From Paramoeba atlantica (taxonomy: Eukaryota > Protista > Discosea): DNA of 64,000 nt. Within the stretch, counting starts at the first letter, position 1. Each line of letters begins with the position of its first letter. Shown here one piece after another: positions 1-64,000 of this stretch. The stretch spans positions 186,001-250,000 of the forward strand of contig CDRNVI010000044.1 in assembly GCA_977017575.1 (NCBI GenBank), in the 5' to 3' direction. Under the pieces are notes generated by a model. It saw nothing but the letters and a program-made list of their open reading frames with translations, was not told the DNA's origin and did no database searches. The translations under genes were made by a program, and so were the position numbers.

Positions 1-16
1 TGGGAGTTACTCCCAT

Positions 17-41
17 CCAACGTTACTCCGAGTAACGTTGG
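17..41. repeat. Perfect 12-bp palindrome with a 1-nt centre
   Basis: CCAACGTTACTC-C-GAGTAACGTTGG; a second short palindrome, TGGGAGT-T-ACTCCCA, lies at 1-15. Confidence 0.85.
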
Positions 42-71
42 AATACAAGACAGAGATCTCGCGGCTGCACC

Positions 72-1025
72 ATGAATAACAACGAAGTATCTTTCAGTTC
101 CGATGTCGTTGCCTCCGCGTTATCCGGTATATTAGCCGTGATTCCTCTTCATCCGTTCGATACAATTAAAGCGCGAAGTATGTCATGCCAAGTTTCTTCG
201 TTTACATTATCTCAAATGATACATAGACTCTGGCAAGAGGAAGGCTTGAAGGGCTTTTACCGTGGCTTTGGTATCGCAGCTTGTGGGAGTGCTCCGGGTG
301 TATGCTTGTACTTGTCAACCTACGAAATATGCCGTCGAACTCTTTTGGAGTATTCACATACTGATTGTAGTCTACAATCATCCCGGTCTGTATACCAGAC
401 ACATTATGCCAACGCCCTTGCGATCTCACTCGCAAGCGGATGTTTTGCTGAAGCGATTAGTTGTGTATTATGGGTACCTGTTGATGTTCTTAAGGAAAGG
501 CTACAGTGTCAAACACGCGACACGAAATACGGCTACCGGAGCTCGTGGAACGCTCTCTGTACGTGCATCAAGGCAGAGGGCATCGTCGGTCTTTATAGAG
601 GATATTGGTCAACTTTACTTTGCTACGCACCAACTTCAGCTCTTTATTTTGCATTTTACGAGACGTTGCAAACCCTTTTTAACGCGAATGATGACCCGTG
701 TAAGAGCTTTGCATCAAACATGAGAAGTGCTTTGGTAGCGAATGCTTTAGCATCGGGAATCACTTGTCCTTTGGATGTTATCAAGATTCGGCTACAAATT
801 CAGAGAACCCATCTTCTAGATGGCCGCGGACAAGTGGTACTTTCACAACAGTTTAAGTTCAAATATTCAGGAATTTTCAATGCCCTTCTATCAGTGATGC
901 ATGAAGAAGGATTCAAAAGATTATATCGCGGCTGGTATGCTCGGGTGTTATTTTCGGCTCCGAATGCCGCCCTTACAATGTCCATCTTTCAAAAATTGAG
1001 AACGACTTTTCATAATCAGGCTTAA
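72..1025 (+). CDS. Mitochondrial carrier family (SLC25) protein
   Basis: Three Px[DE]xx[KR]xR signature repeats (PFDTIKAR, PVDVLKER, PLDVIKIR) and GxxGxYRG motifs; 317 aa. Confidence 0.93.
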   Translation: MNNNEVSFSSDVVASALSGILAVIPLHPFDTIKARSMSCQVSSFTLSQMIHRLWQEEGLKGFYRGFGIAACGSAPGVCLYLSTYEICRRTLLEYSHTDCSLQSSRSVYQTHYANALAISLASGCFAEAISCVLWVPVDVLKERLQCQTRDTKYGYRSSWNALCTCIKAEGIVGLYRGYWSTLLCYAPTSALYFAFYETLQTLFNANDDPCKSFASNMRSALVANALASGITCPLDVIKIRLQIQRTHLLDGRGQVVLSQQFKFKYSGIFNALLSVMHEEGFKRLYRGWYARVLFSAPNAALTMSIFQKLRTTFHNQA

Positions 1026-1270
1026 TATACGACCCAGTGTAAAACACGCGATTGCCCCCGAGACAGATTTTTACTCGTGCCATGTCTTTCATTCAGTCAG
1101 AAATTCGATACAGCTTAGATGAACCACCTTAGATTTTTGAACCACCTTAGATTCGACCCGCTTTAGATTTGTCCGATCCACTTTACATTTGAGGGGCTGC
1201 GAGTATGATCTCACGCGATCTCTTTTTGAGGTCGTCGAACCACCCTCCCGAGCCAAATCCGCTCGCGAAA

Positions 1271-1340
1271 GATCTCGCGTCATCTCACTGATCTCGCGTG
1301 ATCTCACGTGATCTCGCCCTGGGCCTCACCCGCAGCCCCT
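1271..1340. repeat. Array of ~10-bp GATCTC(G/A)CGT units plus a 21-bp GC-rich core, also present inverted at 37388-37437
   Basis: 1320-1340 TGGGCCTCACCCGCAGCCCCT is the exact reverse complement of 37388-37408, and the adjacent decamer units also align. Confidence 0.8.
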
Positions 1341-1796
1341 GATTAGTATGACCCATAAATTATTATTTGAACTATGAGCTCAATGAAAATTTTCTCACTA
1401 AACCGCCGGTGAGGAGCCTAGCGTGTCACCCTTGAGAGAAGATGGCAACTTGCCAAAGGAGGCACAACCTCCTGAGGGGGGCAGCGTTTTCAAGAACCCG
1501 GTATACTTCACTTCACTGCACCTCGGGGCAGATTTTGTTATAAAATTTGTTAGAATGATTGGCAGATGGGAGCAAGCGCCGATTGAACTTTATTAATCCT
1601 GGGCAGCGTTCCCCCTGACGACGACTAATGGCGTGCAATATCTTAAAATCTATTATTTGACCATTTGGCATACATGGGGTATTGAAAACCAGTACCTAAA
1701 AAATACCTTTTTTGGGGTACATCTTTATGTCACTTGACCCAGACTTTTTATACTTCCTGCAATGCTGCGCTATTTTTCAATGCTCAATTTTATAGT

Positions 1797-1838
1797 TTTT
1801 TAGATCTACTCAACTCAAGTGTCGAGTAGATCTAAAAA
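1797..1838. repeat. 15-bp perfect inverted repeat with a 12-nt loop
   Basis: TTTTTAGATCTACTC (1797-1811) / GAGTAGATCTAAAAA (1824-1838). Confidence 0.8.
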
Positions 1839-2070
1839 GTATAAAAAGTATCTAAAAGAGTATAAAAATTACAACGAAAATAAGAATTTATAAATTAAAA
1901 TTTATTTATATTACCGCCCCCCCCTATTTACTATTTAGTACCTTGCCCGCCCTATTTAGTGTCTAATTTCAAAGCTTCGTAGAAATTGGGGCCGCGAATT
2001 TTTTTGTACAACCCCTTTTACGAAAACTGGGACCAACCTTGAAAGAGCTGCGAGACTTGTTTTTAGTTAA

Positions 2071-2575
2071 TTGTTTTTCAGGCATACTCAGATTACCAGA
2101 GAACACCGGAAAAATAGTGCCGAAGCGCAAGGAAATGGACCATTGTCGCTTGGGTTAGACGCAAAGCCTTTAGAAGCGGTAGGGGAAATAAAGGGTCTTA
2201 ACTCCGATGTATCGTGCGGAGCTGATGACGATACCAGCCTTGACTCTTTGTCCCCTGAAAAGGAAGCACCCGTTCCACAATTAATTTCAGGTCCAAGTGA
2301 CGAACAACTGAAGTCCTTGGAGAAACAAATCAATGCCAAGAATGCAATTTATCAAGAGGCTGCGTAACAAACTCTGCAAGACTAAACGAAAGGTTAGAAG
2401 TCTTGAAAAGCGTTGAGCTAAGAGTGTGGGGGATTTCATGGAGGCCGAAGCGCGGAGAACAGAATTAGAACTCAAAGTACAATTATTTAAGGAAGACAAT
2501 GCAAACGCTCGCGCGGAGTGTCAGAATCAAAAACGTTTCACTAAATTAATAAACGAGAGGCAAAAAACAAGGTAG
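2071..2575 (+). pseudogene. Decayed coiled-coil ORF (one frameshift, one in-frame TGA)
   Basis: Removing one T from the run at 2348-2350 joins ...KQINAKNAI to IKRLRNKLCKTKRKVRSLEKR*AKSVGDFMEAEARRTELELKVQLFKEDN...; TGA at 2414-2416; no ATG start. Confidence 0.45.
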
Positions 2576-3008
2576 TTGTAGGTGAACCATCAGCTGGTTC
2601 GTTTCGAAAGTTTTCGAGAGTAGTTTCGGCATCAATCGTTCAAGAATCGTTCATTTTTTTCATTTTTTATCAATTTTTCACGTCTTTTTCATTGGTCTTT
2701 CCTCTCCCCTACTTAGTGTTTAATTTTGCCCAATTCTACTAAACACTAAATAGGGGGGGGATAAATTACTATACCCCCCCTGTTTATGAGTTCCCCCAAT
2801 TCTGGTACGTTTATGATTTCCTTTTTCTAAGGCGAATGTCTTTGTACACACTTTTCGCGAAGCGATTTTTGCACGGAACAAAAAGTCATAAAATTTCCAA
2901 CAACCGTAGGTCGGGCTGCTCTACGGACTCGCTTACTCAGCGGATAATCTTTTAAGCGCCCGTATCATTGCCACGGAGAACCCGCGGCGCGAAGCGCCGT
3001 GGGACATA

Positions 3009-3096
3009 CCTTAACCGAGTACAGCGAGTACGTACCGAGTACGTACTCGCTTGTACTCGCCGTACACGAGTACATACTCGCTGTACTCGGCTAAGG
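3009..3096. repeat. 88-bp foldback built from GAGTAC/GTACTC units (MITE-like)
   Basis: Arms 3009-3030 and 3075-3096 are complementary at 21/22 positions; internal perfect palindrome GAGTACGTACTC at 3037-3048. Confidence 0.8.
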
Positions 3097-3278
3097 CTCA
3101 CATGTCTTTACGACTACTAAAATGAAACCATGATCTCGAATCAACTCTCAAAGCTCTGTTAAGTGTTTTGCACTGTTTTTTACTTGTATCACACTCATTC
3201 ACACTTAGTACATACAAAAAAATGTACATATAAAAAAATTGTAATATGTAATTGTAAAAAAAATTATGATATGTATAA

Positions 3279-5603
3279 AAAAATATTTATCGAAGCATAC
3301 TACTGAATTCATTTTATCTCCCTGTCAAATACGGAATAGCTGTCGACACAGGGATTGACAGGGTAAAATCGGAGCACGTAATAATTAGTGTGCTCTACGT
3401 ACGTGAAAAAGAGTACGTCCTACCACCATTGTATTCTCCCAAACATCGAGCCTACGATGGGCTTACGATGAGTGCTCAACTTATACAATCTTTAAAAAAC
3501 AGTCTTGGAGAAAGCCGTGTGCTCAATTTGAAATTTTTGATGGTGGATGGCAGTGCGGTAAACCATGTTGCGCGTGGTCACTGCGAGGGATTCCTCAAAG
3601 TTTATATGACAAAATTTCACCGGTTGGACGGGACGACGAGGAAGCCTTAGCGCGTGGTATTTCAATACACGTTCCTTGCATCACACTTTTATCATGTATT
3701 GGGCATATGCTTAATAACGTATGCAAAAGTACATTAAAGTCGTACGAAGACCACTTGGCGTATTGTTGCTTCCGTTCATGAAATGCGAACTGCGGCTGCA
3801 CGAGGCACTGTTACTATCATGCAGAAGGACGAAACTTGCTTTTCTAAGCCAAAAAAGGGGGGTAATAACCGACCAGCCCGCATTCGCCAGGGGGGATCAA
3901 CCTGGGCAAACGTCCTGACACAGACCTCTCGTTCTCGGAAAGCTGGGCAGATATTTGTAAGCACGCTGGAAGACCGCCGTAGTTCCTCGACTAATGACCC
4001 TGTGTTTGAACTGGCCGCAAGCGAACGTACCATTGTTCACACGGATGGATGGAGAGGCAGCAATGCCTTGGGCAACAGACTCAACTATGGAACAGTAAAC
4101 CATCGCCGTCACTGGGTTGATCCTGTCACCGGGGTGCACACTCAGACTGCTGAGCGCATGAACGGAATGTTGAAAAAAGAAGTCCGCATGCAGGGCAACG
4201 GCACACTTGGTAGTGGAGTAGAAGCGCGAGACAACCGGTTGAAGTTCGCCGGAGAAGTTGTAAACGGCAAGCTGAAAAGAGGAGAACAAGACGGTCATGC
4301 CCTCCGTCGCCTGTTTCAAGACGTGAAGTGGTATTGCGAGAACGTGGAAATCGTTCTAGAATAAGTTTAAGCTAGCGTTTAAGATAACTCGAAGAGAGGT
4401 TTAAGGTGCTATAAATTTTATAAAAGTCAATATGACCAGTCAATATGAGATTTTTCTGAAAGTGTGAAATAATGCTTGACTTTGACCAATTATCCTACCG
4501 CTTGGCTCCTGAATTTAGAGTCGCAGCTGATGTGCTGCTTGAACAAACTAAATAGCGTGGTTCCTATCGAAATTGAAGAATTGTGTTCCAAGCTTGACGA
4601 GGTTCGAACGTTTGATGCAAAACACCGATTGTTTGAAAAGCACACTCCTCTCATATTGAAGGCTATCGAAAAGGTGAGAGCAACTCGGGTTGTGGTGACT
4701 CCGAAGCTGGGAGGCGTAACAAGATGGTGCGTGGACAAATTTACGTGCATGGATTTCTTGTCTAAAAATACATGAAATTAGTTGAAGCCTATGTTGTCGC
4801 TGAATGTGGGAAGGGCAAGCGAGCTTCAAAGTCCATGCTTCGCCTCGAAAAACTCTTAAACAGATACGGAGCTCTCACATTGCAGAAGCAGAGCGAATCC
4901 TTTTTAGAAGACTGTCGCATTCTTCATGAAAGTCTGATGAAATTTTCGGATCTTGTCGGATATCCCATGGCGACACATGTTGCTCCAACGTTGGAACGGT
5001 TGTTTGAGTATGGGCAGATGGAGGAAGCTCCGGAAGGTATGAATGATGCTCTAAGACACCATCAACGACGGTTAGAAAAAAATCATAATATGAATTTTTG
5101 GAAGCATGTTATGTGGTTTAGTCCTAAGTGGATTGTTCAATTTGCACCTCCATGTAACTGTCCACCAATTTTGGTTGACTTGGCGAATAACTTGTTTGTT
5201 ACTAGCTCTTCTCATTGCAACACGATTTTTTCAATATCGGAGGACGAGTGGAATGATTATGCGAGCTGCACTGACTATGGGTGGGATCCGCTTCAGCATG
5301 TAAACGAAAATGATTGGTGGATGAGCGTGGGACGCGACATGTTCCCCCAAGTTTTTCTTGGGGCGCAGCATTACATATGGACACCTCCACTAGTCACCAA
5401 GTGCGACTCTTGGTTCAGTCCTCGGGCATATGTATAACTCACGACAAGCTTCGCTCTCTTCGCAAGTCATCGCGGAGCAGGTTTTCATTCGTGGGAATGT
5501 TGACAAGCCGGACTATGTATTCTCAATGGAAAGCGAATCAGAAGATACTGGATTCGAAATAGAAAGTGATTCAGCGGAAAGCAGCGAAGCTGATGTAGCG
5601 TAA
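3279..5603 (+). mobile_element. Degraded hAT-superfamily DNA transposase, interrupted by insertions and frameshifts
   Basis: Colinear hAT motifs across frames: GIAVDTGID (D1 at 3345), FLMVDGSAVN (D2 at 3546), SCIGHMLNN (CxxH at 3695-3706), GGVTRW (4719-4727), YPMATHVAPTLERL (4961), WFSPK (LDPR-like), DWW...FP...A..Y..P...CDSWFS (5315-5419, catalytic E position reads D) and R.SLS...VFIRGN (5430-5603 frame). Confidence 0.75.
3743..4514 (+). mobile_element. Merlin/IS1595 (ISXO2-like) DDE transposase fragment nested in the hAT; ORF 3783-4364
   Basis: KDETCF (D at 3828), IVHTDGWRG (D at 4044), VNH..HWVDPVTGVHTQTAE (E at 4152); upstream in-frame KTTWRIVASVHE resembles the IS1595 KTAW helix. The boundaries rest on a candidate 9-bp target duplication (3734-3742 / 4515-4523). 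Confidence 0.85.
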
Positions 5604-6767
5604 GAAATGTTCTTATTTGTAGTGTTCTTATTTGTAGTATTCAGATGTCATAAGTTCTTTAGTCATTTTTAGTGCAATTTTGTAGTAAGTAGCCAGGGAT
5701 CAGCGACCCTGCGTATGATTTTTAGAGCACACATCCACAGCTCTGTTTCTTTATCCCCTCATCTTATCCAAGGGTTTCTGTGGTTTACCCTAGTGTCGCG
5801 AACACGTAATGTACGGGATTGAGAACCGGTGATTGTACATGTGTACAATATGTGTATAAGCTCACACATTAAAACATTCATAAATCTAAAATCTAATTAA
5901 CTTAGTGAGGTTTCTATTTTATTACATGATATTACCATGCTATGCTAGTGGCGGTACTAAAATCTCCTGGTCATCACCCTTTGTGGTTCATTGTGTTCAT
6001 TGGTTCGTGAACCATCAAGATATACTGCATCCCTAAAAGATACTGCATCCCTTGTGATATACGAGATCGTTAGAATAGCTACTCATATAAAAAAGGGCTG
6101 TGTCCAACCCGATTCCCCTAGATTTCCAAAGCTAAGAGGTCGACATCAAAATTTATTTTTTGCGAGTACATGCGACGTGATATACAACACTTTAGCTGAT
6201 AGGACGAACCAATTTGTTTCGCTGTAAGGATGGCTTGCGGGTAAAAGAGGATGGTAATTATGAGATGGTAACGATAAATATTTGCTTAAGCGCCCATAGA
6301 GTAATGGAGGGAGGACTCAGGTACAAAAGGCTGATCTGCACTTTCAAGAGAAAAATCTTCTAGATACATTTCTTCGCCAGAATCTACAGCAGTACTTTCA
6401 CCGAAGAACTCGATAGAGCGTCTCGGGGACGTAGGACGTTTCGGGGACAGAAATAATGAACTTCAGTAAAATCTGAAAGGATATGACTCTCAAAAAAACT
6501 ATAATGTTTTGCAAAAAAGTGCCAAAGGTCATTCATAAAAATTAATGAGAGCGGACGTATCTGCGGAATCGCTTCTTTTAGTAAATATTGGAACTCGTCA
6601 TGGTTTTGACTTCATTGGTCTCATTGTTTATCGCAGAGCTGAGTGATGACATGATATGTTATCAGGGTGGTGATACCACCCTCGCTAGAAAGAACTCTCC
6701 TCTAAGTTTATTGTAACAGATAATTGTATGGTCATATTCGTGTTGTTATATTCCTGTCCGTATAGTT

Positions 6768-6847
6768 CCTGATGAACATACATCCTGATGAACATACATC
6801 CTGATGAACATACATCCTGATGAACATACATCCTGATGAACATACAT
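6768..6847. repeat. Perfect tandem repeat, 16 bp x 5
   Basis: CCTGATGAACATACAT starts at 6768, 6784, 6800, 6816 and 6832. Confidence 0.95.
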
Positions 6848-6920
6848 GTATAGCTCTATCTCGATCGATATGTTTTCGCACAGTTCTGCGTGACCCTTTT
6901 CATGTTGTTCCTAGTGGCTT

Positions 6921-6970
6921 ACACAGTTCAGACTACACCTGTAAAACACAGTTCAGATCACACCTGTAAA
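6921..6970. repeat. 25-bp tandem duplication
   Basis: ACACAGTTCAGACTACACCTGTAAA / ACACAGTTCAGATCACACCTGTAAA, ending 35 nt before the IPI1-like ATG. Confidence 0.85.
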
Positions 6971-7004
6971 ACAAATTTTGTTGTACTGTAAACATTTTTT
7001 CAAA

Positions 7005-8732
7005 ATGACAAAGGCAAAGCGGAAGAATGCAGATTTTACTTCGCGAAAGAGAAAAATAGGAAAAACGAAGCTTGCTCCAGCTACAGCAACGAAAATTGAA
7101 ATCTCATCTGTAAAGCTGCATTTGAAGGACCCCTTTTCGAATGTTGCACAAGATAGTCCAGAGTCTGAAAAGACGTGGAAATTCTATCTTGTGAATTTGC
7201 GGCACTATTCCTATAAAGTGCAGTTGCAAGCGCTTACTAACATTCAGCGTACTTTGGTAGAAGGGTTAGATGCTCCAGTTGACTCGTTGGAGTCCTACGA
7301 ACTTCTAAGCGCAATTTCCTCTCATTTTGTTCATGAGAATTCTAGTATTCGTCGAAAAGCGGGAGCTATATTTCGTTTCTTATGTCAATCAGACGGATGT
7401 AATGCACCAATTTTTGCAACTCTTGTGCAGTCTTTGATCCGGACTGCGTTGTCAGATGCGAACAGCTCGATTCGCCTAGATGGCGTCTTTCTTTTGGATA
7501 GTTGGTTACACTTCACTTTAGATCCCCTCTGTTCCTCACGGCATAATGAAGCGCTTCAATGTTTTTGTTCCAATGCTCCAACGCTGTTATCTCTGCTATT
7601 GGTCCACAGTATAGGTTTTGCTGAGAAAGGAACTTGGGCGACACTCCGGTGTTTGAATCTTTTATTAGGAGTTAACCGCTTAGAAATTTTAGCTCTCGAA
7701 AGGATAGGAGAGTTGTTACGAATCCTTTCTTCGCGTTTTTGCGCAGATAGGAGTATTCAGGAGGTACAGACACCAATACATGAACAGAGAAAATTGTCTA
7801 ACTCTGTACGGAATATCACATGGTACGAGCTTTTGCTACGATGTTATTCTCACGCTAGTCGTTTACTGATGATTGAGGAAAGCTTCAATAAATCATTGTC
7901 CAAAAGAGCAATCAGCATATGGGATGCACTGCTAGAGTCGTGCTCCTCTGTTTTCTTGATATTGGATTCGACAGCCAGTAAGGCTAGAACCGCCCTCACT
8001 TTCCAAGCTCTTTTAATCAGAAGAAGTAATGCCGGACACAATTCACATTCTACTAATGACGAATCTTTCTCCATTACATTTTACAATACCCATCTATTTG
8101 AATGGAATTTACAGCAATGCGATCTTCAGACTCACAACATTGAAGTTTGGGATTTATTATTGATGTTTCTTTACGTGCATATTATAGCTTTTCCGTCCCC
8201 GCGTTCACACGACTCAGACGGTGCACTTACATGCTCTACAATTTTCTGCCAAAAATTGTGTGATTTGTGTGACAGATGTGACGGAATTTTGATCGTTAGT
8301 AAAATATTGAGGTATTGCGAAGAAAGAGTATTGAGTGTATTTCGAGAATGGGATGTGAGACACAGTGAACTTCCTTTTGGCCAATATGAGCTTATGCTGT
8401 ACGTTATGATTCCCAAAATTTTGATTAAGGTAGCATCTGCAGTTGACATCTCCAATATTGAATCAACTTACGTAAGTGCATCAGTTGATGAGAGCTTGAT
8501 GCATACAATTTCCGCGGTTTGTCACAGTAGCCTCAATATACTACGAAATTTCATTGTGCGATTTTGTGTTCCACCCTTTTGTGCCTACAGTGGAAATGAA
8601 CCTGAGGGTGAACGATGTTTGATAAATGCGTCTGCTTATGCTATGAAGAAAAGTCTCAAAGAAAGTGAATCTTTATTCTGTTCACCCAAACTGCTAGGCA
8701 ATAATAATACATTTGCCGAGATTTTTGAATAA
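7005..8732 (+). CDS. IPI1: IPI1/TEX10-like pre-rRNA processing protein (Rix1 complex)
   Basis: N-terminal KRKNADFTSRKRKIGKTK matches the Ipi1_N motif; HYSYKVQLQAL, followed by HEAT-like helices. First ATG at 7005. Confidence 0.7.
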   Translation: MTKAKRKNADFTSRKRKIGKTKLAPATATKIEISSVKLHLKDPFSNVAQDSPESEKTWKFYLVNLRHYSYKVQLQALTNIQRTLVEGLDAPVDSLESYELLSAISSHFVHENSSIRRKAGAIFRFLCQSDGCNAPIFATLVQSLIRTALSDANSSIRLDGVFLLDSWLHFTLDPLCSSRHNEALQCFCSNAPTLLSLLLVHSIGFAEKGTWATLRCLNLLLGVNRLEILALERIGELLRILSSRFCADRSIQEVQTPIHEQRKLSNSVRNITWYELLLRCYSHASRLLMIEESFNKSLSKRAISIWDALLESCSSVFLILDSTASKARTALTFQALLIRRSNAGHNSHSTNDESFSITFYNTHLFEWNLQQCDLQTHNIEVWDLLLMFLYVHIIAFPSPRSHDSDGALTCSTIFCQKLCDLCDRCDGILIVSKILRYCEERVLSVFREWDVRHSELPFGQYELMLYVMIPKILIKVASAVDISNIESTYVSASVDESLMHTISAVCHSSLNILRNFIVRFCVPPFCAYSGNEPEGERCLINASAYAMKKSLKESESLFCSPKLLGNNNTFAEIFE

Positions 8733-9835
8733 TTGTTACTCCCCCTCTAGGGCCGCACACGAGAGGAATGATTTTGTTGATTTTCTTTTTTTTTCAAAAT
8801 CCAGCTCCGGAAGTGGTAGAGCATAAAAATTACACCAAAATCCCTTATCTAGAACACCAAAGAAGGATATGAGGGTGTCAATATTTCTTTCGTATCCCCC
8901 TAAACTCCCTTCAGCTCCTCAACTACTTGAGCCGAATCTGAATCGCCGTCAGAATAATTAATATTTGATTCACTAACATCAAAAGATATGGTTCGCGCAC
9001 GGGGATACCGAAGAAGTCAGACTCGCCGACGCGTTTCTTAAATAATGAATTCAAGTGTTGTTTCAGAGAGGGTTTCAGTAGGGAACATTTGAGACTAACC
9101 GCTCAATCGCATCACACACACTGACTTTCACATATGCTTTCCCTTACTTCGTGCTTTGGCGAGGAGGTTGTACTGCTTTTCCAGAGTCAAGTATGCTCAA
9201 TTTATTACGTAGGAAAAATCTTTTTGAGAGATGAAGTTAATGTTGAGGGTAAGAACTGGGAATCACGAACAATTTTTTTTCCGAAAAATTGGAAAAGGTA
9301 TTTATAGAAATTAATGAGAATAGTCAAAGAAGCGTGTAAATAGTAAGTGTCTCCCCTTTTTTTACTTCAAGGGGATGAACCCCCTTTAAACTCTACAATA
9401 AGGCACCTCCTCTAAAATTAGTAGGGTAAGTTTGTTTGAACTAAGTGCTGTGGAATTTTGCAGACCTCAGTGCATAGACTTTGCGCGGCTTGTATAAGCT
9501 TTGCGCAGCTTGTATAAAGTATATGTAAATTATACTGGGGTAAATAGGGTAAAATATAAATAGATGATTACGATTTTTCCCCTCTCCTCTTTTACCTTCC
9601 TCTTTTTTTTCTCCTCTTTTACATTTCTCCTTTACTGACATTCGAAACATTTTATAATACAATATAGTGATGGTGATTTCAATATTACCCAGTTAACCAG
9701 ATGTTTGTTTTTCGTCGAATATGCCGAGACAATCGAAACTTGGACCTTACAGATTCGTGAAAACGTAATTGAAAAGATCCGTCAGACTTCAAAGATGGAG
9801 CTTCTATAGGGCCTGAAGTATTGTTTGATGAAAGA

Positions 9836-10888
9836 ATGTGCGGTACAAGAACTAATCGTATACGTAACGGGATTTTCATCATAATTGTTATCGCATTTCT
9901 CTGTGGTCACCACAATATTTTTATTTATTGCGCATCCAAGTTTAGGAGGCCCTCACAATACGTGTATTCATGGCAAGAATCATGTTCGTCGACTGCTCCA
10001 AAGACGACGCACGTTGCACGACTGAAAAGCTCTATGCTTCAGATTAGACGCCTCAACGCGAAAGACGCCGAGTCTAGTACAGAGCCTGCCGAGGCGCTTT
10101 TGAGCTCATTGAATGAGAATGCCACGACAAATATAGTTTCCTGGCCGCGTACTGAACTAGAAGAACATGACCAGTCCATAAATAAGACTATACCTGTACC
10201 ACGAAAAAGGCATAGTAATTTATGCAAAGTGGACCGAGATTCATATACTGATGACAAGCCACATCCGCGACATTACTTTGGAGATTTTATGGGGTATATC
10301 GCAACAGTAATATTTCTTTTACAGCCTGTTCCCCAAATAGCGTTAAATCGCTCACGCGGGAGCGTACGTGGTTATAGCTCTCTGGCTGTTGGCATTAAAA
10401 TGCTCGGCGCTTCATTTCTAATGACGAATTACATCGTCCTTCGTGAACGCTTACCGACCCGTGTCTACGCGGTCATATGTGTAGTACAGCTTCTTATTTT
10501 ATTGATTCAGGCTGCTTTATATGAAAGGCGTCGGTTGTATCTTTACTTTTGCTGTACCCCCGTCCCTTGTTGGTGGCTGGCTACTTTCTACCCGAGTACA
10601 ATGACATATAGCACATGGTTGAAACCAATAACTCAAATAGTGGCACATTTCCCCGTATTAGCGACCTGCATCCGTGAACGCAGCATGAAGGGAATCAGCT
10701 TTTTATCTATTCACTGTAACGCCTTGGGGGGCATGTGCGGACTCCTTATGTGCACTCTTGTTGAACTGAAGAGTCCATATACAACGACACTTATCTATTT
10801 TAACTCTTTACTACAAGCACTCACGTTGTACGCCCTAATTCCGTTGTACGGAAATAATGAACTAGAGCCATTGGTCCATGACATTTGA
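9836..10888 (+). CDS. PQ-loop repeat membrane protein with an N-terminal extension
   Basis: FLLQPVPQIALNRSRGSVRGYS and a degenerate second repeat (HFPVLATCIRERSMKGISF); multiple TM segments; pyrimidine tract upstream at ~9575-9635. Confidence 0.7.
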   Translation: MCGTRTNRIRNGIFIIIVIAFLCGHHNIFIYCASKFRRPSQYVYSWQESCSSTAPKTTHVARLKSSMLQIRRLNAKDAESSTEPAEALLSSLNENATTNIVSWPRTELEEHDQSINKTIPVPRKRHSNLCKVDRDSYTDDKPHPRHYFGDFMGYIATVIFLLQPVPQIALNRSRGSVRGYSSLAVGIKMLGASFLMTNYIVLRERLPTRVYAVICVVQLLILLIQAALYERRRLYLYFCCTPVPCWWLATFYPSTMTYSTWLKPITQIVAHFPVLATCIRERSMKGISFLSIHCNALGGMCGLLMCTLVELKSPYTTTLIYFNSLLQALTLYALIPLYGNNELEPLVHDI

Positions 10889-11058
10889 GCCCTATTCAAG
10901 AGTTTTTCACTGAAAGTATTTCAGCTTGATGCAAGATATTAAGATGTTAAGATATCAGACACCATCATGATAGAATTTCATAGAATCTATAGCATAGAGT
11001 TTGAATAAATACAAAGAGATGATTATTAATGACGTAGCGGCGCCCATAAAAGACTGAA

Positions 11059-12252
11059 ATGCAACCGCTTGTCGGTTCCTCTTGGCTTCACGAGTACAAC
11101 GACCATATCATAAACGATGTACTCCATCAGGTCCGTACATTGTCGCTGCACAAAAATTTCGGAATTGAAAAAATCAGCACTATCGCAGATCGTCTTTTTG
11201 AGCTTGAAGAAGTTTGGAGAGAAAAAAGCAATAACATTCGTTCACTGACACGGTTCATGCCGCTTCATACGATGTACCGCGAGACTCAAGAGGCAAACAG
11301 TAGCACCGAAGGCGAACTACACCAAGAAAACGCTTCACTTGCAGCACCTGATCCCAGCACATCATCAATGTCAGCGAAGGCTTCGCAAACATCAAGAAAC
11401 GTGCTAACCTTCAGTGATTTTATTCCTGTAATGCCCTTCATTGTAGTGAATGAGTGCCGATGCATGCAAAAGATGAATCAAAATCATATCCGTTCTCATA
11501 CAGGTGCGCCTACTAATTTCGAAAGAAAGGGAGTCAGAAAAAAAATCCCTCGAATCTCTTCCACGAAGGCGTCCTCCGATGTCTCGATGGAAGCCTTAAT
11601 GCAAGATGCACTGACCTCATCCGAGAATCCTGTTGAAGAACTTGGCGAAGAGGGACGGGAAACGAATCAAAATGAATCCAATAGTGACTGCGCACCCGTT
11701 TACGATGCCACAAACGCAGAAGCAGAGATAGGCGGCGAACATACAGAAATTCCCTCCCATCCCTCTCCTGACCTTTGCTTTACCAAAATAGATGAGACCA
11801 CTCCCATTGATTTTGATACCCCAGTGGACGCTACTTTATCCATGTTTGTTGATCAGGCCGGAATCCAATACTGGAGTTCACCCGATAGCGATGTGAACAA
11901 ATTAACGACCAAGGAGGTCATGGATGATTTATCGGGAGAGGCTCCCTATTGGTCTTCTCGAGTGCGCTCGTCGTCGACATTGGCTTCTACTACGATGACG
12001 ACTCATCGTCACAATCCTTTGGCGAATGCAATTCACTCCGTGCTGGTCGGGAAAATGAAAAATGTCCCGCTCGGGAGCTTCCAGGTTGGTCCCGCTGTCC
12101 TACGGATCACGCAAGGCCGATACCGGTCCGCAGGGGAGCAGCAGGGGGATGGAGGAGGTGACGCCGTGTCCCGTACTGTACAACCCGTACAAACGTGCTG
12201 TGGGGATTACTATCTGAAAAGAATGGAACTGCATCTAGTCAATATGGGGTGA
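11059..12252 (+). CDS. Putative TFIIA large (alpha/beta, TOA1-like) subunit
   Basis: N-terminal IINDVLHQVR...LFELEEVWREK resembles the TFIIA-alpha helices; long acidic linker; C-terminal SVLVGKM...GDYYLKR resembles the TFIIA-beta strands. Confidence 0.5.
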   Translation: MQPLVGSSWLHEYNDHIINDVLHQVRTLSLHKNFGIEKISTIADRLFELEEVWREKSNNIRSLTRFMPLHTMYRETQEANSSTEGELHQENASLAAPDPSTSSMSAKASQTSRNVLTFSDFIPVMPFIVVNECRCMQKMNQNHIRSHTGAPTNFERKGVRKKIPRISSTKASSDVSMEALMQDALTSSENPVEELGEEGRETNQNESNSDCAPVYDATNAEAEIGGEHTEIPSHPSPDLCFTKIDETTPIDFDTPVDATLSMFVDQAGIQYWSSPDSDVNKLTTKEVMDDLSGEAPYWSSRVRSSSTLASTTMTTHRHNPLANAIHSVLVGKMKNVPLGSFQVGPAVLRITQGRYRSAGEQQGDGGGDAVSRTVQPVQTCCGDYYLKRMELHLVNMG

Positions 12253-12487
12253 AGGAATCGATTACGGCTTTGTAATGACGAAAATGTACTAGAACTTAAT
12301 TCGCGCGGTGGAGCATTTCATAAACGATCGAGACAAAGATACACATATGCTTCAATGATAATTAATCTTTTTGATTATCATCTTGCTGCCTAGTTAACTG
12401 CAAACGTTCTTCTCCCTGTCTGACTTTACCACATAGTAAAATATACTTTAGAATATGTTGCCCGCGTAGAAGTGGGTCGTCCACGTC

Positions 12488-12939
12488 CTAATACTTATAA
12501 TAATAAGTAGGGCCCATATACCCAGGACTGCATCCTGGGTCTCTGTTGAGGTAATAACAAGATGACGGGCCATAAGTAACTGTGGGTACCCACTGTTGTC
12601 ACACAAGAAGAATTTTGGGACGACGGTCCTGGAAAATATTGCGACCAACCGCATCCTGTGCCTGCGAGAGCATAAAAGTATTCCTGGGGATGTCCGTAAT
12701 AACCGCTCCGCCGGGCAAGTCCAGGTGGGGGTAGGCGCGCCATGTCCGTATACCGTCGGAGCGTTAATATACGGGTACCAATTACGCATTTCTTCGCTGT
12801 TCAGAAAACCTTGGGCCCCTGTATTGTTCGGGTTTGATGGCGGATAGTAGAATGGAGTGTACTCGTATGTAGGGAAGCCCGCGCGTTGTTGAAAATTCCG
12901 CTGTTCTGCATCGTAGGATGCGTACGTATTGCGTTTCAA
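12488..12939 (-). pseudogene. Tyr/Pro/Gly-rich ORF on the minus strand, split by two +1 frameshifts
   Basis: Three consecutive frames carry the same composition: YEYTPFYYPPSNP...GAPTP / PPGLARRSGYYGHPQEYFY...PGPSSQNSSC / QQWVPTVTYGPSSCYYLNRDPGCSPGYMGPTYYYKY*. Confidence 0.45.
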
Positions 12940-13269
12940 ACGGGAAAAAAAATTTCAAACACAATTACACGTAAAAAGATTCTACAGAAATTCCTATTAA
13001 AATATCTTTTAGGTGTGAACAGTTTAATACCAGAATGCAATTACCTGCTAAAGCATTCTTCGCCTTTGGGTATTCCAATTAACACTCACACCGGAATCAC
13101 TATTCCTAGAGTTTCAGTAATAGAAAAAATATGCCTAGTCGCATTGCAGCTCATTGTCGTGAATTTCCCAGAGTCTAGGCAGTCTAATAGACGTTTGTTG
13201 TCCAATGTTACCTTATGCTCATTTGTTGCCTTCTTATTCTTTACTTTTTTCTACTAGATTGAGACAGAA

Positions 13270-15318
13270 ATGAGTCGGCGAGAGCGTCGCTTGGCGTCCA
13301 GAGTGAAAGATCTGGAGATTAAGGAAAATGGGGTATGGGGCGAAAAATCGAGCGTTGAGTTAACACCTACTTTGGGTTCCGAAAACGAATGTAAAAGTGC
13401 GGCCGAGGCTCTGGCTTCCGCAGTTGACTACAAAATTTCAGCAAACTCAGAGGTCGCTGATCTGTATTCTCTGACTTTTGAAGCCGCAACTCCTGGCCCA
13501 AACGAAAGAAACATTTTAGCCCATCATGTGAACTGCAGCATCCTTGGAAAAACTCTCTTTCGGGATGCACAAATAAATTTCACGAGCGGCAATCGCTATG
13601 GACTTATGGGCCCTAATGGACGAGGCAAATCCTCACTTCTGCGTTTAATCGAACAGCGTCGGTTTCCCGTAGGTTCGAAGCTACAAGTTCTTCTCGTGGA
13701 ACAGGAACAAGAGATCCAAGCGTTGGATACCCCCGCCATCGAGGTTGTTCTGCAATCGGACAAAAAGAGATCGCTGTACCTTGCCGAGGTTGAGGAGTTA
13801 GAGAAAAAAGAGCATCCCACCGAAGAGGAGCATCGGCGGTTGTTGGAACTTCAGGAAGAGTTGGACGCAATGGGTACCGACGTCGCCGAGAGCCGGGCGC
13901 GACGTATTCTCTACGGTTTAGGCTTTCCCGCGGAGTGGCAGGAGTATCCCACGCGACAATTTAGTGGGGGATGGCGGAAGCGTATTTCCCTCGCGTGCGC
14001 AGTTTTTATGGAACCCGACTTTTTAATGTTGGATGAGCCGACTAATCATCTGGATTTGAATGCTGTGATGTGGCTCCAGACGTATTTACCCAAGGTGTAT
14101 CACAGCGCCGGGAGAAACCCAAAGACAGTGGTCGTCGTAAGCCATGATGTGGAGTTCCTGGATGCGGTGTGCACGCACATGGCCCACATTGATGAGTGTA
14201 AGCTCTCAGTGTATAATGGAGGCTACTACGATTTCGTCAGCGCCCTCCAAGCTAAGCGACGTGAATATGACAACAAATACGAGAAAGTGAAAAAGGAGGT
14301 GCGCGCGATGAAAAAGCAGCAACACCTGAGTCAGAAGCAGGTGAATACGATATTCGAAAGCCGCGCGCGGAAAACTGGACGCGAAGTTCATCAAGTGCTT
14401 CTAGAGCGTCGTCGTGACTACGTGGTGAACTTTCCCTTCCCCGACCCTCCCCCACGAAGGGACACGGACTGCTTAGTTCGCCTCTCGGAGGTATCGTTCT
14501 CCTACCCCAACTGTCCAGACCTGTTTCGAGAGGTCAGCATGGCATTATGGAGTGACAGTCGCATTACGGTTGTAGGTCCCAACGGAGTAGGCAAGACGAC
14601 GCTTCTCAATTTAATTGATGGCACACTTGCCCCCACCTCCGGATTTGTAGAACGCACCCGGAATGTTACCATTGGTCGATATAATCAGCACTTTGTGGAC
14701 AGCCTACCGCTAGACAAGACAGCCGTGGAGCTGATGTTTAGTTTAGGGTTCATACATGAACATGAAGCCCGGCAACGTCTGGGTAGTTTTGGTCTGGAAG
14801 GCGTCTCACACCATAAAAAATTGGATGCGCTAAGTGGGGGGCAAAAGGCTCGAGTTGCATTGGCCGCCATTAGTACGCAGAGGCCCCATCTTCTTTTGCT
14901 CGATGAGCCCACGAACCATCTTGATATGGAGAGCATCAATGCACTGGTTGAGGCGATCAATCGCTACAAGGGTGGGATTTTAGTTGTAACGCATGACGCG
15001 CGACTCATACTCGAAACAGATATGAAACTCTGGTTAGTGAGTGATAAAAACTGTACTCCGTACAAAGGTACTCTCGAAGACTACAAAGAATACGTCCTCG
15101 AGCTTTTGCAAGAGGAAGAGGAAGTTAGAGAGAAGGAAAGGCTACGCAAGAAAGAACTTAGGCAAAGCGAAAAAAACACTTGCGCTGTGCAGAACCCTTT
15201 AGGCAAGGTGAAAATCGTTGATAAGGTTACCATTCCTGCACCACCAGAGAAAACGAAGAACAGTTCCTTGGGCTCTTTGTTTAAGAAGTTAGATAAAAAG
15301 AAAAAAGAGAAGTCATGA
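13270..15318 (+). CDS. ABC-F family ATPase (soluble, two NBDs)
   Basis: Walker A GPNGRGKS and GPNGVGKT; signatures FSGGW and LSGGQ; Walker B LMLDEPTNHLD and LLLDEPTNHLD; no TM domain. Confidence 0.93.
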   Translation: MSRRERRLASRVKDLEIKENGVWGEKSSVELTPTLGSENECKSAAEALASAVDYKISANSEVADLYSLTFEAATPGPNERNILAHHVNCSILGKTLFRDAQINFTSGNRYGLMGPNGRGKSSLLRLIEQRRFPVGSKLQVLLVEQEQEIQALDTPAIEVVLQSDKKRSLYLAEVEELEKKEHPTEEEHRRLLELQEELDAMGTDVAESRARRILYGLGFPAEWQEYPTRQFSGGWRKRISLACAVFMEPDFLMLDEPTNHLDLNAVMWLQTYLPKVYHSAGRNPKTVVVVSHDVEFLDAVCTHMAHIDECKLSVYNGGYYDFVSALQAKRREYDNKYEKVKKEVRAMKKQQHLSQKQVNTIFESRARKTGREVHQVLLERRRDYVVNFPFPDPPPRRDTDCLVRLSEVSFSYPNCPDLFREVSMALWSDSRITVVGPNGVGKTTLLNLIDGTLAPTSGFVERTRNVTIGRYNQHFVDSLPLDKTAVELMFSLGFIHEHEARQRLGSFGLEGVSHHKKLDALSGGQKARVALAAISTQRPHLLLLDEPTNHLDMESINALVEAINRYKGGILVVTHDARLILETDMKLWLVSDKNCTPYKGTLEDYKEYVLELLQEEEEVREKERLRKKELRQSEKNTCAVQNPLGKVKIVDKVTIPAPPEKTKNSSLGSLFKKLDKKKKEKS

Positions 15319-15493
15319 TTTTCTCAATCTTACCTGTCTCATTAAACAATCACGATATTTGGCTTCACGTATCGCAAAGCAATATTCTTCCTATTATGTC
15401 AATCCATTCAGACCTTTTGGTTCCCCCGTTCTAGTGTTTTATCTATTAGATCGTAAGGTATTTTTATACGGTGTACTTGTACTTCATGAAGCG

Positions 15494-17584
15494 ATGTCTT
15501 TTGTAGCGGGTGGTATAGGAAGTAGTGCACAAGACGCTGTGCGTCGTTCCCAGGAGGAAGATGAAAAACGTGTTGTGCCAATGACTGTAACAATGGAGAA
15601 CTTGCATCGCTCTGTCGAGGAACCCAGGCGTAAAGTGTCACGACTCATTAGAAAACCCAAGTTGCGCCCCGATCAGCCAGAAGAGATTGAACGAGTGAAG
15701 AATATTCTCCTTGCCCGACACTCTTATGGGGCACAAAGCTCTTCCGGGACTGTATCAAGGATCCAGGGAGCAAGAGCTATTTCAACAGTCCCATCACGTT
15801 CTGTGCACGCTGCCTATCTTGGAGACTCTTCTTTGACAGACTTAGCGAGTAGTCCGCAGCGACGGGTGAAAAGTACTTTGTTGCCCTCGAAATCTTCGAA
15901 ACAACCTTCAAGACCAGATGCGCTGTCCGAAAAATCTTTTGAAACTCGAAGAAAGGATCGTGACAAAAGAGGAGACGAATATGATCAACATGACGTGTTG
16001 TTAGGGACGGAAAAGCCATCTGAAGAATCCTTTGAAGAAAAATCTACGGAAGAGGCAGCACTGGACACTGTCCCAGACGAAGTACACACGACAAGTCCGT
16101 CTTTAGGAGCAGAATTCTTGATAAGAAAAGGGGTCGAGCCTATGAGAACGAGCGATACACCTCAGCACGATATTTCTGTTCAACCTACCAAGCAGTCTAA
16201 GACTTCAAGGTTCCTCCCATCAAAAGCTTTGCTTACTCGAATCAAACATGAAGTGAGACGGATATTCGACGATGATGCTGTCTCGCCGCAATCATTTTGG
16301 AATAGAACGCTGTTTCTGGGTTCGATTTTTATGATAATCATGTCGACGGTCGTCCTTCTACTTGAGAGTACCCCACAATACTACATGGCTGCGTCGCAGG
16401 GTCAACCTCCATGGCACCAGCTTGAATGTTTCTTGGTTGCATATTTTTTGGTCGAACTATCCGTACGAGTCTGGGCCACTCCACACCGCCTCCGTTTCTT
16501 TACTCACTCTATGTGGAATATCATTGACTTGTTTGCTATACTCCCATCTCTTATAGGTTATCTCCTGTCCCACTGGAGTCTTTTATTTCGATTTCCCCTT
16601 TTTCGCGCGCTTCGTGTCCTACGTGTGATTCGCGCCATGCGTCACATTCCAGGCCTACACGTTATCTTTCTTGCCATATCCCACAGCCGTTCCCTTCTTT
16701 TTCTTGCTCCCCTGCAGCTCTTCAGTCTTGCCTTGTTCTTTAGCTTGCTACTTTTTCATACTGAATGTCAATACTCCGTGTTTGACTCGGAACGTCAAGC
16801 TTGGTTGAGGCCCAATGGTTCTAGCCCTGGGTTAGATTGTTATGTCCTATCCCCATTTCAGAGTGCATTTCACTCCCTTTGGTGGTCCTTGGCCACATTG
16901 CTCACGGTCGGGTACGGGGATGAATTACCTATTTCTTCCCCCGGAAAGCTGCTTTCTTTGATTGCCATGATCGTCGGGGTAGTGCTGTTAGCCATCCCGA
17001 GTAGTATTATCTCATTTAATTTTATTCAGTTGTACGAGCGAAAATCGGAGAGCGTCCCGACACCTAGATTGGGGAATCTTCCTTCGCTGGAAGTCAAAGG
17101 TGAAAATTCAGCTACTGAATCGAATACACAAAAGAGTGCAGATGCTGTAAACCTTAATGGAGCATCGCAGGAGGACGTGCGCTCAAGAGAAGGAGGTTGC
17201 AGTCGTCTTCATGCCCCTACAGTGGAGGAGGAAGTGATCTCTCTTTTGCACACCTTAATGGAGCAGCGTTTCATATCTCCATCCAAGTTTGTATCGTTTC
17301 TGACTTTATTGTGTGACAATCGCTCACACGGAGATATCATTACGACGTATCTTGCATCTCAGCTTACCAACAAAGACCCAAACTCTCAGGTGAGAGTGTC
17401 GGGTATCCCTCAAAATGGTGTAAGCAATGTCCTGCAAAGTATCAATACAAGTAACTCTGAGAAAAATCTTATTGGAAAAAGGATTCGTTCACAATCGACT
17501 TGTTCCAATACTCCGAAATCGAGTCTGCATTTTCTTCGGGGAGCCAATGAACTTCTTTACCACATAGAGTCACGCGCACCTTGA
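15494..17584 (+). CDS. 6-TM voltage-gated potassium channel
   Basis: Selectivity filter TVGYGD, S4 RALRVLRVIRAMRH, S2/S3 FLVELSVR and IIDLFAILP. First plausible ATG at 15494. Confidence 0.9.
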   Translation: MSFVAGGIGSSAQDAVRRSQEEDEKRVVPMTVTMENLHRSVEEPRRKVSRLIRKPKLRPDQPEEIERVKNILLARHSYGAQSSSGTVSRIQGARAISTVPSRSVHAAYLGDSSLTDLASSPQRRVKSTLLPSKSSKQPSRPDALSEKSFETRRKDRDKRGDEYDQHDVLLGTEKPSEESFEEKSTEEAALDTVPDEVHTTSPSLGAEFLIRKGVEPMRTSDTPQHDISVQPTKQSKTSRFLPSKALLTRIKHEVRRIFDDDAVSPQSFWNRTLFLGSIFMIIMSTVVLLLESTPQYYMAASQGQPPWHQLECFLVAYFLVELSVRVWATPHRLRFFTHSMWNIIDLFAILPSLIGYLLSHWSLLFRFPLFRALRVLRVIRAMRHIPGLHVIFLAISHSRSLLFLAPLQLFSLALFFSLLLFHTECQYSVFDSERQAWLRPNGSSPGLDCYVLSPFQSAFHSLWWSLATLLTVGYGDELPISSPGKLLSLIAMIVGVVLLAIPSSIISFNFIQLYERKSESVPTPRLGNLPSLEVKGENSATESNTQKSADAVNLNGASQEDVRSREGGCSRLHAPTVEEEVISLLHTLMEQRFISPSKFVSFLTLLCDNRSHGDIITTYLASQLTNKDPNSQVRVSGIPQNGVSNVLQSINTSNSEKNLIGKRIRSQSTCSNTPKSSLHFLRGANELLYHIESRAP

Positions 17585-17872
17585 ATACCGTCGAAGTCTT
17601 GACAACGTGAAGGATACCAAGCTGCAGTACGCTTGCAGTGTAATACCGAGCTAAGTACAAAAGATAATGTTTTTCTCAGTCGCATTACTATTATTGCACT
17701 ACAATTAATTTGTTTTGAAGAAAAAATGAAATTGTATTTTGCCATCAACGCCATATTTGACCTATGTTAAAGCAGTCTACTCAAATTACATGCAGTACTG
17801 TTTATTTGTGTCATTAAGTAGTCCATGTTTTATTCAGTGAACGGATAAGAGCGGTGTCATTTGGTCGGTAGA

Positions 17873-18769
17873 ATGCGCTCAAGCTCTCAGACAGGACGTG
17901 TCCTCTACCTTACATGGTTTGCATTGGCTATCTTTTGTGAAATGAGGCCCCGATTTCAAGATGGTGTTGGGAGTACCCATAGAAGGCGAAGTAAGAAAAG
18001 TGAGCCTGAGATAGCCGTTCCTTCGAGTTACGACAAAATTGTCGATGAACGCTTTTCACGAGGCACACATAAGAGCAAAAGAGGTATAAAGTTTCCAATT
18101 GGAAAAAGAACAGGAAAGACTTGGACCCAGAAATCACGATTATCGGCAGACCCGAATTGTACTCGCCTTGATAACCTTTCTCCCATACCCCACGTTGCGG
18201 ATCGAGACGACGCAGAATCTGCCTCTTCATGGGATCCTTCTTGTGTAAGAGCCCCTACCGAGGACAAACCTCTGATACGAGAAAATCCTCGTCATCACAC
18301 AATGAGAATAGGTTCGCAATCTAGCGCTTCACGGCCTCACAGTTTCCGCAGCTCAGAATCAAGACCTAGGAATCTTATGCACAACCCACCTGGAACCTCT
18401 TTTGCGTTCGACACCGAACGAAGTTACTTTCAAGGTTCAAGCTCTTGGTACGAGGCTTCAAAAACGGAGAACTCTTACCGGGAGCATCCACCGACTACAG
18501 AGTTCTATCCACTGCGCTATTTACCCGTGTCTGGGTCATCCTACTATACGGAGGAAAGGAACCATAAGCCCACACACTTGGATGACGAGATTGATACTTC
18601 CTGTTCATGTGGTCCTTGCAGCTTGGGATGCTGCTGTTTTATGTGTTGGGTGTCCTGGACATGCGCTATTTTAACAGCGTGTTCCGGAATTTTATGGCCT
18701 TTGAAAGCATTAGGAAAGATTTTATTCTGGACTGTGTACATTATTCTTGGAGCTTTTCAATCCAGGTAA
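17873..18769 (+). CDS. Hypothetical membrane protein with a Cys-rich C-terminal hydrophobic segment
   Basis: 299-aa ORF; N-terminal hydrophobic stretch, Ser/Arg-rich disordered middle, C-terminal CSCGPCSLGCCCFMCWVSWTC plus TM. Confidence 0.65.
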   Translation: MRSSSQTGRVLYLTWFALAIFCEMRPRFQDGVGSTHRRRSKKSEPEIAVPSSYDKIVDERFSRGTHKSKRGIKFPIGKRTGKTWTQKSRLSADPNCTRLDNLSPIPHVADRDDAESASSWDPSCVRAPTEDKPLIRENPRHHTMRIGSQSSASRPHSFRSSESRPRNLMHNPPGTSFAFDTERSYFQGSSSWYEASKTENSYREHPPTTEFYPLRYLPVSGSSYYTEERNHKPTHLDDEIDTSCSCGPCSLGCCCFMCWVSWTCAILTACSGILWPLKALGKILFWTVYIILGAFQSR

Positions 18770-19424
18770 TAATACTTAGTTGAGTGTCTACAGAGTTCGT
18801 TTCCGATAGGAAACTTGGGGAACTGAAAAGTGTGTATCAGTTACTCACAGTTCTCATGATGTATCTATGACAGTGCGCAAAACATTCCTACACATGCCTC
18901 TACAGCAATGCCTTCGAATTCGTATTTACAATTTACTAACCTGTTTGTCGTACGGTTCTGATGTTGCCTACATCGGTAGAATGCAGGTTTGGAGGCGATC
19001 GGAATACCACTGAAAGCTCGACTACCTGGGTAGAGACAATTCAATGTTAGAGTTTACTACTCAACAGCAGCACCAGCCCATGCATTTGCAATTCATTGAA
19101 TTGTAAAGCTGAATTTCAACGAGTCTTTCGTATTATTCATCACATGGCACATGTAGTGTGTGTTCGTCACATGGATGACTTTTAGAAATTTTGAGTACCG
19201 CATTTCTGCGTGCTTCACGTTGAAAACTACCTCCACGTTTAGTGGCACAGTCAGCGAAGACGACTGGATATTTCAAATGTGCCCTCGTCTTTTGGTCCAC
19301 GAAGCTCAAGAAACTTTTGACTAACACTATGGATAAGATGCGGAAAAATTCCTAATGACTCGATTCCTCTCCGAAGCTCAACATTCACCATTTTCTTTCT
19401 TACTGCAAAATACGTTTTTTTCGT

Positions 19425-20099
19425 ATGTTCTTCCTGCTTCACCTTTTTCTGTTTTTTAATCTCTGCTTACCCACTTACCTCGTCGGCTCGGTCGATTCCA
19501 CCATACGGCGCGCCACACCGGACGCCGAAGTCGGCCGTGAGCTGGAGAATACCACTGACGTCTCCGCAGACTACTCGGTCCTGTATGCTGACGAGGACCT
19601 GGAAGCCGATGTGTACGCAGAGAATTCATCACTACCTTTTTTGACCTATTGCTGCGGAATTTATTCTCTTTTTAGCGGTTCAACCCTTGGCTTGGCTTTC
19701 ATGAATCAGTGGAATGCGGTATGCTGGATATCTTCTACTGTGTTTGTTGCCATTGCAACCTTTGTCGACGCAATGGTGTCCGTCAGCCTCTTAGAGGAAT
19801 CGCATGAGGACGGTGTGTCACCATGCGGATGTGTTTCGCAGGAAACTGAGAATGGTATTCAACATGAAGCTGAGAAAATGGCGGATAATATTCGAGACGG
19901 AGTTCTGACTTACGGGGACTCGGAAATTGATGTGTACACGGCCATGCTGAATTTCTTGGCATATTGCGTTGGATTTGCTCCTCTGATGAGCATTTTGGCT
20001 CTTAGCGCAGCGTCAACACATCCGTATGTTGTGGGATGTTGTGTGTGTTATCTTTTTGTGTGTTCATGTATAGCACATCTGACCGATGATGGTTTTTAA
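19425..20099 (+). CDS. Hypothetical signal-peptide membrane protein, paralogous in part to 20406-21983
   Basis: Hydrophobic N-terminus; ~75-aa DVSADYSVLYADED...TYCCGIYS...NQW...DAM module; C-terminal TMs. Confidence 0.7.
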   Translation: MFFLLHLFLFFNLCLPTYLVGSVDSTIRRATPDAEVGRELENTTDVSADYSVLYADEDLEADVYAENSSLPFLTYCCGIYSLFSGSTLGLAFMNQWNAVCWISSTVFVAIATFVDAMVSVSLLEESHEDGVSPCGCVSQETENGIQHEAEKMADNIRDGVLTYGDSEIDVYTAMLNFLAYCVGFAPLMSILALSAASTHPYVVGCCVCYLFVCSCIAHLTDDGF

Positions 20100-20405
20100 A
20101 ATATCTGGTGAACTAAAAAGAAAAGTACAGAGTTTTCCCAACACAGAGCCGTTTGCCCCCGACAAGATATGGCTCCCTAGTTTCAGATTGTAGGTGCGTT
20201 GTGTTGATGCTGATGCTCGAAGCATCTGCGTCAACACAGAAGTAGTCTCTTTTGAAGGCACACACCCGACATGTCCTCATTTACTCTCCAATACTCTCTC
20301 TTTCTCACATTAAAATTTATCCGAATATTTATATGAATATCAAACAAAAAAGAGAACCGTTCTGCTTATTATTTTACAATCCTTTATTACCTTTCACACG
20401 CATCC

Positions 20406-21983
20406 ATGTTCTTTCCCGCTCTCCTCCTCCTCTCCGCGGCCTCCACCCCTCAGCGTGCTGTCCCGTATGCCCAGGTCGACCACCGCTGTGCGCTACGGGC
20501 CTTTGAGAAGAAACCTGAATTCCCCACTCTCACGGACCGTTTCTCCTCCCTCCTCCAGTGTGCTCCCACAGGGGAAACGGGAAACGAGTCCCCGGAGAGT
20601 GATGACTTCCGGGTCGTCTATCTCTACCCCAGCACCCACACTAATCTGTTCGGTCGTGGCACAGCCTACATGTGTGCGTATGGGGAACACCCGACACGGT
20701 GTGGTACCACGGGCGGGTTTCGTACCCATGCCTCCTCCTGGTGGGACTCGATGAGTAAAGAACAAGAGCGAAACCCCGGAGGGCGTCAAAATACAGGACG
20801 CTACACGACACTGCGGGAGGTGTTTCAATGCGTAGTAAAGGAGGACTATAATTTGATCATGGGCCCCTCTGGAGGGGTGTTGCATCAAGCTGATCTGTTC
20901 GTGAACGTCCCACTGGCCGCGACGCATTTACAGGTGTGTCGGGAGGCGCTGAAGGGGAATCGTGTGGTGCGATGCGCGAGCCGCCGACGGGCACGTAGGT
21001 TTGACGGGATGAACACCCCAAGGAGGAGCGCACGAAAAAGTATGCAGAGTGTGGCCTCTGGGGAGTACTCCACGGAAAGTGTAGCGGAGCAGATACGCAT
21101 TCCGGCCCCGATTTCTGTGCTGCCTCCGATCTCGCCGGCGGAAATGGGCGACCTCTCCGCTACGGGTCGGATTTACTATGACAATGAGGATGAGGGGAGA
21201 GGATTGGAAGATTCCGGAGAAAAAAGGAGTATGGAGATGAGTTACCCCCATGGGTGGTGCCGTCCCACACCTTGGGAAAGTCATGCCTCTGAGTCGCTAC
21301 GGGAGGAGGTGATTACCACTTTCTTTTCACAATTACACTGTCCGTGTTTTGAGGACTTTAGTAAGTCGAAGGCCAAGCTGTCCGAGGCACATTTGTCCTC
21401 CTTCGGGGATGCCCCAACATTAAAGTTCTCTCATATGGAGTGGAAACAGACAGCGAAGCTTCGGCTGCAACATCTAGAGCAACATCACGGCATGTCGCTG
21501 AGCCTCGCTGCGGAGTGCCAGGAAGACTGCATGCCGGCCTTCGGGTTTGCCCCTGAGGAAATTGCTGATGTTTTTCACCACAATGCACAAGAAATGGCAG
21601 AAGCAATTCAAGAAAGAGTTTCGGAAATAGTCTATCATGAGGACAATCCTTTTAAGACGTGCCCTATCCCTCAAAGATTTCGACGTCCGGACGACGTGGA
21701 ATGTGAGTGCATGCTGGATCAGGAAGTATCTGACATAGAGAGCAGTAAGGATGTCTCCTCAGACTACTCGGTTGTGTACGCTGACGAGGATCCGGAAGAC
21801 GATGTGTCCTTGGACGCAAAAAACCCACTGGTTACTTTTTTTACATATTGCTGTGGAGTTTACTCTTTTCTGAGCAGTTCGTCTCTTAGTTTGGCATCCA
21901 CGAATCAGTGGGATGCAGTGTATTGTATGTGCTCTACAACTTTAGTAGCATTAGCTTCATTTTTTGATGCAATGATGAAGTAG
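20406..21983 (+). CDS. Hypothetical signal-peptide protein ending in the same module as 19425-20099
   Basis: 525-aa ORF; C-terminal DVSSDYSVVYADED...TYCCGVYS...NQW...DAM. Confidence 0.75.
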   Translation: MFFPALLLLSAASTPQRAVPYAQVDHRCALRAFEKKPEFPTLTDRFSSLLQCAPTGETGNESPESDDFRVVYLYPSTHTNLFGRGTAYMCAYGEHPTRCGTTGGFRTHASSWWDSMSKEQERNPGGRQNTGRYTTLREVFQCVVKEDYNLIMGPSGGVLHQADLFVNVPLAATHLQVCREALKGNRVVRCASRRRARRFDGMNTPRRSARKSMQSVASGEYSTESVAEQIRIPAPISVLPPISPAEMGDLSATGRIYYDNEDEGRGLEDSGEKRSMEMSYPHGWCRPTPWESHASESLREEVITTFFSQLHCPCFEDFSKSKAKLSEAHLSSFGDAPTLKFSHMEWKQTAKLRLQHLEQHHGMSLSLAAECQEDCMPAFGFAPEEIADVFHHNAQEMAEAIQERVSEIVYHEDNPFKTCPIPQRFRRPDDVECECMLDQEVSDIESSKDVSSDYSVVYADEDPEDDVSLDAKNPLVTFFTYCCGVYSFLSSSSLSLASTNQWDAVYCMCSTTLVALASFFDAMMK

Positions 21984-22417
21984 GAGCTTGTAAATACGTA
22001 GGAGCTATAGAAATATGTAGAAAAACATCGTTGTGATATACATATAGCTGTTCGACTCCAGATTGGTAAAATCGAATACTTCACGCGAATGGTTTCAAGA
22101 GTCTCACGGGACAATTTCAAGAGTTCCTTTACAATAAGAAAGAATAGAGTTAATCTAGTCTAATAACGTTAGAAAGCTAATTAGGATTATTGATTGAAAT
22201 AATAGAATAGTTCTTGAATCGGGGGGTATGCAACGGTCATTAAAACGCATTTAAAAATGTACTTTACGTTTAGGGCGTATCTAGTAGTGTTACACTTTAC
22301 TTAACTAAAAACGAATACTTCGTTCATGGTTGATTATCACTTGACTTGCCATCTAAAACGGCAAAAGACTTTTCTGTCAAAAGAAATTATTTTTCACTTG
22401 TTTATATTACTGACTTG

Positions 22418-22537
22418 ATGGCCGAGACTAACAGTACGAATAAATCGTGTTCATGTGGTTGTGACACTTGTAGCTCCGACGGGAAAAAATGCCTTTGTAA
22501 TTGTCCGGAGTGCAAATGCGGGTGCCAAAGCGGTTAA
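22418..22537 (+). CDS. Metallothionein-like peptide (39 aa, 10 Cys)
   Basis: MAETNSTNKSCSCGCDTCSSDGKKCLCNCPECKCGCQSG; CxCxC and CxC clusters, no aromatic residues; T-rich tract upstream. Confidence 0.7.
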   Translation: MAETNSTNKSCSCGCDTCSSDGKKCLCNCPECKCGCQSG

Positions 22538-23128
22538 TACTGGTATGAAAGTAAATAAATGCGGCTGACCTTAAATTTTACCGGACTTTCAATTGTACTG
22601 GCTCTCTGATAGAGAAGAGAGAACAAAACCTGTTGTATGCGGCGAAAATTTTGCTACCTTTTTTGCTTTCTTCACAATCAAATGCTTCAAGCGCTAGAGC
22701 ACAGATCAAATACTGCATTTCGATTGCTCCGTATTAGATAATGGACTGTACATATTTTGGATTTGTTTCCTCCTTTTTTCAAATTTTTGATCTGAAGAAA
22801 AATTGTACACTATATAATTTATTATGTAGTACTTTATTATAGTGTATATTATATAGCGTATAAATTCATATTATGAATTTATAACACGCCGCGTGGCCTC
22901 AAATCATTGAATTTGATACTAAACATTACTAAAATAGTGTGATGCTATAAAATCACAAAAGAATAAGTCACTATATATTTTGTGCGCGTACGCGAAACTT
23001 TTACAAAGATAGTTGATCTCCTTAATCTTTAAGCACGGCTAACGGTTATATTTTGTTTTACTCGCAGAACAATACTTTTAATTGATCACAAACCTAGACA
23101 TTTTTGCAGACACTGCACCTTTTCATTA

Positions 23129-24547
23129 ATGTCATGGGCCTCTCTATTGCGAGAATCGAAAAAGGAAAATCCGACCTCGCAAGGAACTGGAGTTGATTCC
23201 GACGAGAAATCTCAAAGCATTGTTCAAAGCCTTCGACCCCCCACTGTGGTTTTATCAACAGCGAACTCCTCTCTGCAGTCTGGCGTTGAAAATCTGATAA
23301 CAAGAATATCCGATTCGAATTTTACTGTAGATGCCCTTCAAAGTGGTAATGACACGCGAATACATCCCATAGATGCTGATACTGGCCCTGTGGCTTCGCG
23401 TATTGTCTTAGACACCGGTGCCTTCCTTCGTGTACCCAACTGGAGTGAATTAGCGGATGAAATCTACACCGTCCCGGAAGTGCTACGAGAGATACGTGAT
23501 GCTCGTCATCGACAGGCACTGCAAAACGCTCTTTGTGAGATCAAGGTTCATTCCCCCGGCCCTAACGCCGTGAGTACGGTCATTGCACACACCAAACAGA
23601 GTGGCGATTTCTCTTCTCTCAGTCGCACAGATTTGAAAGTTATGGCTCTGACCTATCAACTCGCCAAAGAGGCCGGCGTGTTGCAGGAAAAAGATTCACA
23701 TTCCGCAGATGGCACAGAAAGTGAGTTGGAAAAGAGTGAAGTTGGGCAAAATAGGTCAAAAGAATGTTGCAGCGACGAGAATTCTGAGACCGAAATAGAA
23801 AGTCAGACAAACTCGGCATCTGAGGAATGGGCAGAGTACGAAGAAAACGAGAAAGAGGATGACGATTGGATAACAAGCGAGAACTTACAGGAGCGCATTG
23901 CTCAAGACAGTTCAGGGATCAAGCAGTTGAGTTGCGAAGACAATTCTCGAATTTATGTACCTACGGCAGAAGATATCCACACAGCGGATGTGCCCACCGT
24001 TTCGTGTTTAACAATTGATTTCTCCATGCAGAATGCACTGATGCACTTAGGCGTTCCGGTTATTGGGACTGATGGTCGTATTATTAAAAGAATTCGTACA
24101 TGGGTATTGAGATGTCACGCATGTTATACAATAGTGCACGACAGTGATCGTCAGTTTTGTCCCAGTTGCGGATCAGGAAACACATTAAAGAAAGTGAGCT
24201 ACTCCATTGACAAAGATACTGGGGAACACAAAATGTGGATCAATTGGAGCCGCCGTATTAATACACGTGGAATCCGATACAGTATTCCAAAGCCTCGGTG
24301 GGGTGCGCATGGGACAAACAAGACATTAGCATTAAGAGAGGACCAGTTACGGGATTTTGGTAAACCAAAGAGCCTTCGGAACAAGCAGCACTTACGTGAA
24401 TTGATGCGCGAGCAAGATCCTGACCGTGGATCTTATCTTGGCGCAGACTACAAAAAGAAGGCTGGCCATCGACTGCGCGAAAATTCTAGCTACTCAAGAT
24501 TCAACATTAACGAGCGCAGGAATTTGCGAGCCGCACACCGAAAGTAA
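23129..24547 (+). CDS. NOB1: NOB1 20S pre-rRNA D-site endonuclease
   Basis: PIN domain (IVLDTGAF, LSRTDLKVMAL), EDDDWIT, TIDFSMQN, and zinc ribbon RCHAC...FCPSCGSGNTL. Confidence 0.93.
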   Translation: MSWASLLRESKKENPTSQGTGVDSDEKSQSIVQSLRPPTVVLSTANSSLQSGVENLITRISDSNFTVDALQSGNDTRIHPIDADTGPVASRIVLDTGAFLRVPNWSELADEIYTVPEVLREIRDARHRQALQNALCEIKVHSPGPNAVSTVIAHTKQSGDFSSLSRTDLKVMALTYQLAKEAGVLQEKDSHSADGTESELEKSEVGQNRSKECCSDENSETEIESQTNSASEEWAEYEENEKEDDDWITSENLQERIAQDSSGIKQLSCEDNSRIYVPTAEDIHTADVPTVSCLTIDFSMQNALMHLGVPVIGTDGRIIKRIRTWVLRCHACYTIVHDSDRQFCPSCGSGNTLKKVSYSIDKDTGEHKMWINWSRRINTRGIRYSIPKPRWGAHGTNKTLALREDQLRDFGKPKSLRNKQHLRELMREQDPDRGSYLGADYKKKAGHRLRENSSYSRFNINERRNLRAAHRK

Positions 24548-24804
24548 GCAAGGAGTAAGCAACGCATTTCGGATCATCTTGCTTTGAAGTTTTACTATTA
24601 CAATTGTTTATTTTTTACATGAAAAGGTTGATCACTGCACCGACATTTATACAAAAAAATCAGAAATTCTGAAATAGTTATTTACGTCGTTGATGCAAAG
24701 CTTTTGCGACGTTCGGTAAACCTATGAATTCATGAATTACCCCAATTTTTCACCAAAGAAATCGTTTGACCTCATAGTAAAATACCTACATATCCCAAAT
24801 AGAA

Positions 24805-25851
24805 ATGAAGGGTGCGATACGGAAAGAAAAGCATGCTGCCATGGAAGGGGTTGTAACAGCTCGGTACAAAAAGTTCGGACACCGATTTGAGATCTTATTG
24901 CATAAAAATAGAACCGTCAGTGAAATAGAAAAACGTGATCGAAAACAAAAGTTAGAATCACTACCCGAGGGATGCGATATTGATTCTCTTCTTTATCGGC
25001 CTCTGATTTTTTCTAATGCGGCGAAACAAGAGCCCGCGAAGCTTTCCACTCTACAAGAAGCCTTTGGGACTACCGAGTTGAAAGCAGTAGCCCAAGAAAT
25101 ATTATTCAAAGGAGAAATCATGCATGGAAAGAATGAGGAGCGTCAGGAAAGAACAAAGACCGATCATGCACAACTAGCTAGACTCTCTGAAGCGATTTGT
25201 TTGAGAATTACTCGTCCTAAACTTGAAAATGAAAAGAGAACTTCCCACTTATCAGCGGGTGAAATAGAGCATGAACTAAAATCATTAAAATATAAACTGT
25301 GCGATCCTCATGAGGTCAAATTATGCCGTGATGAGTACAATATTCTCCGAGCGATACGGGCGTTATACGATTCGCGGATTTTGGGGGACATTGTGCGCTC
25401 CCTTAAAAGTTTAGTATTTGACTTCTGTCACAAGCCGACGGTAGAAAATATTTGCAAGGAATCCAAGTATTTATTTTACTCAGCCGTATACGTCGGAGCA
25501 CAAAGCGGCCTTGCCTGTTTATTGGTTTTTGATCCCTATATCCAGGAAGATTTGTTTAGCCGCCTAGTACAAGCCGGTGTCACTAGTAAGCAAGATGCTT
25601 TAAAGCGCGCTTCAATCCATTTTCCGACCAAATCCTGTCCGATTGACCTTATGTGTCTACTTGAGGTCTTGAATGAGCATAGTACGAACCATTGCACTAA
25701 AAACGGCGCGGATGATACTGGTTTGGCGAATTCACGAAAGAGTGGCCATGTAACAAAAGGAAAAAAAGGGAAAGCTGACCAATCTGAACACAAGACAAAG
25801 AACAGTATGAATTCACTTGAAACAGAATTGGCTGGCCTTGGTTTGCGCTAA
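24805..25851 (+). CDS. SBDS: SBDS/Sdo1-like ribosome maturation protein (divergent)
   Basis: VVTARYKKFGHRFEI, IFSNAAK...L..AFGTT...VA.EILFKGEI match the SBDS N-terminal domain. Confidence 0.7.
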   Translation: MKGAIRKEKHAAMEGVVTARYKKFGHRFEILLHKNRTVSEIEKRDRKQKLESLPEGCDIDSLLYRPLIFSNAAKQEPAKLSTLQEAFGTTELKAVAQEILFKGEIMHGKNEERQERTKTDHAQLARLSEAICLRITRPKLENEKRTSHLSAGEIEHELKSLKYKLCDPHEVKLCRDEYNILRAIRALYDSRILGDIVRSLKSLVFDFCHKPTVENICKESKYLFYSAVYVGAQSGLACLLVFDPYIQEDLFSRLVQAGVTSKQDALKRASIHFPTKSCPIDLMCLLEVLNEHSTNHCTKNGADDTGLANSRKSGHVTKGKKGKADQSEHKTKNSMNSLETELAGLGLR

Positions 25852-26218
25852 ATCGTGCGGAAATTTAGATTGATACGGCATCAATCCTGTCGACATCAGC
25901 AGTACATTTCTAGCCCCTGTTTTCTATTTCTAGCTCCTTTTATTAACTATTCTAATCTTCACAATTGTTCGACTTGAAGTCGAACCCAAGAAGTCACCAC
26001 AACCCAAGAAGTTCTTCGGTGAATCACATTAAATGGTAGACGTGCATTCATTTTAGGCATCCTATGTATATTGTACATGAAGCATGAAACGAAAAGTTTT
26101 GATGCTTTATTTCATTACAGTAGTGCATATTGATTTATGCGAACTGATACTTTGCTTTTGTTTTTGTCGTTTAAAGAATCAAATACAAGTTTATTGATAA
26201 AAGAGTGTAAAATATGTC

Positions 26219-27019
26219 ATGGCGAAGAGCGCACCTATGGTTAAATCACAAGCGCCTGTACAAGCGCCTGTATCTCGAAAGTATCGTGCAAAACTAGGGA
26301 CGTTATTGCAGGAGTTCTTATTGCGGGCTAGAGACACAAACGCAGCGTCGAAAACTGTGGAAGGGACAAATTCGTATCTAAAATACAATGTGCCAAGTGA
26401 GGTGTGCTTCTTATGTAAAGTGGACGACCCTCACGCTAATTTGTCCTACTTTATTCTGTATTGTACTTTGGTTAGTAATTCAGTAAATACTTCTTCGTTT
26501 CGTATTGACGAATCCTCGTGCCGAATGATTCCGGGTTTGAACACTGCTGATAAACTCTCTGGCGAAAGCGTTTTTGAAGGGATACAATTCACTTTAGGCG
26601 CATCAAAAGTTCACGTTGATATGGAGCGACAAATTATTACTCCGGCTTCTCACCCCACAAGTTCCACGTATGAAATAAAACTGCGTATGTCGATACCACG
26701 TAACCTAACCAACAACTCCTTTGACAAAAGTGACGCTACAGAGACGACGATTTACTTTGGATCAGTGACGTATTACGGAAGTTTAATAGGGACGAAAGAC
26801 TGCGCAATGTTTCCAACAGTTTTAATGCTACCGCTTGATCCAACTTCTACTTATTCGTCCCCAACCAGTTTTTTAGAACTAATTTCTGGTTATGGAACGT
26901 TTTCATGTGAAGAAACTAAATCTTGTCCTCGTAACTCTGAGGTAACTCTTGGCGAAAAAATGTCCCGCGATAGTGCTATGGATGATGATGATGTCGACAT
27001 AATTGAATTCGAAGACTAA
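26219..27019 (+). CDS. Hypothetical protein
   Basis: 266-aa ORF in the gene array with an acidic tail; family not recognised. Confidence 0.7.
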   Translation: MAKSAPMVKSQAPVQAPVSRKYRAKLGTLLQEFLLRARDTNAASKTVEGTNSYLKYNVPSEVCFLCKVDDPHANLSYFILYCTLVSNSVNTSSFRIDESSCRMIPGLNTADKLSGESVFEGIQFTLGASKVHVDMERQIITPASHPTSSTYEIKLRMSIPRNLTNNSFDKSDATETTIYFGSVTYYGSLIGTKDCAMFPTVLMLPLDPTSTYSSPTSFLELISGYGTFSCEETKSCPRNSEVTLGEKMSRDSAMDDDDVDIIEFED

Positions 27020-27165
27020 ATCATCTGCCGTAACAGTATTCTGATGTGATTCTTTTAAAAATTTATTATTTTGAGTCATGTATTATACGTTTTCATGGCA
27101 TTACATCCATTGCATTGTATTGCCAACTTAAAATATAGTTGCCTACGTGTTTATATTTAGTCCCG

Positions 27166-29802
27166 ATGTATCGGAAATGCCTTATCGGTCTAACAAAGTC
27201 CGGCACAAACATTCCATCAAAGAAAACAGGAAAGGAGCGTTCCCAAAACTTGGCTAAGGAACAGGCTTTGAAAAAACTTCAGCTGAACGAGACAACGAAA
27301 CCAATTCAACAAGTCGTAAAAGCATCGTACGCGAAAGGAACGGATGATCATCCTGCTGCCACGGAGAAGTTAAAAACAGCCACACCCTCCAAGCCAGTGA
27401 CTCCTGCGCCACTTAGCCAACCTGATCGTCCGGCACACCCCTTTTTCGGTGCCTATTTTAATTTTCCTGGTGTTCCTGTACACGACACTGAAAACAGCCG
27501 TGCTAAGGCGGAAGTGGGATCCAGTATCCTTCCATCTCAAAATTCCCGAAAACCAATCGGGTTTTCCTGCGCCTCCGAGACCGACGCCAGGGGGATTATT
27601 GAATATGAAAAACACTACGCGTATCCCCAGGGGCTACAGCGACGATGGCATCATTTCGCTGAGTTCGCCCGCGAGTCCCCCAAGATGGCCTTTCGACAGC
27701 TTGCGATTCGTCTCATTCAAGGTGGGATCACGGGATACGCGCTATACTACGTCTACCGGCGCTACTTTGGCGACGGGTACATTCGAACGGTCTCCGAGAC
27801 CGACGGCATTTCCTACCTCCTCGACCCTCGCAACCCTGTGGACTCCATCCACGTCCACACAACCCAGCGTGAAGCCATCGTCTACCTCCCCCACACCGCC
27901 CACCCCGCAACCTCCCATTTCCGGTTCCATCTCACCACACTCTCCCACCTCGAGAGTTTCCTCCTCGCCACCTCCGGTCCCCCCTCCCTCACGGTCGACC
28001 ACAACGCACGCTGGTCCCCACTCTCCTCCCTCACCGGAGTCCTCTCCTCCCTTTTTCGTCCCTTTCGAGGTGAAGCTCAAACCCCACCCTCCCCATCCCA
28101 GAGGCTTCAACCCACCTCTCCTACTAACATTACTCATAAAAACATGAACCACGACCACAACCACACTAGCACGAGTAGTCACCCCGACCCCCACCACCCC
28201 CAGCGCCCCCTCTACTACAGCTACACCGTGGGCTTCCCCTGGACCCCCCTCCTCCTTCTCGCCTTCCTCCCCCTCCTCGCGGTCCTCCACACCCGCTTCC
28301 GCCTCGCGCGCTCCGCCCTGAGCGCCAAACCGCTAAGTCTCTTCGGGGCCCCCGCGAGGGGGACCAAAGCCAACGGGGAGCACTTCTTTAAACTCATCAA
28401 GGAGCGACCGAGGACCCGGTTCGGGGAGATTGCCGGGATGGCGGAGCCCAAGCACGAGGTGCGGGAGGTGGTGGAGTTCCTGGCCCACCCCCAGCGGTTC
28501 GCCCGGCTCGGGGCGACCGTGCCGAAGGGGATTATGTTATCGGGGGTCCCGGGGGTGGGGAAGACGTTACTCGCGAAGGCGGTCGCCGGGGAGGCCCGGG
28601 TGAATTTCATCTCCTGTGCCGGGAGTGAGTTTGTGGAGATTTTTGTCGGCGTCGGGGCCTCCCGGGTGCGGGATTTGTTTGTGGCGGCCAGGGAGGCGGC
28701 CCCGTGTGTGGTGTTTATTGATGAGATTGATGCGTTCGCAAAGTCACGAAGGATGGCGCATAAGGGAGGGATGGGACAAAGTGAGGGGGATAACACGGTG
28801 AATGCGCTGCTGTCGGAGATGGATGGGTTTCACTCGCATGCGGGGGTGGTGGTGATTGCGGGGACGAACCGGGTGGATATTTTAGATGAGGCGTTGCTTC
28901 GTCCGGGGCGGTTTGACCGGCGCGTACATATTGATCCTCCGCCCTACCCGGACCGCGTGGAGATCTTTAAAGTGCATTTAAAACCACTGAAACTTACCGC
29001 CGGGTCGGCTGAAGCTGTAGATGGTACAGCGAAGAAGCTAGCCTCCCTGACCCCAGGCAACACGGGGGCGGATATCAAAAACATTTGCAACGAGGCCGCC
29101 ATTATTGCTGCCCGTGAGTCCAAGACCTCAGTGGACATGGAGTCCTTTCAAAAAGGAATGGAGCGCGTGCAAATCGGACTCAAGCGACAATCTCGTGTGC
29201 TGACACCCAGTGAGAAAAAGCGCCTCGCGTTCCACGAGGCGGGTCACGCCGTGGTCAACTGGCATCTTCGTCACGTCGACCCGGTGTGTAAGGTCTCTAT
29301 CGTACAATATGGCGGCGACCGTACCAGTGTAAATCAAAAGCTCCCTCATGAGAAGTACATACAAACCCAGGCAGAGCTCGAGGAGCGTATCTGTGACATG
29401 CTAGGCGGGGTGGCCTCTGAAGAGTATTTCCTCTCCGAGCTCTCCTCCAGTGCGGCGGAGGATATGAACCGAGCCACCGGGCTGGCCTACCAATGCGTCG
29501 TGCGGTATGGGATGTGTCCCGGGGAGGTCGGACACTTTTCCTATCCGGAAAGCCAGGATCAGGTTGCGGTACAAAAGCCTTACGGCTCGGTAGTGGAGAG
29601 GGCCGTAGACGGGGCAGTGGCGCAATGGGTGTCCCGGGCTCGGGACCAGGCTCGGGCGTTGATCGAATCCCACGAGTCACAAGTTCGTGCCCTGCAGGGT
29701 CTGTTGATGGAGAAGGAAACCCTCTCAGCGGTGGATTTGATTCTGGTTATGGGACACCGTGAGCAAACAAGTAGTGAACTTCGAGAGTATCTGACGTCTT
29801 GA
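27166..29802 (+). CDS. FtsH/m-AAA (AFG3L2/paraplegin-like) ATP-dependent metalloprotease
   Basis: Two N-terminal TMs, Walker A GVPGVGKT, Walker B VFIDEID, SRH LLRPGRFDR, and HEAGH zinc motif. Confidence 0.93.
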   Translation: MYRKCLIGLTKSGTNIPSKKTGKERSQNLAKEQALKKLQLNETTKPIQQVVKASYAKGTDDHPAATEKLKTATPSKPVTPAPLSQPDRPAHPFFGAYFNFPGVPVHDTENSRAKAEVGSSILPSQNSRKPIGFSCASETDARGIIEYEKHYAYPQGLQRRWHHFAEFARESPKMAFRQLAIRLIQGGITGYALYYVYRRYFGDGYIRTVSETDGISYLLDPRNPVDSIHVHTTQREAIVYLPHTAHPATSHFRFHLTTLSHLESFLLATSGPPSLTVDHNARWSPLSSLTGVLSSLFRPFRGEAQTPPSPSQRLQPTSPTNITHKNMNHDHNHTSTSSHPDPHHPQRPLYYSYTVGFPWTPLLLLAFLPLLAVLHTRFRLARSALSAKPLSLFGAPARGTKANGEHFFKLIKERPRTRFGEIAGMAEPKHEVREVVEFLAHPQRFARLGATVPKGIMLSGVPGVGKTLLAKAVAGEARVNFISCAGSEFVEIFVGVGASRVRDLFVAAREAAPCVVFIDEIDAFAKSRRMAHKGGMGQSEGDNTVNALLSEMDGFHSHAGVVVIAGTNRVDILDEALLRPGRFDRRVHIDPPPYPDRVEIFKVHLKPLKLTAGSAEAVDGTAKKLASLTPGNTGADIKNICNEAAIIAARESKTSVDMESFQKGMERVQIGLKRQSRVLTPSEKKRLAFHEAGHAVVNWHLRHVDPVCKVSIVQYGGDRTSVNQKLPHEKYIQTQAELEERICDMLGGVASEEYFLSELSSSAAEDMNRATGLAYQCVVRYGMCPGEVGHFSYPESQDQVAVQKPYGSVVERAVDGAVAQWVSRARDQARALIESHESQVRALQGLLMEKETLSAVDLILVMGHREQTSSELREYLTS

Positions 29803-30011
29803 CGGTGGGTTCTTTTTTTCAACTTGGTAGTGTCATTTGTGATTTGATTGTCATTTTGTTCAAGGATCTTTAGTATCTACAGGTGCAGTTAAATATATAG
29901 AGTGTACAATGTGTAACTAATAGGGACAGGACCTGTACTTACTATACTACTTGCTAAATCCTTCTGTTACGTATTTCTATCCATATCATCTATCAAAATC
30001 AAGAAGGCCGT

Positions 30012-30503
30012 ATGTACCGCTTTTTACCTCGTAAGCTTCAGGCCGCTGTCGAGCTCTCCGCAACAGAATCAAATCTAAATAAAAAATGTCAGGTCCTCTA
30101 TAATCTTCTGATTGGAGAGACCGCTTTCAAGAATAAAGTACCCTTGCGCCTCAGTTATGTCGAGAAAAGTTTTGGAACCAATTGGAGATCTGACTTGGAG
30201 AGCTGGGTATCTCAGAATATGTCTAAAAAAGACCAAGAATTGTGCACGCGACAAATCAATCGGCTTCTTCTTACAGCATACACGAATCGCGAACTCTCCA
30301 CATTCTTGGCACCGCATGGTGTTCATGGTCTAGAAAACACAGCGAGATCCTCTCAAATTGAGGACGGTGTGGCGTTTTTGAAAGAAAAAGGTGAGGACGA
30401 ATTTCGGAAGATGGTGTCTCGCGAGGGGAAATTAGTGAACTGGTCATCCACAATGCAAAATAACTTTATTGACTCAGTGATACAGACATGGAAGAGAAAG
30501 TAA
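30012..30503 (+). CDS. Hypothetical protein, possibly mitochondrial
   Basis: 163-aa ORF with a basic amphipathic N-terminus (MYRFLPRKL); family not recognised. Confidence 0.7.
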   Translation: MYRFLPRKLQAAVELSATESNLNKKCQVLYNLLIGETAFKNKVPLRLSYVEKSFGTNWRSDLESWVSQNMSKKDQELCTRQINRLLLTAYTNRELSTFLAPHGVHGLENTARSSQIEDGVAFLKEKGEDEFRKMVSREGKLVNWSSTMQNNFIDSVIQTWKRK

Positions 30504-30931
30504 CGAGAGCGTACGATTAGTAATATCAGTAGCCGCTGGTTGTCCCCCTTTTTGTATCATTCTCAATCATTTAAAAGGCCCACTTTCTCCACATTACTTT
30601 CTACACGACATTGTCGAAAACTGTTGCATCATAATTTACTACTAGATTACTAGACATTAGTAAAAGACATGGCAATTAATTACGCGTCAGAGTGTGATTT
30701 CTTTATGGATAAATTATAACCCCTCCCCAGAAAGTTGTTCCCCAGATAACATTTGCTGTTGTGCTTGTAGTTTATAGCAAAGCGTTTTTTCAAATGCTTG
30801 ACAACACTCTATGTTATGTATTCGCCTTTTACTATTAGAGCTTAGTGCCGATTATTCCAGTACCTTGCGTATTTGCGTCAGATACATGAATTTATTATTC
30901 CTTGCGTCAGGCTTCTACATCTTGAAATAGG

Positions 30932-32584
30932 ATGAAATTATTGGCCATATCATGTGAGCCACATACAGCTCAGTGGATTGAAACAGAGACCAACGCGCTA
31001 TCCTGCGTAGCATGTCTCATTCCTCTTCGCAATGCGAATAAGAAAACGAACAAAGACGATCCGATATCGGCTGCCTGCTACGCTGATCGTTATGACGCCT
31101 TGTTTCTATGTCATCGGCATCCTCCTTGTATTAAGATTCATAAGTTTGCTCTATCAAGCTCAGATGATACGGAGTCAGCGAAGAGGGGCGACGGAGTATT
31201 CAACGAGAAAAAGCATTATTCCAAAGGGAAGACCAATATACTGACCTGTGCTACAACAGAGGTTGTGCTTTGCTTAGTTCTTTCACATGATCAGGAATTT
31301 GTACTTGGTGCTGGAGAGAAAGGTACAATTTTCTCGTGGCATGTGCAAACAGGAAATTTAATGCGTGCTATCATAGCCGCTCACCTTGGAAAAATAGCTT
31401 CCCTCAATATCTGTCCCCGAAATCAGTATATTGCATCCTCGGGAGGTGACGGAGTAATAAAGATTTGGTATCTAACTGATTTGATACGATTATCAGTGAC
31501 TATGAAATCCGATGCAAACAACGATGTATCGATATCAATGGAAAGAAGTACTTTGCCGATTCACGAATTTAAGAAACTTTCTTATCATCGAGCTCAGGTT
31601 CACAAGGTACTCTTTTTTCCTAGCACAAATTCACTGTTAGCCGCGGCATCGGCGGACTGCACGGTAACTGTAGCTGATTTATTATCTGGGAAATGTTTAC
31701 TCAGGGAAGGCTTTCATTCCCCTGTCACCCATCTTGAAATCAGCCAATGCGAAAAATACATTGCACTATTAACTTCAGATGGAAAAATCCACCTTTTGGA
31801 CATATTTTTCGACGAACTAAATGCTATTGAGCAGCAAGAAGATGCCAGAGAAGTTTCACCTTGGGAAAGAAGAAAACTCACTCTTGGAAGCTCTACGGAA
31901 AACCGGGAGCTGGAACCTTTAGTTGAAGATTCACTTTCATTGGTTTTTTCGCAAGCGCGTAAAAAGGAAAAACTCTGCAACACAACGGCTAATGCTCGAA
32001 GCGTGAATATAAACCCCGTTCTATCACGTGTTCAAAATTTACTGCTTCCACAGACTTCTGAAAAAGAAAATGAACGGATACTTCAGATTGCTTTCGACGA
32101 GAATTCCATTTACGCCACAACAAGTTGTGGTAGAATATTTACATGGAAAATCACTGGACGTTTAAAAAGTCAATCTTCAGTCAATTCAATTGGAGCGTGT
32201 AGTACCTCTCGTTTCGACGTGTTGCCCAATGTTATGCTTTCAATCACAGACGGAGCTCCTCATACTCATACGCCAAATGCCAACCAATTTCAGGTTGGTC
32301 ATCTGAAGAAGTATCCAGTGCAAGATCTTGACTCATATGTTATTCCAGCAAATCTTGTACCATCTGAAGCCGATGAAAAGGAGTATGTGTTGCCAAACAA
32401 AGATATTGTTTCGGAGAACAAGGAGTCGATTTTGCTAAACAGCAGTGCTGCTTCCCATTCCCAAAACGAAAAGTCTGAGCACATCACGTTCTTAGAAAAT
32501 ACGCTCAAGTTGTATCGCGAGGAGTGTTTTGAGTTAGTGGGAAAAGCAAAATTTTTGGAAAAGGCACTCGAGATTCGAAGGTAA
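30932..32584 (+). CDS. WD40-repeat protein, WDR18/IPI3-like
   Basis: WD repeats (GEKGTIFSWHV, AHLGKI...GGDGVIKIWYL, HRAQV...ASADCTVTVAD) and a C-terminal coiled coil; the orthology call is tentative. Confidence 0.75.
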   Translation: MKLLAISCEPHTAQWIETETNALSCVACLIPLRNANKKTNKDDPISAACYADRYDALFLCHRHPPCIKIHKFALSSSDDTESAKRGDGVFNEKKHYSKGKTNILTCATTEVVLCLVLSHDQEFVLGAGEKGTIFSWHVQTGNLMRAIIAAHLGKIASLNICPRNQYIASSGGDGVIKIWYLTDLIRLSVTMKSDANNDVSISMERSTLPIHEFKKLSYHRAQVHKVLFFPSTNSLLAAASADCTVTVADLLSGKCLLREGFHSPVTHLEISQCEKYIALLTSDGKIHLLDIFFDELNAIEQQEDAREVSPWERRKLTLGSSTENRELEPLVEDSLSLVFSQARKKEKLCNTTANARSVNINPVLSRVQNLLLPQTSEKENERILQIAFDENSIYATTSCGRIFTWKITGRLKSQSSVNSIGACSTSRFDVLPNVMLSITDGAPHTHTPNANQFQVGHLKKYPVQDLDSYVIPANLVPSEADEKEYVLPNKDIVSENKESILLNSSAASHSQNEKSEHITFLENTLKLYREECFELVGKAKFLEKALEIRR

Positions 32585-32793
32585 CGCATAGGTCGGTAGA
32601 TCTCGGATGTAAATGTATTCAATGTCTCGCTCTTAATCGGCTCTGTAAAATTTTCTCTGAAATCACTTTTTTGTGACAATTTTTATTACACAGGGGGGTC
32701 ATATTTCGCGTACATGTACATCTACATGCGTTTATGCTTTGTTCACAGCAGCATATGACCTTGTTAACATCACATTTTTTATGTTTTCAGGAA

Positions 32794-35670
32794 ATGCAGG
32801 ATGACGATTTTATAACCTGGGGAAACGTCCGTAGCTTGACTTCCATTATTTCAACAAAAAAAGAGAACACCGAAATCGCTGACCTCGAAATAACGAAGGA
32901 AGAGGCAGATACTCCGCACAGTAATGAGAAGATTGCATCACGTGTTCAAGATATAGAAACAGCTCCTCTTCCATCTCACGACGATTCTATGAAGGAATTG
33001 GAACCTGCATCTACCGAACAAGCCGTGTCCACCACTTTTGAAGAAATAGAAAACACACTGGACGGAGATGTTGATCTGGAGGACTGCGACACAACAAATC
33101 ACACTACTGAGGATACGCCGGAAGTCGATCTTGAAGTTGAAGACGAGATTGATGCAAATGCAAACGCCATACGAATCCCCACTTCTATGGTATCAACGAA
33201 GAGGATGCATGACTTAGGTCATAAGGACACGTCTGAAGCTTCAGAGAAGCTGCATTCCAGATATTCAAAGACGACGGAAATAAAAGGACATATTGATCGT
33301 AATGCAACATCTTCGCAAATTATGTCCTTGTCTGCACCAATACACTCAATGCAAATATCTGCCGTGGAATGGATGCACACACGTGAGAACTCTGATATCC
33401 CTGGAGGTATTCTCGCGGACCCGCATGGGATGGGAAAAATGAGAACCGTCATTGCACTATGCGCTGAAAGGACGTCAATGTCGCGTGATCACATCCGAGA
33501 CGGTAAAGTGGTATCCAGCTCTACTGTCATTATTACCTTACCCTGTCTTCTGGACCAATGGATCTATGAAATACAACGCTCGCTTTTCCCCAGGCCCCGA
33601 ATATTATGCCACGCAGGAGGGAAATCGGCTCTTTCCAAGAAAAATGTTTTCGAAATCGCTGGCGGGTACGACTTCATAGTGACAACATACACCGCATTAC
33701 ACAAAGACGTGAAGCGAAGCCAATGGGAAGCGAACGATGACCTTTCCAGTAGGTCGCAGTTTCTCTCCATCTTCTGGAATCGTATTATTTTAGATGAGTT
33801 TCATGCCGTTCATACGTTAGACCGGGAGTGGAAAGAGGATATTCTTCTACTCGAAGCGAAGTACCGATGGATCGTGAGTGCCAGACCGCTTTTATCCACT
33901 CTCTTGGTACCAAATTTGCTCCTTCTTCGTTTCTTGCGTCATCCGGTAACTGTGCTCTTTGACGCACCACCAGAGGGAGATCTTGAATGGTCACCCGATA
34001 CGATATCGCTGTTTATGACGAGCATGGAGGAAGTCACCCTGCGTAGAACGGAATGCTTGGCGACAGATGAACCAGTGGTGCCACAACTTGAGAAACCATC
34101 CATTACCTATACGTCGGTAGCGTTACCCATGGAAGAGACCCAAAAGCACTTTTATACATGTGTGCGAAATACTGGTGCGGCGAAACTGCGTTTGAGGCAA
34201 CGTACACTTCAACAAATGGATGCAAATGAGCACGGGGAATTTTCCATGGCAAGAGAAAAGTTACTATTTGATGCGATGTTACGAGCGCATGTATTTGAAA
34301 TGGTCATGAGACTGCGTCAATCTACTGTACATCCATGTTTAGCAGTATCATCCCTATTGCAAAAAAGGAGAAAGTTGCTAGGAGATGTGTCGAGAGCTGA
34401 GCAACTTCAAGAAGCGGAAACTCATAGACAACGACAGGACGAAGCAGTGATGGAAAATTTTCTGCGAAAACTTGGTGTGGCCCACTCGGGAAAGGGGAGA
34501 GGAAGCAAAGGTAAGAAAGGTCATTCAAAAGAGTTCATCAAGAACGTTGTCCAAAACTTGAAAATTGAAGCTGAGGAAAACAGCGAGGGATCCGCGGAGT
34601 GCGGTATTTGCTTTGAGGAGTACAGAAATGAACGCGGTATGCTTCTTCCGTGTGGTCATCGAATGTGCTCTGCCTGCTGCCGCCAAGTTTTAAACCGACA
34701 CGATTCGAAATGTCCGTTTTGCAAGGGTCGAACCGGATATTCAGAGGCCGTTGCGATTCCTCAAAATTTCGGGTTGACACAGAGTTCGCCTACTGAGGAG
34801 CCAAGCAGCGCTTGTAATGGTCCTACTATTGCCAATTTAGACCTGGATGCATCATGGATATGTAGCTCAAAGACCGATCGAGTGGTGGACGACATTCTAC
34901 AGCTCCGAGGCTCAACGGAAAAATCGTTGGTTCGCTTTGTTGTTCTGACAGAATTTGTCCCTTACGTTTCAATTCTTGCAGATGCCTTTGCTAAGAAAAA
35001 TATACCCACACTGATTTTACCTTCTTCGGTGCGTCGTAGAATGCATGTGCGAAACTTAATACACGGAAAAGTTATTGATCGCAGAGTACGATCGTTGGCA
35101 ACACCCGGCACAGGTGAAGGAAAAACTGTTTCTGATCGACCATCCAAAGCAAAGCGGAGGCGGACTTCGAAACAATCACAGGAACAAGATGAAACGTGTC
35201 CTCTAGCTGTGACTGATGTTTTGGAGCCGCTGATAGGTCCTCCCGTTGTGATTGGTTGCCACGAGGTATTTCGGTACGGGCTATCACTTTCCTTTGCGGA
35301 CCATATTTTTTTCATGGAGCCCTCCGCTAGCGGACCGCTCTCTGAGTACCGCGTTCTCACAAGAGCTTGTCATGTCGGACGTACAAGACCTCTAGCCGTG
35401 ACACGGTATGTGGCGGAAGATTCTATAGAGAGCGACATTCTGAATCTCTCATATCCTCAAGAAATGAAGGGGGCCTCGGGTTGTGTTAACATCTCACACC
35501 TGATACATCAGTGGCAACATACACAGAACATGCTAGAGAACGATTCTGCAGAAGGTACACGGCAGAAAGAACCGGGTTCGACCAATAAGTCTATGTCTTT
35601 TGTGAACTTATCGCAACACTGTTTGGACGGAAGTTTTGAAGAACTTTGTGGCATGTTTGGTGTCAACTAG
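32794..35670 (+). CDS. Rad5/Rad16-type SNF2 protein with an internal C3HC4 RING; ATPase motifs degenerate
   Basis: GGILADPHGMGKM, WNRIILDEFH, RING CGIC...CGHRMCSAC...CPFC, and HELICc-like C-terminus; TTTTCAG acceptor-like site at 32784-32790 directly before the ATG. Confidence 0.85.
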   Translation: MQDDDFITWGNVRSLTSIISTKKENTEIADLEITKEEADTPHSNEKIASRVQDIETAPLPSHDDSMKELEPASTEQAVSTTFEEIENTLDGDVDLEDCDTTNHTTEDTPEVDLEVEDEIDANANAIRIPTSMVSTKRMHDLGHKDTSEASEKLHSRYSKTTEIKGHIDRNATSSQIMSLSAPIHSMQISAVEWMHTRENSDIPGGILADPHGMGKMRTVIALCAERTSMSRDHIRDGKVVSSSTVIITLPCLLDQWIYEIQRSLFPRPRILCHAGGKSALSKKNVFEIAGGYDFIVTTYTALHKDVKRSQWEANDDLSSRSQFLSIFWNRIILDEFHAVHTLDREWKEDILLLEAKYRWIVSARPLLSTLLVPNLLLLRFLRHPVTVLFDAPPEGDLEWSPDTISLFMTSMEEVTLRRTECLATDEPVVPQLEKPSITYTSVALPMEETQKHFYTCVRNTGAAKLRLRQRTLQQMDANEHGEFSMAREKLLFDAMLRAHVFEMVMRLRQSTVHPCLAVSSLLQKRRKLLGDVSRAEQLQEAETHRQRQDEAVMENFLRKLGVAHSGKGRGSKGKKGHSKEFIKNVVQNLKIEAEENSEGSAECGICFEEYRNERGMLLPCGHRMCSACCRQVLNRHDSKCPFCKGRTGYSEAVAIPQNFGLTQSSPTEEPSSACNGPTIANLDLDASWICSSKTDRVVDDILQLRGSTEKSLVRFVVLTEFVPYVSILADAFAKKNIPTLILPSSVRRRMHVRNLIHGKVIDRRVRSLATPGTGEGKTVSDRPSKAKRRRTSKQSQEQDETCPLAVTDVLEPLIGPPVVIGCHEVFRYGLSLSFADHIFFMEPSASGPLSEYRVLTRACHVGRTRPLAVTRYVAEDSIESDILNLSYPQEMKGASGCVNISHLIHQWQHTQNMLENDSAEGTRQKEPGSTNKSMSFVNLSQHCLDGSFEELCGMFGVN

Positions 35671-35731
35671 TCACTATGGGTGTGGGTATCTGCAGGGAGG
35701 CACGTGATCTCCAGTTATAGTTGCAGTATGT

Positions 35732-35843
35732 CCTTATGTGAACAGATGAACACGGTACTATTAGTAAAGAAGAGTCTGTTGTGCACACCTTATGTGAACA
35801 GATGAACATGATACTATTAGCAAAGAATAGTCTGTTGAGCACA
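35732..35843. repeat. 56-bp tandem duplication, each unit able to form a hairpin
   Basis: Units start at 35732 and 35788; TGTG-AACAGA...TCTGTT...CACA pairing occurs in both. Confidence 0.85.
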
Positions 35844-36115
35844 CTGTGCCCGGCACAGCACCTCGTGCCAATCTCGTGTTCTCGTGAGTCTCTTAGTTTG
35901 AATGACTTTAGATGGATTCATTTACTTTGTTTGAAATTTAGTTCTAAAAATGTGTTCATTGTGGACAATTTTTATTAAGTTTAAGCCATCTATTTCTTCG
36001 TCACCATTTTAATATCTTTGTTAACGAATAAAACCTAATCAACAATAAAAAGTTACTAAACAAGCCATGCTCAATCATATGCGAATCTTGTCTGGCTGAT
36101 CAAATTTTTAATAAA

Positions 36116-37039
36116 ATGCAAGTCTCTGCACGATTTAACCGACAAAAATGCACTCGATCGGTCTGTTCGTCATCGCACATCCATCCATTTCTAAAGGCAT
36201 ACTTACTGCGAAGAAATAGTCCTCATCATGGTCCTTATGTATTGTGTGTGCGTCGATGGAGCTCCAATGTAGAGTCTGCAGCAGCATCCAAGTCCAAGAC
36301 AAAGCGTTCATTAGGCAAAGCCGCCCAAGTACCTGTAGCGAAAGAAGCAGTTACAGATCAGGCAAAGGAGACAGTCGGAAAATCTCGACAGCTCAGGTTC
36401 ACGCGTCCTTCGACTTTCAATTACGATGAACAGCGGACGAATACATCTGCTTTTCTTTCCGGTCTGGCTTCTGTCGCGATTCTTTCCCTAGGGCTTACAT
36501 TTTTATTCGTTCCGCTGTATAGGATCTACTGTAGTGAGGGCGGGCATGGGTTCGATGCTCGATTTTTTTCAAGTGGAGTACAAAGCGAGGAAGATGAAGA
36601 GAATGATTCTAATTCAAAGCTCACGGCCATTGATAAACCACCAGAACGAAAGAAAATTCTCAAAGTTTTTTTCCAAGGAGATGCTGGCCTTTCAATGCCA
36701 ATTGCGTTTGTCCCGCTGCAAAAGACAATGAACGTTCTAGTAGGCGAACCTTGTTTGGCTTTCTTCGCCGCCTATAACAAGACAAATCGCACATTACATG
36801 GAATCTCCACGTATAATATTTCGCCGCCTGAGGTTACTAGCTACTTGAACAAGATCCAATGCTTCTGTTTCGAGGAACAGCGTTTCAAACCACATGAACT
36901 CGTAGAAATGCCTGTTTTCTTTTATATTCACAAGGATTTTCTTCGTGATCCTCTAATGAACAACGTCGAGAATCTTATTCTGACTTATACTTTCTTCAAT
37001 TTGAAGCGAACACGGGAGATTATAGCCACAGAATTTTGA
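36116..37039 (+). CDS. COX11: Cytochrome c oxidase copper chaperone COX11/CtaG
   Basis: FVPLYRIYC TM segment, KIQCFCFEEQ copper motif, and EMPVFFYI. Confidence 0.95.
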   Translation: MQVSARFNRQKCTRSVCSSSHIHPFLKAYLLRRNSPHHGPYVLCVRRWSSNVESAAASKSKTKRSLGKAAQVPVAKEAVTDQAKETVGKSRQLRFTRPSTFNYDEQRTNTSAFLSGLASVAILSLGLTFLFVPLYRIYCSEGGHGFDARFFSSGVQSEEDEENDSNSKLTAIDKPPERKKILKVFFQGDAGLSMPIAFVPLQKTMNVLVGEPCLAFFAAYNKTNRTLHGISTYNISPPEVTSYLNKIQCFCFEEQRFKPHELVEMPVFFYIHKDFLRDPLMNNVENLILTYTFFNLKRTREIIATEF

Positions 37040-37642
37040 AACACAAAATTTGTTTTTGTTTGGCTCGCTCGCATGACACTGAGGAGAGCCATCCAGAAGG
37101 GCAATTCCGCTGTGAGCCTGTAGGCGATGCACTACTGGGGAGGGGGCATACGTCGCGAATGTTTTTTAATTTTTTTCGCTTTTCAAAATCGGGCGCAGCG
37201 AAGTGGTAGAGTATGCCGCGGCGATAATTTTCCACCCCCCACCTGGGGGTGATCCCCCCTGGTACGCACAGGAGGGATCCGAAAAGGTCAAAATTTCCGA
37301 AATTTTTGGGACCACCCAAAAAAAAAGTTTTTGACCAAAAAAAAGTAAAAATAATATATTTTCCAAAATCGACTCCTCAAACATATGAGGGGCTGCGGGT
37401 GAGGCCCAATATGAGATCATACGAGATCACGCGAGATGATATCCACAGCCACTCATATTTTTGAGAGTTTGGGATCTCAGTTCCCATTCTATGGCGTTTT
37501 TTCCGTCGGATTCGCCTCCGACCCCTACTGGTGTGGCTTCAAAAACGGCCCAAATTCGGGGTAAAATTTCGCATCTTTGGCCTAAAAATCGAGTATTTTC
37601 TCCCCAAAAGAATAGTTTATTCATGATCTTTTCACGATATTT

Positions 37643-37747
37643 TTTTAGTCGCTTCGTTAAACGCGGAGATAGTTTTCAACGGGAAGCGCGCAGCATGAGT
37701 GCCTTCTGAGTTGAAAACATCCACCGCGTTTAACGAAGCGACTAAAA
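37643..37747. repeat. 105-bp foldback with 24-bp perfect arms (MITE-like)
   Basis: TTTTAGTCGCTTCGTTAAACGCGG (37643-37666) / CCGCGTTTAACGAAGCGACTAAAA (37724-37747), plus inner GTTTTCAAC/GTTGAAAAC. Confidence 0.9.
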
Positions 37748-37818
37748 GAAGAATTCATTATACCGTACACTTGTCATAGTAAGTGTACAGTATAACCAAC
37801 TGTTCAACACAATTCGTT

Positions 37819-37890
37819 CATCCTGATGATTATCACATCCGTGTTTCAGCTGAACATACTATGATGACTTTTTTGATCATGGCTGATATT
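37819..37890 (+). ncRNA. Box C/D snoRNA, U18/snR18-like guide to LSU rRNA
   Basis: C box CTGATGA 37823, D' CTGA 37850, C' ATGATGA 37861, D CTGA 37883. TCCGTGTTTCA (37838-37848) just upstream of D' is antisense to the conserved LSU UGAAACACGGA. Confidence 0.8.
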
Positions 37891-38127
37891 CTTTTTTGTG
37901 GATTACAAAACATTCCCCCCGAATCTACAGGGTAGACTTTGGTGGCATAATTTCTAAGGGCATACGGTTTATGCGTTATTAAGAGTATACAAATGTTAGG
38001 CATACAAAGGGTATTAAGTGTATACTGTACGGACTCTTATCTAGTGGTCTGATAAAACACTTCTTCATAGTGAACGAAACCCTTCTAAGAGAGTTGCTTA
38101 TTGCATTCATCTTACCCGTTCTTGTAC

Positions 38128-38224
38128 AATTATGATGACACGTACACTGAACCTTAGGACACCTTCAGATACACACTGCAAGAGTGCACCATGATAAGTA
38201 AACAGCGTTATTATACTGATATTT
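38128..38224 (+). ncRNA. Box C/D snoRNA, copy 1
   Basis: C box ATGATGA 38132, D box CTGA 38216, D'-like CAGA 38166. CCTTAGGACACCT (38152-38164) is antisense to the conserved LSU AGGUGUCCUAAGG. Confidence 0.8.
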
Positions 38225-38628
38225 GTTGTCCTTTCCTTACCTTTAGAAGTTTTATTAAAGGTAAACCTTTTTACCTACATACCCCCAGTAACAGGGATTT
38301 GATTCGGGAGACATGAGCGGGCGGGGGTGGCTGGACGGGTGAGGGTTGCTGGGCGGGGTGAGTGTGGTTGGGCGACCCCCCGGTAGAAAAAAGATATTTT
38401 CAGAAACAACCACATAAAACGAGAAGAAAACTGCGTGCGGCGCATTTTCCTAATTTTTGAATTTTACTTACAGTCGCATAGTCAAAGCGAATGTCCAAGT
38501 CAGGAGTCAGATTGTGCACCCGTAAGATCATTCGCCCAAATAATTATATGGTCACTTTGGCCCGAAACTGATTCTACATGCTTTACTGGGGGTATACGGT
38601 ATTACATTCGTCATTCCTATTTTCCTTC

Positions 38629-38725
38629 AACTATGATGACACATACACTGAACCTTAGGACACCTTCAGATACACACTGCAAGAGTGCACCATGATAAGT
38701 AAACAGCGTTATTATACTGATATTT
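38629..38725 (+). ncRNA. Box C/D snoRNA, copy 2
   Basis: 93/94 nt identical to 38131-38224 at an offset of 501 bp; the flanks are unrelated. Confidence 0.8.
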
Positions 38726-38996
38726 TGGTTGTTCCACTTAGTAAAAAAGTGTTTATCTGATTGTATTTCGTCAAGCTATCGGCCCGGATTTCTGACAAAC
38801 GAAGCATAAACAACGGGAACTGGTAAGTGAAGTAAAAACAGGGGGGTTACAGTAAGCCAAAGTCTCCTTTATTAAACGGTGTACTTTTGGTCCATAGGTG
38901 CTGTGAAGAACACACCGAATAAACCCCAAGCAAAGCTTTACTCATACAGATTTAACTTTTACTCTACATATTTTATAATACTTGTATATTGTCTCC

Positions 38997-40037
38997 ATGG
39001 GAAAGCGAATTCGGGGAGAACGCATGGTAAAACCCTCGTCCCATACTCCGCACGACACCATACCCATACCGCATCACAAGGACTCCTCCTCCTCCTGCCC
39101 CACACAACTCGAAAATGATTCCAACCTCCTCAATCTTACCTCCTCGAACAGCGGCGCCACTCCTCAACACTCCCACACCTCCGAAACGTCATCCAACGCG
39201 GCAATTTCCCTTTCCGACCTCCCTCCACCCTCCCATCCGGAATCTTCCTCCTCCTCCCCCTTCCTTACCCTCAACGTCGGCGGCACCTGCTACCGTACCA
39301 CAACCCTTACGCTCCAAAAAGAACCCGGCAGCCTACTCGCCCTCGCGTTCCGCAACCCCGACGCCTTCCTCCCCACCGACCCGAACGGTCACTACTTTAT
39401 TGACCGCGACGGGAGGGCGTTTCGTCACGTGCTTAACTATTTAAGGGGCTACCCCGTGGTGGTGCCCCCGGAGGAGCTCGCCCTGCTCTCCTGTGATGTG
39501 CACTACTACGGACTGGAGAGTATGAAACCGCTGCTCGGGTTACACCCGGTCGAGGAGTGGACCTTCGTACCCGGCCCCGGGGTGGAGGAATCCAAGAAAA
39601 GAGTGAGGTCAAGTTACATGGTGAGCTTGTGTGGGGAGGGGTGGATGAGAGAGGGAGCGCACACGCAGGAGTTTCATGTGGAACGAGCGGACTATGTCGG
39701 GATTGGGGTGGTGTCGCGGTTGTTTGTGGATCAAGGTACGGAGTTTCACCAGCTGTCGCAGTGTGCAGTGTACTACATGAGTGGGGTGTTGTATGCGAAT
39801 TTTGAGAGCCATCGGAAAATCGAAACCGCGGAGTCGTTTACGGATGGGGATCACATCACTGTTTCGGTGAACTATCAGGATGGCTGTGTGACGTGGCTTC
39901 GAAATGAGGAAACGATTCACACAGCAAGTATGGGCGAAGGCAATAAGTATCCGGAATTAAAATTTGCCGTGGTTCTTAAAAGGGCTTCCGTGGTGCACCT
40001 CGTTCCGATGACAACGGCGTCTAGTACGGAGTCTTAA
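38997..40037 (+). CDS. BTB/POZ (KCTD/T1-type) protein with a SPRY-like C-terminal domain
   Basis: LTLNVGGTCYRTTTLTL...YFIDRDGRAFRHVLNYLR; C-terminal GIGVV...DGDHITVSVNYQDGCVTW. Confidence 0.88.
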   Translation: MGKRIRGERMVKPSSHTPHDTIPIPHHKDSSSSCPTQLENDSNLLNLTSSNSGATPQHSHTSETSSNAAISLSDLPPPSHPESSSSSPFLTLNVGGTCYRTTTLTLQKEPGSLLALAFRNPDAFLPTDPNGHYFIDRDGRAFRHVLNYLRGYPVVVPPEELALLSCDVHYYGLESMKPLLGLHPVEEWTFVPGPGVEESKKRVRSSYMVSLCGEGWMREGAHTQEFHVERADYVGIGVVSRLFVDQGTEFHQLSQCAVYYMSGVLYANFESHRKIETAESFTDGDHITVSVNYQDGCVTWLRNEETIHTASMGEGNKYPELKFAVVLKRASVVHLVPMTTASSTES

Positions 40038-40669
40038 AAAGAAAAAAATTACTGGATTAGCTTGATATACCAAGATTATAATTGAATCTAGTTGTTAAGA
40101 AGCTCACTAGTTTAGTGGAGCTTATTTTAAGCTGTCACTATCCATTCAAATGTTCAACAAAAGGGTTTGTCTTGGTGAGCGCAGTAGAGAGGATTTCTGT
40201 AGAGCTTTCAGCAGGACGAGACCGTAAGTGCGAGGTTTCACGTCCCCTGGAAGTACTATTCAAGTAGCAGAACTGGAAAGGAAACGGAGAAAGAAAATCC
40301 CGCTGTTTTATCGTGGAGCCAAAACAAACGTGGAGCGAATGATTCGATTATCCATTCAATAAGGTGGATAATTGATGAACTATAGCTATTCCCGGGAATC
40401 CTTTGCGGCGATAATGTTTCCTCAACCTCAAGTATGTCCAGAATATTTTCGGATCTTGCGTGAGAACATGATAAGATGCTTTCGCAACTACCTTCTACAC
40501 ACCAAAAATCTTTTCCAATCTGTATTTCACGTAGCCTGTAGAACACTTTGCTTTAACACATCTTATTGGGGGTCAGGTCAACTCTTCCTATTCTGGGGTA
40601 TATTATTGCGCGGTGTACGGTAAAACCTTACTTGTAGTTCTCTTATGTTTCGTCTTATTTTTCATTAGG

Positions 40670-42724
40670 ATGTTGCTGTTGCGCACTAGCTTCGTGTTCT
40701 ATAAAAGAGGGTGGAACAGAAACCGAGTACTTGTCTCACGAAGCCAGATTTTTTTTCAGACACTAAATGCATTGAAGCGCCCAGAGCAGCGCAGATTACA
40801 GTCTACCACCACTATGCGAAGCGCCCGACATCGTTGTACACAAGAAGAACTTCTGCTAAGTGTTCTTGATTATTTGCCCCAGAATCAGATTATGCCGGTT
40901 CGTCTCCTTGCTTCAGCCCTGCCCGATTATATTCTTGTGCTTATTGCGGATATGCAAGGTAGTCTCTTGTCATACTTGTATACGAATTCGACATCTTTTG
41001 ATGTTTTTCGTGATACAGATGGGGTTTTCAAAGTAAAACGTTCGTGTACCAAAGAACCTGTTATATCTCGCTTGTGTTCAATGAAGGCGATAGAAAAGAA
41101 TAGTGCAACACGGACAAAGGCGTTTCATAAAACAAAATCAGAAGCTGTTTCAGAAGCTTTTTGGGACACTTTGCTGCCCCATATTCCGGACGATAATTTC
41201 TTATCCATAAAAGATCTTTATCAGGTACTAACTGACGATGAAAAAAAGGATTGCCGCTCTCTTGGCGGGTTAGGGAATGTCTTGATGCGTAATGAACATC
41301 CTCGAATAATGCTTTCCAACGACAAGTGTCACGTAGTACGACGTCGGGAGAAATCTGTAGAGGACTCCTGTATGCTACCTGTACAGCCCCAAAACGATCT
41401 AGATTTCCCAGATGATCCTGAAGATGAAGACGCCGATGTCCCTAAACCTAGAGGTCGACGCACTCCTATAGATTTGACCTCCCCGTGCGAGGCGGAAAAC
41501 GTCGAACTGGATGACCATGGCATTCCCATCCCACGGGTCTTGTGGGACGTACTACATGAGGCGAGGCGACAGGACCAGGAATTATTGAAAAAGAAGCATG
41601 AGAACCCGACCGTCCGCGATAGTCCCAAAAAAGTGCTGCGAGATCCATCAATTAACCAATTGGTGAAGTACATTCCTACATATCCCATTGTAACATGGAG
41701 TGTTCAAATGCCAGAGGGGGTTTGTGAAAGCATCGCAGGCTACAAAATAAATCAGTACGATTTTTTTCGTCACATACGTCACACAGTGCTCTCCCGTGAC
41801 GTCATACAAACTCCCTCTACCTCGCGTGCGGGTCTGGTATTTCTAAGCCCACTCCTACGCAATGAGGGAAAAGGGGATGCCGACAAGCTTTATCGTAATG
41901 ACGAAACATTGAAGGATCGTGAGGCTCTCCTCCGCGCTGCCATTTATGATTTATTCGCCGTGAAACAGAAAACTGCTGTTACAACTGATGAAATACAAGA
42001 GGAGATACCCGAAACAATTTTTGAAAACTGTTTTGACGAACCTGTTTCGCAGGATGTTCTCGTAAAATTTTTGAGGAAGTACGATGAGCACTTTTCGCTG
42101 GATGGTTCCTCAAAAACCGTACAAAGAACGCGAAGAGCGGACCCTCGCGTTGAACTGCTCGACGGATGCGTGCAGCAGGTAACTATTGGTCAAAAAAAAT
42201 CGCTTCTTTTTCACGGGAGAGGTACATACGCTAATCCAGACATTCTAGGTAAGGCGCTTAGAGACCTTTGTCCAGAGACCGGGTGGTCTGATCTTCGATC
42301 TATTGTTCGCAAGCTTCCCGAAGAAGCTCAAGTTATCGCCCCCTTGCGTTGCATGAGAACAATATCATCCATGTCTAAATATATTTCGGTATCCGAAGGT
42401 AGGCCTGGGGTACTCCGTATTCAGCGTGCTAGCGGGGCGACCAGTCAAGACATTGACTTTGATTCGACAATGTACAATGAACGACTGTTTGTGCGCTTGT
42501 TGTATCGCTCGATACCCAAACAGGGCGCATGCGTAAAAGGCCTTTTGAATCGATGGACGACTGCGGCTCGTGAAGCCATCCGGTCGCTATACGGTAACAT
42601 CAATAAATTCATTCTTGATCGACCAGAATATTTTAGAATAGAATATGTGAATCACGGACGTACTCTATATGTTTACCTAACGCTTCCACAGAAATACGTT
42701 GAGACGTGCTTTCCAGAATTTTGA
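40670..42724 (+). CDS. Probable mitochondrial protein with repeated OST-HTH/LOTUS-like winged-helix units
   Basis: Arg-rich presequence-like start; recurring L..++P......L...LP and G.L..FL...PE.F.+ patterns (for example YGNINKFILDRPEYFRI). Confidence 0.55.
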   Translation: MLLLRTSFVFYKRGWNRNRVLVSRSQIFFQTLNALKRPEQRRLQSTTTMRSARHRCTQEELLLSVLDYLPQNQIMPVRLLASALPDYILVLIADMQGSLLSYLYTNSTSFDVFRDTDGVFKVKRSCTKEPVISRLCSMKAIEKNSATRTKAFHKTKSEAVSEAFWDTLLPHIPDDNFLSIKDLYQVLTDDEKKDCRSLGGLGNVLMRNEHPRIMLSNDKCHVVRRREKSVEDSCMLPVQPQNDLDFPDDPEDEDADVPKPRGRRTPIDLTSPCEAENVELDDHGIPIPRVLWDVLHEARRQDQELLKKKHENPTVRDSPKKVLRDPSINQLVKYIPTYPIVTWSVQMPEGVCESIAGYKINQYDFFRHIRHTVLSRDVIQTPSTSRAGLVFLSPLLRNEGKGDADKLYRNDETLKDREALLRAAIYDLFAVKQKTAVTTDEIQEEIPETIFENCFDEPVSQDVLVKFLRKYDEHFSLDGSSKTVQRTRRADPRVELLDGCVQQVTIGQKKSLLFHGRGTYANPDILGKALRDLCPETGWSDLRSIVRKLPEEAQVIAPLRCMRTISSMSKYISVSEGRPGVLRIQRASGATSQDIDFDSTMYNERLFVRLLYRSIPKQGACVKGLLNRWTTAAREAIRSLYGNINKFILDRPEYFRIEYVNHGRTLYVYLTLPQKYVETCFPEF

Positions 42725-43406
42725 CACTGGTCTCACGTCTTCAGAAGAGTTTGACGATAGATACTTCGGCTCCTTGTGATAGTATTCGGGCGCTGATGAT
42801 CGAGGTTTTGCTATCCGCTTTGCTATCCGGGAAGTAAGTCCCTTCGAATTCAATGTTGAGCCTTATTTTGATATCTTAGAATTTCGAGATATATTGAGTG
42901 CCGAAGGAGTTACTCAAGAACTCTCACGGTACAATATTTAGACCCTCCAGAAATTCGTGACCCTAGAACTTGTTATAAACCATAATCCCGTATTACAGTC
43001 TCGGAGGTAATCCGGGTACGGAGAGCTGTGACAGAGCCGATGTACAGAGAGCTGGGCGACCGCCAGATGCAGAGAACCCGATCTCGCGGGCAGCTAAGGA
43101 CACGGTCCTCGATGGAGGCAACCGCGACCGCCTAGTCTCTTCGGAAAGGTCCCGGGAGTCTTCACTCCAATCGTTAGAGTGTGCCTGTTGCCGGGGAAAG
43201 AAAGATGAACTAAGGTAATGTACAGGAACTAAGACCATGATATCGAGCTACGGAGCGTGATATCTATTTTGAGGTATGAATCTTTGAGCGTTGTAAATAG
43301 CTAGGTGTGTTTTCAAAAAGATGCTTTTATAGTTTTTTGTGGGAAAATGTTGCTTTAACTTGCAGAATATAGAATATTACGAAAATAATATAATATATTT
43401 TACGAG

Positions 43407-44093
43407 ATGGATACATACTACTATGACGAAGAGCTTGCTGAAGGTAACACACTTGTCAGTGACTGGACAGAGCTTTTGAATTTTGACGAAGAACCCACAT
43501 CAAAGGATGAAGACCGTTCTCTTACAAAAAAGCATTTGGCAGAAAAGAAAGCAAAAGAAAAAAGCAGAGCAATGGCATCTCTCGTCCAAGATCTTATGCA
43601 GGAGAGCTCCGCAGAGGAAGCGAGCGAGGATACCCAAGCGCTTCGCAGAGCATTAGCTGAAAAGTGGACGGATATGCAATCTCTCTCACAGAAAAACGTT
43701 GTTCTTTTGCACGAAATTGTGCCCAGGACTGAAGAGGAACATGCGCGATTACACCAAAATATAGTTTCACTAGTTTGCCGGTCTCGGGAAACCTCTAAGA
43801 AACACTTTTCTGCTTTTTTGATTTCTTATATAAAAACAGTCACAGTGGCCGGGTTGGATGGGGAACAAGCAGTAAATACATCTTCCCCCGTGATTTTCGC
43901 TCTAAAGAAGCAATTACTGGAGAGAAAAATGATGCTTTACACAGACAATGAGGCGACTAAGCTATCGGATTGCCAATCGGAAGCTGTTATGCCGCGTAAT
44001 GAAAAGTCATGTAAGAGTGAAGTGACATACTCCGATGCAAATCCGTATTCTTCGGAGGTTACACGTCAGACAGACCTCGATGATTTCATGTAA
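43407..44093 (+). CDS. eIF3j/Hcr1-like protein (tentative)
   Basis: Acidic N-terminus with DW, basic AEKKAKEK, and VPRTEEEHARL...KHFSAFLISYIKTV resembling the eIF3j helical domain. Confidence 0.45.
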   Translation: MDTYYYDEELAEGNTLVSDWTELLNFDEEPTSKDEDRSLTKKHLAEKKAKEKSRAMASLVQDLMQESSAEEASEDTQALRRALAEKWTDMQSLSQKNVVLLHEIVPRTEEEHARLHQNIVSLVCRSRETSKKHFSAFLISYIKTVTVAGLDGEQAVNTSSPVIFALKKQLLERKMMLYTDNEATKLSDCQSEAVMPRNEKSCKSEVTYSDANPYSSEVTRQTDLDDFM

Positions 44094-44351
44094 GGGAATT
44101 GTAACAATATTTTCTATATAAATCAAATTCTTAGGAAAACTTTCGTAACAATCAGTTGCGAGATGCTGATCTGAAGCAGTTCAGGCGATCTATGCATTTC
44201 ATATCACAAACCAACTGACTTATATAGACTATTAATTTTGTGTGCGAAGTGTTTACTAAAATATTAAAAACACGCGATATTAATTTATAACTACTCTGAT
44301 TGCTTACTGTACTCTCTTGCTATAAATCGTGTCTTTTGTATATAAAATTCG

Positions 44352-47300
44352 ATGACAGAATACGGAACACTTAATCGCGCACAACGGAATGCTTCAGCGT
44401 ATCCGTACACTTCAATCTCGATACCAGGAGACGTGGAGCTTACAAGAGGCATTCCTTTGGAACATCGTCAACTTATTAGTGAAGCGTACGATGCACGGCG
44501 CACTTCGCGTCTAAATCTTCTTCACATGGCAAAAAAACTAGCCAGTAAACTATGCTTCGGCGTGGCACACAGATCAAAATCCTATACCGCATCAAACTTG
44601 ACTGATGATCCCATCGTAGCTGAAACATTCGAAAATTTTCATGAACATTTGCTACAACTTGTTTCAGTGACTCAAAATGGGCCATGTCGTGCTATCTCAA
44701 GACGACGGCTGCGCATTCTTCGTCAGAAATACGTACTTTTCAAAGCCTTAAATATTGATGTTGAAAATATTCTAGTTTGCGAAAAAGGTCCTCCTTGGTA
44801 CCAAACAACCCGAGCTAATATTGGCGTACGTGCCGATCGTTTTGCTTCGAAGACATCTATTATGAGCGCTATTACGAAAGCACTAAACAAGGATACAGAT
44901 GAACAACTGAAGTCATTATGTCGCAAAATTCGTACTGACACAACAGTATCTGCCGAAAGCCTTGGCATATTACTGCAGGCTAAATCTCATCAGCGGACAC
45001 TAGATGACTTTGGCATGCAGAAAGTACGCCCACATGAGGGATCAAAAGATTTATTGCGTCACGTGCTGCGCTACGATTCACCATACCTTTCCGAAGGAGT
45101 GATAGCCTTGTTGGAAAAAACAGACCCAGCATGCTCACTCAATTTATCACTTTTAGTTCATGGCACAGGTAGAAATGAGTGGCGTACAGTCATAGACTTT
45201 GCTTTAAACATAGCGAAATCTCGTCCAAGTGTGACGTTCTCGATTCAAATAAGTGGTAAAGTGCCTATGGAGGTAGATAACTTCCACTCACAGCTTCAAA
45301 ATATTTTTGAGCCTTTTTTTGAGTCCTATGGTGGAAACCCTGAGTGGGATTGGGCTCTCCCGGTCTTGGACAAGGTAGTTTCTTTCAGTGTGTCCGGAAC
45401 ATCTGGTGGTCATCTTCATACGTTTCGCAGGCCTCGAAAATATTTAGCAGGCAGCATAGTCGCTCCACCAGTATTACTGTTTTACATGTCTGTGCATTTG
45501 GAAGCTCTAAAGGCCTACAAAGCAACAACGTCATCAGATGTCCAATTGCATCGCTGTACGTCGTCACCTCAGCTCTGGTTTTCCTGCGAAGAAAATGTTG
45601 ATGTTTGGCTCCTTGCAACGTCTTACCTACTATGTGACCAGGTTGCTCATGCAACAACTCTAACAAAGCACCCACTGCTATGCTACCTGTTCTATTTGCA
45701 CCAAATTTATCTTACATTGTCTCTTCGCGGTCGACATAGTAATGCGGAGCCTGTTATGGAATACTTGCTGAGCGCTGGGCTCCAGCTTTCTTTATGTACT
45801 GAAGACCCATTGCAACGTTACAATCACATTGATGCGCTACTGGAAGAATATGACGCGGCTAGAAACACAGGACGAGTGAACTCCATCGATGTTTTTGAAA
45901 TGTGTAACGCTGGGATACGTATGCTGAACCACCTTTCGGAACACTGCAACATGAATTCCACGCATCCAAAAGCTGATTGTGAAAATTACATAGCACTGGA
46001 CGAAATTCTCTATGGCCGAGACGAATTTAGAAAAGCTTGTTTATTCCATGAACACTTTTTGTTAAGAACAAATCAACTTACAGAGTGCCAGGACGCGCAA
46101 TCAGTGCCTGAACCTTCGAGTAGTAAACCGGCCGCTATTACAGGAGATACTCGATCAGAATGTTTCGAAGAAACTAAGAGAGTTCTTGATACAAATGCCC
46201 GACCTTTCATACGTGTTCATGTTTCACCTCGTCAAAGCGTTGCTCGTCATGATCTTTCGCGACAAGTATCAAAAGAAACACGAAGTTCTCAAGCTTGTGC
46301 GCCTTCACTGTACAAGTTACTGCGACATGCCTTAGATCTTCGGAAGAAATACTTTTCCTTTCAATGTGAAAAACAAGACTCATTAAGCGAAACACTGTCC
46401 TTTTCTCCAGTTGCACGATTATCACTTTCCGGACTTCGTTCGAAAAATCATGCTTCGATGGAAGGAGCCGATGCTAAAATATCGGTATTCAACTCTTCAA
46501 ATTCAGTGCGATACGTACAAGGTATTTGGACATGCACGTTTCTTCACCATTTACCATTCGTATCGGAGTACTATGACGACTTCAGCAGAATACAAAACAT
46601 ACTTGATAATCCTTCCTTGCAGAACCTCTGTCGCAGACGGCTAAATGTATTGCTATCGAAATTCGAACTTCATGAGGCTCTAAACGCTGAACTCGAGAAA
46701 GAAAAGGGTATCAAGGAGACCCGTCAGGATCACAGGGACTTATATCATACTATAAAGGTTGATACACACTGCCACATGGCTGCAGGTATGACAGCAAAGG
46801 AACTGTTAGACTACGTCAAAGAACAATTTACCAATCACGGTGATGATATTGTTCTGGACGACCGTACGACAAGCTTAGCAGAACTTCAACAACAACTTCA
46901 AGTACAGGACGTGGAATCGCTAACTGTAGATGCGCTTGACGTACAAGCAGATCGCAGCGTTTGGGAACGGTTTGACACCTTCAATTCTAAATACAACCCT
47001 TTGGGTCTCCCTGCTCTACGAAAACTATTTCTCAAGACGGATAACGCTGTCGGGGGCCGCTACATCGCCGAGATTATAAAGCGTGTTTTTCGCAAGAATT
47101 TGAAAAATCAATTCTCGTACACCGAGCTTCGCGTATCTATCTACGGTCGTAAACGCGATGAGTGGAGTAAGTTGGCCCACTGGTTTATGAGTCATGGAAT
47201 GAGTTCGAAAAGTAATCGATTTCTGATTCAAATTCCCCGCATTTATCAAGAGTATCGAAAAGCCCAAGAAGTCACCAGCTTTGCAGAGTTGTTAGAAAAT

Positions 47301-48227
47301 ATCTTTTTGCCCCTTTGGGAAGTGAGTATCGATGTTTCATCAGACCCTGACCTACACAATTTTCTGCAACACATATCAGGATTCGATTCTGTGGATAATG
47401 AGTCAGTGCTGGACTACACTCCTGGAAAAAGTAGAGAGGCAATTAGAATTTTTCCACATCAGTGGACTCGAGAAAATAACCCCCCGTACTGGTACTGGAT
47501 GTACTATCTTTGGGCGAACCTGCAAAGCCTCAATGCTTATCGTGAGCAAAAGGGTCTAGGTACCTTTTCTTTTCGTCCGCATTGCGGCGAAAGTGGATCA
47601 TCAAACCATTTAATAGACGGATTCCTTCTGGCGACGGGAATTAACCATGGAATTAATTTACGTTCCAACGCTCCGCTACAATACTTATTTTACTTGGCAC
47701 AAATTCCTATTGCTGTTTCACCTCTAAGTAACAACAGCATTTGCCTACGATACACGAAGAATCCCTTTCCGTATTTCTTCAAGCGCGGTCTAGCCGTGTC
47801 TCTCAGTACAGATGATCCCTTACAATTTCATCATACGTCACAGCCGCTCATCGAGGAGTACTCCATTGCAGCAAAAATATTTAAGCTTTCTGCTACCGAT
47901 ATGTGTGAACTTGCGCGATACTCCGTTCTTCACTGTGGTTTTTCTCATGAGCAAAAAGAGAAATGGTTAGGATCTGATTATTATCTCAGCAGCTGCCGTG
48001 GAAACCAAGTAGGTAGCTCTCACGTCCCTGGTGTTCGCGTTGCTTTTCGTTTCGAAACCTACCACGATGAGCTTCGATACATTGAAGGTCTCAAGAGCGA
48101 TTCAGAGCAAGATTTAGAAGTCGCGTCTATCTCTCATCTTCCGCGGGCTATGATGACGCTTGCAGAAGAGACAGAACACGTGGCCCGCCAACAAAACAAT
48201 GATAAAGGGCCACAATCTAAGTTGTAA
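44352..48227 (+). CDS. AMPD: AMP deaminase with a degenerate N-terminal and an intact C-terminal deaminase domain
   Basis: C-terminal KVDTHCHMAAGM, FRPHCGESG, SLSTDDPLQFH; N-terminal remnant LSLCTEDPLQ...LLEEY. Confidence 0.93.
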   Translation: MTEYGTLNRAQRNASAYPYTSISIPGDVELTRGIPLEHRQLISEAYDARRTSRLNLLHMAKKLASKLCFGVAHRSKSYTASNLTDDPIVAETFENFHEHLLQLVSVTQNGPCRAISRRRLRILRQKYVLFKALNIDVENILVCEKGPPWYQTTRANIGVRADRFASKTSIMSAITKALNKDTDEQLKSLCRKIRTDTTVSAESLGILLQAKSHQRTLDDFGMQKVRPHEGSKDLLRHVLRYDSPYLSEGVIALLEKTDPACSLNLSLLVHGTGRNEWRTVIDFALNIAKSRPSVTFSIQISGKVPMEVDNFHSQLQNIFEPFFESYGGNPEWDWALPVLDKVVSFSVSGTSGGHLHTFRRPRKYLAGSIVAPPVLLFYMSVHLEALKAYKATTSSDVQLHRCTSSPQLWFSCEENVDVWLLATSYLLCDQVAHATTLTKHPLLCYLFYLHQIYLTLSLRGRHSNAEPVMEYLLSAGLQLSLCTEDPLQRYNHIDALLEEYDAARNTGRVNSIDVFEMCNAGIRMLNHLSEHCNMNSTHPKADCENYIALDEILYGRDEFRKACLFHEHFLLRTNQLTECQDAQSVPEPSSSKPAAITGDTRSECFEETKRVLDTNARPFIRVHVSPRQSVARHDLSRQVSKETRSSQACAPSLYKLLRHALDLRKKYFSFQCEKQDSLSETLSFSPVARLSLSGLRSKNHASMEGADAKISVFNSSNSVRYVQGIWTCTFLHHLPFVSEYYDDFSRIQNILDNPSLQNLCRRRLNVLLSKFELHEALNAELEKEKGIKETRQDHRDLYHTIKVDTHCHMAAGMTAKELLDYVKEQFTNHGDDIVLDDRTTSLAELQQQLQVQDVESLTVDALDVQADRSVWERFDTFNSKYNPLGLPALRKLFLKTDNAVGGRYIAEIIKRVFRKNLKNQFSYTELRVSIYGRKRDEWSKLAHWFMSHGMSSKSNRFLIQIPRIYQEYRKAQEVTSFAELLENIFLPLWEVSIDVSSDPDLHNFLQHISGFDSVDNESVLDYTPGKSREAIRIFPHQWTRENNPPYWYWMYYLWANLQSLNAYREQKGLGTFSFRPHCGESGSSNHLIDGFLLATGINHGINLRSNAPLQYLFYLAQIPIAVSPLSNNSICLRYTKNPFPYFFKRGLAVSLSTDDPLQFHHTSQPLIEEYSIAAKIFKLSATDMCELARYSVLHCGFSHEQKEKWLGSDYYLSSCRGNQVGSSHVPGVRVAFRFETYHDELRYIEGLKSDSEQDLEVASISHLPRAMMTLAEETEHVARQQNNDKGPQSKL

Positions 48228-48570
48228 TAAGCACTGTTAAGCGATTACTAAACATGCCATTAGGTAAACCCGCAATGAGATAACAAAATGGGCTTGGTTA
48301 TGTGCGTAAATAAGAACGTATTTCTTCTTTATGTACACATTGGAATTCTATACTTTTTTGTCAATGTGTCCACTCCTGTTTATGAAGGAAAAAAAGCATG
48401 TGGTTTGAGTTCACAAGTTTCATGGCGGAGCGGTGCTGACATGTAATACCTACATAATTCTGTTTCTAATTGGTGCTTAACACCATTATGGGTGCTTAAA
48501 ACGTGTTAACTGAATTTCCAGTTTACTAGAGTTTTCTTTCCACGCTTAATTTGAATCTCTTTTCGAAATC

Positions 48571-51500
48571 ATGGAGTGGGATGATTCCAATTACATCAGT
48601 TGTATCGAAGCCCGGATACATCAAGTTAGGGACACGCTCTTGAAGTCAGATTCGGACCACAATACCCCGACGCGTGTTGCAGTCATAGGAAGTTTTATTT
48701 TGCGAACCATTTGTCCTTCACGTCGAAATGTTGACCTTGTCGCGTACATGCCTGAGTGCTTTTGTTCTAAAGAAGACCTATGCAAGCACCGTTACCTTAC
48801 TTGTCGCTCCCTATATGTGTCTTGGTTACGGGATAGACTCCGCTGTCACTTGGACCAAAGCAACGGCAGTGATAAAAACGGTTGTCACGTGCAGGTATGC
48901 CTTGCACATGCCGAAAAGACATGTGTCGAAGTGGTGTGGATAGCAAGCAATTTACCTGAGCGAAATTTTGCTATTCGGATTCATCCAGCAGCTTCTCAAA
49001 ACATTGTGCGAGGGCCCCTGAATAATCTAACTATTCAAAATCGACTGTTGAGTAAACATCGAGATTCTTTCTACTGGAAAATTATAGCGGAAGATGCTAC
49101 TATGGAGTCGCAATTGGCGAAGGCACACGCAATCTTGAAACAGCATCCTATTTTAGTCACAATTCTTACAGATATAAAGGAAACGTTTGCAAAGTTTACT
49201 GTCACTCCCGAAATCACATCAACCATTATCACTGAATTACTCTGTAGCTTTACGCGTAACTTTAACATTTCGGAAAGATCGAAAAAAGAAATTGTCTACC
49301 AGTTTTTGCATAGCTTGGACAGTGCTGAGAATGTAGAACATGCGATTAAACATCTGACGACGAGTGGTAATGTCGGTGAAGAGCAGAAACTCTTATGCAG
49401 AAAGCCGATCGCCAATTACAATCCTGCGTTTCGTTTTGGGAAGAACTCTTTCCAGCTTTTACTAGAAATCGTTCGCGTAATAATGAAAATGCTTCAACCA
49501 AAAGAGACTCTGAATGAGGTTACCGATTCTTTTCTTTCCGTTACTCGGAAAATAGACCAATTTTGGATGGCTCACGATTTATTTTTGGGGATCAAACTCT
49601 TAAAGACCCCATCACCTTCTGTGCCGATGAGCGAGTTTGTCCTCGGTCTTGGAGAACTATTAGATGTGGCGTTCAAAGACAGAATTAAGTGGCATAGTTG
49701 GAAAATATTTTTATCGAACGAACAAATGCGAAGCAAGAACTCTCAAGAGCCTTACTGGACTGTAGTATTTGGACTGCAGCTGCAAGACAGTCCGATCATT
49801 GGATCTCGAGTGGTAAAGGGTCCAACAATTGAAGAGCGTGATGAGATAGAATCCTTCAAGTCTTTCTGGGGGCCAAATACTGATCATCGCCAGTTTTCGG
49901 ACGGTGTGATTCGTGCAGCTCGAGTATTTTCCTCGGGAAGTATTGAGGAAATATTCTTACAAATTGTGCAAGACGTGTGGGAGCGCCATCGGGGTATACC
50001 TCCACAACTCGTTTATGGGTTTGATGTTGATCGCGAAATTATTTTGAGATCGAGTCCTAATGACGAAACGATGTGGACGTTCCAAACAGAAGGGAAGGAA
50101 ACCTCTGTTCCAAAGCGAAAAACAATCGAGGCCCAGGCCAAATTAAACCAACTTTTATTAGTAAGTTTTAACAAATTAAAAGGGTGTATAGAGTCAGTAT
50201 CTGACTCTGGATTTCCAGTAAGTATAGAAGGTGTCGATGCAACACACGCTTCTCTGCGAAACTGTGCAGTGTGGGCACCGCGTCCACATAAATATCTGAT
50301 CCATGTAAAGGAATCGAAAGATTTTGATGTCGACGAAAACCTAACTCAGCGTGGAAAACCATCCATTATTTCAGTTGTAGTAACCCTAGGAAAGCATAGT
50401 ATGTGGCCCGACCACGCAAAAGCGTGCAGCTGCGTGTTGTCTTCTCTGCATCTTGAACTGGCCAACATTTTACGAAAAAGATATGGCATGGTATGCAATG
50501 TGGGGGACAACCATGTCAACGTGGTAGTTGTTGGCTTCGTATTTCGTGTTCAATTATTTTATCCGAGGCTGATCCAGCTTTTACGCTTGGAAGATGGGCC
50601 AACTGATGCTGCCAACATGGAGCGTGACTTCTTGCATTTGCCGCAACATCATAAGGAGATAAAACTTTTGACTACAACTCATCCCACGGCCTCTCTAGTA
50701 ATACAGTTTTTAAAAAGGTTTTTTTCAGCGCAACTTCTCCAGCCATATATTTCTGATGAAACTATCGAACTATTTGTCGCGTCTCAATACTTTCCCTCCG
50801 CCGAACAGTTTGATTTGCCGAATAGATGCTTGCCACGAAGCTTTCTTCGAGGTATTCTGTCAACATTATTTTCTGTAGCATCCTTTCGATGGGATACATG
50901 CCGCTACATAATCAATGCATCTGAACATAAAACATCGCAAAGAAAACTGTCAAATGATCGATGCGTCCATATAGTCACTAATTACAGTGAAGACTCTCCA
51001 TTCACACTGAATCTGGAACCAAGAATAATGCTCCGTTGCGTCAGAATATGTAGATCTGCTCTGCGAAGTATATTCGCCTACATGAATCAACTTGGCTACA
51101 ATCAAGCACACGAAATTTTGTTAAGTACGAAAGTCTTTCGAAGATTGTTTAGCGCTCCCACGCATCAGTACGACTTTCTTCTGCGATTCCGCTCGACGGC
51201 AGAATGTTTATCCAAAATAAGCGTTCCAACTTCAGAACAGGAAGCACTCGCTGAAAAACAAGATGAATATGATCAACCAGCTGGTCTGTACACCAAAGGA
51301 GAAAAGAACAGAGCGAAAAAATTACATACATTGCTTTCGTTTGACCCAATTTGTGAATGCTTACATTCTATACATTTGAGCTTGCGCGAGAAAATTGAAA
51401 TATTTAAGGACGAGTACGCACAGCAAGAAAATCTTGCGTTTGTCTCCGTTTTGTCTGACAAGAGTACAGAATTAGAGCATTGTGAAAAGCACTTGGATTA

Positions 51501-51756
51501 CGTCCGTTCTACTATAAAACACATCGCTGGAGACACCTTGCAAGAAATTCGTGCTATGCACATTGAGGAGTGCCTGCAGTACCAGAAGCGTGTTCCCACG
51601 TATGCCGTGGAAACGAAAAATATGAGTGAGGAATATTCGTACATGGGAGGAAAAACGAGAGTCAAAAAAAGAACTAGTAAGATATCAGATATTGACAAGA
51701 GCGAAGTATCGAACCCTGTAGCTAGCAGCACAGCCTCCAAGAGGGAAAGACGCTAA
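48571..51756 (+). CDS. UTP22: Nrap/UTP22/NOL6 SSU processome component
   Basis: VIGSF...NVDL...MP, RYLTCRSLY, FKSFWG...RQFSDGVIR, SMWPD, FLKRFFSAQLL, and DETIEL. Confidence 0.88.
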   Translation: MEWDDSNYISCIEARIHQVRDTLLKSDSDHNTPTRVAVIGSFILRTICPSRRNVDLVAYMPECFCSKEDLCKHRYLTCRSLYVSWLRDRLRCHLDQSNGSDKNGCHVQVCLAHAEKTCVEVVWIASNLPERNFAIRIHPAASQNIVRGPLNNLTIQNRLLSKHRDSFYWKIIAEDATMESQLAKAHAILKQHPILVTILTDIKETFAKFTVTPEITSTIITELLCSFTRNFNISERSKKEIVYQFLHSLDSAENVEHAIKHLTTSGNVGEEQKLLCRKPIANYNPAFRFGKNSFQLLLEIVRVIMKMLQPKETLNEVTDSFLSVTRKIDQFWMAHDLFLGIKLLKTPSPSVPMSEFVLGLGELLDVAFKDRIKWHSWKIFLSNEQMRSKNSQEPYWTVVFGLQLQDSPIIGSRVVKGPTIEERDEIESFKSFWGPNTDHRQFSDGVIRAARVFSSGSIEEIFLQIVQDVWERHRGIPPQLVYGFDVDREIILRSSPNDETMWTFQTEGKETSVPKRKTIEAQAKLNQLLLVSFNKLKGCIESVSDSGFPVSIEGVDATHASLRNCAVWAPRPHKYLIHVKESKDFDVDENLTQRGKPSIISVVVTLGKHSMWPDHAKACSCVLSSLHLELANILRKRYGMVCNVGDNHVNVVVVGFVFRVQLFYPRLIQLLRLEDGPTDAANMERDFLHLPQHHKEIKLLTTTHPTASLVIQFLKRFFSAQLLQPYISDETIELFVASQYFPSAEQFDLPNRCLPRSFLRGILSTLFSVASFRWDTCRYIINASEHKTSQRKLSNDRCVHIVTNYSEDSPFTLNLEPRIMLRCVRICRSALRSIFAYMNQLGYNQAHEILLSTKVFRRLFSAPTHQYDFLLRFRSTAECLSKISVPTSEQEALAEKQDEYDQPAGLYTKGEKNRAKKLHTLLSFDPICECLHSIHLSLREKIEIFKDEYAQQENLAFVSVLSDKSTELEHCEKHLDYVRSTIKHIAGDTLQEIRAMHIEECLQYQKRVPTYAVETKNMSEEYSYMGGKTRVKKRTSKISDIDKSEVSNPVASSTASKRERR

Positions 51757-52088
51757 GCAAACGGCATCTTCGAAGATCTCTGTTTTGAAAAGAGGACGAA
51801 AATTACTCAGGAGCTCGATAACATTAGAAACGTTTCAAGAAACCTTTTTATTTGTGTTGTGCGATCGTTACCACAGTTACCATGAACCATATCCGCATAG
51901 GTGGCGTATGCAATGTAGTATGGAAAAAAGGTATCGAAGGCCGTTGAGTATCATCATTAAAAATCATATTCGGTTTAAACCTCAAAATATCTCAACAAGC
52001 GTTAAATATCTACTTTACGTTCAAGTATTGTATAGTTGTACAGTAGTTCTACTGTAGTACGATTGTATGCATTATTTTCTTCCTTTTG

Positions 52089-55000
52089 ATGCAAAATAAC
52101 TTTGTCGCCGCTTTGAAATTCTTAGAGAAGAGGGACGCACCAGATGCAGTTGACAGAAAAAGCTGTAGTGCATTCGACGATGTAGAATTGCGAACGAGTG
52201 AAGAAAAATTTCTTTATCCACTTACGAATACTATTCAGAGAGGCCGAGCCGAGGAAAACAAAAAGATAATGTCTAACGATCAGTTAGATCCCAATCTTTG
52301 CTGGCCCGATCTTAAACAGGAAGATATCCTATCCTTTGAGGCATATTACGAAAAGAAAAAGGAGTGTATAGCCCGGCACAAAAGTACGAAAACTCATATC
52401 GATGATGCACATACTGTTCCCTCTGTGAATAAATCGGAAAAGGTGTCAACGCCCTACCCAAATCCTGCTCTGAACAGTTCGACGAAATGGAACAAACCCT
52501 ATGTTCAAAAAAATAGCATCGAAGGCCACGACAGTCATACTGTCTCTACTTCTGCCGTCGCAGTCAAGTATGAAGTACAGCAGGTCTTGACCAAAATATC
52601 ACAGCTGCACGCTGAAAAAGCGCAACTTTTCATGAGAAAAGCATCGACAGATCTTTCACATGGAGCGGGAAATGAATGGACGGCCCTGGAGAATGAAATA
52701 AGTCGGATAGATTATGAAATAGATCAAGAAAATAAAAAACACGAAGCTCTCATGTGTCAATTGCAAGAATTAAATTCATCACGTTACGAATCCCATGAAC
52801 AAAAGTCTGAATGCAGTGGATTGGCACCCGAATCTAATTCAAGCCATAATAGTGTCAGAAATGGAACCAATTGGAATTCTACCAACCCACTCATTCAACA
52901 AAGAGTCCGAGATGCGTTTAGTTGGGAGAATGTAACCTTACCAGAACGTTGCGAATCTTCCTTAAACAAGACATCCGGGACACTGATAGAAAACAAACAT
53001 CACGAAAATGTGAACAAAAGCTCAAAAACCACCAATAGCTCTCAGCATGAATCTAACGAATTCGTTCACTGCCCATGGACTCAGGAAGTACATGGCCTAC
53101 TCCGCGACATATTCGGGCTGCACAAATTTCGTCCACTACAGGAAGAGGCGATTAACGCAACATTGAGTGGGAAAGATGCTTTTGTGCTGCTGCCTACGGG
53201 CGGTGGTAAAAGTCTGTGCTACCAACTTCCAACCTTGGTCGGTGCTTCAAGAGGCGTAACCATCGTGATATCCCCGCTTGTTTCCCTTATTCAAGATCAA
53301 GTGGACGGTCTTCGAACTATGAATGTCAACGCTGCCGCATTAACGGGACAAGCGAAAGACACGGTGAAGAAGAAGATTTATGAGGAATGGGGAAAGTGGG
53401 AGCGTGGAGGATACGAAGATGAAGAGCACACGTATCATGTTCTTGTCTACACGACACCCGAAATGTTTGGTCGAAGTGACAATCTAATAAATAAACTGCA
53501 GGCATTATACCGGAAAGGAAAACTACATCGTATAGTTATCGATGAGGCACATTGTATTTCGCAATGGGGACATGACTTTCGTCCGGATTACAAGAAGCTA
53601 GGCATGTTGAAAGATTTGTTCCCAAACTGCCCTTTAATGGCGTTGACTGCTACTGCGACAAGTATGGTATTGGAAGATGTTCTTACGCTGCTACACATTC
53701 CTAATGCGAAAGTTTTTCGTGGAAGCTTTAATCGACCAAATTTGCGCTATCAGATCATTCATAAGGCGAAGAAAGAAGATGATGTTGCCTCTCTCATTTT
53801 AAGCAAGTACAAAGGGCAATGTGGAATAGTCTACTGTTTATCGCAAAAGGATACAGAGAAAATGGCCCAAGATCTGCGAAGCAAAGGTATAAATGCCGGA
53901 CACTATCACGCAGCTAGCTCTGGCAAGGTAGCAGCCCAGGAAGATTGGACCCGAGGAAAAATACATGTCATTTGTGCTACGATTGCGTTTGGAATGGGGA
54001 TAAACAAACCGGATGTACGCTTTGTCATACACGCTATGATGCCGAAATCAATGGAGGGTTTCTATCAAGAAAGCGGGAGGGCAGGTAGAGACATGAAGCC
54101 AAGCGACTGTATTTTATTTTACTCACCAAGCAGTAAATCTAGACTTGAAAGGCTAATAGCAATATCAAACACGACATCTGCAATGGCTAAATTTTATCAA
54201 AAACAACTGCATCACATGATAACCTTCGTCACAGAAGACGCTGTCTGTCGTCGCAAACAACAGCTTGATTTTTTCGGAGAAGTTGTGAACGACGCATGGT
54301 TCTGCCTCACAGACACCGAGAACTTGAGATGTGACGTTTGTGACTCGAAAGTGAAGGAAGGGTGGAAGGTGGAGCACGTGCCTGTTGCACCACACGTTTC
54401 ACGGCTCATACACATATTGGGGCTTCTCGGAAATTGCACTGCTCGGCAATTGACTTCGGCTTACCGAGGAACTGAGTCGGGCGTAGGAAAAGTGAATGCC
54501 AAGAAAATCAGGGATATTAAAGCATCAGGGCGCCACAATACAGAAGCTTTCGGATTGGGTTCCGACCAAAAAGTTGAGTGGATTGATCAAATTATCCAAA
54601 ACTTGGTTACTTGGGAGTACGTTACGGAAGAGCTTTTGGCACAGAAAGTCCCCGGAGGATTTGATGTGGTATCAACTTTGCTTTCACTTAGCTCAACGGG
54701 AAATTCGATACACAAGTTAGGTGCTTCAGCATTAAGAAATGTCGAATTTACTCGAAAGTGTGTGATACCTCAAAGAAAGGGGGGACAGAAAAAAGTACCA
54801 CCTGTTCCTGCATCAGGCTCAGGTGAAAGCCTTAGTGTAAAACGTGGAGCTCGAGAAAACAAGCGTCCTCTTGTATCTGATTCGAACGACCGTTCCAATA
54901 CGTTGAATTTCGAGACACGCGCTAAGTCATTTCGTCCCGTAGAGCTTTCCAAAGACTTCGAAAATACAACGGAACTCAACAAGTACACTACTGCGGGGAA

Positions 55001-56285
55001 TAGCACTTCAAACACTTTGTACTTGGAGCAGATGCAGCAGCTGAGACAGAATCTGCGAGCCCAACTTGCAGACCTCCGGCGCGACGTTGCACTGGAGGAA
55101 AATATTCGTGAATACAATCTTCTTAGCAATCCTGCGCTGGATGAACTTGCTGACTTAATATTTAATGATCATGGTCCAACAGTGGAAGAAATAGGCAATG
55201 TTCAAGGATTTGGGAAAATCAAGCTGAAAAAATATGGGCGACCCTTTCTTGAGCTTGTCCGAGGCTTCCGCGCCAAGTGGTTAAAGGATTGCGATGCAGA
55301 CGTAACGGAGGCCGAACTCGAACTTTTAGGATCTCAGACTGTCACCGTTGTCCGCGCTCGGCCTTTCCCAAAAAATCAAATCATCGACGCCTCAGATGAT
55401 GATTCAACTCAGACCAGTGGGAGGAAATATGAATCGACACAAGCTCATTTATCAATAGCTAAGGACGTAACTCCTACACGAAATAATATAGCCACGCAAC
55501 CGGCAGGATTTTCTTTCATCATGGCTCCGCAGCAATCAATTGATAGTTCAACGAACCATTCCCGTTCTCGCCTTGGGGCTGATCTAACCGCCTCGTATGC
55601 TCCGACAAGTGGCACTCCACCCGCTCACATCGCCTCCAGCGGGCATTCGAGCAACATTGGAGATAACAGTACTCGAGTCTGTGAGACTTTCACACCGGCG
55701 AGAGAGATTTCATTAATAACGCCTCCTTCTCGCTTTTCTGTTCAGTCTGTTTCAAGTGATACATCGAAAACAAGTGCGCGAAAAATTCCTGCACCTCCTC
55801 ACTATGAAACGGGACAGCGAATTATATCACCTGTAGCAATGAAAGGGGGAGTCACTCCGTGCCCCGCGGTAAGCTCCTCAAAACAAGTGCCAGAGAAGCA
55901 TGTGCAGGTTTCACCGAGTCGTGCCGATGGCGCCTCTGTGGCGCATAGTAAACAAATTGCCAGGAAGAACCCACGTGAGTCTATTTCTCCAGTCCCTGTA
56001 AATTTGAACACTCGTCTGTCACCTGAAGATGGGACACGCAAAGTTCCCTTAAAACGGCCAATAGTATTAGTAAGCGCGACAGAAGTGGCTTCAGAACTTG
56101 CACTAACACCTCAGTTACATAATACGACAAATACTGCGTTAAATATCCGGGCGGAAACGAGTGCAACAAGTGTAGATGATGATTCCAGCCCGTCTAGGTA
56201 CTCAGCCGCTTCATCAATGGCTACAGCATGTGATGTTGCCGACACTAATGCATTGGACGAAACAAATTTTCCGACTCCCGAGTAA
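52089..56285 (+). CDS. RecQ-family DNA helicase (BLM/Sgs1-like) with RQC and HRDC regions
   Basis: FRPLQEEAIN, LPTGGGKSLCYQLP, IDEAHCISQWGHDFRPDY, ATIAFGMGINKPDVR, YQESGRAGRD, CRR...CDVC zinc site, and an HRDC-like segment (GFGKIKLKKYG). Confidence 0.96.
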   Translation: MQNNFVAALKFLEKRDAPDAVDRKSCSAFDDVELRTSEEKFLYPLTNTIQRGRAEENKKIMSNDQLDPNLCWPDLKQEDILSFEAYYEKKKECIARHKSTKTHIDDAHTVPSVNKSEKVSTPYPNPALNSSTKWNKPYVQKNSIEGHDSHTVSTSAVAVKYEVQQVLTKISQLHAEKAQLFMRKASTDLSHGAGNEWTALENEISRIDYEIDQENKKHEALMCQLQELNSSRYESHEQKSECSGLAPESNSSHNSVRNGTNWNSTNPLIQQRVRDAFSWENVTLPERCESSLNKTSGTLIENKHHENVNKSSKTTNSSQHESNEFVHCPWTQEVHGLLRDIFGLHKFRPLQEEAINATLSGKDAFVLLPTGGGKSLCYQLPTLVGASRGVTIVISPLVSLIQDQVDGLRTMNVNAAALTGQAKDTVKKKIYEEWGKWERGGYEDEEHTYHVLVYTTPEMFGRSDNLINKLQALYRKGKLHRIVIDEAHCISQWGHDFRPDYKKLGMLKDLFPNCPLMALTATATSMVLEDVLTLLHIPNAKVFRGSFNRPNLRYQIIHKAKKEDDVASLILSKYKGQCGIVYCLSQKDTEKMAQDLRSKGINAGHYHAASSGKVAAQEDWTRGKIHVICATIAFGMGINKPDVRFVIHAMMPKSMEGFYQESGRAGRDMKPSDCILFYSPSSKSRLERLIAISNTTSAMAKFYQKQLHHMITFVTEDAVCRRKQQLDFFGEVVNDAWFCLTDTENLRCDVCDSKVKEGWKVEHVPVAPHVSRLIHILGLLGNCTARQLTSAYRGTESGVGKVNAKKIRDIKASGRHNTEAFGLGSDQKVEWIDQIIQNLVTWEYVTEELLAQKVPGGFDVVSTLLSLSSTGNSIHKLGASALRNVEFTRKCVIPQRKGGQKKVPPVPASGSGESLSVKRGARENKRPLVSDSNDRSNTLNFETRAKSFRPVELSKDFENTTELNKYTTAGNSTSNTLYLEQMQQLRQNLRAQLADLRRDVALEENIREYNLLSNPALDELADLIFNDHGPTVEEIGNVQGFGKIKLKKYGRPFLELVRGFRAKWLKDCDADVTEAELELLGSQTVTVVRARPFPKNQIIDASDDDSTQTSGRKYESTQAHLSIAKDVTPTRNNIATQPAGFSFIMAPQQSIDSSTNHSRSRLGADLTASYAPTSGTPPAHIASSGHSSNIGDNSTRVCETFTPAREISLITPPSRFSVQSVSSDTSKTSARKIPAPPHYETGQRIISPVAMKGGVTPCPAVSSSKQVPEKHVQVSPSRADGASVAHSKQIARKNPRESISPVPVNLNTRLSPEDGTRKVPLKRPIVLVSATEVASELALTPQLHNTTNTALNIRAETSATSVDDDSSPSRYSAASSMATACDVADTNALDETNFPTPE

Positions 56286-56573
56286 GTGAATCATGTAACT
56301 TATTCGAACAATAACTTATTCGAAACGCACAATGTTTGTTGAAATGCAGCCATAAAAGGAAATCATGTCTACCACTCCCAGTGTTGAACAGTGTTCACCC
56401 ATGTGCAAGATAATTAGTTGTTCACATGTTCTGTTTTGTCTTTGTATTCGCACTCTTTTTCCTATTTTGATCGACAGTTAAATTTTAACTACTATTTCAA
56501 GGAATTTCTAAATAACATCGAAGCATTACGAACGCATGCAAATTCTATGCAGAACTAGAGCTCCTTGAACGGA

Positions 56574-58355
56574 ATGTGGTACTCTCGTTGTGTGTTTCGA
56601 GCTAAATTGCCCTTATATCAACGCATCGTGGGCAAAGAATCTGCACTAATGCGAGATATTCGTAGATATGTTCCTTCCGAAGGCTGGTCGACTGTCAGTC
56701 ACGTATCATTCATCCTTGCTCCCCATCTCAGGAGTATTGTCAACCCTGGTATATTGAACGAAATCCTCCACAGTTTATCCGACTGTGTGGTGCGTGAAGA
56801 TCGCGTTTGCCGCAAATTTTGGTTAGATTCCAATCCACCTGATCCGGAGCTCATGGCAAGTAACCAGCCTCGTACGTTAGCCGACGACGATGAGCTGTGC
56901 TCCTGTGTGCTGCCGTACATTCCCCATTTTTACGTCCCCCTACGTGCGGTTGCACGACAGCTCCCTGGGGACTTGTTTCTCGCCATGCGCACCAGTCGGT
57001 TTATTTTTCTTACGAAATATCCGGAGATTTTTGAATTGGCGCATTGTATTGACGAGAACGCACTCGTGGTACGTAGGATCGATAAGAAGAGACCAGAGGA
57101 TGGGTTCACCCCTCATATGTTTCATGAGTTTCAGGAGGATAGAGAGTTGATGGGGGTGGTTGCTCTCGCTCTCCCGTCTCGGACCGGATTATCCGAAGGG
57201 GAGTCCATGGAGCGACTGCCAATCGGGCTTCGTCGGGAGGTTGTCGCTCGGGGTTACTCACTCACCACGTTATGTTCCATGTATGAAGGATTATTCGAGG
57301 TTATCCGAGAAGATGAGGACAGTTTTTCTGTTCTAATTCGAAGCCTTGTATCGGATGAGGAAATAACGGATCCAGAATGCAAAAGACAAAAGGAAAGTGA
57401 CCTGGAGACTTCCTTTGAGGGGAAGCGTCACGAATTAGAACAGCTGATGATACCCACGGAACCTTGCAGTGCATTCGAATTGGTTACGGCAGATAGGTTT
57501 GTTGAGGTTGCGAAAAAAATATATTCCGGTAGAGAAGCCTTGACGATGTCGAGACGTCTTTGTCTAGTTCGCGCAGATACAATACAAAAAGAAGTTTGGA
57601 AAATACTCCCAGAAGATTCAAAAGCAATGGAATACGATGAAATATTATTGAAGCTTGATTCTAAAGTTCGACGCCAACTTTCATTCGAAGAAGGTGGCTT
57701 GCGCGAGTTTCTAAGGAAGCGGAAGGAGCACTTTGTGTATACTGAAGGTTTGAGCACAATAAAGGTTGCAAGGGGTGCTAAACCTGTTCCTGGCTTAAAT
57801 GAGGATCCAGCGAAAAAGAAACGGGAAGAATATACAGTAAAGTTCCCCCCCTCAACTCCTGTTGCAGAGTCAATTTCGGAAAAGGTATCTTCATTGCCAA
57901 TAGCACCCGAAACACCCAAGAGAAAGAAAAAATATTTGCAGCCCAGGCCTGCGAATGAGGAAACTGTATGGGATGATGAAGAGGACACGGAAAATTATGA
58001 TGCGGAATATGACGGAGAGGAAGATGATCCCCTTGCCAGCGCTGTTGCAGGACATGTTCCAGAGAAAGGAAAACCTGGGATATCGCTAAATGATCTTGCC
58101 AAATGCATATCTGTTGATACGCGAAATGGCATTAAAGAAGAGGGATATGATACTTTCCTAGATTTTCTAAAGGCTTGGCCTGAATGGTTTGTGTTGGACT
58201 CCTCTTCCGACAATCCACTCATCAATTTGCGTCCCTTAGATGAGCTTGAAAATGAAGATGGTGAAGACGAGTACAATGAACGTGAGGAGGAAAACGGGAG
58301 GGGCGTCAGTAGTGTGTTAGAAAAAAACGCCGATGAGAACCGTGAAATAAAATGA
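56574..58355 (+). CDS. Second protein with repeated OST-HTH/LOTUS-like units
   Basis: Repeats such as FLTKYPEIFEL, GGLREFLRKRKEHFVY and GYDTFLDFLKAWPEWFVL. Confidence 0.6.
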   Translation: MWYSRCVFRAKLPLYQRIVGKESALMRDIRRYVPSEGWSTVSHVSFILAPHLRSIVNPGILNEILHSLSDCVVREDRVCRKFWLDSNPPDPELMASNQPRTLADDDELCSCVLPYIPHFYVPLRAVARQLPGDLFLAMRTSRFIFLTKYPEIFELAHCIDENALVVRRIDKKRPEDGFTPHMFHEFQEDRELMGVVALALPSRTGLSEGESMERLPIGLRREVVARGYSLTTLCSMYEGLFEVIREDEDSFSVLIRSLVSDEEITDPECKRQKESDLETSFEGKRHELEQLMIPTEPCSAFELVTADRFVEVAKKIYSGREALTMSRRLCLVRADTIQKEVWKILPEDSKAMEYDEILLKLDSKVRRQLSFEEGGLREFLRKRKEHFVYTEGLSTIKVARGAKPVPGLNEDPAKKKREEYTVKFPPSTPVAESISEKVSSLPIAPETPKRKKKYLQPRPANEETVWDDEEDTENYDAEYDGEEDDPLASAVAGHVPEKGKPGISLNDLAKCISVDTRNGIKEEGYDTFLDFLKAWPEWFVLDSSSDNPLINLRPLDELENEDGEDEYNEREEENGRGVSSVLEKNADENREIK

Positions 58356-58735
58356 AGAATGTGTGAATGATCCTTTTTTCTTAACCAACTTCTAGCACAC
58401 ACTGCAACCGTTTATTATTTTAGGTCACCATCTATCAAATGCTAAAGAAGGTTCTCAAAATTACGGGCTCCAGAAAAAATATAGCGACATTCCTTTATGT
58501 CTATTGACCAAATGCATGTCTAACTTTCTCTACACTGTAATACAAAGTCCTTTAGTTCATACTTTTTTAGAAATTGCTATTGACCACACGAAAGTTGAAG
58601 TTAGAGGCTACAATCGTACACAATTCGGTGGCAAACTTTGTTCTCTGGTTCACAGAGATTTGAGGCCTGAAGTGTGTCGACTGCGACTTTTTTGTGGAGC
58701 TTTTGCCCAGGAATGCAAACTTCATGCACACAGAA

Positions 58736-61700
58736 ATGAGATACATACTGATCTTTTGTTTCATTCGTGTCGTTGTCTTTTCTGCTGAGTCTCAAGATGA
58801 AAACTTTGGTTCTCATCCGATCCATCCAATTGAGCGACTGACTGGATTTCATAAGGCTCATTCGGAGGAGGAACGCTTTTTACATCATTCGTTTACACAT
58901 AATTGCAGCAAAACAAATTCTCACGCACATCTACGCTACAACGTTACTAGGTCAACAAAACGACATGTCGAACTACAAGGCATCACGCGTTTGATTTGTA
59001 CAACTCCAACAAGAATTACTGCCGCATTTGAAACCCCACAATCTATGCACGAGTTTTTGTTTTGCGTTGCCCCAGGAACCGTTCTTAGCTCCAACCGCAA
59101 GTGTAGATGCGAAGGCACCGGACTCGGTATTTTGTTAAAAATTGTGAGCGTATTGCCACTCAATACTACATGGGTATATTTTGAAGGAGTGGGTTTGAAA
59201 TCGCATGAGATGTTTCGAGACGCAAAGGTTCACTTTTCCACCGATATTATTTCCGCACACCATCCTCCTAAAGTACCCTTTTCGAGAAAGGGGAAAGCTA
59301 AACTCGAACGAAAACCATTGCACTTTGAGGCACTGACAGCAGAGGAATCAGATATTCCTGAATTCGGCAGTTCCGATCCCGAATTTGGCTTGCTCGACCA
59401 AGTTATGTCACGGGCGCGCGCAGCACTTGACTCATTGCAGGAAATGATAATGCCTTCGAGAAGCATAATGCCTTTCGCCAATATACAAAGTCGGAATGTT
59501 GCGAACCCAAACGTGTGGAACGTACCTTTGCCGTCTCAAATATTTTGGGATGAGCCATTGATTCCTCGAATGCTGTGCATAGAGTGCTTTTTTCAAATAC
59601 ATCCCATCATGCGCTTCGAGTTAGAGGTTGTCGAGCATGAAGTAAAAAATCTCGAAATTGTCTTGGAAGCGACAATGCTTTTAGGTATAGTACCCAAAAT
59701 TCATGTCAAGGTATATAAGAAATTCCTCACCAAAAAACTTTTAGAACAGCAGTTCGTTCCTGTGTATATTGACATAGGTGGTGTTCCTTTCGAAATTATG
59801 CCCAGTTTGCGTCTCGATCTTAAATTTCTAAGTCGTCTAAACACACAAGCAAATATTGGCTTTACCGCTGGGTATATTGGATCTATACGAGCAGGTCTTC
59901 AGTATAGCTCCAGTTCTGGTATGAGGAGTCTTTCCGCATCTTACGGCGACCTTGTGCCAGAAAATTACAGCTATCGCATTGGGAAAAAATGTGAGCAATA
60001 CGCAGGAAGAACTTATAATGACCTTACAATACGAGAATGTTCAGCATTATGCGATGCTCGCGGTAGATCGTGCGTTGCATTTCGGTATTTGCCTGGGTTG
60101 CAACAATGCACATTAACCCATCGTTGCATGCTTCAGAAGCAGTCAATCAGCGATGAGTGGCTCTTTATGGTCTATCCTTGGGTGAAGCCGAATCCGAGTC
60201 CGATTGTGACGGGAGTAGTAGTAATGCTGCTACAACCCCAAGTGACTCTGATGGTCAATAGGATAGGTGGGCCTCTTATGGTTGCAGGAGCAGCAGCTGT
60301 GGCGAATATTTTTCGTCTCAATACATCAGCAGAGTGTTCTAGAACGGAGATGAAAGCCAAGATGTACGTAGTGGTGGGAGGTCGGATTAGTGTCAAAGCG
60401 GGATCTCGTACATTGCATCAGGATGATGTATTGCTGCATCCTATTTACAATTACGTTGCGCGACTCATCAGACCGCGTACGATATGCTGGGGAAATTGGA
60501 CCAATGAAAACAGTCAAACTAATGCACCAAATGTGTCTGCTCTATTGCTGCCGAGTTCCGAAAAGTTAAGGCCTACGGGCGAGTCTATCGCAAAAGAGCA
60601 GAAAAACGGCCAACTAGAAAAGGGATACGCAGAAGAAGGTTTACGATACATAGGGCTCTGTAATTCCGTGTATTGTTCATGCGAGGTGCAAGTCTTGTTC
60701 GATGCAGGTACGGCCTACCTTAGTTTGCAACTCTCGCAGTACTCCAAGAGTTGTGAGCATCAGGGTGTCTACGGCGTTTCGTATGCTGATAATGGCTTTC
60801 TCATTTTGAAACGAATCTCAGAAACCATACTGCGTGCTTCATGTGCATTGGGGGACGAAATACGAATCCAGGTTCTGGATGATAGAATTACTCTTCATCG
60901 GTTCGATTGGTGTTGCCCTGTCATAGAAATGAGGGCAGGGTCTAGTGTTGATCTCATTGAAGCAGGAAATTCTTTCCGGCACGGTGCTACGATGCGCAGC
61001 GGATCAGTATCGTGCAACATAAACGAATTATCCACTAATAAATATTCGGTTCGCGGCAACGAAAATCTCTACATTCGTTCCTCGGAATCTTGTATCATTG
61101 TTCAAGGTGGGAATCACGGCACCTCATTAAATTCACTTCAGAGTGGAAAATTTTTGTTGTTGCACCCAAACGCTACATTGGCTTTGTATAGATCTCTTCC
61201 ATTTATTACCCCTGTGTGGCAACAACACCTCAAGGACACTGGACTGAGAAAATCCAATGAGTATGAAAGACCTCCGTACTTGGCAAAACAACCTACGCCG
61301 ATCACCCTTTTTCAAGACAGACTGTTGCCAGGAGAAGTTCTGTACGTTAACACAGCAGTATACTCCGACAAGTGCATATTTGTGCACAATTCTTTGACGC
61401 TATCAGTTTATTACTGGGACCCGGAAGGGGTGGTTACAGAATTGTGGTCTGCGCATCATCCGCGCGAAGATGATGCATACCTTGTTGTAAATTCTACCAA
61501 TGTCATTATGAGAGCCAATCAGGCAACCCCTTGGTTTGTGTACTCCAAAATTTCAGAAATAGAGGGTGTGAGGTGGCAGAATGATTCTCTCCAGCTCATA
61601 TACGCTCTTAATCAGCATACTGCTAAGGGTTCATCTTGTTTCGAAACATCTCCCGCGGCGGAATATAAGTTTCCTACCTGGATTTATGTTGTGGTGCCCA

Positions 61701-61765
61701 TAGCATTGACCCTATTTATAGTGCTTGTTATCAAACGAAATCAGTTCCGCAGCAAATTTAGATAG
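58736..61765 (+). CDS. Large type-I membrane/surface protein with a PAN/apple domain and degenerate bulb-lectin-like repeats
   Basis: Signal peptide MRYILIFCFIRVVVFS; PAN-type TIRECSALC....SCVAFRY.....QCTL; two LLL..NATLALY...PVW / LWSAH...YLVV segments; C-terminal TM plus basic tail. Confidence 0.65.
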   Translation: MRYILIFCFIRVVVFSAESQDENFGSHPIHPIERLTGFHKAHSEEERFLHHSFTHNCSKTNSHAHLRYNVTRSTKRHVELQGITRLICTTPTRITAAFETPQSMHEFLFCVAPGTVLSSNRKCRCEGTGLGILLKIVSVLPLNTTWVYFEGVGLKSHEMFRDAKVHFSTDIISAHHPPKVPFSRKGKAKLERKPLHFEALTAEESDIPEFGSSDPEFGLLDQVMSRARAALDSLQEMIMPSRSIMPFANIQSRNVANPNVWNVPLPSQIFWDEPLIPRMLCIECFFQIHPIMRFELEVVEHEVKNLEIVLEATMLLGIVPKIHVKVYKKFLTKKLLEQQFVPVYIDIGGVPFEIMPSLRLDLKFLSRLNTQANIGFTAGYIGSIRAGLQYSSSSGMRSLSASYGDLVPENYSYRIGKKCEQYAGRTYNDLTIRECSALCDARGRSCVAFRYLPGLQQCTLTHRCMLQKQSISDEWLFMVYPWVKPNPSPIVTGVVVMLLQPQVTLMVNRIGGPLMVAGAAAVANIFRLNTSAECSRTEMKAKMYVVVGGRISVKAGSRTLHQDDVLLHPIYNYVARLIRPRTICWGNWTNENSQTNAPNVSALLLPSSEKLRPTGESIAKEQKNGQLEKGYAEEGLRYIGLCNSVYCSCEVQVLFDAGTAYLSLQLSQYSKSCEHQGVYGVSYADNGFLILKRISETILRASCALGDEIRIQVLDDRITLHRFDWCCPVIEMRAGSSVDLIEAGNSFRHGATMRSGSVSCNINELSTNKYSVRGNENLYIRSSESCIIVQGGNHGTSLNSLQSGKFLLLHPNATLALYRSLPFITPVWQQHLKDTGLRKSNEYERPPYLAKQPTPITLFQDRLLPGEVLYVNTAVYSDKCIFVHNSLTLSVYYWDPEGVVTELWSAHHPREDDAYLVVNSTNVIMRANQATPWFVYSKISEIEGVRWQNDSLQLIYALNQHTAKGSSCFETSPAAEYKFPTWIYVVVPIALTLFIVLVIKRNQFRSKFR

Positions 61766-62131
61766 TAGAAACTTCCTTTTTTCACAGCAATAGTCTATTA
61801 AAGTCTTGTGTAAATCACAAGACCGTTAGAGTAATAGTCAACACCTGAGTGACATATCTTTGTGGCACGCAGGCAGAAACATCATTGGGCGTGACATTCT
61901 GAGCGATCTTTTCCAGCAGAGTTTATGTTGTGCATATAAAGTTTTCGCTACTGCTAAAATAGCCTAATTTCCCCTAGTCTAGGGAAATCAGCTATTTAAT
62001 GTTAGAATTTCCTGTATCTCTTTATACGCAAGCATGCATTAAATCTTGAAATCTATTTATCTTGTGCAAGTACATGATTCATTTCGATGTTTCTGCGTGG
62101 TAAATGAAGAATAATCCGTAGCCTCGGTAGA

Positions 62132-64000
62132 ATGAGAGTTTTCCACTATACACCTCCGTTAAGAGAACGCTTGTCACAGAGCTTTTCCGTTACACCTTGC
62201 CTGCGATGCTCCATGCCTGTAGCTTCGCGTCCACCTAACAAGTATCGAGAACAACTGCTGTCAAGAATACAGATACATCCCCTAAGGGAAAGAATTCGAG
62301 CCCATGTAGCCGAGCATCGAATTAGCATAATTACAGGAAAGGCGGGTTGTGGAAAGAGCACTGCTATTCCATACTACTTGGCTACCGAGCAGAGTTTGAT
62401 TTCTTCATCAGAAAACAGGAAAAAGCGGATATGGGTACTACAGCCCACACGTCTTGCTTGTCAAAATGTTGCAGGACAGTCTAGTGTTCTCTTTGATAGC
62501 CCCATAGGAGACAAAGTGGGACTTGCGCTGTCCAGTGATGCCCAGTACAGTGCGCACTCTGAAGTTATCTATGCAACGACGGGCTACGCCGCTCGATATT
62601 TTTTCATGCACGGTATGAGAAGTGTTGTTGTTTCTCCTACCCACATTATATTTGACGAGGCCCACGAACGGTCGTTAGATTTTGACCTGTTGACTATGTG
62701 GCTTCAGAATCAAGAATATGATGGGAGAGTTATATTCATATCCGCAACACTGGATGCGGAATATTACTCTACGCGGTACTTTTTAAACGCAAGCGCCATA
62801 TTAAATTTGGATCTTTCATTGCCAGAGGGCAGTTCTTCAATACCATCTGGTTTCATAGTACGTACCGCGTTTAGTGATAACTGCCACTTCGACTGGGTTT
62901 CGGCGCCATTACTTCGCATTTTGAAGTCCGTCAATCGTACAGTACCGACCCTGCTTGATGATTACACTATTGGATGTCGTGTCATAGCGGAGTGGGCAGC
63001 TTTGCATAAAGGAAGGACGAATTCCGTGCTGGTCTTTTTACCTGGTCACCAAGAAATTCTCATGTTTCAAGATTTTCTGCGTCGGGTTAGTAAAGATCAG
63101 TGTGCGAATTGGAAAATACAACTTCTATGTAAGGAAACCCTTTCTTCTGAGTCTGATGCAGAATTTTCAGGCGATGAAAGTGAGGCCGTGAAAGAATGCG
63201 GAGAAAACACGGTTTGGTTGTCTACAGAATTGGGCGAAACTTCACTGACACTTGCAAACGTCGGACTGGTTCTTGACTATGGATGCCATCGAGTTACTCA
63301 AGCGACAGGACATTGCAATGGGTTTGCGGAGAAAAAACTTGTCTTAGAATGGTGCTCAAAGTCAAGCATATTACAACGGCGGGGACGTGTTGGTCGCACG
63401 CAAAATGGTTATGTGCTACATCTGTTTTCCGAAGCGTTCTATTGTGATTTACCAGATTATGGTATGGCGGAGCACACTCGCACATCAAATCGTGATATAA
63501 TTCTTCAACTCGTTTGTATGGATCCTTATTGGCGCCGAACTTCTCATTTGCTCAAAAATTGTAGGTTGCCACCACTTGCGTTATCATCCCATGCCGTACA
63601 AGCCGCACTATCAGATCTAAAATCATCTGGCATCATATCTGTCGTCATCTCGGAAAAAAAGAATGACGAAGTGGATAGTATTATTCAAGTCAGTGACATC
63701 GGAATGATATCACATGGTTTACGTCTAAGCATTGAGTTGTCAAAGCTACTTCATCTTTCCCTACGAATGGGTGATCCAGAAATTGTTGTACTTGCCTTAT
63801 TAACGTGTGCACTCGACACGATTGCTACAGATATTCATGACACACCTAGAAATAAGAACAGCCAGGTTCGTCTATATAGCAAGATAGGTAAAACGAAGGA
63901 GAGGTATCTAAGAGGAAAAGCGAAAATCATAGGCAATTGCTTTTCAGATAATTTGCTGCACGTTGAGATAATGAGACAGTGGATCAGGCATCAAGATCCT
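62132..64000 (+). CDS. DEAH-box RNA helicase, 3'-partial (absent from the ORF track because no stop falls in the window)
   Basis: Frame from ATG 62132: ITGKAGCGKST, IFDEAHERS, ISAT, VLVFLPGHQEI, STELGETSLT, and QRRGRVGR. Confidence 0.9.
   Translation, partial: MRVFHYTPPLRERLSQSFSVTPCLRCSMPVASRPPNKYREQLLSRIQIHPLRERIRAHVAEHRISIITGKAGCGKSTAIPYYLATEQSLISSSENRKKRIWVLQPTRLACQNVAGQSSVLFDSPIGDKVGLALSSDAQYSAHSEVIYATTGYAARYFFMHGMRSVVVSPTHIIFDEAHERSLDFDLLTMWLQNQEYDGRVIFISATLDAEYYSTRYFLNASAILNLDLSLPEGSSSIPSGFIVRTAFSDNCHFDWVSAPLLRILKSVNRTVPTLLDDYTIGCRVIAEWAALHKGRTNSVLVFLPGHQEILMFQDFLRRVSKDQCANWKIQLLCKETLSSESDAEFSGDESEAVKECGENTVWLSTELGETSLTLANVGLVLDYGCHRVTQATGHCNGFAEKKLVLEWCSKSSILQRRGRVGRTQNGYVLHLFSEAFYCDLPDYGMAEHTRTSNRDIILQLVCMDPYWRRTSHLLKNCRLPPLALSSHAVQAALSDLKSSGIISVVISEKKNDEVDSIIQVSDIGMISHGLRLSIELSKLLHLSLRMGDPEIVVLALLTCALDTIATDIHDTPRNKNSQVRLYSKIGKTKERYLRGKAKIIGNCFSDNLLHVEIMRQWIRHQDP

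Follow-up and report, generated by a model that had tools for sequence, protein, structure and literature searches.

The Transposon Relic and its Setting

The window analysed here is a 64-kb stretch of DNA (64,000 nt) in which all 26 ORFs of at least 200 aa lie on the + strand and specify housekeeping domains. The genes of this same-strand array are intronless, and a 6-kb repeat-rich gap between two of them carries, in sense orientation, the remains of a DNA transposon (nt 3005–6175, + strand), the features of which are given in Table 1. The same locus recurs in four public sequencing runs (X1–X4), derived from up to three samples, and the window sequence is backed by exact contigs from such runs. 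A scan of the whole window against Rfam returned nothing.

Table 1. Features of the relic and of the repeat unit nested within it (window coordinates).
Feature	Position (nt)	Strand	Remarks
Left terminal inverted repeat (TIR)	3005–3052	+	Terminus reads CATACCTTAACCGAGTAC...
Inverted copy of terminal repeat	3053–3106		Inverted repeat I1, 27-nt arms, 93% complementary
AT-rich spacer	3107–3304		Place expected for zinc-finger/N-terminal ~140 codons
Transposase piece 1	3330–3599	+	First and second catalytic Asp; tblastn P0002 aa 143–232, 66% identity
Frameshift 1	3600–3605	+	One base missing relative to natural variant
Transposase piece 2	3587–3751	+	CxxH; tblastn P0002 aa 229–283, 56% identity
Imperfect 9-bp direct repeat, left copy	3751–3759	+	CCACTTGGC; adjoins read-defined unit boundary
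Nested Merlin/IS1595-like repeat unit	3760–4497	+	Open 193-aa ORF (3783–4364) with DDE domain
Imperfect 9-bp direct repeat, right copy	4498–4506	+	CCGCTTGGC; 8 of 9 bases as in 3751–3759
Transposase piece 3	4512–4769	+	End of helical insertion domain, GGVTRW; tblastn P0002 aa 351–437, 47% identity
Frameshift 2	4768–4771	+	Two extra bases relative to natural variant
Transposase piece 4	4772–5422	+	WW, FP and C-D motifs; phmmer to P0002
Frameshift 3	5417–5430	+	Between ...CDSWFS and VLGHMYNSRQ...; three-frame translations against P0055 CDSWLSVLGYMYSSRQASL
Transposase piece 5	5430–5603	+	C-terminal tail (RQASL...FIRGN), acidic tail, stop; aligns with C-termini of P0003, P0043, P0047 and others
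3' non-coding part of element	5604–6175	+	Right terminal repeat cut off after 6175

The five ORF pieces (nt 3330–5603) are collinear with a transposase of 691–705 aa from the same assembly, at 44–66% identity. As a tblastn query, the reference protein P0002 (691 aa, same sample) gave four collinear matches; the one spanning aa 400–626 (nt 4655–5332) is truly homologous over aa 438–626 (nt 4772–5332). With phmmer, the piece at nt 4772–5437 matched P0002 at E = 9e-55, far above chance. The initial annotation had joined the five pieces in this order, which is confirmed by the P0002 matches and by the alignment of the tail (nt 5430–5603) with the family C-terminus. The peptides it quoted, and their positions, also agree with the sequence and its translations: D1 (GAC, nt 3345–3347), D2 (GAT, nt 3546–3548), CxxH (CIGH, nt 3695–3706, with TGT at 3695), TRW (nt 4719–4727) and C-D (TGC GAC, nt 5402–5407, the third catalytic position being the Asp codon at nt 5405–5407).

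Frameshift 1 lies in a stretch (nt 3579–3658) that had been proposed for splicing out. The region is, however, coding and homologous (IYDKISPVG... against IYDQISPIG in P0002), and a 1-bp frameshift at about nt 3602 takes the place of an intron: contigs of X2 and X4 have an extra A behind nt 3602, and their frame then reads FLKVIYDKISPVG, matching P0002, while the window form is backed by exact X1 contigs. The two frameshifts suspected near nt 4770 and 5430 were both found. At nt 4770, one X1 contig of about half depth omits two bases and then reads FLSKNMKLVEAYV, matching P0002 FLAKNMDTVSAFV, and about half of the depth supports the window form. For frameshift 3, no indel variant was seen in the reads.

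P0002 aa 1–142 had no tblastn match in the window, and aa 284–350 have no counterpart there even when the nested insert is removed. The description of the transposase as reconstructable therefore holds only in part: excision of nt 3743–4523 does not restore continuity, as about 62 internal codons are still missing and the frame changes.

Ends of the Element

The left terminus is retained. Nucleotides 3005–3040 are 100% identical to the left terminus (4657–4692) of L012, an element of the same subfamily that has a 6-bp target site duplication (TSD; TTACTT) and whose flanks diverge from the window exactly before CATAC. Reads have loose ends before nt 3004 and high depth at nt 3005–3052. Together with its inverted copy, the terminal repeat makes up a foldback of about 100 bp that is rich in GAGTAC/GTACTC motifs; local alignment pairs nt 3003–3043 with 3061–3106, and depth there is 3–9 times that of the flanks. 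The foldback (nt 3005–3106) was considered as an independent miniature element, but it lacks a separate TSD and is thus read as the element's left end plus an inverted duplication, which we infer to be contiguous with the ORF remnant. In full elements, about 840 bp separate the terminus from the first Asp. A contig of another assembly of this locus begins at nt 3305.

On the right, nt 6146–6175 match L012 8558–8587, just inside its right terminus, where about 21 further bases lead to the terminus and TSD. These last ~21 bp of the TIR are missing from the window copy; X2 contigs run beyond nt 6175 with GTACGTACTCG..., and another repeat starts at nt 6177. An internally deleted relative seen in the reads, with nt 4875 joined to 5922, extends to 6175. 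Because the right terminus is missing, self-complementarity searches within the window gave no TIR pair for the element, and the left terminus could be identified only through the comparison with L012.

The Nested Unit

The place of the ~62 missing codons is occupied by a Merlin/IS1595-like unit. Its ORF matches Pfam DDE_Tnp_IS1595 (E = 2.1e-5, 25 bits; cutoff 27) and NCBIfam IS1595 (E = 9.5e-11, 42 bits; cutoff 75); both matches are significant yet below the curated thresholds, and candidates for D, D and E are visible. A homologue search with the ORF gave two short relatives. Reads show loose ends before nt 3759 and behind nt 4487–4497, and a depth of ~260 compared with 50–140 in the flanks, which indicates a discrete multi-copy unit. 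An X2 contig covering nt 3330–3788 shows that the junction is shared. Filler DNA from break repair was considered as an alternative to a true insertion; other copies end at the same boundaries, which favours a discrete element. The flanking 9-bp direct repeat is possibly its TSD. Merlin elements have TSDs of 8–9 bp and TIRs ending in GG (PMC8101967). No TIRs were found for the unit in the inverted-repeat search of the window.

State of the Relic

The window copy has kept its left terminus and all catalytic motifs. It has suffered five lesions, namely the loss of ~140 N-terminal codons, the ~738-bp nested unit with ~62 codons missing, and three frameshifts, and consequently cannot make a transposase. 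Mobilisation in trans is probably not to be expected either, and any transcription of the relic would probably be passive. About 500 codons without an in-frame stop remain and two of the frameshifts are still polymorphic, so that the final decay looks recent. The copy is in effect a dated fossil: in what order, and how recently, it decayed can be read from the nested Merlin-type insertion and the polymorphic frameshifts.

Relationship to hAT Transposases

Pfam searches of the five window pieces, with E values up to 1, gave no hAT match, and P0055, an intact copy from the same genome, scored only 12.2 bits against Dimer_Tnp_hAT (PF05699; cutoff 21.4 bits). The profile test suggested earlier was thus silent on the window itself, while PF05699 was above cutoff in four relatives: P0047 (26.9 bits), P0028 (24.9), P0032 (24.5) and P0043 (24.0). 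Since Pfam fails on the window pieces and is weak on P0055, the hAT assignment of the window copy depends on relatives and models, that is, on transitive homology and predicted structures.

AlphaFold models of P0047, an environmental relative, and P0055 (pLDDT 76 for both) were compared with known structures. In Foldseek searches of the PDB the top 12 matches were all Hermes (E = 3.5e-8 and 4.3e-7, respectively). Against Swiss-Prot, the P0047 model matched Ac, hobo, RICESLEEPER and ZBED, and the AFDB clusters matched by P0055 were solely hAT, BED or DUF659. VIA-align placed 448 of 476 residues of the P0055 model on Hermes (Z 25.4); the next fold was the P element (Z 9.6), followed by integrases and ISCth4 (~9). 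By these models the family has the Hermes fold, in which a large helical insertion domain interrupts the RNase H core and a C-terminal hAT region is present; through its 44–66% identity to P0002 and P0055, the window copy inherits this fold. The initial reading as a hAT relic with the motif order D, D, CxxH, RW, WW-FP and C-terminal tail is borne out through the relatives and the Hermes fold.

In an alignment of five diverged full-length members (A4), D141, D208, C258, H261, G411, G412, T414, R415, W416, C643 and D644 are invariant, and in the models D141, D208, C258, H261, R415, W416 and D644 are sited on the expected strands and helix. The first two residues of the classical hAT D-D-E triad are present; the third is Asp (C-D) in 5/5 A4 members, in nearly all members of a wider family alignment (A1) and in the window. 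A family profile matched the Hermes C-terminus (E = 0.001) and placed this Asp on E572, the Glu of S-E-R. The initial annotation had taken Asp at this position as the sign of a dead copy. Its invariance in A4, near-invariance in A1 and alignment with E572 instead mark D-D-D, on sequence grounds, as a trait of the family; with an acidic residue kept at the third position, catalysis by the family is plausible. What makes the window copy dead is the truncation, the insertion with deletion, and the frameshifts.

A Cys/His cluster lies upstream of the core in the full-length proteins P0047, P0049, P0052 and P0060, a region absent from the window copy. Pfam zf-BED was not matched by full-length members; P0049 gave a weak zf-C2H2_12 match only (E = 8e-4).

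The Family in the Genome

Copies of the family are present on at least nine further contigs of this assembly and fall into three deeply diverged subfamilies with termini CATACCCCTGCC..., CATACATCTCC... and CATACCTTAACC.... By sequence, the window copy is placed in the third, with ~50% amino-acid and 66–76% DNA identity to the other two. When aligned as nucleotides with the L001 and L006 elements, the window matched at 66–80% in the coding part only and shared no ends with them. The loci examined include no autonomous copy of the subfamily to which the window copy belongs.

Elements of the family end in CATAC...GTATG, with TIRs of 32–63 bp and GTAC-rich or GGGTAA-rich subterminal repeats. The consensus start of hAT ends is CA/TA, which these termini fit. 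Perfect AT-rich TSDs of 6 bp flank 5/5 insertions outside the window (ATTCTA in L001, TATTTT in L007, TATTAT in L006, ATTACT in L009 and TTACTT in L012), and cannot be extended to the classical 8 bp. Of the intact copies with TIRs and 8-bp TSDs for which the initial annotation suggested a search, the copies and the TIRs exist, with TSDs two bases shorter. Some copies are 97–99% identical and have intact ORFs of 695–776 aa, which shows, at the sequence level, recent mobility of the family in this genome. By analogy with hAT biochemistry, the elements would move by cut-and-paste, leaving a hairpin on the flanking DNA, and a 6-bp staggered cut of the target would account for the length of the TSD.

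Alternative Explanations

The 6-bp TSD and the third Asp, along with the silence of Pfam on same-genome copies, could also be accommodated by a family outside hAT, such as one of the other RNase H-type superfamilies that have 6-bp TSDs or D-D-D (for example IS3EU, Dada, P-like), the hAT motifs then being convergent. We regard this as very unlikely. Hermes alone matches over the full length, at Z 25, where the P element reaches 9.6 and integrases and ISCth4 only ~9; the Swiss-Prot and AFDB matches are all hAT, BED or DUF659; PF05699 exceeds its cutoff in four relatives; and the literature already recognises hAT groups whose TSDs are 5, 6 or 7 bp long (PMC12730594). Still less likely is a locus encoding a working, perhaps domesticated, hAT-derived protein, with the breaks due to misassembly or programmed frameshifting. 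Variant contigs do lack two of the three frameshifts, the ~500 codons are free of in-frame stops, and a homopolymer G (the single G at nt 5329) differs from another assembly of the locus and shifts the frame. Against this, the window is backed by exact X1 contigs at nt 3602 and by half of the depth at 4770, and the variant form itself has a 6-bp insertion in its CxxH-LN motif. Moreover, the ORF lacks the ~140 N-terminal and ~62 internal codons and is interrupted by a foreign unit of 738 bp, the junction of which is found in X2 as well.

The least likely of the three is that the contig is contaminant DNA or that the element arrived very recently, by horizontal transfer, at this locus only. In its favour, members of the family are exceedingly scarce in public data, with 46 cluster representatives in 1.84 billion proteins and a single JGI metagenome locus, and the closest non-self relatives are environmental. 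Homologue searches with P0028 and with the family alignment gave only 3–4 proteins. A scan of IMG/VR found no relative, leaving a giant-virus vehicle unsupported by that resource. Yet housekeeping genes flank the relic on both sides within the 64-kb same-strand array, copies in three deeply diverged subfamilies occur on at least nine other contigs, and four runs, representing up to three samples, all contain the locus. The initial annotation had likewise treated the contig as native, with which the intronless same-strand genes around the relic agree. The family may nevertheless have been acquired horizontally in the distant past. Overall, we consider nt 3005–6175 (probability about 0.9) to be a DNA transposon copy that is dead, non-autonomous and no longer mobile; the lineage from which it comes is a very divergent one within the hAT superfamily and has multiple copies in this genome.

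Host and Significance

Gene order and the best match of eL36, to T. brucei, suggest that the host may be a kinetoplastid. A spliced-leader core motif was absent from the window and loci, which has no bearing on the host, and an ESM Atlas search with an ABC-F gene was uninformative as to taxonomy. The earlier statement that Merlin is the only cut-and-paste superfamily reported in Bodo/Perkinsela agrees with the searchable literature, in which Merlin is the sole DNA transposon of kinetoplastids (PMC8101967, PMC12278014); papers up to 2025 describe trypanosomatids as lacking class II elements, and other kinetoplastids as having Merlin alone, without clear ends (PMC8101967, PMC12278014). Should the host be a kinetoplastid, this Merlin-only picture is altered by a hAT family whose genes are intact, whose TIRs are perfect and whose TSDs are fresh.

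There is nothing unusual about the relic itself; its family is a rare variant of hAT. Tentatively, and at slightly less than even odds, we propose that the relic marks an undescribed, deep-branching hAT lineage with D-D-D and 6-bp TSDs that is still active in a kinetoplastid or close euglenozoan relative. It would then be the first class II element there for which transposase genes are intact, ends are defined and target duplications are fresh, and could serve both as a native transposon tool and as a naturally occurring test of how hAT catalysis fares with Asp in place of Glu. The family offers a defined autonomous/non-autonomous pair for mobility tests, and studies of hAT mechanism can take the 6-bp TSD and the Asp that invariably replaces the Hermes Glu as simple variables. 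As Pfam is blind to the genome's own copies, such elements slip past routine annotation.

Comparison with Known Systems

The closest structural relative is Hermes, the house fly hAT element (PDB 2BW3, 4D1Q, 6DWW, 8EDG), which shares the fold over ~450 residues, the Asp-Asp-CxxH-RW order, the helical insertion domain, the C-terminal hAT region and element termini starting with CA. Sequence identity is only 11–14%, however, and the family differs in its third residue (Asp, not Glu), its TSD (6, not 8 bp), its longer TIRs (32–63 bp), its GTAC-type palindromic subterminal arrays and the lack of a Pfam-recognised BED finger. The hAT6 group (Kapitonov and Jurka 2007, cited in PMC12730594) likewise comprises hAT elements with 6-bp TSDs, and is reported to lie within an animal Blackjack-related lineage. 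No report of a D-D-D triad for hAT6 was found in the searchable literature. The nested unit resembles the Merlin/IS1595 elements of Bodo saltans and Perkinsela (PMC8101967) in its short ORF with a DDE_Tnp_IS1595-type domain, the lack of clear TIRs and a possible 9-bp TSD, but it scores below curated cutoffs, and the terminal GG...CC reported for Merlin was not seen. Maize Ac/Ds differs in host kingdom, TSD length and third catalytic residue, yet presents the same general picture: an autonomous element, internally deleted derivatives that keep their ends (here L009, L012, and an X2 contig with nt 3662 joined to 4765 and 4875 to 5922), and decayed copies with nested insertions.

Transposase Homology and Structure of the Window Copy

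The peptides and coordinates quoted in the initial annotation all proved correct when checked against the window sequence. The largest transposase piece (nt 4772-5437) was used as a phmmer query against 1.84 billion cluster representatives and matched 46 proteins, the top non-self match being P0002 (691 aa, E = 9e-55), a transposase of the same genome. Comparison of P0002 with the window (tBLASTn) gave four collinear matches (Table), while aa 1-142 and 284-350 found no counterpart in this search. The window tail (nt 5430-5603) aligns to the family C-terminus. An 80 bp stretch (nt 3579-3658) had been proposed for splicing, but this is wrong, as the P0002 matches show it to be homologous coding sequence entered via a 1-bp frameshift.

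Features of the hAT relic, its surroundings and related elements (window coordinates unless a locus is named)
Feature	Position (nt)	Description	Context
Setting of hAT relic		6-kb repeat-rich gap	Between carrier gene (72-1025) and next gene (6978-8732)
G7-8 and C7 runs	2706-2786	Short hairpins, TAAATAGGGGGGGG / CCCCCCCTGTTTA	Upstream of hAT element
Inverted copy of left end	3053-3106		Directly behind left end
P0002 aa 143-232	3330-3599	tBLASTn, 66% identity	
P0002 aa 229-283	3587-3751	tBLASTn	
Nested unit	3760-4497	~738 bp, discrete, multi-copy; loose ends 3759, 4487-4497	Between 3751 and 4512; depth about 260 vs 50-140 in flanks
P0002 aa 351-437	4512-4769	tBLASTn	
P0002 aa 400-626	4655-5332	tBLASTn; real homology aa 438-626 (4772-5332)	
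High-depth stretches	5636-5863; 6177-6300	Contig depth 430-840; loose ends 5748, 6177	50-200 around
Perfect tandem repeat	6767-6847	16 bp unit TCCTGATGAACATACA, 5.1 copies, CATAC pentamer in every unit	Just upstream of gene at 6978
Subfamily 1	L001 5591-8540; L007 3699-7003	Perfect 32-bp TIR; termini CATACCCCTGCC...GGCAGGGGTATG	TSDs ATTCTA, TATTTT
Subfamily 2	L006 4745-7898; L009 3093-5276	Termini CATACATCTCC...GGAGATGTATG; 63-bp inverted repeats of GTAC motifs	TSDs TATTAT, ATTACT

The element starts at nt 3005, since nt 3005-3040 are identical (100%) to the left terminus (CATACCTTAACCGAGTAC...) of the family copy at locus L012, which also matches nt 4910-5600 (79%) and, just inside its right terminus, nt 6146-6175. 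On the right, the element breaks off at nt 6175, where another repeat begins in the reads, and the last 21 bp or so before the terminus are missing. The two high-depth stretches are dispersed repeats abutting or within the 3' part of the relic. Behind the inverted copy of the left end lies an AT-rich spacer, at the place of the N-terminal ~140 codons. The window copy cannot make a transposase, and its mobilisation in trans is unlikely because the right terminus is missing; passive read-through transcription would be likely.

Comparison with contigs of public sequencing runs (X1-X4) revealed an extra A behind nt 3602 in variant contigs of X2 and X4, and the absence of two bases at nt 4770 in one X1 contig of half the depth. 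When each change was applied by script, the frame ran on and P0002 sequence was recovered across the break. For a third shift, at about nt 5420, no variant was seen in the run contigs. The lesions at 3602 and 4770 are real in the window haplotype, as exact X1 contigs support it, and being polymorphic they are recent, in agreement with the approximately 500 codons of the relic that are free of in-frame stops. Haplotypes or strains also differ by a 6-bp insertion (TACATG) within the relic's conserved CxxH-LN motif, carried by X1 and X4 contigs at window nt 3705.

The nested unit carries an open, uninterrupted ORF of 193 aa with an IS1595/Merlin-type DDE domain (a significant match, under curated cutoffs), and its copies in the runs end at the same boundaries. 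It is flanked by a direct repeat (8/9 bases alike), possibly a 9-bp TSD, and no TIRs were found for it. The insertion is common to strains or haplotypes, as its left junction is also crossed by an X2 contig. The unit may represent a compact, still-coding Merlin lineage. Its removal had been expected to rejoin the transposase but does not restore it, as some 62 codons remain absent and the two sides differ in frame.

Genomic Setting

All 26 window ORFs of at least 200 aa lie on the + strand; they are intronless and specify ordinary eukaryotic housekeeping domains (mitochondrial carrier, ABC-F, NOB1, FtsH-type protease, AMP deaminase, Nrap and Cox11). The relic is a fossil within this same-strand gene array, an ordinary dead transposon copy. 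The locus is also present in another assembly (ERZ24900291:ctg3913l), with one difference in 5,089 bp, a single G in a GGG run at nt 5329. This extra or missing G shifts the predicted protein (P0001 versus the window ORF), so homopolymer polishing affects ORF calls in this genome. G-run/C-run inverted repeats similar to the window hairpins adjoin the hAT copy of L001 (nt 5392-5586), and the two may belong to another miniature repeat family.

Mobile Relatives

The long contigs with family members all derive from one ENA analysis, ERZ24900291. A third subfamily, besides the two tabulated, is defined by L012 (TSD TTACTT) and includes the window copy. Some family copies are 97-99% identical, three proteins (P0052, P0055 and P0060) have uninterrupted reading frames of 695-776 aa, and the L009 element is an internally deleted derivative of that at L006. 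The family is mobile. Intact copies with TIRs were found, and the TSDs are 6 bp (L001, L007, L006, L009 and L012), not 8 bp; hAT groups whose TSDs measure 5, 6 or 7 bp are established (PMC12730594). Of the mechanism, the analysis documents the fold, the conserved triad of acidic residues, the element ends and TSDs, the identity among copies, and the deletion derivatives. By analogy with hAT biochemistry, the element would transpose by cut-and-paste, hairpins would form on the DNA flanking it, and the TSD would result from target cuts staggered by 6 bp.

At L004, an intact hAT ORF (nt 5001-7118, + strand) whose left end is missing has a DDE_Tnp_4 (Harbinger/PIF-type) ORF (nt 4316-4939, - strand) as its head-to-head neighbour, which suggests that a Harbinger inserted into the hAT 5' region. 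Predicted protein P0005 (L011, nt 5001-5600) is probably chimeric, derived from two decayed transposons: its HTH_23/HTH_28-type N-terminus runs into a hAT C-terminal fragment that shares 58% identity with the window piece.

Host and Distribution

Ribosomal protein eL36 from a sister contig best matched the T. brucei ribosome (72 bits, versus 67 for the next); together with the same-strand, intronless gene arrays it is weakly suggestive of a kinetoplastid-like euglenozoan host. Consistent with the initial annotation, trypanosomatids are described as being without class II elements, and Merlin is the only kinetoplastid DNA transposon in the searchable literature (PMC8101967, PMC12278014), which yielded no mention of kinetoplastid hAT elements. 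Should the host be a kinetoplastid, the family would be a notable addition to the kinetoplastid mobilome. It is rare in public data, with the 46 representatives and one JGI metagenome locus (L010); a scan of IMG/VR returned zero members.

Superfamily Membership and Catalytic Residues

Pfam searches matched nothing in the window pieces, and P0055, intact and from the same genome, gave only 12 bits to Dimer_Tnp_hAT; the PF05699 cutoff was passed by the more distant environmental relatives P0047 (26.9 bits), P0028, P0032 and P0043. The family profile matched only Hermes transposase in the PDB (E about 0.001). An AlphaFold model of P0047 (pLDDT 76) returned Hermes chains as all of its best 12 PDB matches (E = 3.5e-8) and, in Swiss-Prot, Ac, hobo, RICESLEEPER, DAYSLEEPER and ZBED proteins. 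P0055 shares about 50% identity with the relic, and its model aligned to Hermes over 448/476 residues (Z = 25.4), the next fold being the P element (Z = 9.6). Only hAT, BED and DUF659 entries were matched among AFDB clusters, at 9-14% identity. Membership of the hAT superfamily is well supported by these profile scores and modelled folds, and the family stands at a great distance from the members described so far. The initial observation is confirmed, and its interpretation was partly right.

When five diverged members of full length were aligned, the invariant residues included D141, D208, C258, H261, G411, G412, T414, R415, W416, C643 and D644. In the predicted structure, D141 and D208 lie at beta-strand ends and D644 on a helix past the insertion domain. 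From the alignment ranges and the Hermes numbering, we take D141, D208 and D644 to correspond to Hermes D180, D248 and E572. The third-position Asp is a family trait, giving a D-D-D triad. The window copy keeps every invariant residue named above, and the view that it is dead because its catalytic Glu reads Asp fails, since D644 is invariant. The family behind the relic is a new hAT variant, in which, by profile alignment, the Asp of a C-D-S motif falls on the Glu of the Hermes S-E-R.
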